Positions 1 through 64,000 of a DNA stretch of 64,000 nucleotides are shown one piece after another (position 1 is the stretch's first letter; each line of letters begins with the position of its first letter). Location of the stretch: the NCBI GenBank assembly GCA_041941365.1, contig JBGTQK010000004.1, positions 132,598-196,597 of the forward strand. Direction: 5' to 3'. The notes beneath the pieces were generated by a model. It was not told the DNA's origin and searched no databases. It saw only the letters and a program-made list of their open reading frames with translations. The DNA is from Cellvibrionales bacterium. Its GTDB lineage: Bacteria; Pseudomonadota; Gammaproteobacteria; Pseudomonadales; UBA7434. A program made the translations under genes and the position numbers.

Positions 1-299
1 ACGACTACTTCCTCTGCATACCCTTTAAACCGGGTCAGTGATAGTACGTTTTTGTTTAACCAGTTTGTATCGACCTCGGGGCCAACTTCACTGACTACAC
101 CACTTACTTCATAGCCAACTACGCAAGGTAGCGGAGGTGAGTCCGGATACAGTCCTTGTCTAGCCATGATATCGGCAAAGTTTATTCCGGCGGCTTTAAC
201 CTCAATTTTAACGTGCCCTACAGGAACATGTTTTGTAGGCACCTCTTTAATTTTTAATACATCGATGTCGCCGGCTTTTGTAATTACAATTTCACGCAT
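1..299 (-). CDS. Zn-dependent dehydrogenase / NADPH:quinone oxidoreductase family protein, N-terminal part (gene runs off the left edge)
   Basis: Hand translation of the minus strand from ATG at 299 gives MREIVITKAGDIDVLKIKEVPTKHVPVGHVKIEVKAAGINFADIMARQGLYPDSPPLPCVVGYEVSGVVSEVGPEV..., a typical MDR/Qor N-terminus. Absent from the ORF track because it is truncated. Confidence 0.6.
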   Translation of the reverse strand, partial: MREIVITKAGDIDVLKIKEVPTKHVPVGHVKIEVKAAGINFADIMARQGLYPDSPPLPCVVGYEVSGVVSEVGPEVDTNWLNKNVLSLTRFKGYAEEVV

Positions 300-555
300 G
301 CAAGTTACCAATCAGTTTATTACTTCATTGTTGGTTAATTCTGGTCTTCTGGCATTCTACCTCACCTGGTGAGTGAGTCGTTAATAGCATAATATGTCTA
401 ACTGATGCAAAAAGTATCCTGCATAATGAGCTTTGAGTTTGGTTTTGGTTCGTATAAATATTAAAACTATTTGGTATTTAAGGGATTTTTTCTAGGTGTA
501 TAAGGTCATATTTGGTTATTATCTCAACTTTTAATTCGGGCTTAAAACTTTTCTT

Positions 556-1521
556 ATGCAAGATTCTCGTCCCATATTACTCGCCAGTACAGATTTTCCT
601 TCTATTTCTCGTAGAGAACTCAATACGCTTCAGGTTAATCTGGGCTATCGCTGTAATTTAAGTTGTGTGCATTGTCATGTAAGTGCTGGCCCAAATAGAA
701 CAGAAGAAATGGTTAAAGAAACTGCAGATCTATTGTTGGAGGTGATAGATAAAAACAAAATCAAAACGTTAGATTTAACCGGTGGGGCACCAGAATTAAA
801 CGATAATTTTCGACGAATTGTTCAGTATGCCAGAAAACGTAATATAGAAGTGATTGATCGTTGCAACTTAACAGTATTGTTTGAAGATGGTCAACAGGAT
901 CTGGCAGAGTTTTTAGCACAGAATCAAGTAACGATTACAGCGTCATTACCTTGTTATGAAGAGGAAAATGTTAAAGAGCAAAGAGGTAAGGGCGTTTATG
1001 AGTCAAGTATTGAGGCATTACAGAAGTTGAATGCATTAGGCTATGGGAAGGAGGCGTCATTACAATTAAATCTGGTATATAACCCCGTTGGTCCTGTTTT
1101 ACCGCCTGCTCAAGGAAATCTGGAATCTGACTATAAAAAGCAGTTAGGAGACAAGTTTGGTATTGTGTTTAATCATTTGTTTACTATAACCAATATGCCG
1201 ATTCAGCGTTTTGGTGCAATTTTACTGGCTAAAGGTCAGTATGATGAGTATATGAACTTATTAAGAAATAATTATGCTGAATCGAATTTAAATGCATTAA
1301 TGTGTCGTGAGTTATTAAGTGTTGATTGGCAAGGCTATCTTTATGACTGTGATTTTAATCAGATGCTTGATATGCCAGTTTTATCTTTAAAAGGACCAGG
1401 CAGACCACATTTAAAAGATTTGCTTAATGATAATTATGTTGGAAATTCCATTAAAGTAGCAGACCATTGCTATGGTTGTACTGCTGGTAGTGGAAGTAGT
1501 TGTGGTGGTGCATTAAATTAG
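556..1521 (+). CDS. arsS: Radical SAM / Cys-rich domain protein, ArsS-like (arsenosugar-type rSAM family)
   Basis: CNLSCVHC (CxxxCxxC) radical-SAM cluster motif near the N-terminus. Cys-rich C-terminal tail CYGCTAGSGSSCGG, typical of the rSAM/Cys-rich (TIGR04167-type) family. First gene of a tight 3-gene operon. Confidence 0.75.
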   Translation: MQDSRPILLASTDFPSISRRELNTLQVNLGYRCNLSCVHCHVSAGPNRTEEMVKETADLLLEVIDKNKIKTLDLTGGAPELNDNFRRIVQYARKRNIEVIDRCNLTVLFEDGQQDLAEFLAQNQVTITASLPCYEEENVKEQRGKGVYESSIEALQKLNALGYGKEASLQLNLVYNPVGPVLPPAQGNLESDYKKQLGDKFGIVFNHLFTITNMPIQRFGAILLAKGQYDEYMNLLRNNYAESNLNALMCRELLSVDWQGYLYDCDFNQMLDMPVLSLKGPGRPHLKDLLNDNYVGNSIKVADHCYGCTAGSGSSCGGALN

Positions 1522-1539
1522 ACTTCTGATAGTTTAAAG

Positions 1540-2235
1540 ATGCTGAGTATAATCGTTCCTGTATTCAATGAAGAAGCAACCGTAGAACAGTCAATTTCAC
1601 AATTAGCTGACATGCTTTTTTTATCTGGTATTGATGTTGAGTTAGTTGTAGTTGATGGTCAGAGTTCAGATCGTACAGTGAATAGGTTAAAATCGTTAGT
1701 AGATAAATCTTCTCTATCAATAAAGCTTGTTCAATCAAAAAAAGGGCGTTCGATTCAGATGAATACCGGAGCCGAATCTAGTAAAGGAAGTATGTTGTTA
1801 TTTTTGCATCTGGATTCTTTTTTGCCTGATTCTTTTTTGCAGTCAATAAAAGAGATTGAGCAGCAACAACCGGTTTGGGGATTTTTTAAATTAAAGTTAT
1901 CTGGAAAAAAAACCGTATTTAAATTAATCCAGACATTTATAACATGGCGCTCATGCTTAACTTCTGTTGCTACTGGTGATCAGGCTTTGTTTGTAAAGCA
2001 AGCTCAATTTGAATCAATGGGTGGTTATGCCGATATTGCACTTATGGAAGATGTTGAGTTAAGTAAACGTTTACGCAGGTTTGCCAAACCGTTTATTCCA
2101 TCAGGTTATCTTGTTACATCAAGCCGTCGCTGGCAAAAAAAAGGTGTTATGAAAACAGTGCTGTTAATGTGGCAGTTGCGCTGGCTTTATTGGTTGGGGT
2201 TTAATCCTCAATTTTTAGTTAAACGTTATTATTAG
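1540..2235 (+). CDS. Family 2 glycosyltransferase-like protein (partner of ArsS-type rSAM, TIGR04283-like)
   Basis: N-terminus MLSIIVPVFNEE is typical of the GT2 fold, with a D-x-D-like region (FLHLDSF). Lies 18 bp after the rSAM gene. Confidence 0.7.
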   Translation: MLSIIVPVFNEEATVEQSISQLADMLFLSGIDVELVVVDGQSSDRTVNRLKSLVDKSSLSIKLVQSKKGRSIQMNTGAESSKGSMLLFLHLDSFLPDSFLQSIKEIEQQQPVWGFFKLKLSGKKTVFKLIQTFITWRSCLTSVATGDQALFVKQAQFESMGGYADIALMEDVELSKRLRRFAKPFIPSGYLVTSSRRWQKKGVMKTVLLMWQLRWLYWLGFNPQFLVKRYY

Positions 2236-2247
2236 TAACAGGTAGTT

Positions 2248-2895
2248 ATGAATCATAAAAACAAAAGCTTGAATGTCATTATTCAAATGACTAAAGCACC
2301 TGAGCCTGGCTATGTTAAAACACGATTGATTTCTCATTTGGGTGAGTGGGGGGCTCTTCGATTACATAAACGTCTAACAGTTTATATAAGTAATCAGTTA
2401 AAAGCGATAGATTGCAATTATAAGATTTATTGTGATGAGCCAGAACATCCTACAATAAAGGAAATGATGAAAGAAGCTGGGTATTTAAACAAAGTTTATC
2501 AGCAGATAGGAAAAGATTTAGGGGAGAGGATGCTGAATGCTATAATTGAGTCACTTGCTTTTTCTGGTGATTCAGGTACCCAAAAAGTAGCAATTATTGG
2601 TTCTGATTGTCCCTTTATTGATGAAGCAATAATAAATACAACGTTTGGTGCGCTTGATCATCACGATATAGTTATTGTTCCAGCAGATGATGGTGGTTAC
2701 GTTTTAATTGCAATGAAAAAAGCTTATCCACAGTTTTTTTCTGATATGCCTTGGGGTACCCATCAAGTTTGCGAAAAAACATTATCTATAGCCGAGGATT
2801 TGGCACTCTCCGTTAAATTGCTTCCGGCATTACCTGATATCGATAGACCAGAAGACCTGGCTCAATTGCAGCTCATTGATTTTGTTATTGATTAA
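2248..2895 (+). CDS. DUF2064 / CofC-like nucleotidyl- or glycosyl-transferase-like protein (TIGR04282-like)
   Basis: The motif KAPEPGYVKTRL and the later GSDCPFI / ADDGGYVLI segments are characteristic of the DUF2064 family. Lies 12 bp after the GT2 gene. Confidence 0.65.
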   Translation: MNHKNKSLNVIIQMTKAPEPGYVKTRLISHLGEWGALRLHKRLTVYISNQLKAIDCNYKIYCDEPEHPTIKEMMKEAGYLNKVYQQIGKDLGERMLNAIIESLAFSGDSGTQKVAIIGSDCPFIDEAIINTTFGALDHHDIVIVPADDGGYVLIAMKKAYPQFFSDMPWGTHQVCEKTLSIAEDLALSVKLLPALPDIDRPEDLAQLQLIDFVID

Positions 2896-3476
2896 ATGCT
2901 GACAATACGTTGACCGTTACTCTGGCTTATAGAGCGTCCATTAGCACTATAAGTTTTTGCACTATAGGTTTTTGTAGCGCTAGTCTCTCCACGAAGAAGG
3001 TCAAGGTATTGATGAACATTATTTTGCATGCCTACAATAATTTTTTCATTAACGCTCATCAGTTTCTGGCAATCCAGTAATTGCTTATGAACTTCATCCC
3101 AAAGTTGCAGTAATGGAACATGGGAGAGCTGCGAAAGTTGCTTTATTACCTCTCGCCATGAGTTCGAAGAGTTTGCCTGATAACCATGTAATTGCAGATA
3201 TTGCGTTCTTTCCTGGTGCCTTTTTTCTATTTTTTCACTTAATTTTATTTTTTGCTCGGAGAGGGTTTTTAAGTTGTCATGATCTTGTTGTTCAAGGGCG
3301 GATCTTTCTAATTTAATCAATTCATTTATTTGGTTCAGTTCTATTTTGTCTTGTTGTAACGACTTTTGAATATCGAGTCCAACTATTTGTGGCCGGCGTT
3401 TTTGTGAATGAGCAGATGAAACTGACTTGGTATTCTGGTTGGCTTTACTATTGTTCGGGTTTTGTGATGATCTCAT
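2892..3476 (-). CDS. flgN: Flagellar export chaperone FlgN-like protein (with low-complexity N-terminal extension)
   Basis: Lies immediately downstream of flgM in the conserved flgA-flgM-flgN order. Gln/Leu-rich helical protein. GGAGA RBS 6 nt before the ATG. Confidence 0.55.
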   Translation of the reverse strand: MRSSQNPNNSKANQNTKSVSSAHSQKRRPQIVGLDIQKSLQQDKIELNQINELIKLERSALEQQDHDNLKTLSEQKIKLSEKIEKRHQERTQYLQLHGYQANSSNSWREVIKQLSQLSHVPLLQLWDEVHKQLLDCQKLMSVNEKIIVGMQNNVHQYLDLLRGETSATKTYSAKTYSANGRSISQSNGQRIVSI

Positions 3477-3568
3477 GTCTGGTCTCCACTATATAAAAAA
3501 TATATGCTATTTAATAGTTGAGAACACAGTATCGAAACTAGGAATGTGGAGAGGTTGTTTAGGCTAGG

Positions 3569-3874
3569 TTAAAGACTGCCGTTGTCAGCAATAATTTTCT
3601 CTGCCAGCTTGTTGACATCGACTACGTAGCTATTGTTGGCAATGCTTTCTCTAATGGCATTGACTTTAGCTTCGTCAACTTCTGGTTGTTCAAGAATAGT
3701 ATTTTTTAGAGCGTTTAACTTTTCTACTTCAGGGCTAAGTTTAACCGTATCCTGGTTGTTTGACTGATTTTGCTCATCAGTACTCGCAGGCTTTACTGTT
3801 TCGTTAGAAACAGATTCACTTTTCGAACTGTTGTTCGGGCGTGAAGGATTAATGTTGTTAAGATCTATAACCAT
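3569..3874 (-). CDS. flgM: Anti-sigma-28 factor FlgM
   Basis: About 100 aa, with a Ser/Asn-rich disordered N-terminus. C-terminus VDEAKVNAIRESIANNSYVVDVNKLAEKII matches the FlgM sigma28-binding region. Positioned between flgA and flgN. Confidence 0.85.
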   Translation of the reverse strand: MVIDLNNINPSRPNNSSKSESVSNETVKPASTDEQNQSNNQDTVKLSPEVEKLNALKNTILEQPEVDEAKVNAIRESIANNSYVVDVNKLAEKIIADNGSL

Positions 3875-4043
3875 AATTAAATAAACATTCCAAAAAAAGT
3901 CCTTAATGCTGCTCTCTCACGATAAAAGTGCTTCGATATCTATGCTCCTGTCTATTGTTAATTTATAGCCGTTAATGGCTAATTGAGTTACACAAACAGA
4001 AGCAGTAAAAGCCGGATACGAGCGCTTAAAATACTTGATATAA

Positions 4044-4070
4044 GTATCGGCTATTTTTATGGAAACTTTA
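4044..4070 (-). promoter_or_regulatory. Sigma-28 (FliA) type promoter for flgM-flgN
   Basis: Minus strand reads TAAAGTTT-ccataaaaata(11)-GCCGATAC. The consensus is TAAAGTTT-N11-GCCGATAA. Sits about 170 nt upstream of the flgM ATG, in the flgA-flgM spacer. Confidence 0.75.
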
Positions 4071-4155
4071 GTTATTTGCATCTCAATTTTCCGGTTTTTT
4101 TACTACTACTGCCAGTTACCTTGCTTTGTTTTCTAAGCTATTGATTTTTAAAGAA

Positions 4156-4935
4156 CTACATCAGAGCCATAACATGCCCTGGCGCTGTGACTTTCGCTTT
4201 AATCTGTCGCTTGGATTGCTTGTTTTTGATTAATATCTGCTCGTCTTCACGCCCATCCTGAAGTGCTTCTCCCATCATTTTGACATTAATAGAGCCAATA
4301 CGAGCTTCGATAACAACATTATCTCCCCGTTTTATCAGCTTTTGCTTTCCAAGTATTCGAGTAGAAATGGGGCTATTGGCTGCTATGGGGCGTAGAGCAA
4401 TTTTCCCAATGACATTTTGGGGCTCTAAACCAATATGCTGGTTGCTGGAGCCAATGCGAATGTCCTCCATTCTAAAATCGCTTTTTTTGATGATTTCGTT
4501 TTTTGCAATATGCCTATTAGCCACAATGCCTTCTTGCCAAATTTCAATTTCAGCAGGAACGGATATTGCCCATGGCTTAATATCATCACAGCGAATTCGA
4601 ACAATAATTCGTTTGGCAAGAGTCTTATTGGACAGGGTATCTATCGAAAGCGGTTGTTCACAGTTGCGCAATTTAATACGACCATCGACAAAAACATTTT
4701 TTGTTGAAATGTGTTTTAGTTGTTGAGTTTCATTCATTAAAATGAGTTGGTTACTGTAACGTTCAACTTCTTCTTTTGTTAATTTAATGATGTCTTTTGC
4801 ATTTAAATAAGGTTTGGTTTGTTGACTTGTTAATTGGCTGCCTGTATTACTATGGGATACAGGTGTAATTAATAAGATGAATGTTACCAGTACAGTTAAT
4901 TTTTTCGTGGTAAGGGCGAATAAACTATTTTTCAT
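4156..4935 (-). CDS. flgA: Flagellar basal-body P-ring formation chaperone FlgA
   Basis: Signal peptide present. C-terminal SAF/FlgA motif IKRGDNVVIEARIGSINVKMMGEALQDGREDEQILIKNKQSKRQIKAKV. Divergent from flgB. Confidence 0.85.
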   Translation of the reverse strand: MKNSLFALTTKKLTVLVTFILLITPVSHSNTGSQLTSQQTKPYLNAKDIIKLTKEEVERYSNQLILMNETQQLKHISTKNVFVDGRIKLRNCEQPLSIDTLSNKTLAKRIIVRIRCDDIKPWAISVPAEIEIWQEGIVANRHIAKNEIIKKSDFRMEDIRIGSSNQHIGLEPQNVIGKIALRPIAANSPISTRILGKQKLIKRGDNVVIEARIGSINVKMMGEALQDGREDEQILIKNKQSKRQIKAKVTAPGHVMALM

Positions 4936-5003
4936 AATTAACAGGTTTTACCTTTATAAGTCATAAATACTGAATAGGTTGTTTAGCAATTATTTTATGA
5001 TTA

Positions 5004-5019
5004 TGCAAAGGCTATGCCT
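5004..5019 (-). promoter_or_regulatory. Sigma-54 type promoter (-24/-12) for flgA
   Basis: Minus strand reads AGGCATAGCCTTTGCA; the consensus is TGGCACG-N4-TTGCW. GG and GC have the correct 12-nt register. About 70 nt upstream of the flgA ATG. Confidence 0.6.
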
Positions 5020-5284
5020 GTTTCCTTAATGAGGAAAAAAACACTATTAATCTGTTTTTTTCTGTTTAGTGGTTAAAAAATAGATGTTTAATGATCTTTT
5101 TAAAGTATAAAAATATTTATCTGGTAGAAAATAATAGGCATCACCCTTTATAAAATATAATTTGTATATAACGTTGCCGAAAAGCGGCATGCTGTTGCCG
5201 GTTTGTTTTTTATTCTAATAATAAAAATAGATTTAGTTGCGTCTTTTTTCTCTAACTTTTTGAATTATATAAGGTTTATAGAAT

Positions 5285-5300
5285 TGGTACGGCCTGTGCT
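5285..5300 (+). promoter_or_regulatory. Sigma-54 type promoter (-24/-12) for flgBCDE...
   Basis: TGGTACGGCCTGTGCT against the consensus TGGCACG-N4-TTGCW, in the correct GG/GC register. About 78 nt upstream of the flgB ATG. Confidence 0.65.
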
Positions 5301-5377
5301 GTTACTTGGTGTAGATTGAAAATGTACGCTGTAGTTCAACGTAATAGTGACATTCAGTAAACAGGTTAGAGGTTTTA

Positions 5378-5797
5378 ATGACAGCAATAAGTTTTGAAAA
5401 CGCGTTAGGTATTCACCCTTTAGCAATGGAGGTTAGAACCCGACGTGCAGAAATGATTGCAAATAATCTTGCTAATGCAGAGACACCAGGTTTTAAAGCG
5501 AGTGATCTCGATTTTAAAAAGGTGTTAGGTGCCGCTTCTGAAAATGACTTTGTCGTTACTATGCAGCAGACTGACCCTAATCATATTGGAATAGTTAAAT
5601 TAGATTCTTCAGCAGAACAGTGGGTTGATGATGCAGTGTTTGAACGTCAAGCACTTCAGCCATCTCAGGATGGGAATACGGTTGACGTTCAGAGGGAGAG
5701 CGCTGAATTTACCAAGAATGCTCTCGATTTTGCTGCCAGCTTTCGTTTTTTAAATGGTAAGTTTTCAAGTTTAAGTAGAGCAATAAAGGGTGAATAA
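5378..5797 (+). CDS. flgB: Flagellar basal-body rod protein FlgB
   Basis: N-terminal rod motif ANNLANAETPGFKA, appropriate size, and first gene of the flgB-L series. Confidence 0.92.
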   Translation: MTAISFENALGIHPLAMEVRTRRAEMIANNLANAETPGFKASDLDFKKVLGAASENDFVVTMQQTDPNHIGIVKLDSSAEQWVDDAVFERQALQPSQDGNTVDVQRESAEFTKNALDFAASFRFLNGKFSSLSRAIKGE

Positions 5798-5805
5798 ATA
5801 AAGTT

Positions 5806-6258
5806 ATGAGTATTGTTAATGTTTTAGATATTGCTTCTTCTGGCATGGCTGCTCAATCAGTTCGAATGAATACCATTGCCAGTAATTTGGCTAATGCAGA
5901 AACAGTAGCTGGTTCATTTGAGGATGCCTATAGAGCATTAAGACCAGTCTTCGTCGAAAATAAAACAGATGTATTTACATCTCAATTGGAAGGAATTCTG
6001 GAAGGCAGTAATGAAGATGCCTTTTTAAATGGAGGGGTCAGCATCAAAGAAATAGTTAAGAGCGATAAACCTGTTTCTATGCGTTATGAGCCGGAACACC
6101 CCTTGGCAAATGAAGAAGGTTATATTTTTACCAGTAATGTTAATCCTGTAGAAGAAATGGCAGACATGATTGCGACACAACGCAGTTTTCAGATAAATGC
6201 TGAAGTAGCTAATACGGCAAAATCCATGACTCAGCGATTATTAACGTTAGGTCAGTAG
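5806..6258 (+). CDS. flgC: Flagellar basal-body rod protein FlgC
   Basis: ASNLANAETV at the N-terminus and the conserved C-terminus EEMADMIATQRSFQINAEV. Confidence 0.93.
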   Translation: MSIVNVLDIASSGMAAQSVRMNTIASNLANAETVAGSFEDAYRALRPVFVENKTDVFTSQLEGILEGSNEDAFLNGGVSIKEIVKSDKPVSMRYEPEHPLANEEGYIFTSNVNPVEEMADMIATQRSFQINAEVANTAKSMTQRLLTLGQ

Positions 6259-6304
6259 TAATGTTTGTAAGTGGAGAGTACAACTTTTTGAATGAGAAAA
6301 ACTT

Positions 6305-6976
6305 ATGAGTGAGATAGATCTAAGTACCAACCCGTTAATTCAAAGTTTATCGGTCAATAAAAATGAAGCACCTAAGGAAGATGAGTTAGGTCAGGATGCA
6401 TTTTTGCGACTTATGATAGCCCAGTTGGAAAACCAGGATCCATTAAGCCCTCAGGAAAATGGCGAATTTATCGCGCAGCTTGCTCAGTTCAGCTCTGTCG
6501 AGGGAATCACAAACCTGAATAATTCAGTGACTGATCTGGTCAGCGAGTTTCGTTCAAATCAGGCGCTGGAAGCATCGGCATTAGTGGGCAGGAAAGTTGA
6601 AACAGGAAGCAATAAAGGTAGGTTGATTGAAGATAGTTTCATCCAGGGCACTATTGAATTACCTGCTTCTACTTCAAATGTGAAGCTTATTGTTAAAGCA
6701 CAAAATGGTGCAGTTGTTAGAGTTGACGACCTGGGGCAACAAGGCCAGGGTGATGTTCCTTTCGCCTGGGGTGGTCTAAGTGATAACGATGAAATGCAGC
6801 CTCCAGGATTTTACACTATTGAAGCAAGCGCACTTATTAACGGAGAAACTGTAGCGATACCTGTCGGTGTTGCAGCTAACGTTAATAGCGTGTCTTTGGG
6901 TGCGGATAGAAACATGACACTGGATGTAGATGGTATAGGGCCAGTAAGTCTGGATGATGTAAAACGTTTTTTATAA
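6305..6976 (+). CDS. flgD: Flagellar hook assembly/capping protein FlgD
   Basis: FLRLMIAQLENQDPLSPQENGEFIAQLAQFSSVEG is the canonical FlgD N-terminal motif. Confidence 0.92.
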   Translation: MSEIDLSTNPLIQSLSVNKNEAPKEDELGQDAFLRLMIAQLENQDPLSPQENGEFIAQLAQFSSVEGITNLNNSVTDLVSEFRSNQALEASALVGRKVETGSNKGRLIEDSFIQGTIELPASTSNVKLIVKAQNGAVVRVDDLGQQGQGDVPFAWGGLSDNDEMQPPGFYTIEASALINGETVAIPVGVAANVNSVSLGADRNMTLDVDGIGPVSLDDVKRFL

Positions 6977-7061
6977 GGCGAAACGTTTCAAGTAAAGAAA
7001 GTATTTGATAGAAGAGCTTTATTAATTTTTAAATGAAATAGTAAAACAGAGGAGAGGCAAA

Positions 7062-8987
7062 ATGTCTTTTAATACTGCACTAACAGGGATACGCGCTGCC
7101 AATACAGACTTGGAAGTATCAGGTAATAATATTGCAAATGCGAGTACTGTAGGTTTTAAGGAATCGCGTGTGGAGTTTGCTGATGTGTATGCAAATTCTG
7201 TTGTGGGTTCGGGTACGAATGCTGTGGGTAATGGTGTCAGGGTTTCTGATGTCGCACAACAATTTTCTCAAGGGAATATCGGCTTTACGTCCAACCCTCT
7301 GGATCTGGCGATCAACGGCAGTGGTTTTTTTCTTTTGAATGATCAGGGCTCTCAGATATTTACACGTGCTGGCCAATTTGGTGTGAACTCAGACGGTTTT
7401 ATTGTTAATAACTCTGGAGCTATTTTGCAGGGTTTTATTGCAAATTCAGCAGGTGATATAGGTGGTGTTGCTACAGATATTCAGTTGGAAACAGTTAACA
7501 TAACACCTCAGCATACGACTAATCTGGAGATAGACTTTAACCTTGATCAGGGCGAATTACCGCCTGAGGTTCGTGGTAATACCCTGAATTCTAACGGTGT
7601 AGGTGTAGGTGTTGTTCAAGTCGGTTCTGCATTAAATGGTTATACAGCAGGTGCTCTGGATGTGAATGGCATAACTTATAATATTCCTTCATCTGCTGAT
7701 TTATCAGCTGGTGCTATTGTTGGTGAGTTATCTGCAATTCCGGAAGTGACTTCTGCTTCGGCTACAACAACAGTGACTTTTGCGTATACGCCTTCTTCAG
7801 GTACCGCTATAACCGGAGGTGAACTAAGAATTAACAACCAGTCTATAACAGGAATTAACATCAGTGATGTTGCTACCAGTATCAATGCGCTCACGGGTAT
7901 AACAGCCGTAGCAGATGTTCCTGGAGGAACTATCAGTATTGTTCATAATCAAGGGGACAATTTAAGTTTTGATTTAACCGGTGGGGCATCGGGTCTTTCT
8001 GTAGATATTAATGGTTCCACAATTCAGCAAGGTACAGCCAATGAAATAGCAACAGTTGGTGGTGCTATCTCATTGAATCTGGAAGATGGTATTACATTAA
8101 CTAACGGTACAAGTAATGTGTTTACAGCAACACCTATTACTACGCCTTTTGCTCAAAATACCTTTGATCCTAGTGATAGTGGAACCTATAACTGGTCAAC
8201 AACACAAAAGATCTTTGATTCTCTAGGCTCACTTCACAGCCTGGAATTTTACTTTGTAAAAGAACCTGCAGTAAGTGCTGGCGATAACACCTGGTCTATG
8301 TATGTACAGGTAGATGGGCAGGATGTTGGAGACCCGGATCCTAACGCAGCAGATCCTACGGCTGCAACTCGTGCGCAATATACGTTGAGATTTAATGAAG
8401 ACGGTGTTTTTGATTCAGTGAATAGTGATCAGGTTCTGGTATCCAACTGGTTGCCATTAGATGCTGATGGAAACTATAACGGTTCGTTCACACCATTAAA
8501 TGTCGCGAGTGGGGGTACTCTACCCATTGCGTTGCCGTCTACCAATTCTAACTTTCAAATTGATGTAAGTGGTGCTACACAGTTTGCCAGTGAAAGCACT
8601 GTATATGCAATTGACCAGAATGGTTTTCCTTCCGGCGAGCTTGCCAGTATTGATATCGATGAAACAGGGATTATTTTTGCCCGTTACAGTAATGGTGAGG
8701 CAGAAATACTGGGTCAGGTTGCATTGGCAGATTTCAGAAATCAACAAGGTTTAACACCGATTGGCGATACTAGCTGGGCAGAATCATTTGAGTCTGGCCC
8801 CGCAGTTATAGGCGCCCCACGATCTGCAACATTGGGGGCTGTGCAATCGGGAGCGTTAGAAGACTCTAATGTAGAACTTGCCGAAGAACTGGTGTCATTA
8901 ATTATTGCACAGAGGAACTTTCAGGCAAATGCCAGGACTATTGAAACCGCCAATGAAGTCACTCAAACAGTAATTAATCTCAGATAG
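7062..8987 (+). CDS. flgE: Flagellar hook protein FlgE (enlarged, 641 aa, with about 200 aa central insertion)
   Basis: N-terminus [33 protein letters not shown] and C-terminus [35 protein letters not shown] are canonical. The central region is Thr/Ser/Gly-rich. Confidence 0.92.
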
Positions 8988-9009
8988 TAATAAATAGGAG
9001 ATTTGTTAG

Positions 9010-9753
9010 ATGGATAGAGCATTATTTACAGCTATGACCGGGGCAAAAAATACTATGCATGCTCAGGCAGTTCATGCGAATAATCTGGCTAATGCGGCGA
9101 CGGATGGTTTTAAATCAGACTTTGTTTTGGCGCAAGCGAAAATGGTTGAAGGTGAAGGATGGAATACCCGGCATTTTGTAACAGCTTCAACAGCTGCAAT
9201 TGACTTTTCGTCTGGAACTCAAAAACAAACCGGTAGAGATCTGGATGTTGCGATTGATGGTGAAGGGTGGATGACTATTCAGGAGCCGGATGGAAGGATT
9301 TCATATACTCGATCCGGTCAGCTTTCAGTAAATTCTAACGGATTGTTAGTGAATCAAAGTGGTGAAATCATTATGGGTAATGCCGGACCCATATTGATAC
9401 CTGAAGCTGAAAAAATTGAAATTGGTTTCGATGGCACTATCTCCTTAAGAGGAGTTGGTCAGTCACCTGATACTCTTACTCAAATAGATCGTCTGAGATT
9501 GGTTAATCCTCCAAAAGAATTTCTTACTAAAGAGTCTGATGGCAAGATTTACGCTGATGAGTCAGTTCAGGTGCCTCTTGATGCAACTGTTAGGGTAAGA
9601 AAAGGTTTTCTTGAGTCTAGTAATGTGAATACAGTTGATGAGCTTACAAATATTATGAGTCTTGCCCGACAATTTGAGATGCAAATTAAGGTAATGAATG
9701 CAGTTGGTGAAATGGTGGATCGTAATGCTCAACTTATTCGTATGCAGGTTTGA
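9010..9753 (+). CDS. flgF: Flagellar basal-body rod protein FlgF
   Basis: N-terminus ANNLANAATDGFK and C-terminus LESSNVNTVDELTNIMSLARQFEMQIKV, in the expected position. Confidence 0.92.
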   Translation: MDRALFTAMTGAKNTMHAQAVHANNLANAATDGFKSDFVLAQAKMVEGEGWNTRHFVTASTAAIDFSSGTQKQTGRDLDVAIDGEGWMTIQEPDGRISYTRSGQLSVNSNGLLVNQSGEIIMGNAGPILIPEAEKIEIGFDGTISLRGVGQSPDTLTQIDRLRLVNPPKEFLTKESDGKIYADESVQVPLDATVRVRKGFLESSNVNTVDELTNIMSLARQFEMQIKVMNAVGEMVDRNAQLIRMQV

Positions 9754-9803
9754 TCATTTGTTGAGTTAACTAAAAGTTAATAGTATTAGTAGAGAGAAGA
9801 GAT

Positions 9804-10589
9804 ATGCACGCAGCGCTTTGGATCAGTAAAACCGGTTTGACCGCCCAGGATAAACAGTTAACTACTGTATCGAACAATTTAGCCAACTCCACAACGGTGG
9901 GTTTTAAGCGTGATAGAGTAAATTTCGAAGATTTACTCTATCAGGTAGAGCGTCAGCCTGGAGCACAATCCTCACAAAACAATCAGTTACCAAGTGGTTT
10001 GCTTCTTGGTACCGGCGTTAGAGTAGTTGGAACCCAGAAACAATTTACTGAAGGTAATCTTCAGGTTACTGATCAGGCGCTTGATATGGCGATAAGCGGA
10101 AGAGGATTTTTTGAAGTTTTATTGCCTTCAGGAGCGTCTGCCTATACAAGGAATGGTGAATTTCAGCTCAATGCGGATGGACAGATAGTTAATGCAGAAG
10201 GTTTGCAGTTACAACCGGCAATTACAGTTCCAGAAGGGACTCAAACGATAACTATTGCCACAGATGGTACGGTCAGTGCGCAAATAGCGGGTACATCAAC
10301 ACCAACACAGGTAGGCAATATTCAGTTAAATGATTTTATTAACCCGACGGGGCTACAAGCAATAGGGTCTAATCTGTTTTTTCCCACAGCTTCAAGTGGA
10401 GCAGTGAGCCAGGGAACTCCTGGTTTAAATGGTCTGGGTGATATTAAGCAGGGTCATATTGAAAATTCTAATGTCAACATTGTTGAAGAGTTAGTCAATA
10501 TGATTACTACCCAGCGCACATATGAAATGAATTCAAAAGTTATTCAAACGGCAGACCAGATGTTGCAGTTTGTTTCACAAAATATATAG
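9804..10589 (+). CDS. flgG: Flagellar distal rod protein FlgG
   Basis: SNNLANSTTVGFKRDRVNFEDLLYQ at the N-terminus and IENSNVNIVEELVNMITTQRTYEMNSKVIQTADQM at the C-terminus. Confidence 0.95.
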   Translation: MHAALWISKTGLTAQDKQLTTVSNNLANSTTVGFKRDRVNFEDLLYQVERQPGAQSSQNNQLPSGLLLGTGVRVVGTQKQFTEGNLQVTDQALDMAISGRGFFEVLLPSGASAYTRNGEFQLNADGQIVNAEGLQLQPAITVPEGTQTITIATDGTVSAQIAGTSTPTQVGNIQLNDFINPTGLQAIGSNLFFPTASSGAVSQGTPGLNGLGDIKQGHIENSNVNIVEELVNMITTQRTYEMNSKVIQTADQMLQFVSQNI

Positions 10590-10600
10590 GCGGTGAATAG

Positions 10601-11290
10601 ATGACTTATTTTCTACGTTTACTTTCTATTATATTACTCGCTCATCTAGTCGTTGCTTGTGCTACGGGTCCAATGCATACAGCGTTTCCTGATGATCCAG
10701 ATTATGCTCCTGTAAAGACAGCAACAAAACAACCAGAGTATGTATCTCAGGGTAGTTTGTATTTATCACACTCTGGAGTTGCACTATTTGATGATCGTAG
10801 AGCTTATCGAGTAGGTGACATTATAACGGTTGAACTGAATGAAAGAACGGTTTCGAGTAAGTCTACAGAAGCAAGTATTAGCAAGAATGCAGGGATATCT
10901 ATTGGAGATGACGTTATTCTTTCAAATACCCTGAATTTCAAGGGGCACGATTTTCAAACCAGTGTAGATCAGGATAGAACATTCGATGGCTCAGGTGAAG
11001 CTGATCAACAGAATAGCCTGGTTGGCAGTATAGCGGTTACTGTTTCGGGAATTATGCCTAACGGACTGCTTATTGTAAGAGGGGAAAAATGGTTGGCATT
11101 AACCAATGGTGAAGAATTTATTCGCTTGAAAGGCCTTATAAGACCTGAAGATATAACTGCAACAAATACGATTTCATCTACCAAAGTTGCTAATGCGCGT
11201 ATTTCCTATAGTGGAACAGGTGAGCTTGCTGATGCATCCAGGCAGGGCTGGGTTGGGCGTTTTTTCAGTTCTACTTACTGGCCCTTTTAG
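10601..11290 (+). CDS. flgH: Flagellar L-ring lipoprotein FlgH
   Basis: Lipobox LVVAC. Conserved RAYRVGDIITVELNE and VTVSGIMPNGLLIVRGEKW motifs. Confidence 0.93.
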   Translation: MTYFLRLLSIILLAHLVVACATGPMHTAFPDDPDYAPVKTATKQPEYVSQGSLYLSHSGVALFDDRRAYRVGDIITVELNERTVSSKSTEASISKNAGISIGDDVILSNTLNFKGHDFQTSVDQDRTFDGSGEADQQNSLVGSIAVTVSGIMPNGLLIVRGEKWLALTNGEEFIRLKGLIRPEDITATNTISSTKVANARISYSGTGELADASRQGWVGRFFSSTYWPF

Positions 11291-11317
11291 AAGTTGATAA
11301 TTATAGAGAGCTTTAAA

Positions 11318-12430
11318 ATGATTAAGAAGTTAATATTTAAATCATTGATTCTTACATTAGCTTTTATTTCTCAGTATGTGGTTGCTGACCGAATAAAAGA
11401 TATAGCATCAATTGCTGGCGTTAGAAGTAACCCATTATTAGGTTATGGTTTGGTGGTTGGTCTGGATGGTACCGGTGATCAAACTTCACAAACGCCATTC
11501 ACTACACAGTCCTTTAGCAACATGCTTAAACAATTTGGTATTACAGTACCCGAAGGCCAGACCTACCAGTTAAAGAATGTTGCAGCAGTAGCTGTTCATG
11601 GTGAATTGCCAGCATTTGCCAAGCCAGGGCAAACTATTGATATAACGGTTTCATCTATTGGTAATGCAAAAAGCTTAAGAGGTGGAACCCTATTGTTAAC
11701 GCCTTTAAAAGGAGCTGATGGCAGAGTATATAGTCTGGCGCAAGGAAACCTTGTGGTAGGTGGTTTTGGTGCTGAAGGGGCTGATGGTTCAAGTATCACG
11801 GTGAATGTGCCAAGTGTTGGCAGAATACCAAATGGTGCTACTGTAGAACGTATGGTGGATAGTGGTTTTGATTCATCACCTAATCTTATTTTTAATTTAC
11901 ATCGGTCTGATTTCACCACTGCCAAGCGCGTTGCTGATACGATAAATGATTATTTAGGGCCACAGACAGCGCGTGCATTGGATGCAAGTTCTATTATGGT
12001 AACGGCCCCAGCTAGAGTTAATGACCGAGTAACCTATGTATCCTTGTTAGAAAATCTACAAGTACAGCAAGGAATCGAAGCGGCGAAAGTGATTATTAAT
12101 TCCCGAACGGGAACGATTATTGTAGGGCAAAGCGTTAAGGTTTCGCCTGTTGCAGTAACTCATGGTAGTTTAACTGTTACGATAGTAGAGGATCCTGCTG
12201 TGTCACAACCAGAGCCGCTTTCTTCGGGTGGTGAGGCAACAGTTATAGATAACTCTCAAATAAGTATTGAGCAGGAGGATGGGCGCATGTTTTTATTCAA
12301 TGCAGGAACCAGGCTGGATGAAATAGTTAGAGCTGTTAATCAAGTGGGAGCAGCGCCAGGTGATTTAATGGCGATTTTGGAAGCAATGAAACAAGCAGGC
12401 GCGTTACGTGCGGAACTCGTTGTTATTTAG
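11318..12430 (+). CDS. flgI: Flagellar P-ring protein FlgI
   Basis: Signal peptide followed by [32 protein letters not shown]-terminus [25 protein letters not shown] prefer the ATG at 11318 (MIKKL...) over the TTG at 11294. Confidence 0.93.
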
Positions 12431-12444
12431 TTAGGACGGATTAG

Positions 12445-13446
12445 ATGTCAGCAATTACTCAATTTGCAAGTTCACAACAAAAGACTCAAGACGCCTATCA
12501 TCATCTTCAGAGCTTGAATAAAATCGCGTCACTTGCTGAAGATGATCAGTCCCCATCATTAGAAGCGTTAGATAAAATAAGCAGTCAGTTTGAATCTTTG
12601 TTAGCGCATCAGCTAATAAAGGCTATGCGCTCGGCGAATGAAGTATTTGCACAGGGCAGTTTTTTAACCAGTGAAAAAGTTAAATTTTATCGTCAGATGC
12701 TGGATGATCAATTGAGTTTATCCGTAACACAAGGTGCAGGTCTGGGTTTTAGAGAATCGTTTAGCGAACAAATGAAAGAGGCCTATGTTAATTCGACCTC
12801 AAGAAAGTCGGGCGATCCTGGTAAAGAAGAAGTAGCAGGGTTTTCTATTGCAAGTGTAAAAATAAATGAAAACTATATCCATGCAGATAAATACTCCAAT
12901 GTTTTACCTTTGAATCATGAAGCGGACTTTGATACAAGCACAAAATCGGCAAGCGTTTCTACAGAGCAAGTGTTAGATAATGGCTTTTCAACAAGTAGGG
13001 ATTTTATTGAAGCTTTAATGCCACTGGCAAGACGAGCTGCGCACAAACTTGGAGTGAATCCGGAAGAGCTTATAGCTCAGGCTGCTTTGGAAACAGGATG
13101 GGGCAAAAAGATGATACGTGATTCAGAAGGAAACAATAGCTACAATTTATTTGGTGTTAAAGCAGATAATCGTTGGCATGGAAAACAGGTAGAAGTCTCT
13201 ACTTTAGAATATTTTTCTGATGTACCTATACGTTTAAAAGCTTCATTCAGGGGTTATGGATCGTATAAGGAAAGCTTTGATGATTATGTAAACTTTATTC
13301 GTACTAATCCCAGATATTCCGGTTTTAATTCTGCTACTTCTTATCCAGAGCATCTACAAGTAGCAGGTTATGCAACAGATCCCAATTATGCGAAAAAAAT
13401 AAATTCTATCGTTAGTCGTATTCAATCGGTAGGAGAAAAACTCTAA
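12445..13446 (+). CDS. flgJ: Flagellar rod-assembly protein / peptidoglycan hydrolase FlgJ
   Basis: N-terminal rod-binding region (FESLLAHQLIKAMR). C-terminal glucosaminidase domain (AQAALETGWGK...YNLFGVK...YATDPNYAKKI). Confidence 0.9.
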   Translation: MSAITQFASSQQKTQDAYHHLQSLNKIASLAEDDQSPSLEALDKISSQFESLLAHQLIKAMRSANEVFAQGSFLTSEKVKFYRQMLDDQLSLSVTQGAGLGFRESFSEQMKEAYVNSTSRKSGDPGKEEVAGFSIASVKINENYIHADKYSNVLPLNHEADFDTSTKSASVSTEQVLDNGFSTSRDFIEALMPLARRAAHKLGVNPEELIAQAALETGWGKKMIRDSEGNNSYNLFGVKADNRWHGKQVEVSTLEYFSDVPIRLKASFRGYGSYKESFDDYVNFIRTNPRYSGFNSATSYPEHLQVAGYATDPNYAKKINSIVSRIQSVGEKL

Positions 13447-16109
13447 TGTCTTTATTGCTTGACATAGGTGTTTCCGGATTACTTGCTCAGCAAAGTAAGT
13501 TGCAAACAACAGGACAAAATATAACGAATGCGGATGTAGAAGGATATAGTCGGCGTGAAGTTGATTTACAAACACGTGATGAACGTTTCACTTCAGGTGG
13601 TTATATTGGGACAGGAGTGGAAATTGAAACCATTCGCCGTGTTACCAATGATCTACTAACCCGACAAAGTTTAACTTCTACGTCGAGGTTTGAAGAGCTT
13701 GAAGTACTTAATACGGGATTGGATCAACTTGATACTTTATTATCTAATGAAGCAACGGGCCTGGCTTCTTCAATTAATAGTTTCTTTGCTAGTTTACAGG
13801 CAGTCAGTGAAACACCATCTTCATTTACTTTGCGACAGGATGTAATAAATAAAGCCAACTCATTTGCTCAAAGCTATCAGACGCTTCATGATGAAATCCA
13901 ATCTTTATTACAGCAAACAGATGTCATTATAGAAAGTGGTGTATCAGAAATTAATGAATTGACATCCGCTATTGCAAATTTGAATACTGAAATCTTTGCT
14001 GCAAATGGAGTTTCATCAGGAGACAGACCAAATGAGTTATTGGATCAACGCGATATTCTATTAAACAAACTGTCTGAGAAAATATCTTTTACATCTGTGA
14101 TTCAAGATGGTGTCAATATAAATTTATATACTGCTAGTGGAACAGCTTTAGTCGTTGGAAGTGAGGCAAGTCAGTTGTTGGTATTGGGTAATAACAATAC
14201 TACTCAGGGAAGGGATATAGGAATAAAAGTAGGTAATATAACGAATGTGGTTACTGATGATATTAATGGAGGAGCCCTTGGTGGTGCGATTAGATTACGT
14301 GATGAAGGAGTGGATGAAGCATTTAATCAGATTGGACTGGTTCATACATTACTGTCATCTGCTTTAAATGTACTACATGCAGAGGGGGTCGATTTAAATG
14401 GCAATGCAGGTGGCAATCTCTTTATCGATATCAATGATCGTACATCGCAACTCTTCAGAGTGGCGCCGTCTATAAAAAATCAAAGTAGTGATGCTATTGT
14501 GTCAGTTGCTATAGAGGATCCAGGTGATTTAATTCCGTCAGATTACAAGTTGGAAATAAACAACACGGGAAGCTTGTTAGGTTATACAGTAACACGACTT
14601 AAAGACGGGGTTATTGTCGATCAAAATGCTGTTTCTCAGGATTTTCCTCGCGCAATAACAGTAGATGGATTTTCAATACAGTTGGAAAATGGGAATTTAA
14701 ATAGTGGTGATGTATTTATTCTTAGTCCAACAAGAGTGCCACCTGAATCTGTGGAATTACTTGTTCAGGATCCAAGCGCGCTGGCACTTGGTTTGCCTAT
14801 ATCGACAAGTGAAAGTAGTACGAACTCAGGAAATGGAAGAATATCTCAGGTTTCTGCATTGACGATAGAAAGCTCGGAAGTCAATCAGGATGCAGAAACA
14901 CTGGCTTTTTTTAGAGAGCAAACGCCACCATTACTGATAAAGTTTACATCGCCTACCACATTTGATGTGTTAGATAATTCAGATTCACTTTTTCCTGTTT
15001 CTTTAGATCCACCATTAAGAAATTTGACTTATATACCTGGTGTGAGTAACCAAATTCTTGATTATTCAACTGATACACAATTTTTGGAAAATTCTTACTT
15101 TACTTTGCCTGCTCTTGGAGCAATTGGAACAACCAATAACCGCTATTTTGGCGAGACAGTCACAGTGACTCGTAATCTTGAAGATGGTACACAACAGATT
15201 GAGACTGTGAATCTGATAGCGAGTGAATCTGCCGGGATTGCAGCAGCAAGACTCAATACCGTAGAGGGTATACGCGCAACAGCAAATACATCACTGGCAC
15301 TTACCGTATCAGATGACAACAGTGGCGCACCTTTACAGTTAAGACTTAATGGCATCGACCTGGTTTCTCCAGCAGATGGTGCTGTACCAAGCCCAATTAC
15401 TGTAGATTTTCTGGCTGATAGAATTAATCAATTGTTCTCTAACGCTGGGGTTGTGGCAAATGTTACAGGAAGCCAGTTAAATATACGTTCTCTGACAGGG
15501 GAAGACCTTGTCATTGAAAACTATGGAACAGGCGCAGATTCGGCAACAGTTATTGAAATCAACGGAACATCAATATTGCCAGGAGTAACTGTAACTGCAG
15601 GAAATGAAACTAGTATATTGGGAACGGTTGATGTTGTATTTGACTCCGATCTGCAACTATCGTCAACAGGGGGATTTTTTGGAAGTTCTACCGCTGAACC
15701 ATTGAATATATTTGTAGGGTACAACGTTGAAATGTCAGGTGCTCCACAAGCGGGAGATGAATTTACCGTAACACTCGGGCAAACAGGACCAGGTGATAAT
15801 CGCAATGCCCAGGCTTTAGCGGCGTTGGAATCTGCCGATATTCTAAGATTAGGCAATGCTACAGTAAGTGAAGTTTATGCAAGTGCAGTAGGTTCTATTG
15901 GAAGCAACAGCGCAAGGGCAAGTGTGGACAGAGATGCAGCTGAGTCATTACTGATTCAGACAAAAGAGAAAATTTCTAGCATTAGCGGTGTTAATCTAGA
16001 TGAAGAGGCCGCTAAACTTTTGCAATATGAACAGGCCTATAATGCATCAGCCAGAATAATCTCAGTGGCTCGTTCTGTATTTGATTCACTGATTGCTGCT
16101 TTTAGTTAG
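13446..16109 (+). CDS. flgK: Flagellar hook-associated protein 1 FlgK (enlarged, 887 aa)
   Basis: N-terminus GVSGLLAQQSKLQTTGQNITNADVEGYSRR and C-terminus GVNLDEEAAKLLQYEQAYNASARIISVA. The start overlaps the flgJ stop (TAATG). Confidence 0.92.
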   Translation: MSLLLDIGVSGLLAQQSKLQTTGQNITNADVEGYSRREVDLQTRDERFTSGGYIGTGVEIETIRRVTNDLLTRQSLTSTSRFEELEVLNTGLDQLDTLLSNEATGLASSINSFFASLQAVSETPSSFTLRQDVINKANSFAQSYQTLHDEIQSLLQQTDVIIESGVSEINELTSAIANLNTEIFAANGVSSGDRPNELLDQRDILLNKLSEKISFTSVIQDGVNINLYTASGTALVVGSEASQLLVLGNNNTTQGRDIGIKVGNITNVVTDDINGGALGGAIRLRDEGVDEAFNQIGLVHTLLSSALNVLHAEGVDLNGNAGGNLFIDINDRTSQLFRVAPSIKNQSSDAIVSVAIEDPGDLIPSDYKLEINNTGSLLGYTVTRLKDGVIVDQNAVSQDFPRAITVDGFSIQLENGNLNSGDVFILSPTRVPPESVELLVQDPSALALGLPISTSESSTNSGNGRISQVSALTIESSEVNQDAETLAFFREQTPPLLIKFTSPTTFDVLDNSDSLFPVSLDPPLRNLTYIPGVSNQILDYSTDTQFLENSYFTLPALGAIGTTNNRYFGETVTVTRNLEDGTQQIETVNLIASESAGIAAARLNTVEGIRATANTSLALTVSDDNSGAPLQLRLNGIDLVSPADGAVPSPITVDFLADRINQLFSNAGVVANVTGSQLNIRSLTGEDLVIENYGTGADSATVIEINGTSILPGVTVTAGNETSILGTVDVVFDSDLQLSSTGGFFGSSTAEPLNIFVGYNVEMSGAPQAGDEFTVTLGQTGPGDNRNAQALAALESADILRLGNATVSEVYASAVGSIGSNSARASVDRDAAESLLIQTKEKISSISGVNLDEEAAKLLQYEQAYNASARIISVARSVFDSLIAAFS

Positions 16110-16133
16110 AGGGAATTAAAGAGAAAATTAATT

Positions 16134-17354
16134 ATGCGACTTTCAACTAACCTATATTTTCAGCGTAGTTTACAAGATATTGTGAACGTTAGAGATCAGG
16201 TGCAAAAAACACAGGAACAAATCAGTAGTGGCAGAAAACAGGCTTCTGCATCAGATGATCCAATAGCATTTAACCGTGCAATGAATCTTGAACAAAAACA
16301 GAGTCAAACAGAAAGTTTCCAACGAAATATTGATTTTGCTGAAAATCGCCTTGAATTAATAGAAAGCACCTTGGATTCTGTGCAAACTATCATGTTTCGT
16401 ATTCGAGAGTTAACCCTTCAGGCAGGTAATGGCGTATTAACGAATAATGAAAGACAATCCATAGCCGAAGAAATTGAAGTAAGAAATGAAGAGCTGGTTT
16501 CACTGATGAATACAAAGGATTATAACGGTGAGTACATTTTCTCGGGATTTTCAGTCGATACTGAACCTTTTGTGGCTGACGGGATAGGGTACAGTTATCA
16601 GGGTGACAGTGGGCGAAGAGAATTACAAATAGGTTCCAATACTACAGTCGAGATTACAGAAAGTGGTTCTATTTTTACTAATATTGATGTAGCTAACAAC
16701 CTGGCTGAAGTAAAAGCGTTAGATGGCAATACTGCTGTCGCAACGGTAGGTAGTGTTGCTATAAGTGATCAGGCAGCATTTGATGCAGTTTTCCCTGAAG
16801 ATTACATTATTGAGTTTCAGGATATTACTGATATCGTTCCTAATGGACCTAATTACACGATAACCAGACGCTCAGATGGTGTAGAGGTTCAGTCAAATAC
16901 TGCTTATGATCCAGTTGCGGGCATAGAATTTTCTGGTGTCACCGTGATTATGACCGGTACTCCTTTGGATGGGGATCGCTTTTTAATTGAATCAACGGCT
17001 CAACGCGATCTTTTGAGTACTGTTCAGGATATAGTGGATCGTGTTGCAAGTTTTGCTACAGATGAATTGACAGAAAGGGAAACATTCCTCGCTCAGTCAT
17101 TAGAAAATCTTGAAAACATCGAACAAGCACTTTCTGTGAGTCGCTCTGGCTTGGGAGGGCGTTTGAATGTATTGGATTCTACCCGTTCTGCATTAGAGAG
17201 TGCCGAACTTAGTACGGGTACCTTATTAAGTGAAATTCGTGACCTTGATTATGCAGAAGCAGTAAGCACTCTGAGTTTTCAGACCTTCGTATTAGAGGCA
17301 GCGCAACAAAGTTATGTGAGAGTTGCCAGCCTTTCCTTGTTTAACTTCCTGTAA
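16134..17354 (+). CDS. flgL: Flagellar hook-associated protein 3 FlgL
   Basis: N-terminus MRLSTNLYFQRSLQDI..., with flagellin-like N- and C-terminal helices (DLDYAEAVSTLSFQTFVLEAAQQSY). Follows flgK. Confidence 0.9.
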   Translation: MRLSTNLYFQRSLQDIVNVRDQVQKTQEQISSGRKQASASDDPIAFNRAMNLEQKQSQTESFQRNIDFAENRLELIESTLDSVQTIMFRIRELTLQAGNGVLTNNERQSIAEEIEVRNEELVSLMNTKDYNGEYIFSGFSVDTEPFVADGIGYSYQGDSGRRELQIGSNTTVEITESGSIFTNIDVANNLAEVKALDGNTAVATVGSVAISDQAAFDAVFPEDYIIEFQDITDIVPNGPNYTITRRSDGVEVQSNTAYDPVAGIEFSGVTVIMTGTPLDGDRFLIESTAQRDLLSTVQDIVDRVASFATDELTERETFLAQSLENLENIEQALSVSRSGLGGRLNVLDSTRSALESAELSTGTLLSEIRDLDYAEAVSTLSFQTFVLEAAQQSYVRVASLSLFNFL

Positions 17355-17537
17355 ACCTTTATTAAGCCATCTTTTAAGCGCTATGACTTATCATCGTGCG
17401 TTTAATTGCTATTTGCTCTTATAAAATTAATAGAATCAAAGGCTTGTTTTATCTGAGCTATCTAAATTTCTTGTCTGCTTGACTATTTTTTAATAATAAA
17501 ACTATGGACTACTTCACACTTTTTATCATATAGCGGT

Positions 17538-17564
17538 TAAAGCTTGCCGATTTCTTGCCGTTAA
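17538..17564 (+). promoter_or_regulatory. Sigma-28 (FliA) type promoter for flagellin gene
   Basis: TAAAGCTT-gccgatttctt(11)-GCCGTTAA against the consensus TAAAGTTT-N11-GCCGATAA. About 118 nt upstream of the fliC ATG. Confidence 0.75.
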
Positions 17565-17681
17565 CCTCTGCAACAGCGCTTAAAACCTTTTTTAATTTCA
17601 AGTGGATGTCTAAGGGTCTTTAAGTGAAATGAAATTATTCGCACATCATGTGTCTGTATTATTAATGAAAGGAGTAGAGTA

Positions 17682-19163
17682 ATGACTCAGATAATTAACA
17701 CTAACGTTGCTTCGCTAACGGCTCAGCGAAACTTAAATGCATCACAAAATTCGCTAAACGTTTCGTTACAGCGTTTATCCTCAGGTTTACGAATTAATAG
17801 TGCACGAGATGATGCGGCGGGTTTGGCGATTTCTAATGCTTTTACCTCTCAGGTAAGAGGTCTAAACCAGGCAATTCGAAACTCAAATGATGGTATATCG
17901 TTAGCGCAGGTAGCTGAAGGTGCATTAGGCGAATCGACTAACATCTTGCAACGAATTCGTGAATTGTCAATTCAGTCAGCTAACGGTACAAACTCAGGTG
18001 AAGAGCGTTCTGCACTTCAACAGGAGGTGACCCAGTTGCAGGCAGAATTAAATCGAATTGCAGAAACAACTTCATTTGGTGGTCGACTACTACTTGACGG
18101 TTCTTTTGGTACAGAGAGCTTTCAGGTGGGTTCTGAAGCAAATCAAACTATTAATGTTTCATTAGATGCGGCTACAGCGCGTGATCTGGGTGCTAATACG
18201 ATTGACCTTGATGGTACGGCTATCGGTGCGGCAATAGCAGCGACTACAGCTATCCCGGCTAACACTACTGCTGGTACGACTTTGACAGTGAATGGTCCAT
18301 TGGGTGGAGCAACAGTCACTTATGCAGCAACTGAAAGTGCCAGAGATATTGCGGGAGCTTTTAACGAGCAGCAAGGTACTACAGGTGTATCAGCTGATGC
18401 CAGAACAGTAGCTACTTTTGGTAGTTTGAATGAAACAGGTGTCTTAAGTTTTGACCTTGGTGGAACAGGGACAAGTTCAGCTTCTATATCGGTTAACGTA
18501 ACTTCTACGAGTGACTTATCTGACTTGGCAGCCGCAATTAACCAGGAATCATCAACCACCGGTATAGTTGCTACAGCAAGCGGTGGTACAGTGACACTAA
18601 TTAATGAAGCAGGCGATGATATTACCCTTGATAACTTTGATATTGCAGGTAGTACCACTGAAACTGCTACTGTAGTATCAAGAAATTATGACAATACAGC
18701 AACATCTGCTGCTACAGCGAATACTGCTAACTTAACGGCGACTAACCTTGCGACACGTGTCATTGGTCAGATCAGGGTTGACTCTTCAGGCGCATTTAAC
18801 TTGAGTGGTGTAAACGCTGCGATTTCATCAACAACGACTTCATCGCTAAGTTCGGTTGATTCTGTTGATATCTCGACTCAAACAGGTGCTCAGTCTGCTA
18901 TCGCTGTGATTGATGCTGCAATACAAGGTATTGACTCACAACGAGCGGGTATAGGTGCGGTGCAAAACCGTTTGCAATCCACCATCGCTAACCTGCAAAG
19001 TATATCCGAGAATGTATCAGCTGCGCGAAGCCGAATTCAGGATGCGGACTTTGCAGCAGAGACTGCGAACTTGACTAGAACGCAGATATTGCAACAGGCG
19101 GGTATTTCGATTTTGGCTCAGGCCAACGCATTACCTCAGCAGGTATTGGGACTACTCCAGTAG
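17682..19163 (+). CDS. fliC: Flagellin
   Basis: N-terminus [52 protein letters not shown] and C-terminus [27 protein letters not shown]. Strong AAGGAG RBS. Confidence 0.96.
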
Positions 19164-19207
19164 GAGTAGCCTGGAAAGGGATCATCCCGGTAAGTGAAAG
19201 CGACGTT

Positions 19208-19235
19208 AGAGCAGTTAACCGATTTTAACTGCTCT
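19208..19235 (+). terminator. Perfect 11-bp stem / 6-nt loop hairpin after fliC (attenuator or terminator without a U-tract)
   Basis: AGAGCAGTTAA-ccgatt-TTAACTGCTCT, starting 45 nt after the fliC stop. No T-run follows it, so partial read-through into flaG is plausible. Confidence 0.45.
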
Positions 19236-19258
19236 GATATTAAAGCGGGAAGTTACTG

Positions 19259-19663
19259 ATGGCAAATATAGAGACTATTAAATCCACATCAACCCAGCCG
19301 GTACAGCAGTTGGGTTTTTCTGGCTTATCACAAACCAGCCAGAAGAATACCGTAGGTACTAATGGCGGCAATACTTTGCCGCCAGTTGCCGAAAAAACAG
19401 AAAATACCAGCCTTCCCACGGCAAAAGAGTTAGATTCAATCGCAGAAACATTATCGCAATTTTCTAAATCTTTTGATCGTGACCTGGCCTTTTCTGTCGA
19501 TGACTCAACAGGAATTACGGTAATCACTGTTACAGACCACAACTCCGGAGAAGTAGTAAGACAAATCCCCTCAGAGGACATTCTTCAATTGGCGCAGAAC
19601 TTGCAAGAGTTACAGGAGGAGCTGCAAAGCTCACAAGGTAATTTATTTGATACGCGCGTTTAA
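19259..19663 (+). CDS. flaG: Flagellar protein FlaG
   Basis: FSVDDSTGITVITVTDHNSGEVVRQIPSEDILQLAQNL matches the FlaG core. Positioned between the flagellin gene and fliD. Confidence 0.85.
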   Translation: MANIETIKSTSTQPVQQLGFSGLSQTSQKNTVGTNGGNTLPPVAEKTENTSLPTAKELDSIAETLSQFSKSFDRDLAFSVDDSTGITVITVTDHNSGEVVRQIPSEDILQLAQNLQELQEELQSSQGNLFDTRV

Positions 19664-19683
19664 CAAAACGCTTAGGGAGTATT

Positions 19684-21522
19684 ATGGCGTCAGTTCAATC
19701 TTTAGGAGTTGGTTCCGGTATCGATCTTCAATCTTTGGTTGAAGGTTTAGTAGCAACTGAAACACAAGTTCGTCTTGGCCGGCTTGATTCAAGAGAAGGC
19801 AATGCTACTGCTAAAATTTCTGCTTATGGCAATTTAAAAAGTGCCGTTTCCCAGTTTAATGATACATTAAATACACTTGCTGATATCTCTACATTTCGTT
19901 CCAGAAATGTCAGTTCTTCAAATGAAGATAGCTTTACTGTTTCTGCATCATCAGACGCTGCTTTGGGTACCTATAATATTGGTGTGACTCAGGCGGGTAT
20001 AGCACAAACATTATCTGCATCAGGTATTGTTGATGTTACCAATACGGCATTGGACAGTGCAGATATTGCTATAGGTGGAGGTACTCTAACGATACAACAG
20101 GGAACCCAGCCATCTTTCGATGTTGATATATCATCGGCTTCCAGTTCCTTAAACGATATTGTCAAAGCAATCAATGAAGCAGAAGATAATACAGGTGTAA
20201 GTGCTTCCGTTATTAATGCAGATTCAGGTCCAGTGTTAGTTATCAATGCTACGGAGACCGGATCAGATAATGATATATCCATTTCGGTTACAGATATAGA
20301 TGGTGATACCGAAGACAGCATCGGTTTATCTCAACTTCGTTTTGATGCGGGAACAGGTAGCCGTTTTACAGAAATTGCCGCAGCGTTGGATACAATAATC
20401 ACAGTCAATGGCGTTAGTATAACTTCAACGTCGGGAAGCACATTTAGCGATGTCGTCAGCGGTGTTTCAATTACAGCAATATCAGAGACCACCTCTGACG
20501 GAACGGCTACTATTACTCAGGATGTTGCAAAAGCAACTGAAGCGATCGATGCATTTATAGAAAATTTTAATGGCCTGATTGATAACGTGAATGATCTTGG
20601 GAGAGCAGGTACTGAAGATGCACAGAGCTCTTCTCCTTTAGTTGGCGATTCGGTACTTAGAAATCTGACGTCACAATTAAGGCGAACTATTTTTTCAACT
20701 ATAGATGAGACACAGCCAGAAGGCGTGCAAACACTTAGCGATATTGGTATCAATGTTGATCGTAACGGAAAGCTGGAGTTGGACTCATCAAAGTTAGGTG
20801 ATTTATTAGAAAGTAATTTTGATGACGTAGCGCGTTTATTGGCAGCAGATGGAAACCCTATTTCTCAACAGCAGGAGTTGAGTACAGTCAGTTATGATGC
20901 TGTTTCATCTTTGGTTGGTTCAGGGCAATTGGATATTGCTGTTGGTGAAGATAGTTTTTCGATAACTGTTGGTGGTTCTGACACTTTGCAAACATTGCGT
21001 GATGCTATCAATTCAGCCACTGATAATACAGGAGTTACTGCTTCGATCATTCTGGAAGATGATGGTGGTGGTGGCACTGACGCTAAATTATTGCTTACTG
21101 CAGATGAAGCGGGTACTGAGCAGCAAATAACAATTACTGTTGATGACGATGATGGTAACGATACTGATCTAACAGGTTTATCTATTCTGGCTACTGATAA
21201 TCTAACCGAATTGGTGAATGCAGAACTGGATGCACCGGAAGGTGTCATTGTTCGCCTGCAAGAAGTTGTGGCAACTTATTTGGGCGGTTCCGGTGAGCAG
21301 GGAATTATTGATGCTAGAACTGAGGGTTTAAATGCTGATATAGAGCGCATAAACGATGAGCGTTTGTTACAGCAGACCCGATTGGAGCAGTATGAAGCAA
21401 GACTAGTACAACAGTTCGCATCACTTGATTTGTTAGTAGCAAATTTGCAAAGTAGTGGAGACTTTTTATTAAGTCAGCTCAGTTCAGCAGCTCAAATTAC
21501 TAACAATAGAAACAGTAGTTAG
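19684..21522 (+). CDS. fliD: Flagellar filament cap protein FliD (612 aa)
   Basis: N-terminus SLGVGSGIDLQSLVEGLVATE and C-terminus coiled coil RLEQYEARLVQQFASLDLLVANLQSSGDFL. Confidence 0.93.
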   Translation: MASVQSLGVGSGIDLQSLVEGLVATETQVRLGRLDSREGNATAKISAYGNLKSAVSQFNDTLNTLADISTFRSRNVSSSNEDSFTVSASSDAALGTYNIGVTQAGIAQTLSASGIVDVTNTALDSADIAIGGGTLTIQQGTQPSFDVDISSASSSLNDIVKAINEAEDNTGVSASVINADSGPVLVINATETGSDNDISISVTDIDGDTEDSIGLSQLRFDAGTGSRFTEIAAALDTIITVNGVSITSTSGSTFSDVVSGVSITAISETTSDGTATITQDVAKATEAIDAFIENFNGLIDNVNDLGRAGTEDAQSSSPLVGDSVLRNLTSQLRRTIFSTIDETQPEGVQTLSDIGINVDRNGKLELDSSKLGDLLESNFDDVARLLAADGNPISQQQELSTVSYDAVSSLVGSGQLDIAVGEDSFSITVGGSDTLQTLRDAINSATDNTGVTASIILEDDGGGGTDAKLLLTADEAGTEQQITITVDDDDGNDTDLTGLSILATDNLTELVNAELDAPEGVIVRLQEVVATYLGGSGEQGIIDARTEGLNADIERINDERLLQQTRLEQYEARLVQQFASLDLLVANLQSSGDFLLSQLSSAAQITNNRNSS

Positions 21523-21591
21523 GTTATAAATAAGGGTTATATCAACTGTTTTTCAGCAATTATATTTACTGGAAATTATTTTGGAGAAACA

Positions 21592-22011
21592 ATGAAAAAT
21601 CATGCCGGTGCATACCAGAATATAAATACACAAACAGCCATTATTGATGCTGACCCTCACCGTTTAATACAAATGTTATTTGATGGGGCAATTAAACAAA
21701 TAGCAATAGCTAAAGGGTGTATTGAGAGAGATGATATTGCTGGAAGGGGTGAATCGATTGGCAAAGCGATAGCGATAGTTGGTGGTTTAAGAGATACATT
21801 AAACACCGATGTAAATGAAACAGATTTACCTGGGAATCTTGCTTCTCTTTATGAATACGTAACGGAGGCTTTGACCACAGCCAACCTTGAGAAAAACATT
21901 GAATATCTAGAAAGCGCTCATGTTGTATTAAGCGAGTTGAGAGAAGGTTGGAGTATGATAAGAACCGAAGCACTCGAAGTGCAACAAAGTATAGAATCAT
22001 CAACAGTATAA
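21592..22011 (+). CDS. fliS: Flagellin-specific export chaperone FliS
   Basis: AYQNINTQTAIIDADPHRLIQMLFDGAIKQIAIAK is the canonical FliS N-terminal region. Confidence 0.9.
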   Translation: MKNHAGAYQNINTQTAIIDADPHRLIQMLFDGAIKQIAIAKGCIERDDIAGRGESIGKAIAIVGGLRDTLNTDVNETDLPGNLASLYEYVTEALTTANLEKNIEYLESAHVVLSELREGWSMIRTEALEVQQSIESSTV

Positions 22012-22041
22012 AATTATTACATACTATTAATTTAGGTAGGT

Positions 22042-22335
22042 ATGCTTTTGAATCATAATCAGTTCCTGCAAAAATTTTCTTTAGCTATCCATGAAAAAAA
22101 TTGGCAGAAGATAGAAGAGCTCATTGATAGTTTTCCACAGCTTATTCAGGGGCTGTCTGTTGATAACGAAAATAAAGTGAATAAAAAAGATGATTACATT
22201 CTAGAATTGATTGAATTATGTACGAAAGCTAAGCGGTTTGCACAACTAGAGCGAGATGAAATAGGTGAAACATTAAAAGAAGCACGTTTTGCACGAAAAA
22301 GTGTGGATGTGTATGCCAATAATTCAAAAAAATGA
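22042..22335 (+). CDS. Small helical hypothetical protein in the position usually occupied by FliT-like chaperone genes
   Basis: 97-aa ORF lying 30 bp after fliS and predicted to be helical. The functional suggestion rests on position only; no motif was recognised. Confidence 0.4.
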   Translation: MLLNHNQFLQKFSLAIHEKNWQKIEELIDSFPQLIQGLSVDNENKVNKKDDYILELIELCTKAKRFAQLERDEIGETLKEARFARKSVDVYANNSKK

Positions 22336-22688
22336 CTGCATGTAATTTTATTCTTTTTATTAGCTATTTTTGATTGTCTTTCTTGATTATTTGCCATATT
22401 CTTGACTCATGAATAGCAAATAAAGCTTTTTTCTGTAACTCGACAATATCTAATTGTAACGGTACGCAATAAGTACTTATTAGAATCTATAACAGTTTAA
22501 TAATTAATCGTCGATTACAATTATTCAAAAATAAAGGGACAATTATTCAAGCAATAGTTTATGGAGTTGTTGTATTTGATGGTGCGATTGAAATTGTATC
22601 AATCGTGTGGGTGTATGAGTGAAAAAAATGAAAAAAATCTTGGGCAAGTTTTATGACTGGTTTGGGTTTTTTATAGGGTGCGAAGATT

Positions 22689-24128
22689 ATGATGTTGGAT
22701 GAGACTCAAGTTGTTATTATTGACAATAATAGAAACAGAAGTCACGACGTTGAGCTGCTGTTCAGGTTTGTTGGTGAGTCTGCTCAAGTATTCGATTTTG
22801 CTCAGTTTGAAAGTTTTGATTTAGAAAGCATAACTTTTTTTAAGAGTACAAAATTGATTATCATCGCAGCTGGTGAAACACCGCTAATATCACCATTACA
22901 AAGAATAAAAGAACACCTTTCAAATATTCCTGTTATTTTGATGGGGACGGATGTTGATTATGATGCCATTCCTTCTTCTCTAAGTGAACAGATTGTCTCG
23001 CAGTTAGCATTTCCTTTTGAATACTCAAGGTTAATTGACGAATTACACCGCGTTCAAATATTTCATGAACAGCGACTGGATATAGAAAAGAAACAAGGAA
23101 AGCGTGATCTCTTATTATTCAGAAGCCTGGTTGGATCGAGTAAAAAAGTTAAAGATGTTAGGGCTTTAATGGCTCAAGTTGCAGATAAAGATGTCACTGT
23201 ATTAATTACCGGTGAATCAGGTACAGGTAAAGAAGTTGTTGCCAGAAATTTGCATTATCATTCATCACGTCGTCAAGGCCCGTTTGTCCCCGTTAATTGT
23301 GGCGCTATTCCTCCCGAGTTGTTGGAAAGTGAACTGTTTGGTCATGAGAAAGGTGCTTTTACTGGAGCAATAAGCAGTAGAGCAGGCCGATTTGAAATGG
23401 CTGAAGGTGGCACTCTCTTTCTTGATGAGATAGGTGATATGCCACTCAATATGCAAGTTAAAATATTGCGTGTTTTACAGGAGCGGACTTATGAGCGTGT
23501 AGGAGGAAACAAAACACAGCATACAGATGTTAGAGTTATAGCTGCAACTCATAAGAATCTTGAGGAGATGATAGCAACGGGTGACTTTAGAGAAGATCTT
23601 TATTACCGGTTGAATGTCTTCCCTATTGAAATGCCTTCGTTAAGGGAACGAATAGAGGATGTTCCCTTATTATTGAACGAGTTAATTCATCGGCTGGAAA
23701 ATGAGGAAAGAGGGTCGGTGCGTTTTAATTCTGCTGCTATCTTGAGTTTATGCCAGTACAGTTGGCCCGGTAATGTCAGGGAATTGGCGAATTTGGTTGA
23801 ACGTATGGCAATTATGTACCCAAATGCAGTGGTAGGGGTAGAGCACTTACCTTCCCGGTTCAGGACAGATGACTTTAGTGAGACTGTTAATGACACGCTG
23901 AATAATCAGGTGACAAGAGTACCTATTGTCAGCATGGAAGAGATGCCTTTGTTACCAACAGAAGGCATAGATTTAAAGGAATACATTGCACAATTAGAAC
24001 AAAACCTGATAAAACAGGCACTTGATGAAACCGGTGGCGTAGTTGCCAGAGCAGCCGAGAAGCTAAAGGTTCGCCGTACTACATTAGTAGAAAAAATGCG
24101 CAAGTATGATTTGAATCGAGCTTGCTAA
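22689..24128 (+). CDS. fleQ: Sigma-54-dependent flagellar master regulator FleQ/FlrA
   Basis: AAA+ Walker A GESGTGKE, the sigma54-contact motif GAFTGA, and a C-terminal Fis-type HTH. The N-terminal receiver-like domain lacks the acceptor Asp (LIIIAAGE), as in FleQ. Confidence 0.88.
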
Positions 24129-24274
24129 TTAATCTTTATTACTTCCTTTACACCATTTTGAAATCAAATCCGCGCTTTTAATATGCGTCGAAAACTTGAC
24201 TTGATTATTTGATCATTCCCTTAGTTTATTCCTTATTTTTTATAAGTTATTGATATAAAAGCTATTTTAAAAGC

Positions 24275-24290
24275 GGGCATAGCAATTGCT
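24275..24290 (+). promoter_or_regulatory. Sigma-54 type promoter (-24/-12) for fleS-fleR
   Basis: GGGCATAGCAATTGCT against the consensus TGGCACG-N4-TTGCW, in the correct register. Lies upstream of the ATG at 24377. Confidence 0.65.
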
Positions 24291-24376
24291 CTCCTTGAAT
24301 AGTGTATTTTCAATATCGGCTAAATGATCATTCTCCTCATAAAAGCAGGGGGTATCAACTGGTCGAAGGACTGAGG

Positions 24377-25597
24377 ATGAATTTAGATTCAGAAAAGCAT
24401 GCAGCCTCCACTGAAGGGTTGTTAGAAAACTTTCAGTTATTTAATCGTATGTCAAATGATTTGGCAAAGTCTTATTCTGCACTGGAGCAACAAGTTGCTG
24501 AGCTTACAAGAGAGCTTGAACGAGTAAACCAGCTGCGTGAACAGGAGAATAATACACGATTGAAAGTAACTTCAAAATTAAGCAATCTACTTGAGTTTTT
24601 ACCTGGTGGCGTCATTGTACTCGACCAGTGGGGAAATGTTTCACAGACTAATCCCGCAGCAGAAGAACTGTTAGGTGAAAAACTCAGTGGTCAAAAATGG
24701 TTGAATCTTATAGAAAAATGTTTTGCACCAAAGTCTGATGATGGTCACGAGATATCTTTAAAGAATGGAAAGCGAGTGAGTCTGGCTACACGTTCACTCG
24801 AAGCTGAATTAGGCCAAATTATTTTATTGACTGACCAAACAGAAACACGAAATTTACAAGAGCAAGTGAGTCGTAATCAAAGATTAACAGCATTAGGGAA
24901 AATGGTCTCAGCACTTGCTCATCAAATAAGAACACCATTATCCGCTGCACTACTTTATGCTGGTCACTTGAGTGAAAGGGATTTTGACTCTGATCAAACA
25001 AAAAATTATGCGGGTAAGATAGTTTCCCGGTTGAATCACCTTGAGCAGCAAGTTAGAGACATGCTGATCTTTGCAAAAGGTGATGTTAAATTATCTGACA
25101 CGCTTAATATAAATCAGCTTATTATAGATGTTAGGCAAAGCATAGACGTTTTATTGCATGCTAATGAAGTTTCATTAAAAATAACACCTTCAAAAGTGGA
25201 TGCGCAAATAGTTTGTAATCGTCAGGTACTGGTCGGGTCATTAGCGAATCTGGTTCAGAATGCTGTTCAGGCAAGTCAGCCAGGGCAGGTAATTGAGTGG
25301 GTTACTGAGGTTGTTGGTCGAAGCTTGAAAATAACGATAAAAGACTCTGGTTGTGGTATAGAGGATTCAGTGCTTGAGCGGTTGCATAGAGAAGAAGCAT
25401 TTGTAACTACCAAGGCGCAGGGTACCGGGCTTGGGTTAGCAGTTGTGAGAGCTGTAATCAGGGCACATCAAGGTGAACTAAAAATTTCGTCCAGAGTGAA
25501 ACAAGGAACAGAAGTTATTATCTCATTACCCTGTTTTGCTGTTGAAGATAATAACGTAGAAGGTTCAGAAGTTGAAAGTTCAGCTAGTGAAGGATAA
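24377..25597 (+). CDS. fleS: Flagellar two-component sensor histidine kinase FleS/FlrB
   Basis: PAS-like region, H-box SALAHQIRTPLSA, and an ATPase G-boxes region (DSGCGI...GTGLGLAV). I chose the ATG at 24377 because the ORF-track start at 24302 would overlap the sigma54 promoter and its predicted transcription start. Confidence 0.85.
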   Translation: MNLDSEKHAASTEGLLENFQLFNRMSNDLAKSYSALEQQVAELTRELERVNQLREQENNTRLKVTSKLSNLLEFLPGGVIVLDQWGNVSQTNPAAEELLGEKLSGQKWLNLIEKCFAPKSDDGHEISLKNGKRVSLATRSLEAELGQIILLTDQTETRNLQEQVSRNQRLTALGKMVSALAHQIRTPLSAALLYAGHLSERDFDSDQTKNYAGKIVSRLNHLEQQVRDMLIFAKGDVKLSDTLNINQLIIDVRQSIDVLLHANEVSLKITPSKVDAQIVCNRQVLVGSLANLVQNAVQASQPGQVIEWVTEVVGRSLKITIKDSGCGIEDSVLERLHREEAFVTTKAQGTGLGLAVVRAVIRAHQGELKISSRVKQGTEVIISLPCFAVEDNNVEGSEVESSASEG

Positions 25598-25666
25598 CAG
25601 CTTAATAGAAAAAGTATTGATTATTGAGTAAGTAAAGTAATTGTTTTATAAGCTTGTGAGTAGAGA

Positions 25667-27163
25667 ATGAATATCACAGAAGTAATTACAGAAAAGAATG
25701 AGCAGGTACTGAATTCAGAAGACCAGGTTTCTTTAATTTCAGATAGTTGTTATCAACAAAGTTTAACAACACAGAGCCGTGTATTAGTTGTAGAAGATGA
25801 TCTAATACTTCAAGAAGCAATTTGCGATACTTTAATGCTGGCTGGGTGTGATGTTTTTTCTGCTCCCTCGGCAGAAAAAGCGTTAGAAATGTTAAAAGAA
25901 ACCCCGGTCGATCTTGTTATTTCTGATGTCAACATGGGTGGTATGGATGGCCATCAGTTATTAAAGCATATCAAATTACAAACACCCTATTTGCCCGTAG
26001 TGTTGATTACAGCATACGCAAGTATTCAGCGTTCAGTAGAAGCTATTCAACAAGGAGCAGTTGATTATCTGGTAAAGCCGTTTGATCACAAAGAGTTGGT
26101 TAATCTGGTTTCACGTTATGCTTTAGGGGCGGTATCCGAAGAACAGGCGCCAATTATTGAAGACCCGGCAAGTAGAGAATTGTTTGCACTGGCTGATAAG
26201 GTAGCAAAGACAGATTTAACGATTTTAATTGCAGGCGAATCAGGTGTCGGTAAGGAGGTGCTTGCACAATATATTCATGCTAACTCAAATCGGAGTGCTA
26301 GACCTTTTGTGGCCATTAACTGTGCTGCTATTCCAGAGACAATGTTAGAAGCAACTTTGTTTGGTCATGAAAAAGGAGCGTTTACAGGTGCACACCAGGC
26401 TATGCCTGGAAAATTTGAACAGGCAAACGGTGGAACACTGCTACTCGATGAAGTATCTGAAATGGATTTATCTTTACAGGCCAAGTTATTACGAGTATTA
26501 CAAGAGCAAGAAGTCGAGAGGCTTGGGGGTAGGAAAGTTATTTCGTTAGATGTTCGGGTGATCGCTACAACAAATAGAAACTTGCGAGGGTATGTAGAAG
26601 AGGGGAACTTTAGAGAAGACTTATTTTATCGGTTGAGTGTTTTTCCTCTAACGATAAAACCACTTGCTGAGCGTCCAAAAGATATTGTTCCGTTGGCAAA
26701 GCGGTTGTTATTGAAACATATAAAGAAAATGGGTAAATCTTCTGTTTCTCTTAGTTCTGATGCAGAGCAAAAGCTTCAGACACATCATTGGCCAGGCAAT
26801 GTCAGAGAACTGGATAATATTATCCAGCGGGCGCTTATTCTACAAAGTGGTTTACAAATTCAGGGAATAGATCTTTTATTTGATTCACCCAGTGAAAAGA
26901 AAAATGCTTTTCAACACGAACAAGAGGCAGAATTACAGAATACTCAGGCTGTTATTGAGCAGCCTATACAAGAAAACGAGAGTGTTTTTCATAAAAATAA
27001 CTCTTCATTATCAGGTGATGTAAAAAATCATGAATTCCAACTTATTCTGGACGCGTTAACAAAAAATCATGGTTCTCGTCAGAAAACAGCGGAGCAGCTC
27101 GGAATAAGCCCAAGGACTTTACGTTATAAGATGGCGAAGATGCGTGAAGAAGGAATTCTTTAG
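25667..27163 (+). CDS. fleR: Sigma-54-dependent response regulator FleR/FlrC
   Basis: REC domain (VLVVEDD...ISDVNMGGMDG...VDYLVKP), AAA+ motif GESGVGKE, GAFTGA, and a C-terminal Fis HTH (TAEQLGISPRTLRYKM). Confidence 0.9.
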   Translation: MNITEVITEKNEQVLNSEDQVSLISDSCYQQSLTTQSRVLVVEDDLILQEAICDTLMLAGCDVFSAPSAEKALEMLKETPVDLVISDVNMGGMDGHQLLKHIKLQTPYLPVVLITAYASIQRSVEAIQQGAVDYLVKPFDHKELVNLVSRYALGAVSEEQAPIIEDPASRELFALADKVAKTDLTILIAGESGVGKEVLAQYIHANSNRSARPFVAINCAAIPETMLEATLFGHEKGAFTGAHQAMPGKFEQANGGTLLLDEVSEMDLSLQAKLLRVLQEQEVERLGGRKVISLDVRVIATTNRNLRGYVEEGNFREDLFYRLSVFPLTIKPLAERPKDIVPLAKRLLLKHIKKMGKSSVSLSSDAEQKLQTHHWPGNVRELDNIIQRALILQSGLQIQGIDLLFDSPSEKKNAFQHEQEAELQNTQAVIEQPIQENESVFHKNNSSLSGDVKNHEFQLILDALTKNHGSRQKTAEQLGISPRTLRYKMAKMREEGIL

Positions 27164-27618
27164 TCGCTCAACTTCCTTTAGCGAGAAAAGCACTAAAATA
27201 GAGCATTATCAATAATAAAATAGCTTATATTTTTTGGTGTTAATTTAATCTGGTTTATAGTGATTTATCTTTGCTTTATTATTTTAATCTTAAATAATTA
27301 AAAAGCCTTTGCTAAAAGTGATTCCTAACATCGTGTTAGCTGTCAATAGCGTAATTATTTGGTTTAAAGGGCAAGTAATTGTTTGGTTTTGTGCATTTTA
27401 CCGTTCTCTTGGATGTATCCCCGTTTATAGTTAGCCCCAAGACTCTTAACTGGAGTTTGCCATAAAGGCATTGTTTTGTCTGGTTATTTTTTAAAAGTAT
27501 CCGGGCAAGCATTTGTCAACAAGTGGGTTTGAAACAAACAATGGCTATTGTGAGCTGAAATCATTAAGCAGCAAACTTGCATGGCCTTAGGGTTATTTAA
27601 AATATTTGGAGTGCGATT

Positions 27619-28317
27619 ATGAAATCTTTAGCTAAATCTATTGCTGTTGCATCTTTAGCAACAGTCGCTACTGCAGCGAATGCAGGTTTGTCTACAACAA
27701 TTGGTATGGTTTCTGACTATATCTACCGTGGTGCATCATTGGGTGATGCTGGCGCATACTGGAGTCTTGACTTTGAACAAGACGGCTTTTATGCAGGTGC
27801 ATGGGCAATTGATGATGGCTCTGCCGGTAACAACGGTTTGGAAATTGATTATTACCTTGGTTACACTGGTGAAGTTGAAGGTTTTTCTTACGGTATTGGT
27901 TTTACTCGTTATGAGTACACATATTCATCAGACTTTGAACAAGAAATCAATTTAAGTGTTGGTACTGCAGGTTTTGGTCTGGATATTGCCATTGGTACAG
28001 AAGACGATTCGATTGATGACCCTACTGATACAAGTGACTTTGAAGACGAAGCTGATTACCTGGTTTATGTATTAAGTTATGCTAACGGCCCTTGGGGTGT
28101 TGCTTTAGGTCAATTTGATGGCGATGAAGGTGATGAGAAAGAAAATACTGAGAATGATTACAAGTGGTTTGAAGTTTCTTACGGTCAGGAGATTGGTACA
28201 TTTGATGTAACCGCAACTATTGGCCAGCAGTTTGATCTTGAAGATGGTGGTGCTGATGGAAGTTCATACGGCACTCAGTACCTTGTTCTTGATGTAAGCA
28301 AAGGTTTTGATCTATAA
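27619..28317 (+). CDS. Outer-membrane beta-barrel protein (Gcw_chp / TorF-like family)
   Basis: Signal peptide ending AANA, followed by GLSTTIGMVSDYIYRGASLGD, the signature start of the proteobacterial Gcw_chp porin-like family. Aromatic C-terminal beta-strand. Confidence 0.6.
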   Translation: MKSLAKSIAVASLATVATAANAGLSTTIGMVSDYIYRGASLGDAGAYWSLDFEQDGFYAGAWAIDDGSAGNNGLEIDYYLGYTGEVEGFSYGIGFTRYEYTYSSDFEQEINLSVGTAGFGLDIAIGTEDDSIDDPTDTSDFEDEADYLVYVLSYANGPWGVALGQFDGDEGDEKENTENDYKWFEVSYGQEIGTFDVTATIGQQFDLEDGGADGSSYGTQYLVLDVSKGFDL

Positions 28318-28342
28318 GCTCTTACTTAAAGATTAGTGCTTT

Positions 28343-28373
28343 AAAAAAGAGGTGCTTAGGCACCTCTTTTTTT
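28343..28373. terminator. Bidirectional rho-independent terminator
   Basis: AAAAAAGAGGTGC-ttag-GCACCTCTTTTTTT, between the convergent OMP gene and yciH. Confidence 0.85.
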
Positions 28374-28402
28374 ATTTATGTATATTGAAGCAGCGTATTT
28401 AG

Positions 28403-28762
28403 TTAGCCACCAACACGTTTTACTTTATATTTGTTTTTTTCTAACCATTGTTGAATTGTATCGCGATGGTCACCTTGTATTTCTATAATACCATCTTTTA
28501 TAGCACCACCACTTGAGCACAGTTGCTTGAGTTTTTTAGCCAGAGTTTTAAGTTCTGCTCCTTCAAGCCCTAATCCTGATATAAGGGTAACGCCAGCGCC
28601 TTTTCGCCCTTTGGTTTCTCGACTTAGTCTAACGAAACCATCTTGTGAAACAGATGTGCTGTTTTTGGCCTTAGAACAAGTACAGTTGGTTATCGGGTTG
28701 TTACAGTCAGGGCATATTCTTCCCGATTCAGTACTGTAAACACGATTTGAAGCCATACTCAT
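28403..28762 (-). CDS. yciH: SUI1-family translation initiation factor-like protein YciH
   Basis: N-terminal Cys pairs (CPDCNNPITNCTC). SUI1 core RKGAGVTLISGL...LKQLCSSGGAIKDGIIEIQGDHRD. Confidence 0.85.
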   Translation of the reverse strand: MSMASNRVYSTESGRICPDCNNPITNCTCSKAKNSTSVSQDGFVRLSRETKGRKGAGVTLISGLGLEGAELKTLAKKLKQLCSSGGAIKDGIIEIQGDHRDTIQQWLEKNKYKVKRVGG

Positions 28763-28824
28763 CTCATTTTTGGTGAGTCTAGATTGATAGATATCTAGTC
28801 TAAATAACCTATATGCTATTAACT

Positions 28825-29244
28825 TTATATAACAACAACATCTTCGGCTTCAGGGCCTTTTTTTCCTTCTACTATTGTAAATTCAACTTGCTTGCCTGGT
28901 GATAAACGTTTGCTTCCCTTTTGAACCGATCGAAAGTGTACAAACAGTTCCTGTCCGTTGTCGCAGGTGATAAAACCAAAACCTTTATTCCCGTTAAACC
29001 ATTTTACCTGGCCTTGTTGGCGGCCTGATGTGTTCTTGGGTTGTGTGGGTAGTGACTCGAGCACATTCAGGTTAAAGCCATCACTGGTGAGTAGTACGCA
29101 AATAAGTGACACTAGAGTGAAAATGATTGCAGAGAGAGTATTAAACTCAAAACCCAGTGCTTCTGTTTTTACCCATGAATAGTAAAGTGCTGAAGCTGGT
29201 ACTGAGACTGCACAACAAATTAATACACGGTATACAATACCCAT
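28825..29244 (-). CDS. Membrane-anchored cold-shock-domain protein (2 predicted TM helices + CSD)
   Basis: The C-terminal 65 aa, GQVKWFNGNKGFGFITCDNGQELFVHFRSV..., carry the RNP1/RNP2 motifs. The N-terminal 70 aa are hydrophobic (VLICCAVSVPASALYYSWV; LSAIIFTLVSLICVLLT). Confidence 0.75.
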   Translation of the reverse strand: MGIVYRVLICCAVSVPASALYYSWVKTEALGFEFNTLSAIIFTLVSLICVLLTSDGFNLNVLESLPTQPKNTSGRQQGQVKWFNGNKGFGFITCDNGQELFVHFRSVQKGSKRLSPGKQVEFTIVEGKKGPEAEDVVVI

Positions 29245-29441
29245 ATTGATATATCTCTTTGTATATTTGATGAAGAGGGTGAAAAATAACTCGAGTAATT
29301 TCTCTTGAGATAATAGTACTGCCCAGAAATTGGTGCATACAACTCACTAAGATTATGTGTGTTGTTCTTTCTATTTCTAAATAGATTGCATCTGTGTTTA
29401 ACTATACTCAAGCTCGAGTGGTTTCTAAAATGACTAGTATT

Positions 29442-29666
29442 CTATTCTTCTGACGCTTCTTCTTCACTCGATTCAGATGTTTCCTCTTCAGCGGGTTCTT
29501 CTGCGGGTTGCTCAGCTGGTTCAGAAAGTTTAATGAGCTCTTCTGAAAGAAGAATTTTTACTTTGTCTTCACCATTAACAAATTTTTTATTTGAGCCTTT
29601 TACTGCATAACGCTCATTGCGTTTTTGGTAAATGGTGTACTCGGCAGTTTGTTTAACAACTTTCAT
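29442..29666 (-). CDS. Small hypothetical protein with highly acidic Pro/Glu-rich tail
   Basis: 74-aa ORF with a strong AGGAGAAAGG RBS. Its C-terminus is PAEQPAEEPAEEETSESSEEEASEE. No family was recognised. Confidence 0.5.
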   Translation of the reverse strand: MKVVKQTAEYTIYQKRNERYAVKGSNKKFVNGEDKVKILLSEELIKLSEPAEQPAEEPAEEETSESSEEEASEE

Positions 29667-29728
29667 TTAGCCTTTCTCCTGTTGTGAATGTATAAAAGCT
29701 TGATTGATAAAATGGTTTTGAATAAAAA

Positions 29729-30544
29729 TTAAGAAATATCGACTTCGCCAAGGTGTTGGTTAACAATCTGAAGAAGAATCTTAAACATTTTTGGGTTACC
29801 ACATACAATGTTACCCGTTTCAAGGCAGGTTTCGCCACCTTTAAAGTCGGAAACCAGTCCGCCGGCTTCGGTAACCAATAACATTCCAGCTGCGATGTCC
29901 CACTGTCTGAGGCCGAATTCCCAAAAGGCATCCAGTCTTCCTGCAGCTACATAAGCAAGGTCCAGTGCGGCTGAGCCAGCTCGGCGTATTCCTGAGCCTT
30001 CGTTGGCGAAGTGTTCAACACAGCGCATATAACCTGGCATAAACGGTTGTTGACTATGACGATAGGGAATACCTGTACCAATAAGGCCGCCACTAAATAA
30101 CGCTTGTTGGCTGACTCGTATTCGTTTGCCATTAAGGGTTGCTCCTTGTCCTCTGCTAGCAACAAACTCTTCCTGTTTAACCGGGTCATATACTACAGCA
30201 TGTTCAGGTTTCCCATTTTTTAAACAGCAAATTGAAACTGCGTAGTGTGGAATACCCCGAATGAAGTTTGTTGTTCCGTCTAAAGGGTCAATGCTCCAGA
30301 TCACATCAGATGGACCATTCGAGCTTTCCAGTAAGCCACTCTCTTCACCCATAATAGAGTCGTTAGGGTAGGCTTTTCTAAGATGGTAAATGATTTCTTC
30401 TTCAGATGATTTATCGATATTGGTGACAAAGTCGTTTTTCTCTTTTTCTTCGACTTTGATCAGGTCCATTCTTTCACTGCCACGCAGAATAATATCGCCT
30501 GCTTTTCTTGCTGCTCTTAATGCGATATTAATGGTGGGTTCCAC
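29729..30544 (-). CDS. suhB: Inositol monophosphatase family protein SuhB
   Basis: IMPase motifs WSIDPLDGTTNF and AGSAALDLAYVAAGRLDAFWE. I prefer the GTG at 30544 (GGAG RBS 5 nt upstream, MEPTINIALRAARKAG...) over the longer ORF reaching 30598. Divergent from trmJ-isc, as in E. coli. Confidence 0.88.
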   Translation of the reverse strand: MEPTINIALRAARKAGDIILRGSERMDLIKVEEKEKNDFVTNIDKSSEEEIIYHLRKAYPNDSIMGEESGLLESSNGPSDVIWSIDPLDGTTNFIRGIPHYAVSICCLKNGKPEHAVVYDPVKQEEFVASRGQGATLNGKRIRVSQQALFSGGLIGTGIPYRHSQQPFMPGYMRCVEHFANEGSGIRRAGSAALDLAYVAAGRLDAFWEFGLRQWDIAAGMLLVTEAGGLVSDFKGGETCLETGNIVCGNPKMFKILLQIVNQHLGEVDIS

Positions 30545-30705
30545 ATTAACTCCAGTAAAATAAATGAGTGAACTAAGATGACCAGTATAACAGAGCAAGC
30601 GTTATACCCCTTATGGTATTACTGTAATTATCAGCGTTTTGACTTTAAAACTTTTGCTAGTGAATGCAAAATGCTTAGTCGAATTTTTTTATAGCGATTT
30701 TTCTT

Positions 30706-31449
30706 ATGGCAGATTCTGTGGATATCCGTATTGTACTTGTAAATCCTTCACATCCTGGCAACGTTGGTGCTGCAGCCCGTGCGATGAAAAATATGGGCTT
30801 ATCGCAGTTGGTTTTGGTTGACCCTCAAGAATTTCCAGACCCTAGGGCTATATGGCGCGCGGCAGGTGCAAAAGATCTGGTCGAAGCGGCACAAGTAGTT
30901 TCAAGTGTAGAAGAGGCAATAGCTGATTGCCATTTGGTGATTGGTACATCTGCTAGGGAGAGGCGTATTCCATGGCCTTTAGTCAACCCACGCCAATGTG
31001 TTGAAAAAATTTATGCAGAACCTGTTCATTCAAAGGTGGCTATATTGTTTGGTCGAGAAGATAGCGGTCTAACCAATGATGAATTACAGATGTGTCACTT
31101 GCATGTAAACGTTCCTACATCCAGTGCATACCGTTCGTTGAATCTGGCGATGGCAGTGCAAATATTGTGTTATGAAATTCGGATGAAAGCATTGGAAGTA
31201 GAAAAAAATACAGAAGCTTTATGTCTTGATGAGCAGTGGGATGAGCCTATAGCTAGTGTTCAAGATACAGAGCGTTTTTTTGAACACCTTTTTGCCGCGT
31301 TAGCTGATTTGGAGTTTTATGATCCTGAACAACCCAGGCAGCTGTTAGTGCGTTTAAGGCGATTGTTTAGCCGTATTCGGATGGATCAAATGGAAGTTAA
31401 TATACTTCGTGGTATTTTAACTGAGATGCAGAAAAAACTGAAAAAATAA
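30706..31449 (+). CDS. trmJ: tRNA (cytidine/uridine-2'-O)-methyltransferase TrmJ
   Basis: SPOUT N-terminus IRIVLVNPSHPGNVGAAARAMKNMGL and the later SLNLAMAVQILCYE. Synteny upstream of iscR. Confidence 0.88.
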   Translation: MADSVDIRIVLVNPSHPGNVGAAARAMKNMGLSQLVLVDPQEFPDPRAIWRAAGAKDLVEAAQVVSSVEEAIADCHLVIGTSARERRIPWPLVNPRQCVEKIYAEPVHSKVAILFGREDSGLTNDELQMCHLHVNVPTSSAYRSLNLAMAVQILCYEIRMKALEVEKNTEALCLDEQWDEPIASVQDTERFFEHLFAALADLEFYDPEQPRQLLVRLRRLFSRIRMDQMEVNILRGILTEMQKKLKK

Positions 31450-31515
31450 TAAGTATATGATTCTAAAGAGAAAATGCCTTTTTTTGTAAAAAATACCCAA
31501 GTGTTTTAATAAGGT

Positions 31516-31550
31516 ATATACTTGACTAAATTACTAGGTTTTTAGATAAT
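31516..31550 (+). promoter_or_regulatory. isc operon sigma-70 promoter (TTGACT-N17-GATAAT) overlapped by an IscR type-1-like box
   Basis: ATATACTTGACTAAATTACTAGGTT matches the left half of the type-1 consensus ATASYYGACTRWWWYAGTCRRSTAT perfectly; the right half matches partially. The -35 is at 31522-31527 and the -10 at 31545-31550. Confidence 0.5.
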
Positions 31551-31633
31551 TCACCTGAATTAATGCTAGTTGGTGGTAGTGATCAATTAACTGGTAGTTT
31601 GACTAATTTTACAAGTGAAGCAGAGAGCGGCTT

Positions 31634-32095
31634 ATGCGAATGACAACCAAAGGGCGTTACGCTGTAACAGCAATGCTGGATTTGGCATTGAATGCTGCAG
31701 ATGGCCCAGTGAGTCTAGCTTCAATATCACGTCGCCAGGAGATTTCTCTAGCATATTTAGAGCAGCTATTTGTCAAGTTGCGTCGTAGCGAGCTTGTTAG
31801 TAGTTCGCGCGGCCCTGGAGGTGGTTACAGCCTGGGCAAAAAAGCGAATACTATTTCAATTGCCAATATCATTAATGCTGTAGATGAAGGTGCTGATGCG
31901 ACAAATTGCTCTGGTAAGTCGAATTGTCATGAAGGCAATACTTGTTTAACTCACCATCTTTGGGATGATCTAACGCAACAGATTAATGGCTTTCTTGATG
32001 GGATTTCTCTTGCAGACTTAATGTCAAGAAATGATATCCAGTCTGTTTATTCGCGCCAATCCCAGCAAGAGGAACAGATACTATCTGTCAGGTAG
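31634..32095 (+). CDS. iscR: Fe-S cluster assembly transcriptional regulator IscR (Rrf2 family)
   Basis: [19 protein letters not shown]... is an Rrf2 wHTH. Cluster-ligand Cys residues ([13 protein letters not shown]). Confidence 0.92.
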
Positions 32096-32165
32096 TATCT
32101 GTTTTACAGTAATCTATTTTGATGTTTGAAACGTATTTTTTGTAGTAAAAGACAAAGGTTTATAG

Positions 32166-33380
32166 ATGAAATTGCCCATATATCTTGATTATTCTGCGAC
32201 TACGCCTGTCGATCCACAGGTTGCTGAAAAAATGTCGGCCTGTCTAACGAACGAAGGTAATTTTGGTAATCCAGCTTCACGTTCACATCAGTTTGGCTGG
32301 TTAGCAGAAGAGGCAGTTGAGAATGCGCGTGGTCAATTGGCAGATTTAATTAATGCCGACCCAAGAGAAATTGTTTGGACTTCTGGTGCAACAGAATCTA
32401 ACAATTTAGCGATCAAAGGTGCAGCTCATTTTTATAAGAGTCGTGGTAATCATATAGTCACTTCATCAATTGAGCATAAAGCTGTTCTGGATACCTGTCG
32501 CCAGTTAGAGCGAGAAGGTTATCAAGTCTCTTACGTTGAACCTAACAAAGACGGCATTACAACACCGGAATCCATTGAAGCTGCGCTGCGTGATGATACT
32601 ATTCTTGTTTCTGTGATGCATGCAAACAACGAAATTGGTGTTATCAATGATATAACAGCGATAGGAGAGTTAACTCGCTCTCGTAATATCATTTTTCATG
32701 TAGACGGTGCACAGTCCGTTGGAAAAATACCTGTTGATATGGAAAAGTCAAAAGTAGACTTGCTTTCGATGTCAGCACATAAGATGTACGGTCCAAAAGG
32801 TATAGGCGCATTATTTGTGCGCCGTAAGCCGCGTGTCAGAATTGAATCACAACAGCATGGTGGTGGTCATGAGAGAGGAATGCGTTCAGGAACCTTGCCT
32901 ACACATCAAATTGTAGGGTTTGGAGCAGCTGCAGAAATTGCTGCACAGGGTATGGAACTTGAAAATAAACGCATAGCCGCCTTGCGTGATCGTTTATGGG
33001 ATGGCGTAAAAGATATGGAAGAGGTTTATCTCAATGGACATGCTACGCAGCGCTTGCCAGGCTCATTGAATGTGAGTTTTAATTTTGTCGAGGGTGAATC
33101 TTTGATTATGGCGCTAAAAGATCTCGCTATTTCTTCCGGGTCTGCGTGTACTTCAGCAAGTCTTGAGCCATCTTATGTTTTACGCGCTTTAGGGCGCAGT
33201 GATGAGTTAGCACATAGCTCATTACGTTTTACAATTGGCCGTTTTACTACCGAACAAGAAGTAGATTATACGATCGAAAAAGTACGTGCTGCAGTTGATA
33301 AACTAAGAGAGTTATCTCCACTTTGGGATATGTACAAAGATGGCGTTGATCTTGATTCAGTACAATGGGCAGCGCATTAA
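32166..33380 (+). CDS. iscS: Cysteine desulfurase IscS
   Basis: [17 protein letters not shown] at the N-terminus, PLP-Lys motif [10 protein letters not shown], active-site loop [10 protein letters not shown], and C-terminus WAAH. Confidence 0.97.
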
Positions 33381-33414
33381 CTGTTTACAAACAATTTATT
33401 TGAGAGGGTGAATA

Positions 33415-33795
33415 ATGGCTTACGGTGAAAAAGTGTTGGATCATTATGAAAATCCACGCAATGTTGGCAAGCTGGATGTAAGCGATAAGCATGTTGGTAC
33501 GGGTATGGTAGGCGCTCCAGCTTGCGGTGATGTAATGCGTTTGCAGATTAAAGTTAATGATGATGGTGTAATCGAAGATGCCAAGTTTAAAACGTATGGT
33601 TGTGGTTCAGCAATAGCTTCAAGCTCATTACTAACAGAGTGGGTAAAGGGCAAAACCCTGGATCAAGCACAGGCAATTAAGAATACTGAAATAGCTGAAG
33701 AGCTTGCTTTACCGCCAGTTAAGATCCATTGTTCTGTATTGGCAGAAGATGCAATTAAAGCGGCTATAGATGATTTAAAATCAAAATCGGAATAA
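33415..33795 (+). CDS. iscU: Fe-S cluster scaffold IscU
   Basis: [27 protein letters not shown], and [10 protein letters not shown]. Confidence 0.97.
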
Positions 33796-33820
33796 GTTTT
33801 TAGTAAGATTTATTAAAAGT

Positions 33821-34144
33821 ATGGCAATATCATTAAGTGAAACAGCAGCAGAGCACGTTAAAAGTCAACTAGAACAACGTGGTAAAGGACTTGGTATTAG
33901 AGTTGGTGTCAAAACCACGGGATGTTCTGGTATGGCTTATGTTCTGGAATTTGTTGATGAAATAGATGAAAACGACCATGTTTTCCAGGAACATGGCGTT
34001 AGCCTGTATGTTGATCCTAAAAGCCTTGCATATATAGATGGCACAGAAATGGACTTTGTAAAAGAGGGGCTAAATGAAGGCTTTGAGTTTAAAAACCCTA
34101 ACGCTGCGGGTGAATGTGGCTGCGGTGAAAGTTTTACCGTTTAA
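33821..34144 (+). CDS. iscA: Fe-S cluster insertion/A-type carrier IscA
   Basis: GCSGMAY motif and C-terminal CGCGESF motif. Confidence 0.95.
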
Positions 34145-34174
34145 TCTTTTCTCTTGTAAAAAAACTTTATTATT

Positions 34175-34747
34175 TTGAACCTGGAACAAAATTTTTTTAA
34201 TCTTTTTGGGCTGCCTATAGAGTATCAGGTCGATCAGGTTGCATTAAAAAAACGAGTGCGTGCATTACAGCGCGACTATCACCCGGATCGGTTGTTGACT
34301 AAAAATTCTGAGCAACAACGATTGGCAGTACAGATGTCAGCACATATTAACCATGCAACTAATGTTTTACATGATCCAGTGTTGAGAGCTCAACATATGT
34401 TAGAGCTGCTAAATATCGATTTATCTATGGATAATCGTACTGTAAAAGATAATGCTTTTTTGATTCAACAGATGCAATTGCGGGAAAATTTAGAAGAGGC
34501 TGTTGCAGAAAAAAATAAAGTGGTTCTTGAAGCACTTGAAAAAAAAGTAAATGATGCTTATCAGAAAGCACAGAAAAAATTTTCGGAAACATATTCCTTG
34601 CTCGTAGAAAATAATAATAACGACCAGGTAACCAGTTTAGTTAATCTGATTGATGAATTACATTTTTATTCGAAATTACATCAGGAAATCTCAAGGGAAA
34701 TAGACCATTTTTCATTAACTGGAATTTCTCAAACTTCAGGTATTTAA
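34175..34747 (+). CDS. hscB: Co-chaperone HscB (J-domain)
   Basis: J-domain with the HPD tripeptide (LQRDYHPDRL). TTG start. Positioned between iscA and hscA. Confidence 0.9.
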   Translation: MNLEQNFFNLFGLPIEYQVDQVALKKRVRALQRDYHPDRLLTKNSEQQRLAVQMSAHINHATNVLHDPVLRAQHMLELLNIDLSMDNRTVKDNAFLIQQMQLRENLEEAVAEKNKVVLEALEKKVNDAYQKAQKKFSETYSLLVENNNNDQVTSLVNLIDELHFYSKLHQEISREIDHFSLTGISQTSGI

Positions 34748-34757
34748 GAGAGCTATT

Positions 34758-36629
34758 TTGGCGTTATTACAAATATCAGAGCCAGGTCAATCACCTTCTC
34801 CACATCAGTTCAAGCGTTCGGCAGGCATTGATTTAGGTACAACTAATTCATTGATTGCCTCAGTGAATAAAGGAATGCCGGCGACAATTATTCCTGATGA
34901 AAAAGGGAATGATATCTTGCCATCCGTAGTTCATTATTCTAACAATGAAGTTCTTGTTGGAAAAAGTGCAGAAAATTTGGCAGTTGTTGATCCTCAAAAC
35001 ACATTAACCTCTTTTAAAAGGTGGATGGGAAGGTCAACATCTGATATTGATCAAGGTTTTGGTTATCACTTCTCTGATAAAGCTACAGAAACATTGGCCA
35101 AAGTGAAAACTTGTGCAGGTGAAATTACTGCTGTTCAAGCTTCTTCAGAAATTCTTAAAAAGTTAGCCAGCCGGGCAGAATCAAAATTGGGTGGTAAATT
35201 AGAAGGCGTAGTGATTACTGTACCTGCCTACTTTGATGACTCTCAACGACAAGCTACCAAAGATGCTGCTCAACTGGCTGGTTTAAACGTTTTGAGATTA
35301 TTGAACGAGCCAACAGCAGCAGCAATAGCTTATGGGTTAGATAAAGCTGATGATCGTTATATTGCAGTATATGATTTAGGTGGAGGAACTTTTGACGTTT
35401 CAATTCTGCAATTAAGTGAGGGTGTATTTGAAGTTATTGCTACAGGTGGAAATACAGAGTTAGGTGGGGATGATTTTGATCAGGTGATTATTGACTGGTT
35501 ATTAGAAGAGGCCAAGCTGGATTTTAAACAGTTATCGGACTCCAGTAAAAGAGAGTTAAAATTACTGGCTCGAAATGTTAAGCATATTCTTAGTGAAAAT
35601 GAAAAAACTCAAATAGATTTTCAAGTTAATAAGATGGATTTCTCTCTTGCGATTAACCGGTCTACCTTTGAGGAGAAAGCATTACCTTTAGTAGAGAAAA
35701 CATTATTAACCTGTCGGGAAATATTAAAAGATGCAGGTTTACAAGCAATAGAAATTTCAGATGTTGTGTTAGTTGGTGGAACGACCCGTATACCATTGGT
35801 AAGAAAGTCTGTTGAGGCACTATATAATACAGAACTAAAGTCAGATGTTGATCCAGATAAAGTTGTAGCTATAGGAGCTGCAATACAAGCAGATATTCTT
35901 GTAGGCAATCAACAGAAAAATGATTTGCTACTTTTAGATGTTTTACCATTATCATTAGGTATTGAAACGATGGGTGGGTTAATAGAAAAAATCATTCCGC
36001 GTAATTCGTCAATTCCTATTGTTAAGGCACAGGAATTTACCACCTACAAGGATGGTCAGACAGCAATGGTAATTCATGTATTGCAAGGTGAACGAGAGCA
36101 TGTGAATGATTGTCGCTCATTAGCGCGTTTTGAATTACGCGATATTCCACCAATGGTAGCTGGAGCGGCTAGAATACAGGTTACGTTTAACGTTGATGCT
36201 GATGGCTTGTTAAACGTAGAGGCCAAAGAGCAAATAACTGGTGCAAAAGCAGCGATAGATGTTAAACCTACATATGGTCTGAGTGATGATGAAATAACTG
36301 ATATGATAAAAGCATCTTATCAGAATGCTGAGAGTGATAGAGATAAGCGTATGCTAATTGAAAAGCAGATTGAGGCGAAAGGGTTAATTGAATCAATTGA
36401 AGCAGCGTTAGCAAAGGATGCGGATTTACTTGATCAATCAGAACAAGAAGTATTGTTAGAAAAAATTACACATTTAAGTCGTTTTGCTGAAGGTAATGAT
36501 TTAGAAAAGATACGAGCTGCTATAACTGATGTATCAAAGGTAACGGCCAGATTTGCACAGTTGAGAATGGATAAAAGTATAAAAGAGGCTTTGGCAGGGA
36601 AAAATATGAACGAAGTAATTGATGAGTAA
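34758..36629 (+). CDS. hscA: Fe-S protein assembly Hsp70-type chaperone HscA
   Basis: [24 protein letters not shown], and [13 protein letters not shown] start. Confidence 0.96.
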
Positions 36630-36650
36630 AAATTTTTTGAGATAAAGCTT

Positions 36651-36983
36651 ATGCCGCAGATTGTCGTATTACCACATCTTGAGCTAGCCCCTGAAGGTGC
36701 AGTGTTAGAAGCAAAAAAAGGTGTCAGCATATGTGATACTTTGTTACAACATGATATCGATATAGAGCATGCCTGTGAGAAATCTTGTGCATGTACAACA
36801 TGCCATGTTATTGTGAGAGAAGGCTTTGATTCATTAGAAGACGCAGATGAGCTGGAAGAGGATTATTTAGATAAGGCCTGGGGAGTAGAGCCAGAAAGCC
36901 GATTAAGTTGTCAGGCGATCGTCAATGAAACAGATTTGGTTGTTGAAATTCCAAAATATACGATCAACCATGCTCGTGAATAA
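36651..36983 (+). CDS. fdx: ISC-type [2Fe-2S] ferredoxin Fdx
   Basis: The motif CEKSCACTTCHV plus a downstream SCQ are adrenodoxin-type cluster ligands. Follows hscA. Confidence 0.95.
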   Translation: MPQIVVLPHLELAPEGAVLEAKKGVSICDTLLQHDIDIEHACEKSCACTTCHVIVREGFDSLEDADELEEDYLDKAWGVEPESRLSCQAIVNETDLVVEIPKYTINHARE

Positions 36984-37012
36984 ACTGTGTTAATCTGGAG
37001 TTAATAATAGCG

Positions 37013-37207
37013 ATGAAATGGACAGATATTAACGATATTGCCATAGAATTATCATCAATACATCCTGATATTGATCCAAGGTATATAAATTTTGTGGACC
37101 TACGCGATAAAGTTATGTCACTATCCGAATTTGATGATAATCCAGACCGTTGTGGCGAAAAAATTCTAGAAGCAATACAAATGGCCTGGATTGAAGAAGC
37201 TGAATAG
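37013..37207 (+). CDS. iscX: Fe-S assembly protein IscX
   Basis: 64 aa, MKWTDINDIAIELSSIHPDIDPRYINFVDLRDKV..., the typical IscX/YfhJ sequence and position. Confidence 0.9.
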   Translation: MKWTDINDIAIELSSIHPDIDPRYINFVDLRDKVMSLSEFDDNPDRCGEKILEAIQMAWIEEAE

Positions 37208-37331
37208 GCTTGCTGCGATTGATCAATTTATATAATATGAATAGTAGAGCTATAGAATAAACAGGTAGATTTGAGGTGTAAAATGATAGGCCTTTTGTCT
37301 TTAAGGGTTAATTAAAGAATAATAACTATTT

Positions 37332-37817
37332 GTGATGTATCTCTTTAACACCAAACCATTTCAAAAAATGATTATGCTTATATTAAGTATTTTCATAATT
37401 GGATGTCCCTCAGAATCACATATAAAACCATTCATTGCTGAAGGATGCGCTATTTTTCAGAATACAAATTTTAAAGCTATTGCTGTTAACGACACTGATG
37501 ATACTGGAAACTGGTGTCGATGTTGTTTGGAGTTTGATATTGCCTATTGGCGTGGTGGAAGCCAAGTTCAGCAAGAAACAGCAAAACAGCGTCTTCGTGA
37601 TTGTGTTTATCAAAAAACCAGAAATAAACCTTTTGCTGATCAGCTTTATTCTGAAGCAGAAAAAAATGGAGGTAACTATTTTAGTCAGTGGCCAGATTGG
37701 GGGTACGGATGGACAGAAACAAAAGGATTCAGCGTGCTTAATCAAAGACAGTTAGATATAGCTAACGAATTATTATTGTCTTATTTTAGAAATAACCCAT
37801 CTTTTTGTTCTATCTAG
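37332..37817 (+). CDS. Hypothetical lipoprotein (Cys-rich; CCxxFDxxYWxGG motif)
   Basis: Lipobox-like LSIFIIGC. GTG start from the ORF track. No family was assigned with certainty. Confidence 0.5.
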   Translation: MMYLFNTKPFQKMIMLILSIFIIGCPSESHIKPFIAEGCAIFQNTNFKAIAVNDTDDTGNWCRCCLEFDIAYWRGGSQVQQETAKQRLRDCVYQKTRNKPFADQLYSEAEKNGGNYFSQWPDWGYGWTETKGFSVLNQRQLDIANELLLSYFRNNPSFCSI

Positions 37818-37822
37818 TCCCT

Positions 37823-38722
37823 TCAAATTTTAATCCCTTCGATTTCTTGTTTAAACAGAGAGATTAATCGCTCAATATTATTTAATGCTGGATAGTTTGG
37901 GCGTACAATAAATGCGAGACTTCTATGAGGACCTTTTTCCTTAAGCTTTATTGCACAAAGATCAGGTCTATTAGCGACTAATTGAGGGAGTGCGATTTCG
38001 GGTACCAATGTTGTTCCAATTTTTCCTGCCACGAGTTCAACCAGAGTGGTTAGGCTGGTTGCGCTAAAGCTATGAGTCGTGTTCTGGGCAATCTTACATG
38101 CAGAAAGAGCATGATCTTTAAGGCAGTGTCCGTCTTTCAGTAGCATTAATTTACTTTGCTGAAGGTTATCATTATTTATATTTTCCTGCTCTTTTGGCTC
38201 ATCATCTTTATGGCAAATGAGAAACAACTCTTCTTCACAAAAAGTAAAGGTTAAAAGACCGTCACAAGGATATGGTAGGGCAAGAATTGCGGTATCAATC
38301 GTACCGCGTCTGACCTTATCAACCAGTAAATGGGATTGTTCTTCAGTGAGCTGTAATTGCAGGTTAGGGTATTGTTCATTTAATGCTGGTAAACAGAGAG
38401 GCAAAATATACGGGCCTATCGTCGGTATCATCCCAATAGATAAAGTAGAATTTAAAGGTGATTTATCTCGATCAGCAATTTTTTCAAGATCATGAACGTT
38501 AATCATAATTTCATTGGCTTTCTTCAAAATTTCGCTGCCTAGCGGAGTAACCAGGACTTTTTTATTATCACGTTCAAAAATCTGTACGCCCAATTGTTTT
38601 TCTAATTCAGAGAGGGCAGTACTGAGAGCTGACTGGGAAATAGAACAGAGTTCTGCAGCATTTTTCAGATGAAGTGTTTTTTCAACGGCCAAGGCATATT
38701 TTAGCTGTTTAATAGAGATCAT
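37823..38722 (-). CDS. oxyR: LysR-family hydrogen peroxide sensor/regulator OxyR
   Basis: N-terminal LysR HTH (IKQLKYALAVEKTLHLKNAAELCSISQSALS). Redox Cys pair in LLKDGHCLKDHALSAC, equivalent to C199/C208. Divergent from ahpC. Confidence 0.9.
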   Translation of the reverse strand: MISIKQLKYALAVEKTLHLKNAAELCSISQSALSTALSELEKQLGVQIFERDNKKVLVTPLGSEILKKANEIMINVHDLEKIADRDKSPLNSTLSIGMIPTIGPYILPLCLPALNEQYPNLQLQLTEEQSHLLVDKVRRGTIDTAILALPYPCDGLLTFTFCEEELFLICHKDDEPKEQENINNDNLQQSKLMLLKDGHCLKDHALSACKIAQNTTHSFSATSLTTLVELVAGKIGTTLVPEIALPQLVANRPDLCAIKLKEKGPHRSLAFIVRPNYPALNNIERLISLFKQEIEGIKI

Positions 38723-38938
38723 TTTTTAAGCGCTCTTTCAAGTTAAAGAGGGATACCTTAACGTTACCAACTAACAATTTGATATTCAATTTTTTAGTAT
38801 ATTAATATCAAAATTCTTCAATTTATTTATATCGTCTATCTGTGTAATCTGTAAATGTGAAATAAAGATTTCCGTTTGTCTTTTGGTCTATCTAAAAGGC
38901 TTTTTTATTAACTTGTATAACTTAATGGAGTTATTTAC

Positions 38939-39502
38939 ATGTCTCTTATCAACACAGAAATTAAGCCATTCACTGCTGAAGCATTTGTTAATGGTGAGTT
39001 TAAAACAGTTACTAGCGAAGATGTAAAAGGTAAGTGGTCTATCTTTTTATTTTATCCTGCTGACTTTACGTTTGTTTGCCCGACAGAGCTAGAAGATATG
39101 GCAAATCAATATGCAGAATTACAGGGTTTAGGTGTTGAGGTTTATGCAGTGTCAACAGATACACACTTTACGCACAAAGCATGGCACGATACTAGTGAAG
39201 CGATTGGTAAAATCAATTACCCAATGTTGGGTGATCCAACAGGAACAATCTCACGCAACTTTGAAGTAATGATTGAAGAAGAAGGTTTGGCATTACGTGG
39301 AACTTTTCTGGTAAATCCAGAAGGTATTATCAAAGTTTGTGAAATTCATGACCTTGGTATCGGTCGTTCTGCAAAAGATATGGTGCGAAAAGTGAAAGCT
39401 GCACAGTATGTTGCAAACAACGACGGAGAAGTATGTCCAGCGGCATGGGAAGAAGGAGAAAAAACACTGACTCCTAGCCTTGATCTAGTTGGCAAAATCT
39501 AA
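38939..39502 (+). CDS. ahpC: Alkyl hydroperoxide reductase peroxiredoxin subunit AhpC
   Basis: Peroxidatic motif [10 protein letters not shown] and resolving-Cys motif GEVCPAAW. 187 aa. Confidence 0.97.
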
Positions 39503-39628
39503 TTACTTAGAAACGTGTTTAGACCTGCCATTATTTATTAGAGGCAGATCCATGATAAGAGTGGCAGGTTTAAACCACAGTTTAAAATAATCAGTTAAAT
39601 TCTTTTTATTATTAACAGAGGTATAACC

Positions 39629-41239
39629 ATGATTACACAAGAATTGAAGCAGGCCATTAGTCAGTATGCTGAATCTATGCAGAAAACGGTTACCTTTGTT
39701 TTGCAAGAAGGAGTGCATAGTAAGCGTGAAGAACTTGTACAGTTTTTACAAGATATAGCCAGTGCGACAGATAAAATTGAATTTGTCGAGAGAGATACCA
39801 GTGAGCACAATCAGGTTAACGAGAAGTTGAGAAGTCCATTAAGCTTTTTGCTTGAAGTTGAAGATAAGTCTACAGGTATTATTTTTTCAGGTATACCATC
39901 AGGACATGAGTTCAATTCATTAATATTGGCTGTTCTAAATAGCGGGGGATCACCCTCAAAACTTGATCCCAATATTCAAAAATCTATATCTACAATTACT
40001 GAAAAATTGCACTTTGAGGTTTTTGTCAGTTTAAGTTGTCATAATTGCCCGGAAGTAGTCCAGGCACTAAATGCATTTACTTTGTTGAATAATAATATTT
40101 CTTCGGAAATGATTGATGGTGGCTTATATTCATCGTTAGTTGAAGAGCGAGGTATTCAAGGCGTTCCAACTGTTTACTTAAATGGAGAGATTTTTGCTAA
40201 CGGTAAAATTGATTCAGCGCAATTATTCTCAAAATTACAAGAAAAATACAATATGGCAGTTTCTAAGTCTGAACAATTACCTCTTCAGGATGTAACTGTT
40301 GTAGGGGGTGGTCCAGCTGGTGTAAGTGCTGCTATCTATAGTGCTAGAAAAGGTTTGCATGTTACTTTAGTAGCTGATCGTGTTGGCGGCCAGCTTAATG
40401 ACACTTTAGGTATTGAAAATTATATTGCTACCAGCAAAACAACAGGCCAAGCACTTACGGGTAATCTATTGGAACATATGAATGATTACGAGATTACATT
40501 GAAAGAAGGTTTATATGTTGACTCAATCGAGAAAGGAGCAATTAAAACCATCATGCTTTCTTCTGGAGAGATCATAAAGACTAAATCCGTTATTATAGCT
40601 ACAGGCGCTCGTTGGCGTGAGCTTGGTGTTCCCGGAGAGAAAGAGAACGTAGGTAATGGTGTGGCTTACTGCCCTCATTGCGATGGCCCATTCTTTAAAG
40701 GAAAAGATGTAGCTGTTATTGGCGGTGGAAACTCCGGAATCGAAGCAGCGTTAGATTTAGCTGGCATTGTTAAATCAGTTACAGTATTTGAGTTTATGCC
40801 AGAATTAAAAGCAGATAAAGTTTTGATAGAGCAAGCTGAAGCGAGAGGCAATATTTCGATATTGAAAAATGTGGCTGTGAGTGAAATTACAGCTGAGAAT
40901 GGAAAAGTCAATGGTTTGGTCTATGAAGAAAGAGATAGTAAGAAAACTCAGAACCAGGCTTTAACAGGTGTATTTGTTCAAATTGGGTTGGTTCCAAATT
41001 CGCAATTTCTTAAAGAAACAGTTGAGTTAAGTCAGTACGGAGAAGTAATTATTGATGAACGTTGTAATACTTCCGAACAAGGAATCTTTGCCTGTGGTGA
41101 TGTAACTACTGTGCCCTACAAACAGATTGTTATTGCTGCAGGTGAAGGCGCCAAAGCATCTCTGTCAGCATTTGAATATTTGTTAAAATCTGGAGATGGT
41201 TTGGTTGAGGATGCTGAAACGGTAGAAAATGCAGCTTAA
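39629..41239 (+). CDS. ahpF: Alkyl hydroperoxide reductase flavoprotein subunit AhpF
   Basis: N-terminal [15 protein letters not shown] motif [12 protein letters not shown], and redox centre [13 protein letters not shown]. Confidence 0.95.
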
Positions 41240-41257
41240 AAAAGCTGGATTATTATC

Positions 41258-42472
41258 TTACTTTCTTTTTGTAGCTAAAAATTCTGCAAATTTATTTATA
41301 GCATTTTCTAACACGTCAACAGTGGGTAAAAATACAATTCTCAAGTGGTTTTTGCTTTGTAAATTGAAAGCTGTGCCTTGTACCAGAAGTATTTTTTGTT
41401 CAAGCAACAAATCAAGTGCGAATTGTTCATCATCCTCGATCTCATACATATTTTCATCGAGTTTTGGGAAAAGATAGATTGAACCTTTAGGCTTTACGCA
41501 GCTTACGCCGGGTAGTGATGTAAGTCTATCATAGGCGAGATCGCGTTGCGCTCCAAGCCTGCCTGTGGGTAAAACCAGATCATTAATGCTCTGGTATCCA
41601 CCTAACGCAGTCTGTATGGCGTATTGAGCGGGTACATTTGCACATAAACGCATTGATGATAGGATATCAAGTCCTTCAATAAAATCTTTTGCTTGAGATT
41701 TTCGACCTGAAATAGACATCCAGCCAGATCGAAAACCTGCCAGGCGATATGATTTGGATAATCCATTGAAAGACAAGCAAAGCGTATCTTTTGCAAGTGT
41801 TGCTAAACGAGTGTGCTTAACTCCGTCATAAAGAATTCGATCATAAATTTCATCAGCACATAGCACGATTTTATTTTCGCTAGCAATATCTGCAAGCTCT
41901 TGTAAAACTTCGTTTGAGTAAACTGCACCAGTTGGGTTGTTAGGATTAATTACGACAATTGCTTTGGTTCTGTCTGTAATTTTGTTTCGTATATCGTCTA
42001 TATCTGGTTGCCATTCAGCTTGTTCGTCACAGATATAGTGAATCGCTTTGCCCCCACAGAGTGAAACGGCAGCTGTCCACAGAGGGTAATCAGGGGTAGG
42101 AATCAATACTTCATCACCATTATTTAATAGTGCTTGCATTGTCATAACAATGAGTTCACTCACTCCATTCCCCAAATAGATATCTTCAATATTGATATCT
42201 TTCATACCGTGTAATTGCCAATCCTGCATTATGGATTTGCGAGCAGAGTACAAACCTTTTGAGTCGCAATAGCCCTGAGCATCTGGTAAATTGGCAATAA
42301 CGTCTTGTAAAATTTCATCAGGAGTCATTAGCCCAAATGGAGCAGGGTTACCAATATTCAGTTTTAGAATACGGTGCCCTTCATCTTCCAGGCGATTTGC
42401 TTCGCGCAGAACAGGTCCACGAATGTCATAGCAGACATCTTGTAATTTTTGAGATTTATTTACTTTGATCAT
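41258..42472 (-). CDS. alaA: PLP-dependent glutamate-pyruvate aminotransferase AlaA-like
   Basis: Collinear with E. coli AlaA as I recall it: KLQDVCYDIRGPVLREANRLE, KLNIGNPAPFG, the PLP-Lys motif NGLSKSYRLAGFRSGW, and MRLCANVPAQYAIQTALGGYQSI. Confidence 0.88.
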   Translation of the reverse strand: MIKVNKSQKLQDVCYDIRGPVLREANRLEDEGHRILKLNIGNPAPFGLMTPDEILQDVIANLPDAQGYCDSKGLYSARKSIMQDWQLHGMKDINIEDIYLGNGVSELIVMTMQALLNNGDEVLIPTPDYPLWTAAVSLCGGKAIHYICDEQAEWQPDIDDIRNKITDRTKAIVVINPNNPTGAVYSNEVLQELADIASENKIVLCADEIYDRILYDGVKHTRLATLAKDTLCLSFNGLSKSYRLAGFRSGWMSISGRKSQAKDFIEGLDILSSMRLCANVPAQYAIQTALGGYQSINDLVLPTGRLGAQRDLAYDRLTSLPGVSCVKPKGSIYLFPKLDENMYEIEDDEQFALDLLLEQKILLVQGTAFNLQSKNHLRIVFLPTVDVLENAINKFAEFLATKRK

Positions 42473-42604
42473 CGTATGTGTTGATATTCAACAGTCCTGT
42501 TTTTACTCAAGAGTCAATTGATTATAGACTTCGTACAAGATACTTGGCGATGTAATATCTACAAAGCAGAGTATTTAGCTCTTTTTAAATCAAGAGGTGT
42601 AATT

Positions 42605-43030
42605 TTGAATAAACCAGATTTGAATCAGAATGACAAAATCAGAAAAACAGATGCTGAGTGGCGAGTCGAATTAAATGATCATGAGTTTGAAATAACACGC
42701 CAAAAAGGGACTGAACGAGCATTTACTGGTGAATATTATGCTCATAAGGAAAAAGGGACTTATCTTTGTCGTTGTTGCGCTAAACCATTATTTAATTCTA
42801 CTGAAAAATATGATTCAGGGTCCGGCTGGCCAAGTTTCTATCAGCCGGTCGATACCCGGTCTATCGATGAAAAACTGGATACAAGTCATGGAATGCATCG
42901 AACAGAGATAACCTGTTCTAATTGTGATGCACATTTGGGGCATGTATTTACTGATGGTCCACAACCAACAGGATTGCGTTATTGTGTTAATTCAGCGTCC
43001 TTGCAGTTTTCAGCAGAAGAAAAATCATAA
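42605..43030 (+). CDS. msrB: Peptide-methionine (R)-S-oxide reductase MsrB
   Basis: Two Zn CxxC pairs ([21 protein letters not shown]), GWPSF, and catalytic RYCVNS. I prefer the TTG at 42605 (GAGGTG RBS) over the longer ORF starting at 42518. Confidence 0.9.
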
Positions 43031-43038
43031 AGAAGCTT

Positions 43039-43836
43039 ATGTCAATAAAGCCATTGCCTTATCTTTATATTCCGTGTCAAAGTGAAGTTGAAATTAATAA
43101 TAAAAAAACAGTTGTTTTGATTCATGGTTTATTTGGTTCTGCAAAAAACCTGACTTCAATTGCGAGGAAATTATCAGATAATTTTGAGGTGTACGCATTG
43201 GACCTTCCGAATCATGGTAATGCAGATACAATGAAGAAAGCCACGCTTTATAATATGGCTAGTCACTTATTCAATCAGTTAGATCAACTCTCTATTGGCC
43301 AGGTTTATATAATGGGGCATTCTCTTGGCGGAAAGGTTGCAATGACAATGGCTCTGCATTATCCAGAGCGAGTGAAAAAGCTTTGTGTAGCAGATATTTC
43401 TCCTGTGGCTTATCCACCAAGGCATGATGATATTTTTCATGCATTATTTTCCGTTGATTTAACGCAGTTAAAAGATAGGAAAACAGCTGATGAGAATTTA
43501 AAACAATATATTAATGAGCAGGCGACTCGAGCTCTGATGTTACAGAATTTAAAAAAAGGTGATAAGGGGTTTAGCTGGCGATTTGACGTTCAGGCACTTT
43601 CTGACAATTATCAGCATTTCATTGCAGAGGTGTATCAAGCAGAACAAAAGTATTCGCTGCCTGTTTTATTTATTGGCGGTGGTAAATCAGATTATATTTT
43701 GGCAGATCATCAAACTGCAATAAAACAGTTATTTCCTAATGCTCAATATCGAGAAATACCAGACACAGGTCACTGGCTTCATGCAGAAAAGCCAGAGGTC
43801 TTTTCTGCACTTGTTTCCCGTTTTTTTCTTCATTAA
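43039..43836 (+). CDS. Alpha/beta hydrolase (YbfF-like esterase)
   Basis: VVLIHGLFGS, nucleophile elbow GHSLGG, and a C-terminal His (DTGHWLHAEKP). Confidence 0.8.
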   Translation: MSIKPLPYLYIPCQSEVEINNKKTVVLIHGLFGSAKNLTSIARKLSDNFEVYALDLPNHGNADTMKKATLYNMASHLFNQLDQLSIGQVYIMGHSLGGKVAMTMALHYPERVKKLCVADISPVAYPPRHDDIFHALFSVDLTQLKDRKTADENLKQYINEQATRALMLQNLKKGDKGFSWRFDVQALSDNYQHFIAEVYQAEQKYSLPVLFIGGGKSDYILADHQTAIKQLFPNAQYREIPDTGHWLHAEKPEVFSALVSRFFLH

Positions 43837-44212
43837 GAACATCTATTTTGTCTAAAAAATACACTTTTTTACGTCTGGCTAGTGTAAAGATATTTAAGCA
43901 TTTTTTTGATTGTCAATAAAATCAATAGCTTAGCTATAAGACTTAATATAAGCTCATTAATTTTTTACTTGAATAAATGTAAAAAGTTTAATACGATTTA
44001 AATCCCCTTGGCTCCAATACATAAATTGAACGGGAAGCGTTTAAAAAAATGTGTATTGGACATTAACTCATTGATATTTATACACTATTTATAGATTGTA
44101 TAAATGAGAGTTATCTTTTCAGTCCTGTTTTACGCCTTTTTACATGCGTTTCTTATGTTTTCTCGTTCTAATGGACAAGAAAACCTGATGTTTTATCGAG
44201 GGGGTAAAACCA

Positions 44213-45046
44213 ATGCAGATTACTATTTTAACTATAAGATCAATTTCTTATTTATGCCTTTTTGCTTGCTTGGGTTTGGTAAGTAGTGCTTTGTCAGCGG
44301 CTACTGTCACTGTAAGTTCTTACGATAATACGGCAAGCCCTGCTATTTACGATACAACGACACTCAATGCCTATTCAAATTCGGATGTTATTGTAAATGA
44401 TACTTCGTTAGGTACAGTAGGTGAGAATAATGGCGAAGAGTTAATATTTATTGGTGCATCAGAGAGTTTTAGATTTAATAATGAGGGAGAACGTTATATC
44501 GACATTAATTTATTTAATGCGAATGATCAAATTACGGGTGGAGTTTCATTTGTACTTTCTTCAGCCGAAGATATGATCTGGAATTTTAATCTGGGAAATC
44601 CAGAGGCAAGTAAAATTGATATCAATAACATTTATATTCTGGCTCAAAAAGATCAAACGGTAAATATATTGGGTGAAACGCTCACTTTCAAAGAAGATGA
44701 GTACATTGTTAATGAAATATTTAGTGTGGAGCAAACTTTAATACAACGTGCAATCAAAATTTGTGGTTATTCATTACCGTATAATGGTGGTGGATGCAAT
44801 ACAGATCAGTTATTAGGTTTACCAAATCAAACCATTAATTTTCAAGATACTAATCCTTGGAATAAAAATGAATTAGGTAATATAACTTCTAACAAAGTGA
44901 CTAGCTTTAATGGATCGCTTTATGTAGATGAAGTGAATGTCACAATAGATACTAGCCCGATACCAGTTCCAGCTTCATTTTTATTATTTTTAACCAGTAT
45001 TTTAGGTTTAATAACTTTAAAGAAAAAATCAAAATTTAATTTATGA
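44213..45046 (+). CDS. Secreted hypothetical protein with PEP-CTERM/VPLPA-CTERM-like C-terminal sorting tail
   Basis: Signal peptide (LCLFACLGLVSSALSAA). C-terminal tripartite tail PIPVPAS-FLLFLTSILGLITL-KKKSK. GAGGGGG RBS. The stop overlaps the tpsB start (ATGA). Confidence 0.6.
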   Translation: MQITILTIRSISYLCLFACLGLVSSALSAATVTVSSYDNTASPAIYDTTTLNAYSNSDVIVNDTSLGTVGENNGEELIFIGASESFRFNNEGERYIDINLFNANDQITGGVSFVLSSAEDMIWNFNLGNPEASKIDINNIYILAQKDQTVNILGETLTFKEDEYIVNEIFSVEQTLIQRAIKICGYSLPYNGGGCNTDQLLGLPNQTINFQDTNPWNKNELGNITSNKVTSFNGSLYVDEVNVTIDTSPIPVPASFLLFLTSILGLITLKKKSKFNL

Positions 45047-46818
45047 TATTTACTATTAATTTAAAATCGATTAAACAGTTTATTCGTCCATACTTGCTAC
45101 TTACATTATTGGTAAGTGGGAATAGTATTGCGCAAGATATCTCACCCGGTGCACAACAGCCAGCTCAAGAAATAGCACCTATTGAAGTTCCTTCTGATAG
45201 ACCAGTTTATGAATTACCTTCTCCTGATAAAAGGGATAAGGCGTTAGACGATGAACAAATTATTGAAATAGGAAAAGTTAATTTTTTTTATAACAGCGAT
45301 AAAAAAAATACAAATGCAGAAGAAAGTATAGTTAATGAGCATCGAGAAAAAGCAGTCGATCTTGCTGAGCAATTTTTAAGAGCAAAAGAAAATCAATTAA
45401 CTTTTGAAGACCTGGAGCTACTTGCTCAAACAATAACATTATATTTTAGAGAGCAAGGTTATTTACTTTCTCGGGTTGTATTGCCACCGCAAAAAATCAA
45501 AGACAATAAATTACGCCTTGACGTTTATGAGGGAGTTATTGAGGATATTGCTGTCGAAAAAAATAGTTTTTATGCTGCAAAACAGTTGAGCAATGCTATA
45601 TTGTCTGAAAAAGGTAAAGTTGTTAAAGAAAAAAATATTGTATCCCATATGCTTAGAATAAATGATATGCCTGGCCAACAAGCTGTGGCGTTATTCAAGC
45701 CGGGTAAAAATGTGGGAACAACACTCTTGACTGTAAAATCAGTTGAAGAAAAACCACTAGCCTTTAGAGCTCGTGTAGACAATTATGGTAATGAGTCAAC
45801 AGGTGAATTACGTTTATTGCTAGGTTCTACAGTCAATAATATAACAGGTAATATTGATAAGCTCTCTGTTGATTTTATTCAGACTTTTGATAAAGGCGAT
45901 TTAAAAAACGCAAGAATCAATTATGAAATTACCCATCCTGATCTGATTCATACCTTTGGTTTGTTTTATAGTGAAACCCGGTACGATATTGAGCGATTTG
46001 CTCCAGACGGAGCAAGAGGGGATACGGAAATTGCCGAGGCTTATTTACATTCAAGCTGGTTGCGTGGTCAGTTTAGAAATTTTAGTACTCATGTCGGCCT
46101 TTCTACCAAACGAGCTGAATCTATCGATACCGGTTTTGATGGCATAGATCGTTTAACAGTTGCATCTTTATATGCAAATTGGGATAACGTAGATAGACGT
46201 TTCCGTGGAGTACAACAGTTTACATTAGGTTTACATCAGGGAATTGATGACTTTATTGGTTCTATGGATACAACCGGAAATCAAAATAGCCTTGGAAGAG
46301 TTCCTCCCGGGGTGCAAGAGTTGTCTGGACGTTTTGAAAAAATATCAGCAAATTATAGTCGTTTACAATACATATCTCGTAACCATAACTTGCTTTTAAG
46401 ACTGGCTGGACAATATACAAACGACATTATTTCTTCGTTAGAAAAAATGAGTCTGGGCGGTGGTTATAGTGTAAGAGCTTATCCAGTAGGAGAATACGTT
46501 GCAGAAACTGCGAGTTTTGCAAGTCTGGAATGGATAATAAATGCTGGACTCATTTCTGATGCCGTCGTTTTTAATGAATACACATTGGGCGAACTGCTTG
46601 AATTTTCTGTTTTCACTGATTATGGATGGGGCAAAAACCGCAACTTTGATAATAGTATTACGCGTCGTGAACTAAAAGGTTCCGGTGTTGGCATGCAATT
46701 TTCATTGCCGGATAATGAATTCTATATCAGATTATCGGCAGCAAAACCCTTAGGAAATGAAACAGCTATAAATGGCGATGATGAACAATACTGGTTTGCC
46801 ATAGGAGCAAACTTTTAA
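45043..46818 (+). CDS. ShlB/FhaC/HecB-family two-partner-secretion outer-membrane transporter (TpsB)
   Basis: Signal peptide and POTRA-like N-terminal region (LRLDVYEGVIEDIAVE). Barrel motif LGGGYSVRAYPVGEY and C-terminal aromatic residue. 591 aa. Confidence 0.85.
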   Translation: MIFTINLKSIKQFIRPYLLLTLLVSGNSIAQDISPGAQQPAQEIAPIEVPSDRPVYELPSPDKRDKALDDEQIIEIGKVNFFYNSDKKNTNAEESIVNEHREKAVDLAEQFLRAKENQLTFEDLELLAQTITLYFREQGYLLSRVVLPPQKIKDNKLRLDVYEGVIEDIAVEKNSFYAAKQLSNAILSEKGKVVKEKNIVSHMLRINDMPGQQAVALFKPGKNVGTTLLTVKSVEEKPLAFRARVDNYGNESTGELRLLLGSTVNNITGNIDKLSVDFIQTFDKGDLKNARINYEITHPDLIHTFGLFYSETRYDIERFAPDGARGDTEIAEAYLHSSWLRGQFRNFSTHVGLSTKRAESIDTGFDGIDRLTVASLYANWDNVDRRFRGVQQFTLGLHQGIDDFIGSMDTTGNQNSLGRVPPGVQELSGRFEKISANYSRLQYISRNHNLLLRLAGQYTNDIISSLEKMSLGGGYSVRAYPVGEYVAETASFASLEWIINAGLISDAVVFNEYTLGELLEFSVFTDYGWGKNRNFDNSITRRELKGSGVGMQFSLPDNEFYIRLSAAKPLGNETAINGDDEQYWFAIGANF

Positions 46819-46877
46819 TCATTTATATGAATGATAAACCAATGCTAACAGGTTGTAAGTGTGGCGAGGTAATTAAC

Positions 46878-49040
46878 ATGAAACTTTACAAAAATATTTT
46901 AGATAAGCTTTTTGCAGTTTATTTGTCGTTATTATTATGTTTTTCTACGGTAGCGTATGCTTTGCCATCCGATCAATCGGGGAATGTAACTTCTAATGAT
47001 GGAGCAACTTATTCGGTAGGCACTAATGCGAACACTGCAGTTGTTAATGTTGTTCAGGATAAAAGTGTCGTTAATTTTAATAATGATGGTTTTAATATTG
47101 GAGCAGGAGAAACCTTAACAGTAAGTGCACCAGTGAATGGTTGGAGTGCTTTATTTAAGGATAATAGTGGCAATAGAAGTGAGATATTTGGTAGTTTAAA
47201 TGGTAATGTCAGGGTGTTTTTAGTCAATGATAATGGCATTTTGTTTGGCGCTAATTCGCAAGTGAATTTACCCGCTTTAATAGCAAGTACACTCACAATA
47301 GACGAAAGTATATTTAAGAATTTTGATTTTGAAAATGCCAGTGATTTTGAAAAGTTGTTTTCTAATGGCGTCGCAAATGGAACGATAGAAGTATTGGGTC
47401 TCGATTTTATCGGTGATCAATTAGTCTTGATTTCTAAAGACATAGAATTTAATGGTGATATCAATACAGTAGGGGATTTAATTGCTCTTGCAGGTGATGA
47501 AGTATCAATGGCAATAGGTTCTAATAATTTACTTCAATTTGATATATCTGAAGGTTTAGGTTCAGTAGATGGAACGAGTGCAATCACTGTAACAGAAACA
47601 GGGAGTATCGTTGCAGATAATGTAGCTTTACAGGCAAAGTTGACTGACCCTGCTCTCATCGGTGTGAATAATAAAGGAGTGATTTCTGCAAATGGTGTAA
47701 GTGTTAGTGATTCTGGAGAGATTATGTTGACATCACATAACGGCACTTTAAAAAATATGGGCGAATTAAATGCTAACACTACATCAATGGAGGCAAGAGA
47801 AGTTGCTTTAGTTTCTGGAAGTAGTATTAACGGAACGGAATTATCTGTGGTTATTGGTGAAACAGATGGTTCTGTAAATAGTGGAATAGTAATAGGTAAA
47901 TTGACAGTTGATCAAAATGCCAATTTTAATTTGGACTCCATCGATGTTGATGGACGTGGTGATGTTAATCAGATAATTGGTTTTGCAAACTATATTATTG
48001 ACGGCATTAATAGTGGAACGGCTGCGTTTTCAGGGGTAGGTAGTTCAGGTTGGGATAATAACGGTGCTATTATTTTTAATAATGTAGCACAACTTATCGC
48101 TAATACTGAACAAGAAAATACAATATTAATTGCTGAAACTGGAGAATTAAGTACAAATGTTATTGGCCAGTCTAGTGTTTTAATTGGTGGAAGTTTAGAT
48201 GACACAGTTACCGTGTTAGGAAAAGTTGATTTGGTTTTTACTGGAGATAATGCTGATACAGTTATTATAGGGGAAAATGGAGAGATAGGTTTATTGGATG
48301 GAGGCGAAGCAAATTTCTTTGAAACAGATAAATTGATAGGCGCTAAAAACCCCAGTGATAACATTGCTGGTTCTGGAACTTCTGACAATGTATTAGCTTG
48401 GCAGAATATTGAAGTTGTAGAACCTGTTGATCCTGTTGATCCTGTTCCAGTTTTATCCGATCCTACTCCAAATGATCCAACCCCGGATATTCTTGCACCT
48501 ATACCAGAGTTCCCCACCTTATCATCTTCCACATCGGGTGACTTGGGTTTAATTGGTCAAGGCCCGGAGCTTAAAGTGCCTTGTGGATATGCCACTGATC
48601 TTACTCTTGAAGACAAGGCTTCACTAGCAGATGAGCGTGCTACGGCTAAAGCTGATGTTGTACCTACATTATGGGGAGACTGTAGTCTAACCCCTGAGCA
48701 GTTTGATTTAATCACTAGCATTATTCATTTTGATAATGATAGTCATAAAATCACTGATATAGCCGCTCTAAAACTTAACGCAGTTGCTAAAGCTTTTCGT
48801 GAGTCAAATATGTTTAATCGTATTGAGTTGGCAGGGCATACTGATGATAATGCCAGCGAGGCCTATAACGAGGCACTTGCAAAGCGTAGGGTAAAAGCAA
48901 CTGCTGAGTACCTTCTTGGCCAAGGTGTACTTGAGCAGGATATAGAGAGGTTCTCTTACGGAGAGCGGTTACCGGCTGTACCGAATGATTCAGCTGAAAA
49001 TCGAGCATATAACCGTCGGGTTACTATTGAATTAAATTAG
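46878..49040 (+). CDS. TPS-domain (filamentous-haemagglutinin N-terminal type) protein with C-terminal OmpA-like peptidoglycan-binding domain
   Basis: Signal peptide; TPS motifs VVNFNNDGFNIGAGETLTV and EIFGSLNGNVRVFLVNDNGILFGANSQVNLPALIASTL; a Pro-rich linker. OmpA_C motifs IELAGHTDDNASEAYNEALAKRRVKATAEYL and NRAYNRRVTIEL. I prefer the ATG at 46878 (GAGG RBS) over 46827. Confidence 0.8.
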   Translation: MKLYKNILDKLFAVYLSLLLCFSTVAYALPSDQSGNVTSNDGATYSVGTNANTAVVNVVQDKSVVNFNNDGFNIGAGETLTVSAPVNGWSALFKDNSGNRSEIFGSLNGNVRVFLVNDNGILFGANSQVNLPALIASTLTIDESIFKNFDFENASDFEKLFSNGVANGTIEVLGLDFIGDQLVLISKDIEFNGDINTVGDLIALAGDEVSMAIGSNNLLQFDISEGLGSVDGTSAITVTETGSIVADNVALQAKLTDPALIGVNNKGVISANGVSVSDSGEIMLTSHNGTLKNMGELNANTTSMEAREVALVSGSSINGTELSVVIGETDGSVNSGIVIGKLTVDQNANFNLDSIDVDGRGDVNQIIGFANYIIDGINSGTAAFSGVGSSGWDNNGAIIFNNVAQLIANTEQENTILIAETGELSTNVIGQSSVLIGGSLDDTVTVLGKVDLVFTGDNADTVIIGENGEIGLLDGGEANFFETDKLIGAKNPSDNIAGSGTSDNVLAWQNIEVVEPVDPVDPVPVLSDPTPNDPTPDILAPIPEFPTLSSSTSGDLGLIGQGPELKVPCGYATDLTLEDKASLADERATAKADVVPTLWGDCSLTPEQFDLITSIIHFDNDSHKITDIAALKLNAVAKAFRESNMFNRIELAGHTDDNASEAYNEALAKRRVKATAEYLLGQGVLEQDIERFSYGERLPAVPNDSAENRAYNRRVTIELN

Positions 49041-49054
49041 CATTCTAAATCGCT

Positions 49055-49082
49055 AAAAAAACCGCACTTTTGTGCGGTTTTT
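49055..49082 (+). terminator. Rho-independent terminator after the TPS operon
   Basis: AAAAAAACCGCAC-tttt-GTGCGGTTTTT, starting 15 nt after the stop codon. Confidence 0.85.
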
Positions 49083-49162
49083 CTTTTCTTTTATTTCTCC
49101 AAAACTGTATATATTTCACACTTTATGATTGAATAATAGTCAGTCTGCTCTATGTTTAATAA

Positions 49163-50059
49163 ATGACCATATTGTTTATTAAATGTGCAGAATTTTTGAG
49201 GTGTGTTAAACGAGCATTTGCTTTATTCTTTCTGGCGATTTTACCTCTTTCACTGTTTGCAAATGGTGCAGATTCGGTTTCTACCCAGGTATTATTGTTG
49301 AAAAAAGGAGTACTGCAACAACAAGAAGTAGAATCAGAAATTCATGATTTACATTCTCTTGACTCTCACATCCATCATTCATCACTGGTTACCGAACAGC
49401 ACTATCAAAAAAACTTAAAGATAGTAGAACGGTTTCTTGAAAAAAAATGGATTGTGAAGGATTCGAATCGAAAACAAACTATCTCAACTATAAAAGCTGA
49501 AATGGCTGACTATTTTGCGAAAAGGCCGGCTGCTTTTAAACTTATCTCTTCACTAAAAAAGCAGCCAATTTCACTACGTTATACACCCGGCGTGTTCAAA
49601 ACAGAAGTAAAAGGCAACTCGTTCAGTGTTCGTCGAGTCATTGTTCATTTTGATCCTTTTTCGGCTGTTCAATTAAGGGATAGTTTGGAATGTAAGAATA
49701 ACCCTGCACATTGTACAGTGAGTTCGGCGGATGCATTACTTCATGAACTTCTTCATGCCAGAGAAGCGTTACTCAATGAGAAAGCATTTATAGCCAGTGG
49801 CGCAATGAATAGTGTGGTTTATCCCTATGAGCATGAGATGCAGGTTATTGGCATGGAAAGACAAATTTATCGAGAATTATCTTTCCATGATGGAATTAAA
49901 CGTCCAATGCGTTATTCTCATACAGGGCAGTTGATTATTTCAGCTTGTGTTACTTGCTTACCTGAATTCACCAACGAAGAAGAAAGTAAAGAAGAGACAC
50001 AATATATTGCGGGCTTGTTCTCTGTTTTAACGATAAATTCAAAGTCTTTTACTTTTTAG
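49163..50059 (+). CDS. Putative secreted zinc-metalloprotease-like protein (HExxH = HELLH)
   Basis: Hydrophobic N-terminal signal-like segment AFALFFLAILPLSLFANG. HELLH at nt 49742-49756. The start codon is uncertain because there is no clear RBS. Confidence 0.5.
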   Translation: MTILFIKCAEFLRCVKRAFALFFLAILPLSLFANGADSVSTQVLLLKKGVLQQQEVESEIHDLHSLDSHIHHSSLVTEQHYQKNLKIVERFLEKKWIVKDSNRKQTISTIKAEMADYFAKRPAAFKLISSLKKQPISLRYTPGVFKTEVKGNSFSVRRVIVHFDPFSAVQLRDSLECKNNPAHCTVSSADALLHELLHAREALLNEKAFIASGAMNSVVYPYEHEMQVIGMERQIYRELSFHDGIKRPMRYSHTGQLIISACVTCLPEFTNEEESKEETQYIAGLFSVLTINSKSFTF

Positions 50060-50216
50060 TACTCTAACTAGTTGAAATTAGAAAAAAACTTCTAAAAAAG
50101 TTGATTGTGTCTCCTTTTTGCCCTCATAAAGTATTCAGCTACACTATAGTAAGGTAATAGTAAAAAAAGATTTTGACAAAGGAATGATTTATACATCCAT
50201 GGAGTGGAGTTGATAA

Positions 50217-51071
50217 ATGTCTGAATTACAACAAGCCCTGAAGTCGAAGGTAAAAGACGGTAATCTTAATTTACCTGTACTCTCTACAGTTTGTACACAA
50301 GTTTTGCAAATGGTGAACGATCCCGATTCATCCGCACAACAATTGGCTCAAACCATACAATCAGATCAGGCTTTTGCAAGCCATATAATGCGAATTGCTA
50401 ATTCACCTGCCTATGCTGGAATAACTCCTGTACAGACTTTACAACAGGCTATTGCACAACAAGGTATTCGTCAGATCGGCCAGATAGCATTGAGTATTTC
50501 TGTAAAAGAGGCTGTTTTTGATCTATCTGGCAGCACAGGCGCATATTTAAAAAAATTATGGAAAGAAGCAGCCATATGTGCAGCATGGGCAAAAGAAATA
50601 TGCAGAGTAGCGCGCTTTAATACAGAGGTAGCATTTCTTTGTGGTTTATTATTCCAGATTGGTAAGCCAGTGTTACTTAATTGGTTACAGGAAATTTCAA
50701 ATAGTGATATGGATTTAAGCGATGGTAGCGAAGCGCTTAACTTACTTGAACGCTTTGATCGAACAATAGGTGCGAGAGTTGCGACGGAATGGAAACTACC
50801 ACCTGCAGTAATAGAAACGATACAGTTTATTGATGAGCCCGAATCGGCGACAAAAGCTAAAGATGAAATTATGGCGGTAAGTGCTGCTCGCCATTTAGTC
50901 GGTGTTTCGTATGATGCAGATTTGATGGATGAGGATACTTCGGAGTTATTAGTAGAAGTCATTCAAAGTACACCAATATTTGGTGAGCTGAATTTTTATG
51001 AGGATGATATAGAGAAATTGTTAGGAAGAACATCGAATGTAAGCGATTTAGTTGCTTCCATGTCTTTATAG
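50217..51071 (+). CDS. HDOD domain signalling protein
   Basis: LPVLSTVCTQVLQMVNDPDSSAQQLAQTIQSDQAFASHIMRIANSPAYAG is the typical HDOD N-terminal signature. Confidence 0.8.
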   Translation: MSELQQALKSKVKDGNLNLPVLSTVCTQVLQMVNDPDSSAQQLAQTIQSDQAFASHIMRIANSPAYAGITPVQTLQQAIAQQGIRQIGQIALSISVKEAVFDLSGSTGAYLKKLWKEAAICAAWAKEICRVARFNTEVAFLCGLLFQIGKPVLLNWLQEISNSDMDLSDGSEALNLLERFDRTIGARVATEWKLPPAVIETIQFIDEPESATKAKDEIMAVSAARHLVGVSYDADLMDEDTSELLVEVIQSTPIFGELNFYEDDIEKLLGRTSNVSDLVASMSL

Positions 51072-51145
51072 CAATGTACAATCGATAGGTTATTAGAAGT
51101 GAATGATTTGTAAATGGATATTTTATTAAAAATTTAAAGGAATAA

Positions 51146-52564
51146 ATGGAATTAAATATGAGCCTTTATGATTATGATATTGTGGTGATAGGAAGTGGAC
51201 CTGCAGGGCAAAAAGCTGCTATACAAGGCGCTAAGGCTGGAAAAAAAGTTGCTATTGTAGAAAGTGATCGTTTTCTGGGAGGTCACTGTGTATATAGAGG
51301 TACAATTCCAAGTAAAACTTTACGCCAAAATGCGGTACGAATTTCAGAAGTTCGTAATCATCAGGATTTATTTAATTTTAAAGTATGTGATGGTTTAGCA
51401 ATGGAATCTTTAATAACTAACATGGAATTTGTGACACAATCTCATAACGACTTTATAAAAGACCAAATTGTTAGAAACGGTATTGATCATTTTCATGGTA
51501 AAGCAAGTTTTGTCAATAAAAATACCATTTCTTTAAAAACACCTGGTTACGTAGCACAGGATATCTATTCCAAGAACTTTATTATTGCCACGGGCTCCTT
51601 TCCGAGGGAGCCCGATAATATTCCTATTGATCATGAACATATCTTCGATAGTGATTCCATATTGAGTATGGTTTATTTGCCTCAGTCGCTGGTCGTTTTA
51701 GGTGGTGGCGTTATAGCAAGTGAATATGCTTCAATATTTCTTGCACTGGGTGTTAATGTGACGATGATAGATCGCTACGAAAAGCCATTAGGGTTTCTGG
51801 ATGAAGAACTAACGGATGCGTTTGTTGAATCATTCAATGCGAATGGAGGCCGTTTTATAGGAAAAGTAAATGTAGTAAGTGTTAGATTTAATGGTATAGA
51901 TAAAGTTGTTACCAAGTTATCTAATGGTGAGGTAATAGGGAGTGATAAAGTACTTTGTGCAGCAGGGCGAGTCGCAAATGTTAAAAATTTAGGACTGGAA
52001 AATATTGGCCTTGAACTCAATGATAGAGGTGTTATTTCAGTAAATGAATCTTGTCAAACAGAGGTACCAAACATCTATGCTGCCGGAGATGTAATAGGAC
52101 CTCCGTCGTTAGCCTCTGCATCTATGGAGCAGGGACGTCGTGCTGCTTGCGGCGTTCTGGGGCAAGAACTTGATAAAATGACCCAGCTGATCCCAATGGG
52201 CATATATGCAATACCTGAGTTATCTTCTGTAGGTTTATCCGAACAGGAAGCAGAAAAACGTTATGGGAACGTTTTAACTGGCCATGCTTTTTTTAACGAG
52301 ATAGCAAGAGGACAAATTGCAGGTATACAGTCGGGTTTATTAAAAATTGTTTCAGATGCAGCTGGTGAAAAGGTGTTAGGTGTGCACATAGTAGGAGAAG
52401 GTGCTACTGAACTTATTCATATTGGCCAGATGGCGATACTCAATAACGCTACAATTGATAGTTTTGTCGAGAATATATTTAATTTTCCAACACAAGGTGA
52501 AGCCTACAGGGTTGCTGCGCTAAAGGTTGTAGGTCAGCGCCAGAGTATCGATAAAGCGGGCTAG
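51146..52564 (+). CDS. sthA: Soluble pyridine nucleotide transhydrogenase SthA/UdhA
   Basis: FAD motif VVIGSGPAGQKAA. GGHCVYRGTIPSKTLR has only one Cys, as in SthA; lipoamide dehydrogenase has a CxxxxC pair. C-terminus NFPTQGEAYRVAAL. Confidence 0.85.
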   Translation: MELNMSLYDYDIVVIGSGPAGQKAAIQGAKAGKKVAIVESDRFLGGHCVYRGTIPSKTLRQNAVRISEVRNHQDLFNFKVCDGLAMESLITNMEFVTQSHNDFIKDQIVRNGIDHFHGKASFVNKNTISLKTPGYVAQDIYSKNFIIATGSFPREPDNIPIDHEHIFDSDSILSMVYLPQSLVVLGGGVIASEYASIFLALGVNVTMIDRYEKPLGFLDEELTDAFVESFNANGGRFIGKVNVVSVRFNGIDKVVTKLSNGEVIGSDKVLCAAGRVANVKNLGLENIGLELNDRGVISVNESCQTEVPNIYAAGDVIGPPSLASASMEQGRRAACGVLGQELDKMTQLIPMGIYAIPELSSVGLSEQEAEKRYGNVLTGHAFFNEIARGQIAGIQSGLLKIVSDAAGEKVLGVHIVGEGATELIHIGQMAILNNATIDSFVENIFNFPTQGEAYRVAALKVVGQRQSIDKAG

Positions 52565-52807
52565 TTCAAAGTCTTTACTAGTAAGCTGCTTTTTGTCGTG
52601 AGTAGTTAAGCAAATTACGAGCTTATTGTAGCTGTTGTACCAATCTGGGTGATGGTTTAAATTTTCAGCCTCATCGCCTACTTTGCACATAAATTCAATG
52701 CAGTTTTTAAAATCTTTAAAAACTAACGTTCTTTCAATTTTGCTACCGCCTGCTTTTAGATCCCATAAAGGAATTTTTTCCAAGGATTGTTTGGTGGATT
52801 CTTGCAT
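52520..52807 (-). CDS. phhB: Pterin-4a-carbinolamine dehydratase (PhhB/PCD)
   Basis: FKDFKNCIEFMCKVGDEAENLNHHPDWYNSYNKLVICLTTHD is the canonical PCD core. Confidence 0.85.
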   Translation of the reverse strand: MQESTKQSLEKIPLWDLKAGGSKIERTLVFKDFKNCIEFMCKVGDEAENLNHHPDWYNSYNKLVICLTTHDKKQLTSKDFELARFIDTLALTYNL

Positions 52808-52842
52808 ATTACATTTAACACTCTAATTGTAAATTTATGAAA

Positions 52843-53970
52843 CTAGCTTAAATATCTACGTTTTAAAATAACACCACATTCGCAATGCTCTGTATAGGGA
52901 AACTGATCAAATATTGCAAAGCATTTTATTTCGTAGTGATTTTTAAGAGCGAATAAATTATCAAAAAGTGTTTTAGGATTGCAAGAAATATAAAGTATTT
53001 GATCAAAATTTTTAATGAAATGTAATGTTTTACTATCCAGCCCGGCCCTGGGTGGATCAACAAAAACCGTCGAAAAGTTATATTCATCCAGATTAATATG
53101 AGATAGTCGCCTGAAAGCTCTTTCCTTGTTTAAGGCTGAAGCAGTTTCCTCGCCACTAAGGCGAACAAATTCTATATTCTCAACATTATTTAATAGACAA
53201 TTTTTTTTTGCAGAAGCTATGCTGGTTTTTGATATTTCAGTCGCTAACACTTTATTAAAGTAAAACGAAAGAGGTATTGTGAAATTACCATTACCACAAT
53301 AAAGTTCTAAAAGACTTTTTTGGGTTTTTTCAGTATTTAATAGTATCCATTCTATCATTTTGCAATTTATGGTGGCATTGGGCTGGGTAAAACTATTTTC
53401 TTTTTGCTCATAGAGAAATCCTTTACTATCTATTGTCAGTTCTTCAGTGACATAATCTTTAGATAGCACATTTTTTTGTTTTCTTGAGCGGCCAATAACA
53501 GTAATACTTAAATGGCTTTCCAGGTTTTTTGCTGCGAGCTCCCAAGTGCTTTCTAACGGACGATGATAAATAAGAGTAACCAGAACCTCTTTCTGTGTTG
53601 TGCTTAAAAATTCAATTTGAAAAAGTTTTTTCTTTAATTCTGTAGAGCTATTAATTGCTTTCAGGAGGGGAGACATTAGATCTGTTATTGCTCTGCTGGC
53701 AATTGGAAAGGCGTGTATCTTAATTGGTATTGTGGGGGCTTCTTTTTCAAACATGACATAGAAACAGGTATCATCTCCATTACTGTAATCATGCCATATT
53801 CTGAATTCACATCTCATCCTGAAATGTTCATTTGGTGATTCGAATACGTCTGGAGAAGGTATTTCCAATTCGTTAAATAGCGTGAGGATATCATCCTTTT
53901 TTTTATCCAGTTGATTTTTATAATTTGCAGGATCAAAGTCAAAGGAGGGAAGGTTTATTTTTTCTGACAT
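52843..53970 (-). CDS. trmA: tRNA (uracil54-C5)-methyltransferase TrmA
   Basis: LLELYCGNGNFT (SAM site), VFVDPPRAGLD, YISCNP, and C-terminus FDQFPYTEHCECGVIL. Confidence 0.9.
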   Translation of the reverse strand: MSEKINLPSFDFDPANYKNQLDKKKDDILTLFNELEIPSPDVFESPNEHFRMRCEFRIWHDYSNGDDTCFYVMFEKEAPTIPIKIHAFPIASRAITDLMSPLLKAINSSTELKKKLFQIEFLSTTQKEVLVTLIYHRPLESTWELAAKNLESHLSITVIGRSRKQKNVLSKDYVTEELTIDSKGFLYEQKENSFTQPNATINCKMIEWILLNTEKTQKSLLELYCGNGNFTIPLSFYFNKVLATEISKTSIASAKKNCLLNNVENIEFVRLSGEETASALNKERAFRRLSHINLDEYNFSTVFVDPPRAGLDSKTLHFIKNFDQILYISCNPKTLFDNLFALKNHYEIKCFAIFDQFPYTEHCECGVILKRRYLS

Positions 53971-54141
53971 TATTACTAGTACTTTATGTTTAACTGTATC
54001 TGTTTCTAAGAGATTTACTTGGCGACCGGGACTGTTTGCGCTACTCTTAGAACAGGATTTTCGCTTTATTTTTTATTAAAATACAGTAGTTTGGTCAAAA
54101 AAGTATAGATTAAATTTCACAGAGAATAGTCTAAAAGTAGC

Positions 54142-55158
54142 ATGAGTAAAATATTAGTCACCGGCGGTGCCGGATTTATAGGAAGCCATACCTGCGTAGA
54201 GTTACTGGAAAGTGATTATGAAATAGTTGTTTACGATAATCTTTCTAACAGTGATACAAAAGCGTTACAACGTGTTGAAGAAATTACTGGAAAATCGCTG
54301 ACCTTTATTGAAGGTGATATTCGCTCAGCAGATAGTATGAATGCAATTTTTGAACAATATGACTTTTATGCCGTTGTTCATTTTGCGGGTCTTAAAGCCG
54401 TTGGGGAATCAGTTGCCAAACCACTAAAGTATTTTGACAATAACATCAATGGTACTCTGGTTTTGTTAGAAACGATGCAAAAGCATAAGGTATTCAATCT
54501 GGTATTTAGTTCTTCAGCAACGGTTTATGGTGAGCCGGCTTCTGTGCCTATAAATGAGAGCTTTCCTCTTTCTGCTGTTAACCCTTACGGGCGAACAAAA
54601 CTTGTTATTGAAGATATGGTTCGTGATTTAGGCCACTCTGATGATCGATGGAATGCCATTTTATTGCGATATTTTAATCCGGTTGGAGCACATCCAAGTG
54701 GTAAAATAGGCGAAGACCCTAGCGATATTCCGAATAATCTAATGCCATATGTTTCTCAAGTGGCTGTAGGAAAATTAGAAAAACTGTCAGTATTTGGTAG
54801 CGATTATCCGACACATGATGGTACCGGTGTCCGTGACTATATCCATGTGGTCGATTTGGCAAAAGGGCACCTGGCCGCGATCAAAAAACTTTCAGAAAGG
54901 CTTGGGATTGTCGCATACAACCTCGGTACTGGTAATGGGTATTCGGTGTTGGATATGGTTAATGCTTTTGCAAAATCTTCAGGAAGAGATATTCCATACG
55001 AGTTAGTAGAGCGTCGGCCTGGTGATGCAGCAATTTGCTATGCTGACCCTGCATTAGCAAAACATGAATTAAACTGGGAAGCCGAGTTGGGTATTGAGGA
55101 TATGACTACGGATGGATGGCGTTGGCAATCGAACAACCCTGAAGGTTATAACAGCTAA
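54142..55158 (+). CDS. galE: UDP-glucose 4-epimerase GalE
   Basis: [26 protein letters not shown] (YxxxK), and DYIHVVDLA. Confidence 0.95.
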
Positions 55159-55173
55159 ACTCAGTGGTTGATT

Positions 55174-56202
55174 TCAGAATTTTTGTTTGTCTCTATCGTT
55201 CCAGTATAGGGTGACCTGTGCGAGAGCTTCCTGATAATTGACACTGCTTTTAATGACCATTAACCCTATAGCTGCTGTACCAAGGATTGCTGCTTTTGCG
55301 TATTCTTTATAGTCGTTATTGGTATTCTCTACGTCTTCATTTTTCCAAAAATTCATTAAAATCTCTGGTGTTGGTGGCATGTTGGTTGGTGCAGACATTT
55401 TTTTCTCAATAAGTATTTCTTTTTCTTTTTGTGCAATGATTGCTTTTAATTTTATTCTGGCTTGAGGGCGGTATTCGACTTCGCCAGCTTCCCCTTTAAA
55501 GACAATTGCATTGGTTTCATTTAACAAAGAAGCTGCAAGGTGATGAGTATCTGCATAAGCAGGGTGAAAGACACTTTGCAAGCTTGCATCACTTGTCATA
55601 GGGTTAAGTAAACGACAGAGTGTGTGAACAGGTGAGCGCAGTCCAAATAAGGGTCGCAGATTGATTAATTCATGCAGTTTAGGACAAAGCCTGGATATAG
55701 GCATGAAGGCAAAATGGCTGCCTTCAAGAGCGTTATCTACGTCTTCAAAATTGTTACAGATAGGTAAGCCCAGTGATTGACATATTTCCTCAGTGTATAC
55801 CCGTCCCTCAGTATGCCCTTTAGCACCATGCATAAAAATTCTGTATCCATTTTCGGAAAGTAAAAGTGCGGCCAAAATAAACCAATGAGGTTGACGACGC
55901 TTTCCAGCATAGGATGACCAATCTAAATCGACATACGAAATTTTGTTTGTCGTATTTCGACTTTTCCTATTGCTTTGATTGATATGTTCTCGACAGGCGC
56001 TAACGAACCCTGCCAATTCTTCGCTCGATTCTTCTTTTACCCTAAGGAGCATTAAAAAGGCGCCAATTTGAACATGTTCCACTTTATCATCGAGAATTAA
56101 ATGCATTGCATCTTTTGCTTCTTCAAAGTTCAGGGAGCGGCTGCCTGTTTTACCTTTTCCAAGTATTCTAATGTAAGGAGAAAAAGCGTTTTCTGAAAGC
56201 AT
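55174..56202 (-). CDS. Glycosyltransferase family 3 / TrpD2 (YbiB-like) protein
   Basis: N-terminal helical domain ILGKGKTGSRSLNFEEAKDAMHLILDDKVEHVQIGAFLMLLRVKEES is typical of anthranilate-PRT-like YbiB proteins. Confidence 0.65.
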   Translation of the reverse strand: MLSENAFSPYIRILGKGKTGSRSLNFEEAKDAMHLILDDKVEHVQIGAFLMLLRVKEESSEELAGFVSACREHINQSNRKSRNTTNKISYVDLDWSSYAGKRRQPHWFILAALLLSENGYRIFMHGAKGHTEGRVYTEEICQSLGLPICNNFEDVDNALEGSHFAFMPISRLCPKLHELINLRPLFGLRSPVHTLCRLLNPMTSDASLQSVFHPAYADTHHLAASLLNETNAIVFKGEAGEVEYRPQARIKLKAIIAQKEKEILIEKKMSAPTNMPPTPEILMNFWKNEDVENTNNDYKEYAKAAILGTAAIGLMVIKSSVNYQEALAQVTLYWNDRDKQKF

Positions 56203-56249
56203 TAATCGAGATATTGAGGTAGTGAGAGAAAAAGGAGGTGGTAGAAAAT

Positions 56250-56278
56250 AAAAAAGCCTCGCTTGGCGAGGCTTTTTG
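56250..56278 (-). terminator. Rho-independent terminator downstream of yccA-like gene
   Basis: AAAAAGCCTCGC-ttg-GCGAGGCTTTTT, a 7-bp GC stem flanked by A/T runs. Lies 16 nt after the stop codon of the minus-strand gene. Confidence 0.8.
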
Positions 56279-56293
56279 GATTACATAAATTGT

Positions 56294-56965
56294 TTACTCA
56301 TCCATTGCACCTAAAAGGTGAAGCATAGATGTGAACAGGTTGTAAATGTTCAGGTATAGTGAAACAGTTGCACGGATATAGTTAGTTTCACCACCATTAA
56401 CTATGCGGCTTGTATCAAACAGTATCAGTCCAGACATAATTAGAACAATCGCAGAGGAGATTGCTAATGAGAGTGCTGGTATCTGGAAAAAGATATTTGC
56501 AATTGCAGCTACTATCGCAATTACCAGACCTACCATCAGGAAGCCACCCATGTATGAAAAGTCCTTGCGTGTTGTTAGGGCATATCCTGAGAGTGCAAAG
56601 AAAACCAGCGCCGTACCACCCATTGCCTGGGCGATTAATGAAGAGCCTCCGTCTAGCGCCAGATAGTGGTTTAATATCGGGCCAAGTGATGCGCCAAGTA
56701 GTCCTGTGAAGCCAAAAACAACCCAGATGCCTGCAGCTGAGTTTTGAGTTCGAGGCAGAACGAACCATACTATGGCTATTGCTGCTATAGACATTGCCAT
56801 TGAAGCGCCATAACCGATACCGACAGCCATTGATCCGACAGCACAAAGTGCGCTGAATGCCAGAGTCATAGCCAATAGCATGTAAGTGTTGCGAAGAACC
56901 TTGTGGGTTTCAATACCCGTACTTACAGTTGCTGAACGTGCTTCAAACACTTGTTTATCTTGCAT
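56294..56965 (-). CDS. yccA: Bax-inhibitor-1 / YccA family inner-membrane protein
   Basis: The start HKVLRNTYMLLAMTLAFSA followed by 7 hydrophobic segments is typical of the BI-1/YccA family. 223 aa. Confidence 0.85.
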   Translation of the reverse strand: MQDKQVFEARSATVSTGIETHKVLRNTYMLLAMTLAFSALCAVGSMAVGIGYGASMAMSIAAIAIVWFVLPRTQNSAAGIWVVFGFTGLLGASLGPILNHYLALDGGSSLIAQAMGGTALVFFALSGYALTTRKDFSYMGGFLMVGLVIAIVAAIANIFFQIPALSLAISSAIVLIMSGLILFDTSRIVNGGETNYIRATVSLYLNIYNLFTSMLHLLGAMDE

Positions 56966-57239
56966 TGAAAGAATCCTCTCTTTGATTAAAAGCTATTTAC
57001 GGTTAAAAAAGAGCCAAAAAAGACCAGCTAAAAGCTGATTTCATACTCATTTGACCTACTAAATCACAATAAGTTTAGCCAATAATACCTGCTTGTGGTG
57101 TAAACGCAAGGGTTGTTTAAGCATAAAACCTATAATGTTTACGTGGGTTTCAAAAAATTGGATTGATCTTGAAAAAGCTTGAAGTACTGCTCGAAAAAAT
57201 AGAATTTTTTTACAGGACTAGAGTCAAAAAAAGCTTCAT

Positions 57240-59480
57240 ATGGATTCTATAACTCTTTGTAATTTAAGGTATCGTCTTTTGTTTAATCGATTGTATTCCA
57301 TCATCCTCAGTCTGTTATTTTCTACATTTTTTTCTGTGTATGCCAATGCGGCCAGCTCGGCACAGACTGAACATGTAAAGGTGAGTTTGCATAGCCTTAC
57401 CAACAAGATAACAGCGGGTAAAACACATGAATTTGCTGTGCAGATAGTTGCTGAAGAAGGGTGGCATACCTATTGGCAAAATCCTGGTGACACCGGACTT
57501 CCAACTCGTATTGAATGGAGTTTGCCAAACGGTGCAGAAGTGGGAGACATAGAATGGCCCGTGCCTGAACGTATTGATTATGCGGGTATGATCAACTACG
57601 GCTATCATGGTGAAGTATGGTTGATGGTGCCAATCATCATGCCAGTTGATTTATTCCCAGCTCAAGAAATAGAAATTAGCGCTAAAGTAAAGTGGTTAGT
57701 CTGTAGAGAGGTTTGTATACCCGAACAGGCAGAATTGGTTTTGAATATGTTGGTTGATGAAACTGACAATATAACGGGAAGTAATACAAGTAAAGTTAAT
57801 GTTTTTGAGCGAGCCTGGAGCAAAGTCCCCAAACTTAATTACGATGTAGCTGCAAAGTACACCTTTATTGATTCTGGTGAACTACATATTGAAGTGGAGA
57901 ATCAAGTACAAGGAAGTCAAATGCCAGTGTTTACAAAAGCCCCTGAGGTTTTTGTGACAGTAAAAGGTTTGGTGGATCATATTGTGAAGCCAAATATAAC
58001 AGTAAAAGATAATCAATGGGGTGTTGTATTTAAAACTTCAGATGAATTTGAAACACCTCCTGAATATATTACATTTGTCAGTAATACATCGCCACCTGTT
58101 GAGATACAGGCTAAATACGATGCCAAATGGCAGCCATTATCTTTTTTCGATTCTTCGACGAATATAGAAAAAACAGAAATTACACAGACAAAAACGTTGA
58201 ATGAAGTTGCTGAGCCTTCTGAAAATGTTTCGCAAGCTCAGCAAAATATTGTCCTTGTTTTACTTTTCTCTTTTTTGGGTGGTTTGATTCTCAATTTAAT
58301 GCCGTGTGTGTTTCCAGTATTGTCTCTAAAAATAGTGAGTTTGGTAGAAAGCGGTAACCATAATGAAAGTGTCAGAAAAAAACATGGTTTGGCTTACACT
58401 TTCGGTGTTGTATTGAGTTTTTTATCAGTTGCTTTACTGTTGATACTTTTGCGTAGTGCAGGTGAGCAAATTGGTTGGGGTTTTCAGTTACAGTCACCCT
58501 GGTTTGTTGGATTAATGGCATATCTGATTTTTGCATTAGGATTATCAATGTCGGGTGTCTTTGAAATTGGCACTTCATTACAAGATGTTGGGTCAGGGCT
58601 TTCCCACGAAGGCTATAAAGGCTCTTTCTTTACAGGGGTGCTAGCCACGGTGGTTGCAACGCCCTGCACAGCACCCTTTATGGGGGGGGCTATCGGCTTT
58701 GCGTTGAGTCAGTCTATACCTATAGCATTGTTGGTATTTGCAGTGATGGGGCTTGGTCTGGCATTACCTTTTCTCTTGATCGCCTATGTTCCAGTGTTAG
58801 CCAATATGTTGCCTAAACCAGGAGCATGGATGATACGCCTCAAGGAAGTACTGGCATTTCCGCTGTATTTAACAGCCATTTGGTTGGTATGGGTATTTGG
58901 TCGTCAATTAGGGCACGATGCAATGGCATTGTTATTGATTGGTTTATTAATTGTTGCATTGGCAGCATGGTTATGGCGCATTCGTTTTGCCAGTAGTCAT
59001 AGAGCTTTATTGAGTATTATCGTTCTATTGTTTGTAATATCAGCTTTGTTAATGCTAAAGCAAGCCAGTGCATTGAAATCCAAAAATATTGAAAATAGCG
59101 CATTAATTAATGCTTCAGAGATTAACAGCGTAATAAAAGGCAGTGATGGAAGTTTACCTTATACGAAATCAAATCTGGATCAAGCGTTAGGTCAAGGTAA
59201 AACAGTTTTTATCAATATTACGGCAGACTGGTGTATTACTTGTAAAGTGAATGAGAAAGTAGTGTTAAAAAAACAAAAGATACAAGATATTTTGCATAGT
59301 AAAGAAGTTGTATATTTAAAAGGTGACTGGACAAACAGTGATGCAAATATCACAGCCTATCTTGAAAAGTTTAATCGAAATGGTGTGCCACTATATGTTG
59401 TATACAGAGATGGACAGCCACCTAAGGTATTACCACAGGTATTGACAGAGAAGTTATTTTTGAAAGAAATTATTGAATAA
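57240..59480 (+). CDS. DsbD/ScsB-family transmembrane protein-disulfide reductase (long N-terminal periplasmic domain)
   Basis: TM core with NLMPCVFPVLSLK and ATPCTAPFMGGA Cys motifs. C-terminal thioredoxin WCITCK. The roughly 330-aa N-terminal periplasmic part is longer than in E. coli DsbD. Confidence 0.85.
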   Translation: MDSITLCNLRYRLLFNRLYSIILSLLFSTFFSVYANAASSAQTEHVKVSLHSLTNKITAGKTHEFAVQIVAEEGWHTYWQNPGDTGLPTRIEWSLPNGAEVGDIEWPVPERIDYAGMINYGYHGEVWLMVPIIMPVDLFPAQEIEISAKVKWLVCREVCIPEQAELVLNMLVDETDNITGSNTSKVNVFERAWSKVPKLNYDVAAKYTFIDSGELHIEVENQVQGSQMPVFTKAPEVFVTVKGLVDHIVKPNITVKDNQWGVVFKTSDEFETPPEYITFVSNTSPPVEIQAKYDAKWQPLSFFDSSTNIEKTEITQTKTLNEVAEPSENVSQAQQNIVLVLLFSFLGGLILNLMPCVFPVLSLKIVSLVESGNHNESVRKKHGLAYTFGVVLSFLSVALLLILLRSAGEQIGWGFQLQSPWFVGLMAYLIFALGLSMSGVFEIGTSLQDVGSGLSHEGYKGSFFTGVLATVVATPCTAPFMGGAIGFALSQSIPIALLVFAVMGLGLALPFLLIAYVPVLANMLPKPGAWMIRLKEVLAFPLYLTAIWLVWVFGRQLGHDAMALLLIGLLIVALAAWLWRIRFASSHRALLSIIVLLFVISALLMLKQASALKSKNIENSALINASEINSVIKGSDGSLPYTKSNLDQALGQGKTVFINITADWCITCKVNEKVVLKKQKIQDILHSKEVVYLKGDWTNSDANITAYLEKFNRNGVPLYVVYRDGQPPKVLPQVLTEKLFLKEIIE

Positions 59481-59541
59481 ATCAATAATTTGATCACCAG
59501 TATAATCCAATGACATACCAGGACTTATAAATAAAGCTTTT

Positions 59542-61047
59542 TTAATGTCTTTGTTCTGGATAGGGAAATAATTCATCCATCGCAATTGATTTACCATTAC
59601 TTTGAACAATACGCACATGTTTGCGTTTTAGTGCATGCGGACAATTAACGCCACAAGAGTGCGAAATAATTTCAACTTCATTAATTAGGTTCTTACAGTA
59701 ATTAGCAACTTTAACATACTTGTCATTTGGGTTGAGCCCTTTTTGTAAACGCTTATTATGAGTTGTGATGCCTGTAGGGCAGGTGTTTTTGTTGCATTTT
59801 AGTGCTTGAATACAACCTAACGAAAACATAAAGCCACGTGCTGAGGTGACAAAGTCGGCACCGCTTGCCAGAGCCCAGGCCATTTCTGACGGAGTGATCA
59901 ATTTACCTGAAGCTATCAGCTTGATTCGCTGACGCAGATCGTATCGCATTAATATATTTTCTACCATTGGCAGGCTTTCTTTAATTTGTAAGCCGACGTT
60001 ATCGATGAGTGACATCGGTGCAGCACCCGTACCACCATCGCCACTATCTATGGTAATAAAGTCTGGAGCACATTCATGACCACGTTGAATAATAAGTTCG
60101 CACATATTTTCTAACCAGCCATAAGCACCGATGACCGCCTTAAAACCAACCGGCTTGCCTGTGACTTCTTTTACATGTTTAATAAAATCGAGCAGTTCTA
60201 CTACGTTGTTAATTTCGGGGTGTCGGTTAGGAGAAATTGAATCCTTGCCTACAGGGATACCGCGAATGTTTGCAATTTCTTCAGAAACTTTAACGCCAGG
60301 TAAAATACCACCTTTACCCGGTTTAGCGCCCTGGCTCAATTTAATTTCGAACATTTTAACTTGTTCGTAAGCAGCGACTTCACGTAACTTTTCATCGCTT
60401 AAGTTTCCTTCTTGATCTCTAACACCGTATTTGGCTGTGCCTATTTGAAAGACAATGTCGCATCCACCTTTAAGATGAGTGGGTGATACGCCACCCTCAC
60501 CGGTGTTCATCCAGCAACCCGCTAATTTTGCACCACGTGCTAATGCTTCAATAGCAGGCCTGGAGAGAGCACCATAACTCATGCCTGAAATATTGAAAAA
60601 AGAAGAAGCCTGGTAAGGTTGACGGCAACCTTCGCCAATAGTAATTTTTGAAGAAGGTATTGCATCTTTATCCAGGGTTGGAAAAGGGCAGTTAACAAAA
60701 ATAGCAGTTCCAGGAGGGTTCAGGTTTTTTGTGGAGCCAAATGCAACTGTTTTGTCGGCATTCTTGGCTGCATGATAAACCCATTCACGCTCTGCACGGT
60801 TAAACGGCATTTCTTCTCTGTCCATTGCAAAAAAGTATTGGCGAAAAAACTCACCAAGCTCGGAAAAAAGGTAGCGAAAACGTCCAATAACCGGATAGTT
60901 TCGCCTGACAGCATCTTTTGTTTGACGAATATCAATTACAAATAAAGAGACTATCGTTATTAAAGCCAGAAAGAAAACGATACCTAAAGCAAAAATAAAA
61001 AAGTTGGACAAAGTACTCATGGCACTGGATGAGAAAGTACTTAACAT
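59542..61047 (-). CDS. FMN-binding glutamate synthase family (GltB domain-2-like) membrane-anchored protein
   Basis: N-terminal TM helix. ISGMSYGALS, KLSQGAKPGKGGILPG, and DFITIDSGDGGTGAAP motifs. I prefer the ATG at 61047 (GGAG RBS) over the TTG at 61116. Confidence 0.85.
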   Translation of the reverse strand: MLSTFSSSAMSTLSNFFIFALGIVFFLALITIVSLFVIDIRQTKDAVRRNYPVIGRFRYLFSELGEFFRQYFFAMDREEMPFNRAEREWVYHAAKNADKTVAFGSTKNLNPPGTAIFVNCPFPTLDKDAIPSSKITIGEGCRQPYQASSFFNISGMSYGALSRPAIEALARGAKLAGCWMNTGEGGVSPTHLKGGCDIVFQIGTAKYGVRDQEGNLSDEKLREVAAYEQVKMFEIKLSQGAKPGKGGILPGVKVSEEIANIRGIPVGKDSISPNRHPEINNVVELLDFIKHVKEVTGKPVGFKAVIGAYGWLENMCELIIQRGHECAPDFITIDSGDGGTGAAPMSLIDNVGLQIKESLPMVENILMRYDLRQRIKLIASGKLITPSEMAWALASGADFVTSARGFMFSLGCIQALKCNKNTCPTGITTHNKRLQKGLNPNDKYVKVANYCKNLINEVEIISHSCGVNCPHALKRKHVRIVQSNGKSIAMDELFPYPEQRH

Positions 61048-61217
61048 TGTTACTCCAATAAATGATTTGAGAGAATAAATTTCTCGATTAGAGCTTAAGG
61101 GTTTATTTTGGTTCAAAAAATATGAACCGGGAGTATAAATGAAAACAAATCGTTTTGGGTTTAGCCATTAATTTATGGATGATTTATTATCAACTATTCA
61201 GAAAGTAGCTTTGGTTT

Positions 61218-61631
61218 TCATTTTTTCAGTGGTATTGGCCCATCCATAATAACCGCTATCATAACAACAATAAATGCTATGGTGTGAACCGCGATAGCAA
61301 AAGTGTGGCTTGCCCAATTCCAGCCGGACTGATTCAGCTGGTTAAAATAGTCTAATGTATGAAGATGTAATTCCTGTTGAGTTTGTAGATTATTAATGTC
61401 CTGAAAAAGGCCAGCAAGTAACTTTTGAGAACTCCGCGTAAGATAATAATTATAAAAAGCTATTACTGCATATGCGCAAATTACTACAGATTTTTCTGAA
61501 TACCGCAATGGTCGATCGATATAGACAATACCACCAAATAATGCTGCATGAATAGAGAGAAACAGTGCCCAACTGGCATCCAGTCTATTCATTGTGTTTA
61601 TAATTAATTCAGTTAATTCATAAGCATTCAT
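61218..61631 (-). CDS. Hypothetical membrane protein (about 4 hydrophobic segments)
   Basis: 137-aa ORF containing several hydrophobic helices, in a co-directional position upstream of the glutamate-synthase-like gene. No motif was recognised. Confidence 0.45.
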   Translation of the reverse strand: MNAYELTELIINTMNRLDASWALFLSIHAALFGGIVYIDRPLRYSEKSVVICAYAVIAFYNYYLTRSSQKLLAGLFQDINNLQTQQELHLHTLDYFNQLNQSGWNWASHTFAIAVHTIAFIVVMIAVIMDGPIPLKK

Positions 61632-61819
61632 TTAAATTCTCTTATTTTCTTGTATGTGAAGTAATAAAAATTTTTATGGATAAATATACGCTAATCCCCA
61701 TAAAATTACTAACAAAGCTATTGTTGTTTTGAAAGTGAATTCAATATATTACATTTTAAAAGTATTCGTTTTTTATCCTTTTTCAAATCAAACTGGAAGG
61801 CTGGTTTCTAACAAAATAG

Positions 61820-62824
61820 TCAATACTTATCCTTCTCTCGATAAGCTTGTGGACTCTGGTTAGTCCATTTTTTAAAACTTCGCCTAAAACTGGAAAAGTC
61901 TTTATAACCTAACTGACTTGCTATAGCATCCACAGTCAAATTGGTTTCTTTCAAATAAAATTGTGCATGATATTTTAATATCGAATTTCGCAACTCCCGA
62001 TAGCTAGAGCCTTCATTTCCAAGCTTTCTATTAAGAGTTCTTTCTGTGATATTCATACTTCGCGCTGTCTCTACCATAGTAGGCAATGGAAGTGGATGCG
62101 TTTGAAGAAAATCACTTACACGCTTGGTAAATATTTTATTATTGGTTTCCATTAGCAGGTTTAATTGAGAATTAAATCTAATCTGATAGTTTTTCCATGC
62201 GACAGGGTCGTGAAAAGGTGATAGTATTTTTAAATACTGATTAGGTATTTTAATACTTGCATTTTGGTGTCCAAATGACACGGGGCTATGAAAATAGGTT
62301 AAATAATATTTTTCATTGGTTGGCTTTTCAAACGGGAAAAGTAATTCACCGTCATTAAATGGTTTTCCAGACAGCGCTTCTATAACATTTTGAGTAAGTA
62401 GTAAAAGAACTTCAGTTTGAAACTGCTGAGTAGAACCAAGGTCAACGAGCTCAATAAAAGTAAGAGATAATTCGTTAGAGTTACTGGTTAATTCAAGATC
62501 CATATAAGTTGCATGGAGTTTTGCAAAGTTGGATGCAACAGCAAAAGATTCTAAAGTAGTAGGTGCCGCTAAAATCGCATTTCCCAATTCACCAAGCGAT
62601 ATTGGTGTTAATTTTTTTCCTACCTTTAAACTGAGCTCTTCATCATTATATAGTTCGCTAACCTTCTTTAAAAAATCAAAAAAAATTTTATGAGGCATAG
62701 AGCTTTGTTGAAAAAGTGTTTTTGAATCAAACGAAGAGCCTTTAAATAGTTTATTAATTTCTTCTTTTGTGAGCTTAAGTTCTCGCGAAATAAAACGGGC
62801 GTAGATGGTTGAGACTTGCTGCAT
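61820..62824 (-). CDS. AraC-family transcriptional regulator
   Basis: C-terminal double HTH (ARSMNITERTLNRKL...ASQLGYKDFSSFRRSFKKWTNQSPQAYR). Divergent from the C-N hydrolase gene. Confidence 0.85.
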   Translation of the reverse strand: MQQVSTIYARFISRELKLTKEEINKLFKGSSFDSKTLFQQSSMPHKIFFDFLKKVSELYNDEELSLKVGKKLTPISLGELGNAILAAPTTLESFAVASNFAKLHATYMDLELTSNSNELSLTFIELVDLGSTQQFQTEVLLLLTQNVIEALSGKPFNDGELLFPFEKPTNEKYYLTYFHSPVSFGHQNASIKIPNQYLKILSPFHDPVAWKNYQIRFNSQLNLLMETNNKIFTKRVSDFLQTHPLPLPTMVETARSMNITERTLNRKLGNEGSSYRELRNSILKYHAQFYLKETNLTVDAIASQLGYKDFSSFRRSFKKWTNQSPQAYREKDKY

Positions 62825-62959
62825 ACGTTAGTGCCTGAATATCGTCAGATGTCCGAAGATACCATAGTGATGTCTGACTATGCAATTTCTCTTTTTGGGA
62901 AAGTTTGAGACTATTGATTATCAATGGGCAAAGAGTATGTCTAATCGAGAGGAAAAAAG

Positions 62960-63916
62960 ATGGTCTATGCAAATAGTTCGAAAAAGGTGGTTGCCGCAGC
63001 AATTCAGTTAGATACAAAAATCGGAGATACCAAACACAATCTTAAAATGTGTGAGAAGTTAGCAATTGAAGCTATAAATGCAGGTGCAACCTGGATTGGG
63101 TTACCGGAATTTTTTAATACGGGTGTATGTTGGATGCCTGATCTGGTTAATTCAATAGAAGAGCAAGGTGGTGAATCTGCAAATTTTCTACAAGAGTTTT
63201 CAATGAAAAACAAAGTTGTTATTGGCGGCTCATTTATGTGTAGGGTTCCGGAAGGTGGAGTTCGAAATCGATACCTGTGTTTTAACAAAGGTGAGTTAAT
63301 TGGAAAGCACGATAAGGATATGCCCACGATGTGGGAAAATGCATTTTATGAAGGAGCAGAAAAATCAGATGATGGGATAGTTGGAGAAATAGATGGAATA
63401 AGAGTGGGCTCAGCACTTTGTTGGGAGTTTCTTCGTACCCAAACAGCTAAGCGGTTGCATGGTAAGGTGGATGTAATTATTGGTGGCTCTCATTGGTGGA
63501 GTATTCCAATAAATTGGCCAAATAGTTTATTTGCAAGTGTTGAAGACTATAATTCTGATAATTCGATGAGATGTGTTCAGGAAACAGCGCGTCTAATTGG
63601 AGCTCCGGTTATTCATGGCTCTCATTGCAATACCTTTAAATGCACAATGCCTGGTTTACCAAAACTGATTAATCAATACCATGGTGTATTAGAGGGCAAC
63701 ACTGCGATTGTTGATGCAAAAGGAAAAATTTTAGCTCGTCGTTATAAAGAAGATGGGCCGGGGATTGTTTTAGCAGAGGTCAGCCTTGGAAACATAAATC
63801 CTGAAAGAGATATCCCTGATAGGTTTTGGTTACGTAAGCGTACATTGCTTGCTGCTTTTTCATGGAACTATCATGGGTTTCTAACAAGGCGTTGGTATAA
63901 GAAGAATGTTAGATAA
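62960..63916 (+). CDS. Carbon-nitrogen hydrolase (nitrilase superfamily) protein
   Basis: Candidate Glu-Lys-Cys triad contexts are GLPEFF, GKHDKDMP, and GSALCWEF. Confidence 0.75.
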   Translation: MVYANSSKKVVAAAIQLDTKIGDTKHNLKMCEKLAIEAINAGATWIGLPEFFNTGVCWMPDLVNSIEEQGGESANFLQEFSMKNKVVIGGSFMCRVPEGGVRNRYLCFNKGELIGKHDKDMPTMWENAFYEGAEKSDDGIVGEIDGIRVGSALCWEFLRTQTAKRLHGKVDVIIGGSHWWSIPINWPNSLFASVEDYNSDNSMRCVQETARLIGAPVIHGSHCNTFKCTMPGLPKLINQYHGVLEGNTAIVDAKGKILARRYKEDGPGIVLAEVSLGNINPERDIPDRFWLRKRTLLAAFSWNYHGFLTRRWYKKNVR

Positions 63917-64000
63917 ACGATTGATTTTAGTGATGGATTATTATTTATAGCAAAGCTGTTAGTTTCTATCAGCGTAAGTTATTAATCCAGTTTTGGGTAA

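Follow-up and report, generated by a model that had tools for sequence, protein, structure and literature searches.

The tpsA-ompA gene (46878..49040, + strand) lies in the 64,000-nucleotide stretch of Cellvibrionales bacterium DNA analyzed here (the window), and its 720-residue product, TpsA-OmpA, is probably a surface beta-helix that is never released, with its C-terminus held in the periplasm and its linker lodged in the pore of the TpsB transporter. Lasting retention is proposed because the C-terminus appears to be built to stay in the periplasm. A preliminary description of the ORF had listed, in order, a Sec signal, a two-partner secretion (TPS) domain, a beta-helix-like stretch, a Pro-rich linker, and an OmpA_C-type module, and had identified the gene directly 5' as a ShlB/FhaC-type TpsB. 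All elements of the ORF were recovered in that order by Pfam, NCBIfam, and translation, with Pfam HMMs matching the TPS domain (51.2 bits), OmpA_C (52.8 bits), ShlB (86.4 bits), and POTRA_2 (43.2 bits). Its further proposal, that the surface beta-helix is continuous with a peptidoglycan-binding periplasmic end through a linker threading the pore, agrees with every computational test that was run: the architecture is conserved across the family, D656 and R671 are invariant, the linker measures 27-43 aa, and an invariable part predicted to be periplasmic contrasts with a variable shaft. The signals for the elements of TpsA-OmpA, its Cys pair and conserved motif, and the cassette genes are far beyond chance.

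Gene model and protein family

The tpsA-ompA frame translates without internal stops. A mechanically called ORF opens further 5', at 46827 (737 aa), but 46878 (720 aa) is the likely start, since the orthologues all begin near MK and share an A|LP cleavage context. The full architecture is common to about 12 clusters (50% identity) in an exhaustive homology search, which yielded 12 further full-length clusters at 31-41% identity, whereas a word-index search with the full query had recovered, besides the window protein, a single relative at 81% identity. One cluster at 90% identity has 97 members located on many contigs. The family alignment used throughout comprises 14 sequences (the window protein and 13 relatives), and a 6-sequence alignment served as the query in the genome scan for related loci. 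Family members are labeled "OmpA family protein" and nothing more by NCBI and JGI, and the Pfam TPS model detects only 5 of the 14; domain-architecture censuses therefore under-count this family. Short sister TpsAs of 370-418 aa stop just past a conserved LGL...LP motif, and their existence makes a fusion event the likely evolutionary origin of TpsA-OmpA. The arrangement also recurs elsewhere, as two unrelated long TpsAs (P0061 and P0062) likewise finish with an Ala/Pro-rich linker and an OmpA domain. Features of the locus that were missing from the preliminary description are the cysteines C569 and C602, the LGLxGxxxxLxLP motif, and two more conserved cassette genes.

The N-terminal half: signal, TPS domain, and beta-helix shaft

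The Sec signal peptide (aa 1-28; 46878..46961, + strand), read from the sequence with cleavage at AYA|LP, contains the sole hydrophobic 19-mer of the protein, located within residues 7-31, and the A|LP cleavage context is kept among the orthologues. A lipoprotein reading of the same segment (LLLC) was rejected, as the Leu at -1 is unlike a lipobox and C21 is not conserved. The TPS secretion domain follows at aa 35-283 (46980..47726, + strand), where PF05860 scores 51.2 bits (cutoff 33.5) over residues 35-283 and TIGR01901 scores 43 bits (cutoff 29.1) over residues 71-141, both above their curated cutoffs. Its signature reads FLVNDNGILFG, with the NDNG in place of NPNG that had been pointed out previously. 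Foldseek comparison of the TPS part of the structural model gave EtpA 8cpk as the best match (E=8e-11), together with HMW1 2odl and HxuA 4i84; the beta-helices of these three proteins were matched at E values from 8e-11 to 1e-6, and this group is the closest to the TpsA-OmpA TPS domain in both sequence and structure. TPS domains initiate translocation. TpsA-OmpA is, from its sequence, a TpsA passenger of the type Vb pathway, and family knowledge suggests that its export would depend on TpsB.

The beta-helix shaft (aa 284-512; 47727..48413, + strand) is rich in Gly (14%), Asn (11%), Ile (10%), and Ser (9%) and contains no Pro. In the AlphaFold2 model, residues 37-516 are predicted to form an unbroken beta-rich structure, mostly at pLDDT >85, in agreement with the beta-helix-like stretch originally read from the sequence. 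A profile search with the shaft matched family members and three other proteins only. The GGxxxDTF-like repeats of the distal shaft had suggested an RTX (Ca-binding) reading, which was dismissed because it received no Pfam support even at E<=1.

The C-terminal half: linker, Cys loop, and OmpA_C domain

The shaft is succeeded by a Pro/Val-rich linker of 43 aa (aa 513-555; 48414..48542, + strand) that is predicted to span the pore, and with it the expected Pro-rich segment is present. Eleven of its 43 residues are Pro (28% when tallied over 513-552), its length stays within 27-43 aa in 14/14 family members, and it is predicted to be disordered (AlphaFold2 pLDDT <50), the disordered or low-confidence region of the model covering residues 521-604. 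The family alignment then reveals a conserved motif, LGLIGQGPELKVP (aa 556-568; 48543..48581, + strand), with the consensus LGLxGxxxxLxLP, in which L556 and P568 are invariant. The strict pattern was found only in the TpsA-OmpA family and the short sister TpsAs, with no occurrence in about 200,000 other residues. Directly thereafter, between linker and OmpA domain, C569 and C602 bound a loop of 10-35 aa in the family (48582..48683, + strand), both cysteines being invariant in 14/14 sequences, and this loop may act as a periplasmic disulfide stopper. A PDB sequence search with the Cys-loop segment returned no match to solved chains at E<=10, and homology of the loop to the HMW1/HxuA anchor accordingly finds no support at the sequence level.

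The C-terminal OmpA_C/Pal-like domain (aa 606-720; 48693..49037, + strand), a predicted peptidoglycan-binding module, is detected by PF00691 over residues 618-713 at 52.8 bits (cutoff 27.2). Its best solved sequence relatives are Pal proteins (A. baumannii Pal 4g4v, E=3.8e-14), AlphaFold2 models residues 606-720 as an OmpA-like fold, and Foldseek aligns this fold with Pal, OprF, and YfiB at TM 0.78-0.89 and rmsd 1.8-2.2 A, so that the assignment as an OmpA_C module holds at both sequence and fold level. The NCBIfam model NF047726 (TpgA) also matches weakly. Seven positions (F618, D621, H654, D656, N664, L667, and R671) are invariant across the family. In the A. baumannii OmpA-like domain, Asp271 and Arg286 form the diaminopimelate-binding pair (PMC12108004). 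D656 (within GHTD) and R671 (within LAKRRV, at the Arg position of the L-x-x-x-R motif) align with the GHTD/ERRA of A. baumannii Pal and, mapped by motif and Pal alignment, would correspond to these contact residues, which suggests that the domain binds peptidoglycan through a D656/R671 pocket.

Organization of the gene cassette

The order of PEP-CTERM-like protein, TpsB, TpsA-OmpA, and HExxH protein was found in 11 marine Cellvibrionales/Pseudomonadales genomes. The first gene, up277 (44213..45046, + strand), encodes a 277-aa protein, predicted to be secreted from its hydrophobic segments (residues 2-35 and 248-270), with a PEP-CTERM-like C-terminal sorting signal composed of PIPVPA, a hydrophobic stretch, and KKKSK; in its orthologues, VPLPG/VPVPA and RRRK flank the hydrophobic stretch. 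The TIGR02595 PEP_CTERM score for up277 is 15.3 bits, below the cutoff of 16, and the NCBIfam matches of the orthologues are all weak and all to PEP-CTERM families. No Pfam or NCBIfam family matches up277 over threshold, and a homology search recovered no protein other than up277 itself and its counterpart in the sister strain. Two paired cysteines (C184 and C195) are invariant. The gene sits 5' of tpsB in 10 related loci, belongs to the same operon, and ends in a stop codon that overlaps with the start of tpsB (ATGA). No exosortase was detected in a survey covering most ORFs of at least 150 aa outside the cassette, either scanned directly or through Pfam-annotated equivalents in the sister strain L001. 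The second gene (45043..46818, + strand) encodes the 591-aa TpsB transporter, whose POTRA and ShlB/FhaC-type beta-barrel regions are matched by POTRA_2 (43.2 bits) and ShlB (86.4 bits), as anticipated for the gene directly 5'; among solved structures it is related to the CdiB transporters 6wim and 6wil, and it adjoins TpsA in 11/11 related loci.

Directly 3' of the tpsA stop codon lies an intrinsic-terminator-like hairpin with a T-run (49055..49093, + strand), in which CTTTTCTTTT comes after an 11-bp stem that contains 5 G-C pairs. Beyond it, dn298 (49163..50059, + strand) encodes a 298-aa putative periplasm-facing zincin, in which a hydrophobic stretch near the N-terminus (residues 11-39), either an anchor or a signal, precedes a conserved domain with a HELLH motif. 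Its invariant features are HELLH, YPYEHE 25 residues further on (H224, E225), and four Cys, and its orthologues are mostly inner-membrane proteins with a cytoplasmic N-domain. No Pfam or NCBIfam family was matched over threshold, and a PDB profile search was empty too. The structural model (mean pLDDT 66.6) gave weak Foldseek matches, all to zincins, including the BoNT light chain (E=0.1), PPEP-1 (E=0.23), and anthrax LF, with E values of 0.1-1 and a TM of about 0.25. The gene lies 3' of TpsA in 11/11 related loci, and homologues also occur beside other TPS loci, where the TpsA finishes in the LGL...LP motif (L003 and L015) or in a C-terminal Cys loop (L018/L019); those in L002 and L016 have no adjoining TPS genes. 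Synteny in the clade extends to the wider neighborhood, where an abhydrolase and an HDOD gene are found, and signaling genes occur nearby, namely the HDOD gene at the window locus and 7TMR-DISM-GGDEF genes in L003/L015. An Rfam scan of the window gave no matches, and no riboswitch or other RNA element can thus be attached to the operon.

Variation between near-identical strains

The window was compared with the sister strain L001, which is about 99.5% identical (flanks 99.4-99.7%). Two tracts lack a megablast-level match, one in tpsA (47756..48504) and the other in up277 (44320-44801). Within TpsA-OmpA, aa 1-200 are about 99% identical and the 174 aa from 547 to 720, which are predicted to be periplasmic, are 100% identical, while aa ~205-543 are swapped for a divergent allele in L001 whose boundary falls inside the linker. 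Amino-acid identity across the shaft is about 55%. In the codon-level profile against L001, the TPS and OmpA domains are the two most conserved parts. As a counterpoint, the TPS domain is the predicted distal tip, and its conservation is unusual for a ligand-binding tip, though the domain is constrained by TpsB recognition.

Proposed topology and alternative interpretations

In the favored reading, TpsA-OmpA would be exported by Sec with cleavage of its signal peptide, after which the Pal-like OmpA_C domain would fold in the periplasm and bind peptidoglycan non-covalently via D656/R671, and C569 and C602 would be oxidized into a loop. The HMW1-type TPS domain would dock on the POTRA domains of the adjacent TpsB, and the chain would thread N-terminus first, as expected from family knowledge, so that a beta-helical rod of ~480 residues and ~10 nm, according to the predicted fold, would form outside. 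Translocation would halt when the folded, disulfide-stapled, wall-bound module meets the transporter, leaving the 27-43-residue Pro/Val-rich linker inside the barrel. The resulting chain would run from peptidoglycan through OmpA_C, the Cys loop, and the linker in TpsB to the surface rod, irreversibly displaying a strain-variable structure, likely an adhesin or receptor, and also supplying a tether between wall and outer membrane.

The neighboring HExxH protein may cut the anchor, which would make retention conditional. A possible though not favored interpretation is that the OmpA/Cys-loop module retains TpsA only until a periplasmic protease, for which dn298 is the obvious candidate, cuts the linker or the LGL...LP region, so that the beta-helix would be shed and the mature form released or conditionally released. 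The module would then work like a prodomain or like the Pseudomonas Lap system, given that periplasmic degradation removes the prodomain of FhaB and that LapA is set free by LapG. The position of dn298 3' of TpsA in all 11 loci, its invariant HELLH, YPYEHE, and four Cys (fitting an oxidizing compartment), structural neighbors that are all zincin proteases and include the Pro-Pro endopeptidase PPEP-1, and the association of its homologues with TpsAs ending in LGL...LP or a Cys loop are all consistent with such cleavage. Against such cleavage stand the low-scoring Foldseek matches of dn298 (E 0.1-1, TM ~0.25), its lack of a match to any protease family profile, the strong terminator lying between tpsA and dn298, and the L002 and L016 homologues, which reside away from TPS genes; moreover, adjacency of tpsA and dn298 is by itself weak evidence, since the whole neighborhood with its abhydrolase and HDOD genes is syntenic in the clade. 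An extension of this interpretation appears doubtful; it would make the four genes a so far undescribed module for surface display in which release is regulated, the HExxH protein cutting LGLxGxxxxLxLP on signal and the co-transcribed up277 serving as the surface partner or cargo of the rod. A partnership of this kind would explain why hypervariability between the near-identical strains is confined to two patches, up277 and the shaft, and regulated release, if true, would give type V secretion a counterpart of LapA/LapG.

The remaining alternatives place the protein elsewhere or deny its integrity. It is quite unlikely that the beta-helix stays unexported as a periplasmic scaffold in which the TPS domain on POTRA and the OmpA domain on peptidoglycan bridge wall and outer membrane from inside: both interaction domains could in principle work in the periplasm and both are the most conserved parts, but a ~480-residue beta-helix that is hypervariable between strains along one tract is characteristic of structures exposed at the surface, the established role of TPS domains is to initiate translocation, and a conserved, length-bounded, disordered Pro-rich linker would be left without a role. 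Complete secretion, with the whole chain crossing TpsB unfolded and the OmpA-like domain acting outside on, for example, wall fragments, polysaccharide, or other cells, is very unlikely; unfolded chains are indeed what TpsB transports, and a peptidoglycan ligand is unproven for some OmpA-like domains, yet the conserved diaminopimelate-pocket residues and Pal-like fold point to the usual periplasmic ligand, the invariant Cys pair just before the OmpA domain matches the known stopper principle, and the identity of the C-terminal 174 aa between strains while the shaft varies would be unexpected in an exposed domain. That a chance fusion, a frameshifted pseudogene, or a misassembly joined a short TpsA to an OmpA-family gene is extremely improbable: short sister TpsAs of 370-418 aa ending after LGL...LP do exist, but about 12 divergent clusters and 11 genomes, at 31-41% identity, keep the fused frame intact and its junction residues invariant, and the 97-member 90%-identity cluster is spread over many contigs.

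Relationship to known systems

A literature search combining TpsA with OmpA, peptidoglycan binding, or a C-terminal anchor, and PEP-CTERM with two-partner secretion, found this architecture described nowhere. The earlier remark that no characterized TpsA of the same architecture was known agrees with this result, but the principle of pore locking is already known from HMW1 and HxuA, whose C-termini stay periplasmic while a small disulfide-bonded loop keeps each TpsA from leaving the pore of its TpsB (PMC5422565), so that the novelty lies in the added OmpA_C domain and not in the membrane-spanning topology. The TPS domain of TpsA-OmpA is nearest to that of the Haemophilus influenzae systems HMW1/HMW1B and HxuA/HxuB, and a conserved Cys pair likewise follows the beta-helix. 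However, the HMW1/HxuA anchors take up no more than the last ~20-66 residues of their proteins, whereas in TpsA-OmpA 118 residues follow C602, including the 115-residue Pal-like domain; TpsA-OmpA would work like the pore-anchored HMW1/HxuA TpsAs by analogy. Its locus also lacks the HMW1C-type glycosyltransferase of HMW1, the partners being the PEP-CTERM-like and HExxH proteins.

CdiA and the FhaB prodomain offer a further parallel: such a TpsA crosses the outer membrane by way of TpsB while its C-terminal portion remains periplasmic, the topology predicted here. In CdiA, a Tyr/Pro-rich YP domain is implicated in secretion arrest (PMC9086364). No Pfam match at E<=1 to FHA-1/FHA-2 repeats, YP, pretoxin/toxin, or prodomain families was obtained in TpsA-OmpA or its 13 relatives, and in contrast to CdiA/FhaB, the protein is 5- to 8-fold smaller and would be retained by a wall-binding domain, presumably permanently or under protease control and not in a receptor-triggered manner. 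The OmpA_C domain shares its fold and conserved pocket residues with Pal, the OmpA/OprF C-termini, MotB, TssL, and YfiB, which tie envelope machines non-covalently to peptidoglycan. Whereas anchors of the Pal/OmpA/MotB type are attached to the membrane by a lipid, their own beta-barrel, or a transmembrane helix, that of TpsA-OmpA would hold the outer membrane only via a polypeptide threaded through the barrel of another protein. The same logic of coupling a surface adhesin to peptidoglycan by a periplasmic domain is found in intimin/invasin (type Ve), where this domain is LysM in intimin, and in TpgA-Ata of Acinetobacter, where it is OmpA-like in TpgA. Barrel, passenger, and wall-binding domain form one polypeptide in intimin and the wall-binding domain is a separate protein in Ata/TpgA, while TpsA-OmpA combines passenger and wall-binding domain in one chain with a separate barrel.

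In Pseudomonas, LapA is a type I secreted adhesin plugged in an outer-membrane pore and freed by a periplasmic protease. TpsA-OmpA resembles LapA/LapG/LapD in having a predicted folded periplasmic module that would be unable to pass the pore, a putative periplasm-facing protease, and signaling genes nearby. The secretion system is different, however, a putative zincin takes the place of a Cys protease, the opposite end of the protein would be retained, and cleavage or cyclic di-GMP control would be hypothetical at the TpsA-OmpA locus.

Implications

If the proposed topology holds, TpsA-OmpA would be a compact (720 aa) natural TpsA that a well-understood folded domain keeps permanently arrested in its transporter, and hence an attractive substrate with which to trap and image TpsB in the midst of translocation. 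It would also represent a new one-chain coupling of peptidoglycan, outer membrane, and surface appendage, and would extend the "disulfide plug" principle of HMW1/HxuA to a true wall anchor. The locus is conserved and syntenic in abundant marine Cellvibrionales/Pseudomonadales, and the variation of the shaft between strains suggests that the protein is involved in attachment or is targeted by phages or grazers.

Domain architecture and predicted fold of TpsA-OmpA

TpsA-OmpA is encoded by a reading frame that stays open for 720 codons at window positions 46878-49040 (+). A longer mechanical ORF for the same gene starts at 46827; because in the family alignment every orthologue starts close to the MK... 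methionine and has A/LP as its cleavage context (cut after the alanine), 46878 is the likely start. The preliminary description had read from this frame a Sec signal, an N-terminal TPS domain, a beta-helix-like middle, a Pro-rich linker and a C-terminal OmpA_C-type module, adjoining an upstream ShlB/FhaC-type TpsB gene, and each of these elements is borne out, the beta-helix at the level of structure prediction. The signal peptide (residues 7-31) is the sole strongly hydrophobic stretch of the protein. The TPS secretion domain (residues 35-283) scores 51.2 bits in Pfam against a gathering score of 33.5, and the filamentous-haemagglutinin N-terminal domain model TIGR01901 of NCBIfam also passes its cutoff. 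The OmpA-family domain (residues 618-713; 52.8 bits against 27.2) is accompanied by many C-terminal NCBIfam matches of the Pal, YiaD, YfiB and MotB type, while proline makes up 28% of residues 513-552 in the linker. The preceding tpsB gene (45043-46818) encodes POTRA_2 and ShlB domains, with CdiB transporters as the closest solved relatives.

AlphaFold2, run on the alignment of 14 family sequences, gave a model (mean pLDDT 78) in which residues 37-516 are rich in beta structure, 521-604 are disordered and 606-720 form an alpha/beta domain. In Foldseek, secretion domains and beta-helices from EtpA, HMW1 and HxuA match the N-terminal part (E 8e-11 to 1e-6), and the C-terminal part matches Pal and the C-domains of OprF, YfiB and OmpA (TM 0.78-0.89, rmsd about 2 A). 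On the opposite strand, an ORF of 180 aa within tpsA (47990-48532, -) is almost certainly not a gene; its translation, rich in Gly/Ser/Thr/Pro and of low complexity, mirrors the beta-helical shaft and the linker.

A conserved family within a four-gene cassette

A word-index search with TpsA-OmpA returned the protein itself and a single 81%-identical relative, and an exhaustive search of 1.84 billion representatives added 12 more clusters that align from about residue 10 to 719 (31-41% identity, 656-749 aa). Judged by these alignments, TpsA-OmpA is a member of a family and no chance fusion. C569, C602, F618, D621, H654, D656, N664, L667 and R671 are invariant, and the motif LGLxGxxxxLxLP is conserved immediately N-terminal to the first cysteine. 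Family-wide, the linker is Pro/Val-rich and 27-43 residues long, the Cys-Cys loop spans 10-35 residues, and 11-17 residues separate the second cysteine from the start of the OmpA domain. In public databases the members go by no names but "OmpA family protein" and "OmpA-like peptidoglycan-associated protein", and the Pfam TPS model detects 5 of the 14 even at E<=1, which is why the architecture is inconspicuous in databases.

A scan covering one genome per species recovered 11 loci. All of the genomes that carry them were assembled from marine metagenomes or single cells and are labelled Cellvibrionales, Pseudomonadales or Gammaproteobacteria. Gene order is the same wherever the locus is long enough to show it: a protein of 270-290 aa (up277), TpsB, TpsA-OmpA and an HExxH protein (dn298), with genes for an alpha/beta-hydrolase and an HDOD protein usually at the flanks. 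Since cassette order and flanks recur across this marine clade, the locus appears to be vertically inherited within it. Three metagenome-assembled genomes have a tpsB or tpsA orthologue broken into two reading frames (L012, 5385-6658 and 7037-9437; L013, 6965-9312; L014, 4091-5930), which could reflect assembly or frameshift errors, or a cassette that is decaying in some lineages.

The first cassette gene, up277 (44213-45046, +), encodes a secreted protein of 277 aa in which a signal peptide is followed by an invariant Cys pair (CGYxLP...GC.TD). Its C-terminus is PEP-CTERM-like (PIPVPA, a hydrophobic stretch and KKKSK), and in the orthologues VPVPA or VPLPG precedes a hydrophobic stretch and a basic tail. 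The score against TIGR02595 lies just under threshold (15.3 against a cutoff of 16), and the orthologues match PEP-CTERM families only, all weakly, including the flocculation protein PepA. The stop codon of up277 overlaps the tpsB start (ATGA); the two genes are therefore co-transcribed and probably translationally coupled.

Strain variation and proposed membrane topology

Comparison with a 99.5%-identical sister strain (locus L001, a Logan assembly) revealed only two hypervariable patches. Flanking DNA is 99.4-99.7% identical, and two tracts lack any nucleotide-level match to L001, one in up277 (44320-44801) and one in tpsA (47756-48504). At the codon level, TpsA is essentially identical over residues 1-200 and 547-720; residues 241-280 share 39 of 40 amino acids yet carry 14 synonymous changes, and identity falls to about 55% over residues 281-543. 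In TpsB, 10 of 592 codons differ. The replaced tpsA tract stops at about residue 543, within the linker (residues 513-555), and all predicted-periplasmic sequence is therefore invariant between the strains; the predicted exposed shaft (residues 284-512) and the predicted pore-spanning part of the linker vary. This is what the membrane-spanning model predicts, short of proof.

The putative wall-binding pocket also appears to be retained. Asp271 and Arg286 of the Acinetobacter baumannii OmpA-like domain bind diaminopimelate (PMC12108004); when equated by motif, they correspond to D656 (in GHTD) and R671 (in LAKRRV), both invariant and aligned with GHTD/ERRA of A. baumannii Pal, which indicates that the diaminopimelate-binding Asp and Arg are kept. 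By sequence and structure comparison, the TPS domain is closest to those of EtpA, HMW1 and HxuA, and in HMW1 and HxuA the C-terminus stays periplasmic according to a review (PMC5422565), which describes a small disulfide-bonded loop as locking the TpsA in its TpsB pore. By analogy, C569 and C602 sit exactly where an HMW1/HxuA-like stopper would be expected. In CdiA, secretion arrest has been linked to a Tyr/Pro-rich region (PMC9086364). At its mature N-terminus (QDISPGAQQPAQEIAPIEVPSDRPVYELPSPDK..., window 45043-45200), TpsB is proline-rich and, judged by eye, does not resemble H1, the plug helix at the N-terminus of FhaC and CdiB; a plug might be dispensable in a transporter whose pore is permanently occupied. 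The earlier proposal of a protein spanning the outer membrane agrees with all in-silico tests run, which favour this topology indirectly.

Comparison with known systems

TpsA-OmpA would work like the pore-anchored TpsAs HMW1 and HxuA but differs from them by its added wall-binding domain, and comparison of the Cys-loop segment with solved chains detected no homology between the anchors. Pfam found no FHA repeats, toxin or prodomain families in the protein, and their absence rules out a CdiA- or FhaB-type protein. A similar logic is seen in intimin, with its LysM domain in the periplasm, and in the Ata/TpgA pair, although barrel, passenger and wall-binding module are divided otherwise among the polypeptides.

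The TPS...OmpA combination recurs in P0061 (1303 aa) and P0062 (1795 aa), classical FHA-type TpsAs with a C-terminal Ala/Pro-rich linker and OmpA domain. P0062 carries ESPR, DUF5649, YDG and MBG domains, and Glug repeats also occur among the domains of this pair. Both proteins lack the Cys loop and have no cysteines near the OmpA domain. Their shared architecture looks like an independent occurrence, and the combination would therefore have arisen more than once. Short sister TpsAs of 370-418 aa (L003, 6506-7618, -; L015, 5368-6624, -; and P0111) are built from a TPS domain and a low-complexity linker, with the same motif as in TpsA-OmpA, here LGLxxxxxxx(I/L)(R/K)LP, about 10 residues from the C-terminus. 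Lacking both Cys loop and OmpA domain, they resemble an unfused ancestor of TpsA-OmpA.

The downstream HExxH gene

A strong intrinsic-terminator-like hairpin (AAAAACCGCAC TTTT GTGCGGTTTTT, then a T-run; 49055-49093) begins 15 nt past the tpsA stop and separates it from dn298 (49163-50059, +), which is therefore probably a separate transcription unit. The dn298 product belongs to an unclassified family resembling zincins, with an invariant HELLH, YPYEHE 25 residues further on and four invariant cysteines. Most orthologues are longer and carry an extra N-terminal domain, probably cytoplasmic and missing from the window copy, followed by Arg-rich and hydrophobic segments, suggesting an inner-membrane protein whose catalytic domain lies in the periplasm. 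The structural neighbours of its model (mean pLDDT 66.6) are weak and all zincin proteases, namely botulinum light chain, the Pro-Pro endopeptidase PPEP-1, anthrax lethal factor and Wss1.

The dn298 family adjoins three kinds of TpsA: the OmpA-tailed form, the short LGL...LP-tailed form beside TpsB in L003 (370 aa) and L015 (418 aa), and, in L018/L019, a very large DUF3739-containing TpsA with a C-terminal Cys-X12-Cys loop, directly followed by the homologue. An OmpA-domain protein lies beside the homologue in L017, and nothing related adjoins it in L002 and L016. The strict LGL...LP motif is confined to the TpsA-OmpA family and the short sister TpsAs (0 in about 200,000 other residues examined), which speaks for dn298 and TPS passengers being functionally linked. 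This restriction and the association of dn298 with TPS genes also motivate the idea that dn298 cleaves the TpsA anchor, which would release the passenger rather than retain it; we consider such cleavage unlikely.

Genomic surroundings

The host is a motile gammaproteobacterium of about 36% G+C. Within the first 27 kb, a complete-looking polar flagellar cluster (2892-27163) encodes FlgN, FlgA, rod, hook, L and P rings, FlgJ, FlgK, an FlgL-like protein, flagellin and FliD, and continues with a FleQ-type regulator and a sigma-54 two-component pair. Three adjoining genes at 556-2895 encode a radical SAM protein with DUF3641, a family-2 glycosyltransferase and a DUF2064/CofC-like protein.

Proposed mechanism and biological significance

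From the sequence, domains, conservation, predicted folds and variation pattern, we infer a course of export, disulfide formation, wall binding and arrest. TpsA-OmpA would be exported by Sec; its Pal-like domain would fold in the periplasm and bind the wall, C569-C602 would be oxidised, and the TPS domain would dock on the POTRA domains of TpsB. N-to-C threading would then allow a beta-helix of about 480 residues to fold outside the cell as a surface rod roughly 10 nm long (assuming coils of about 20 residues, each rising about 4.8 A), until the folded module reaches the transporter and arrests secretion, with the 27-43-residue linker remaining in the barrel. The literature searched contained no description of a TpsA with an OmpA_C terminus, and the novelty would lie in a predicted peptidoglycan-binding anchor on a pore-anchored TpsA, within a conserved four-gene cassette. 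Retention of the anchor is the reading we favour, and with moderate confidence the likely function is the irreversible display of a strain-variable surface rod, either adhesin or receptor; tethering of the wall to the outer membrane would come as a by-product.
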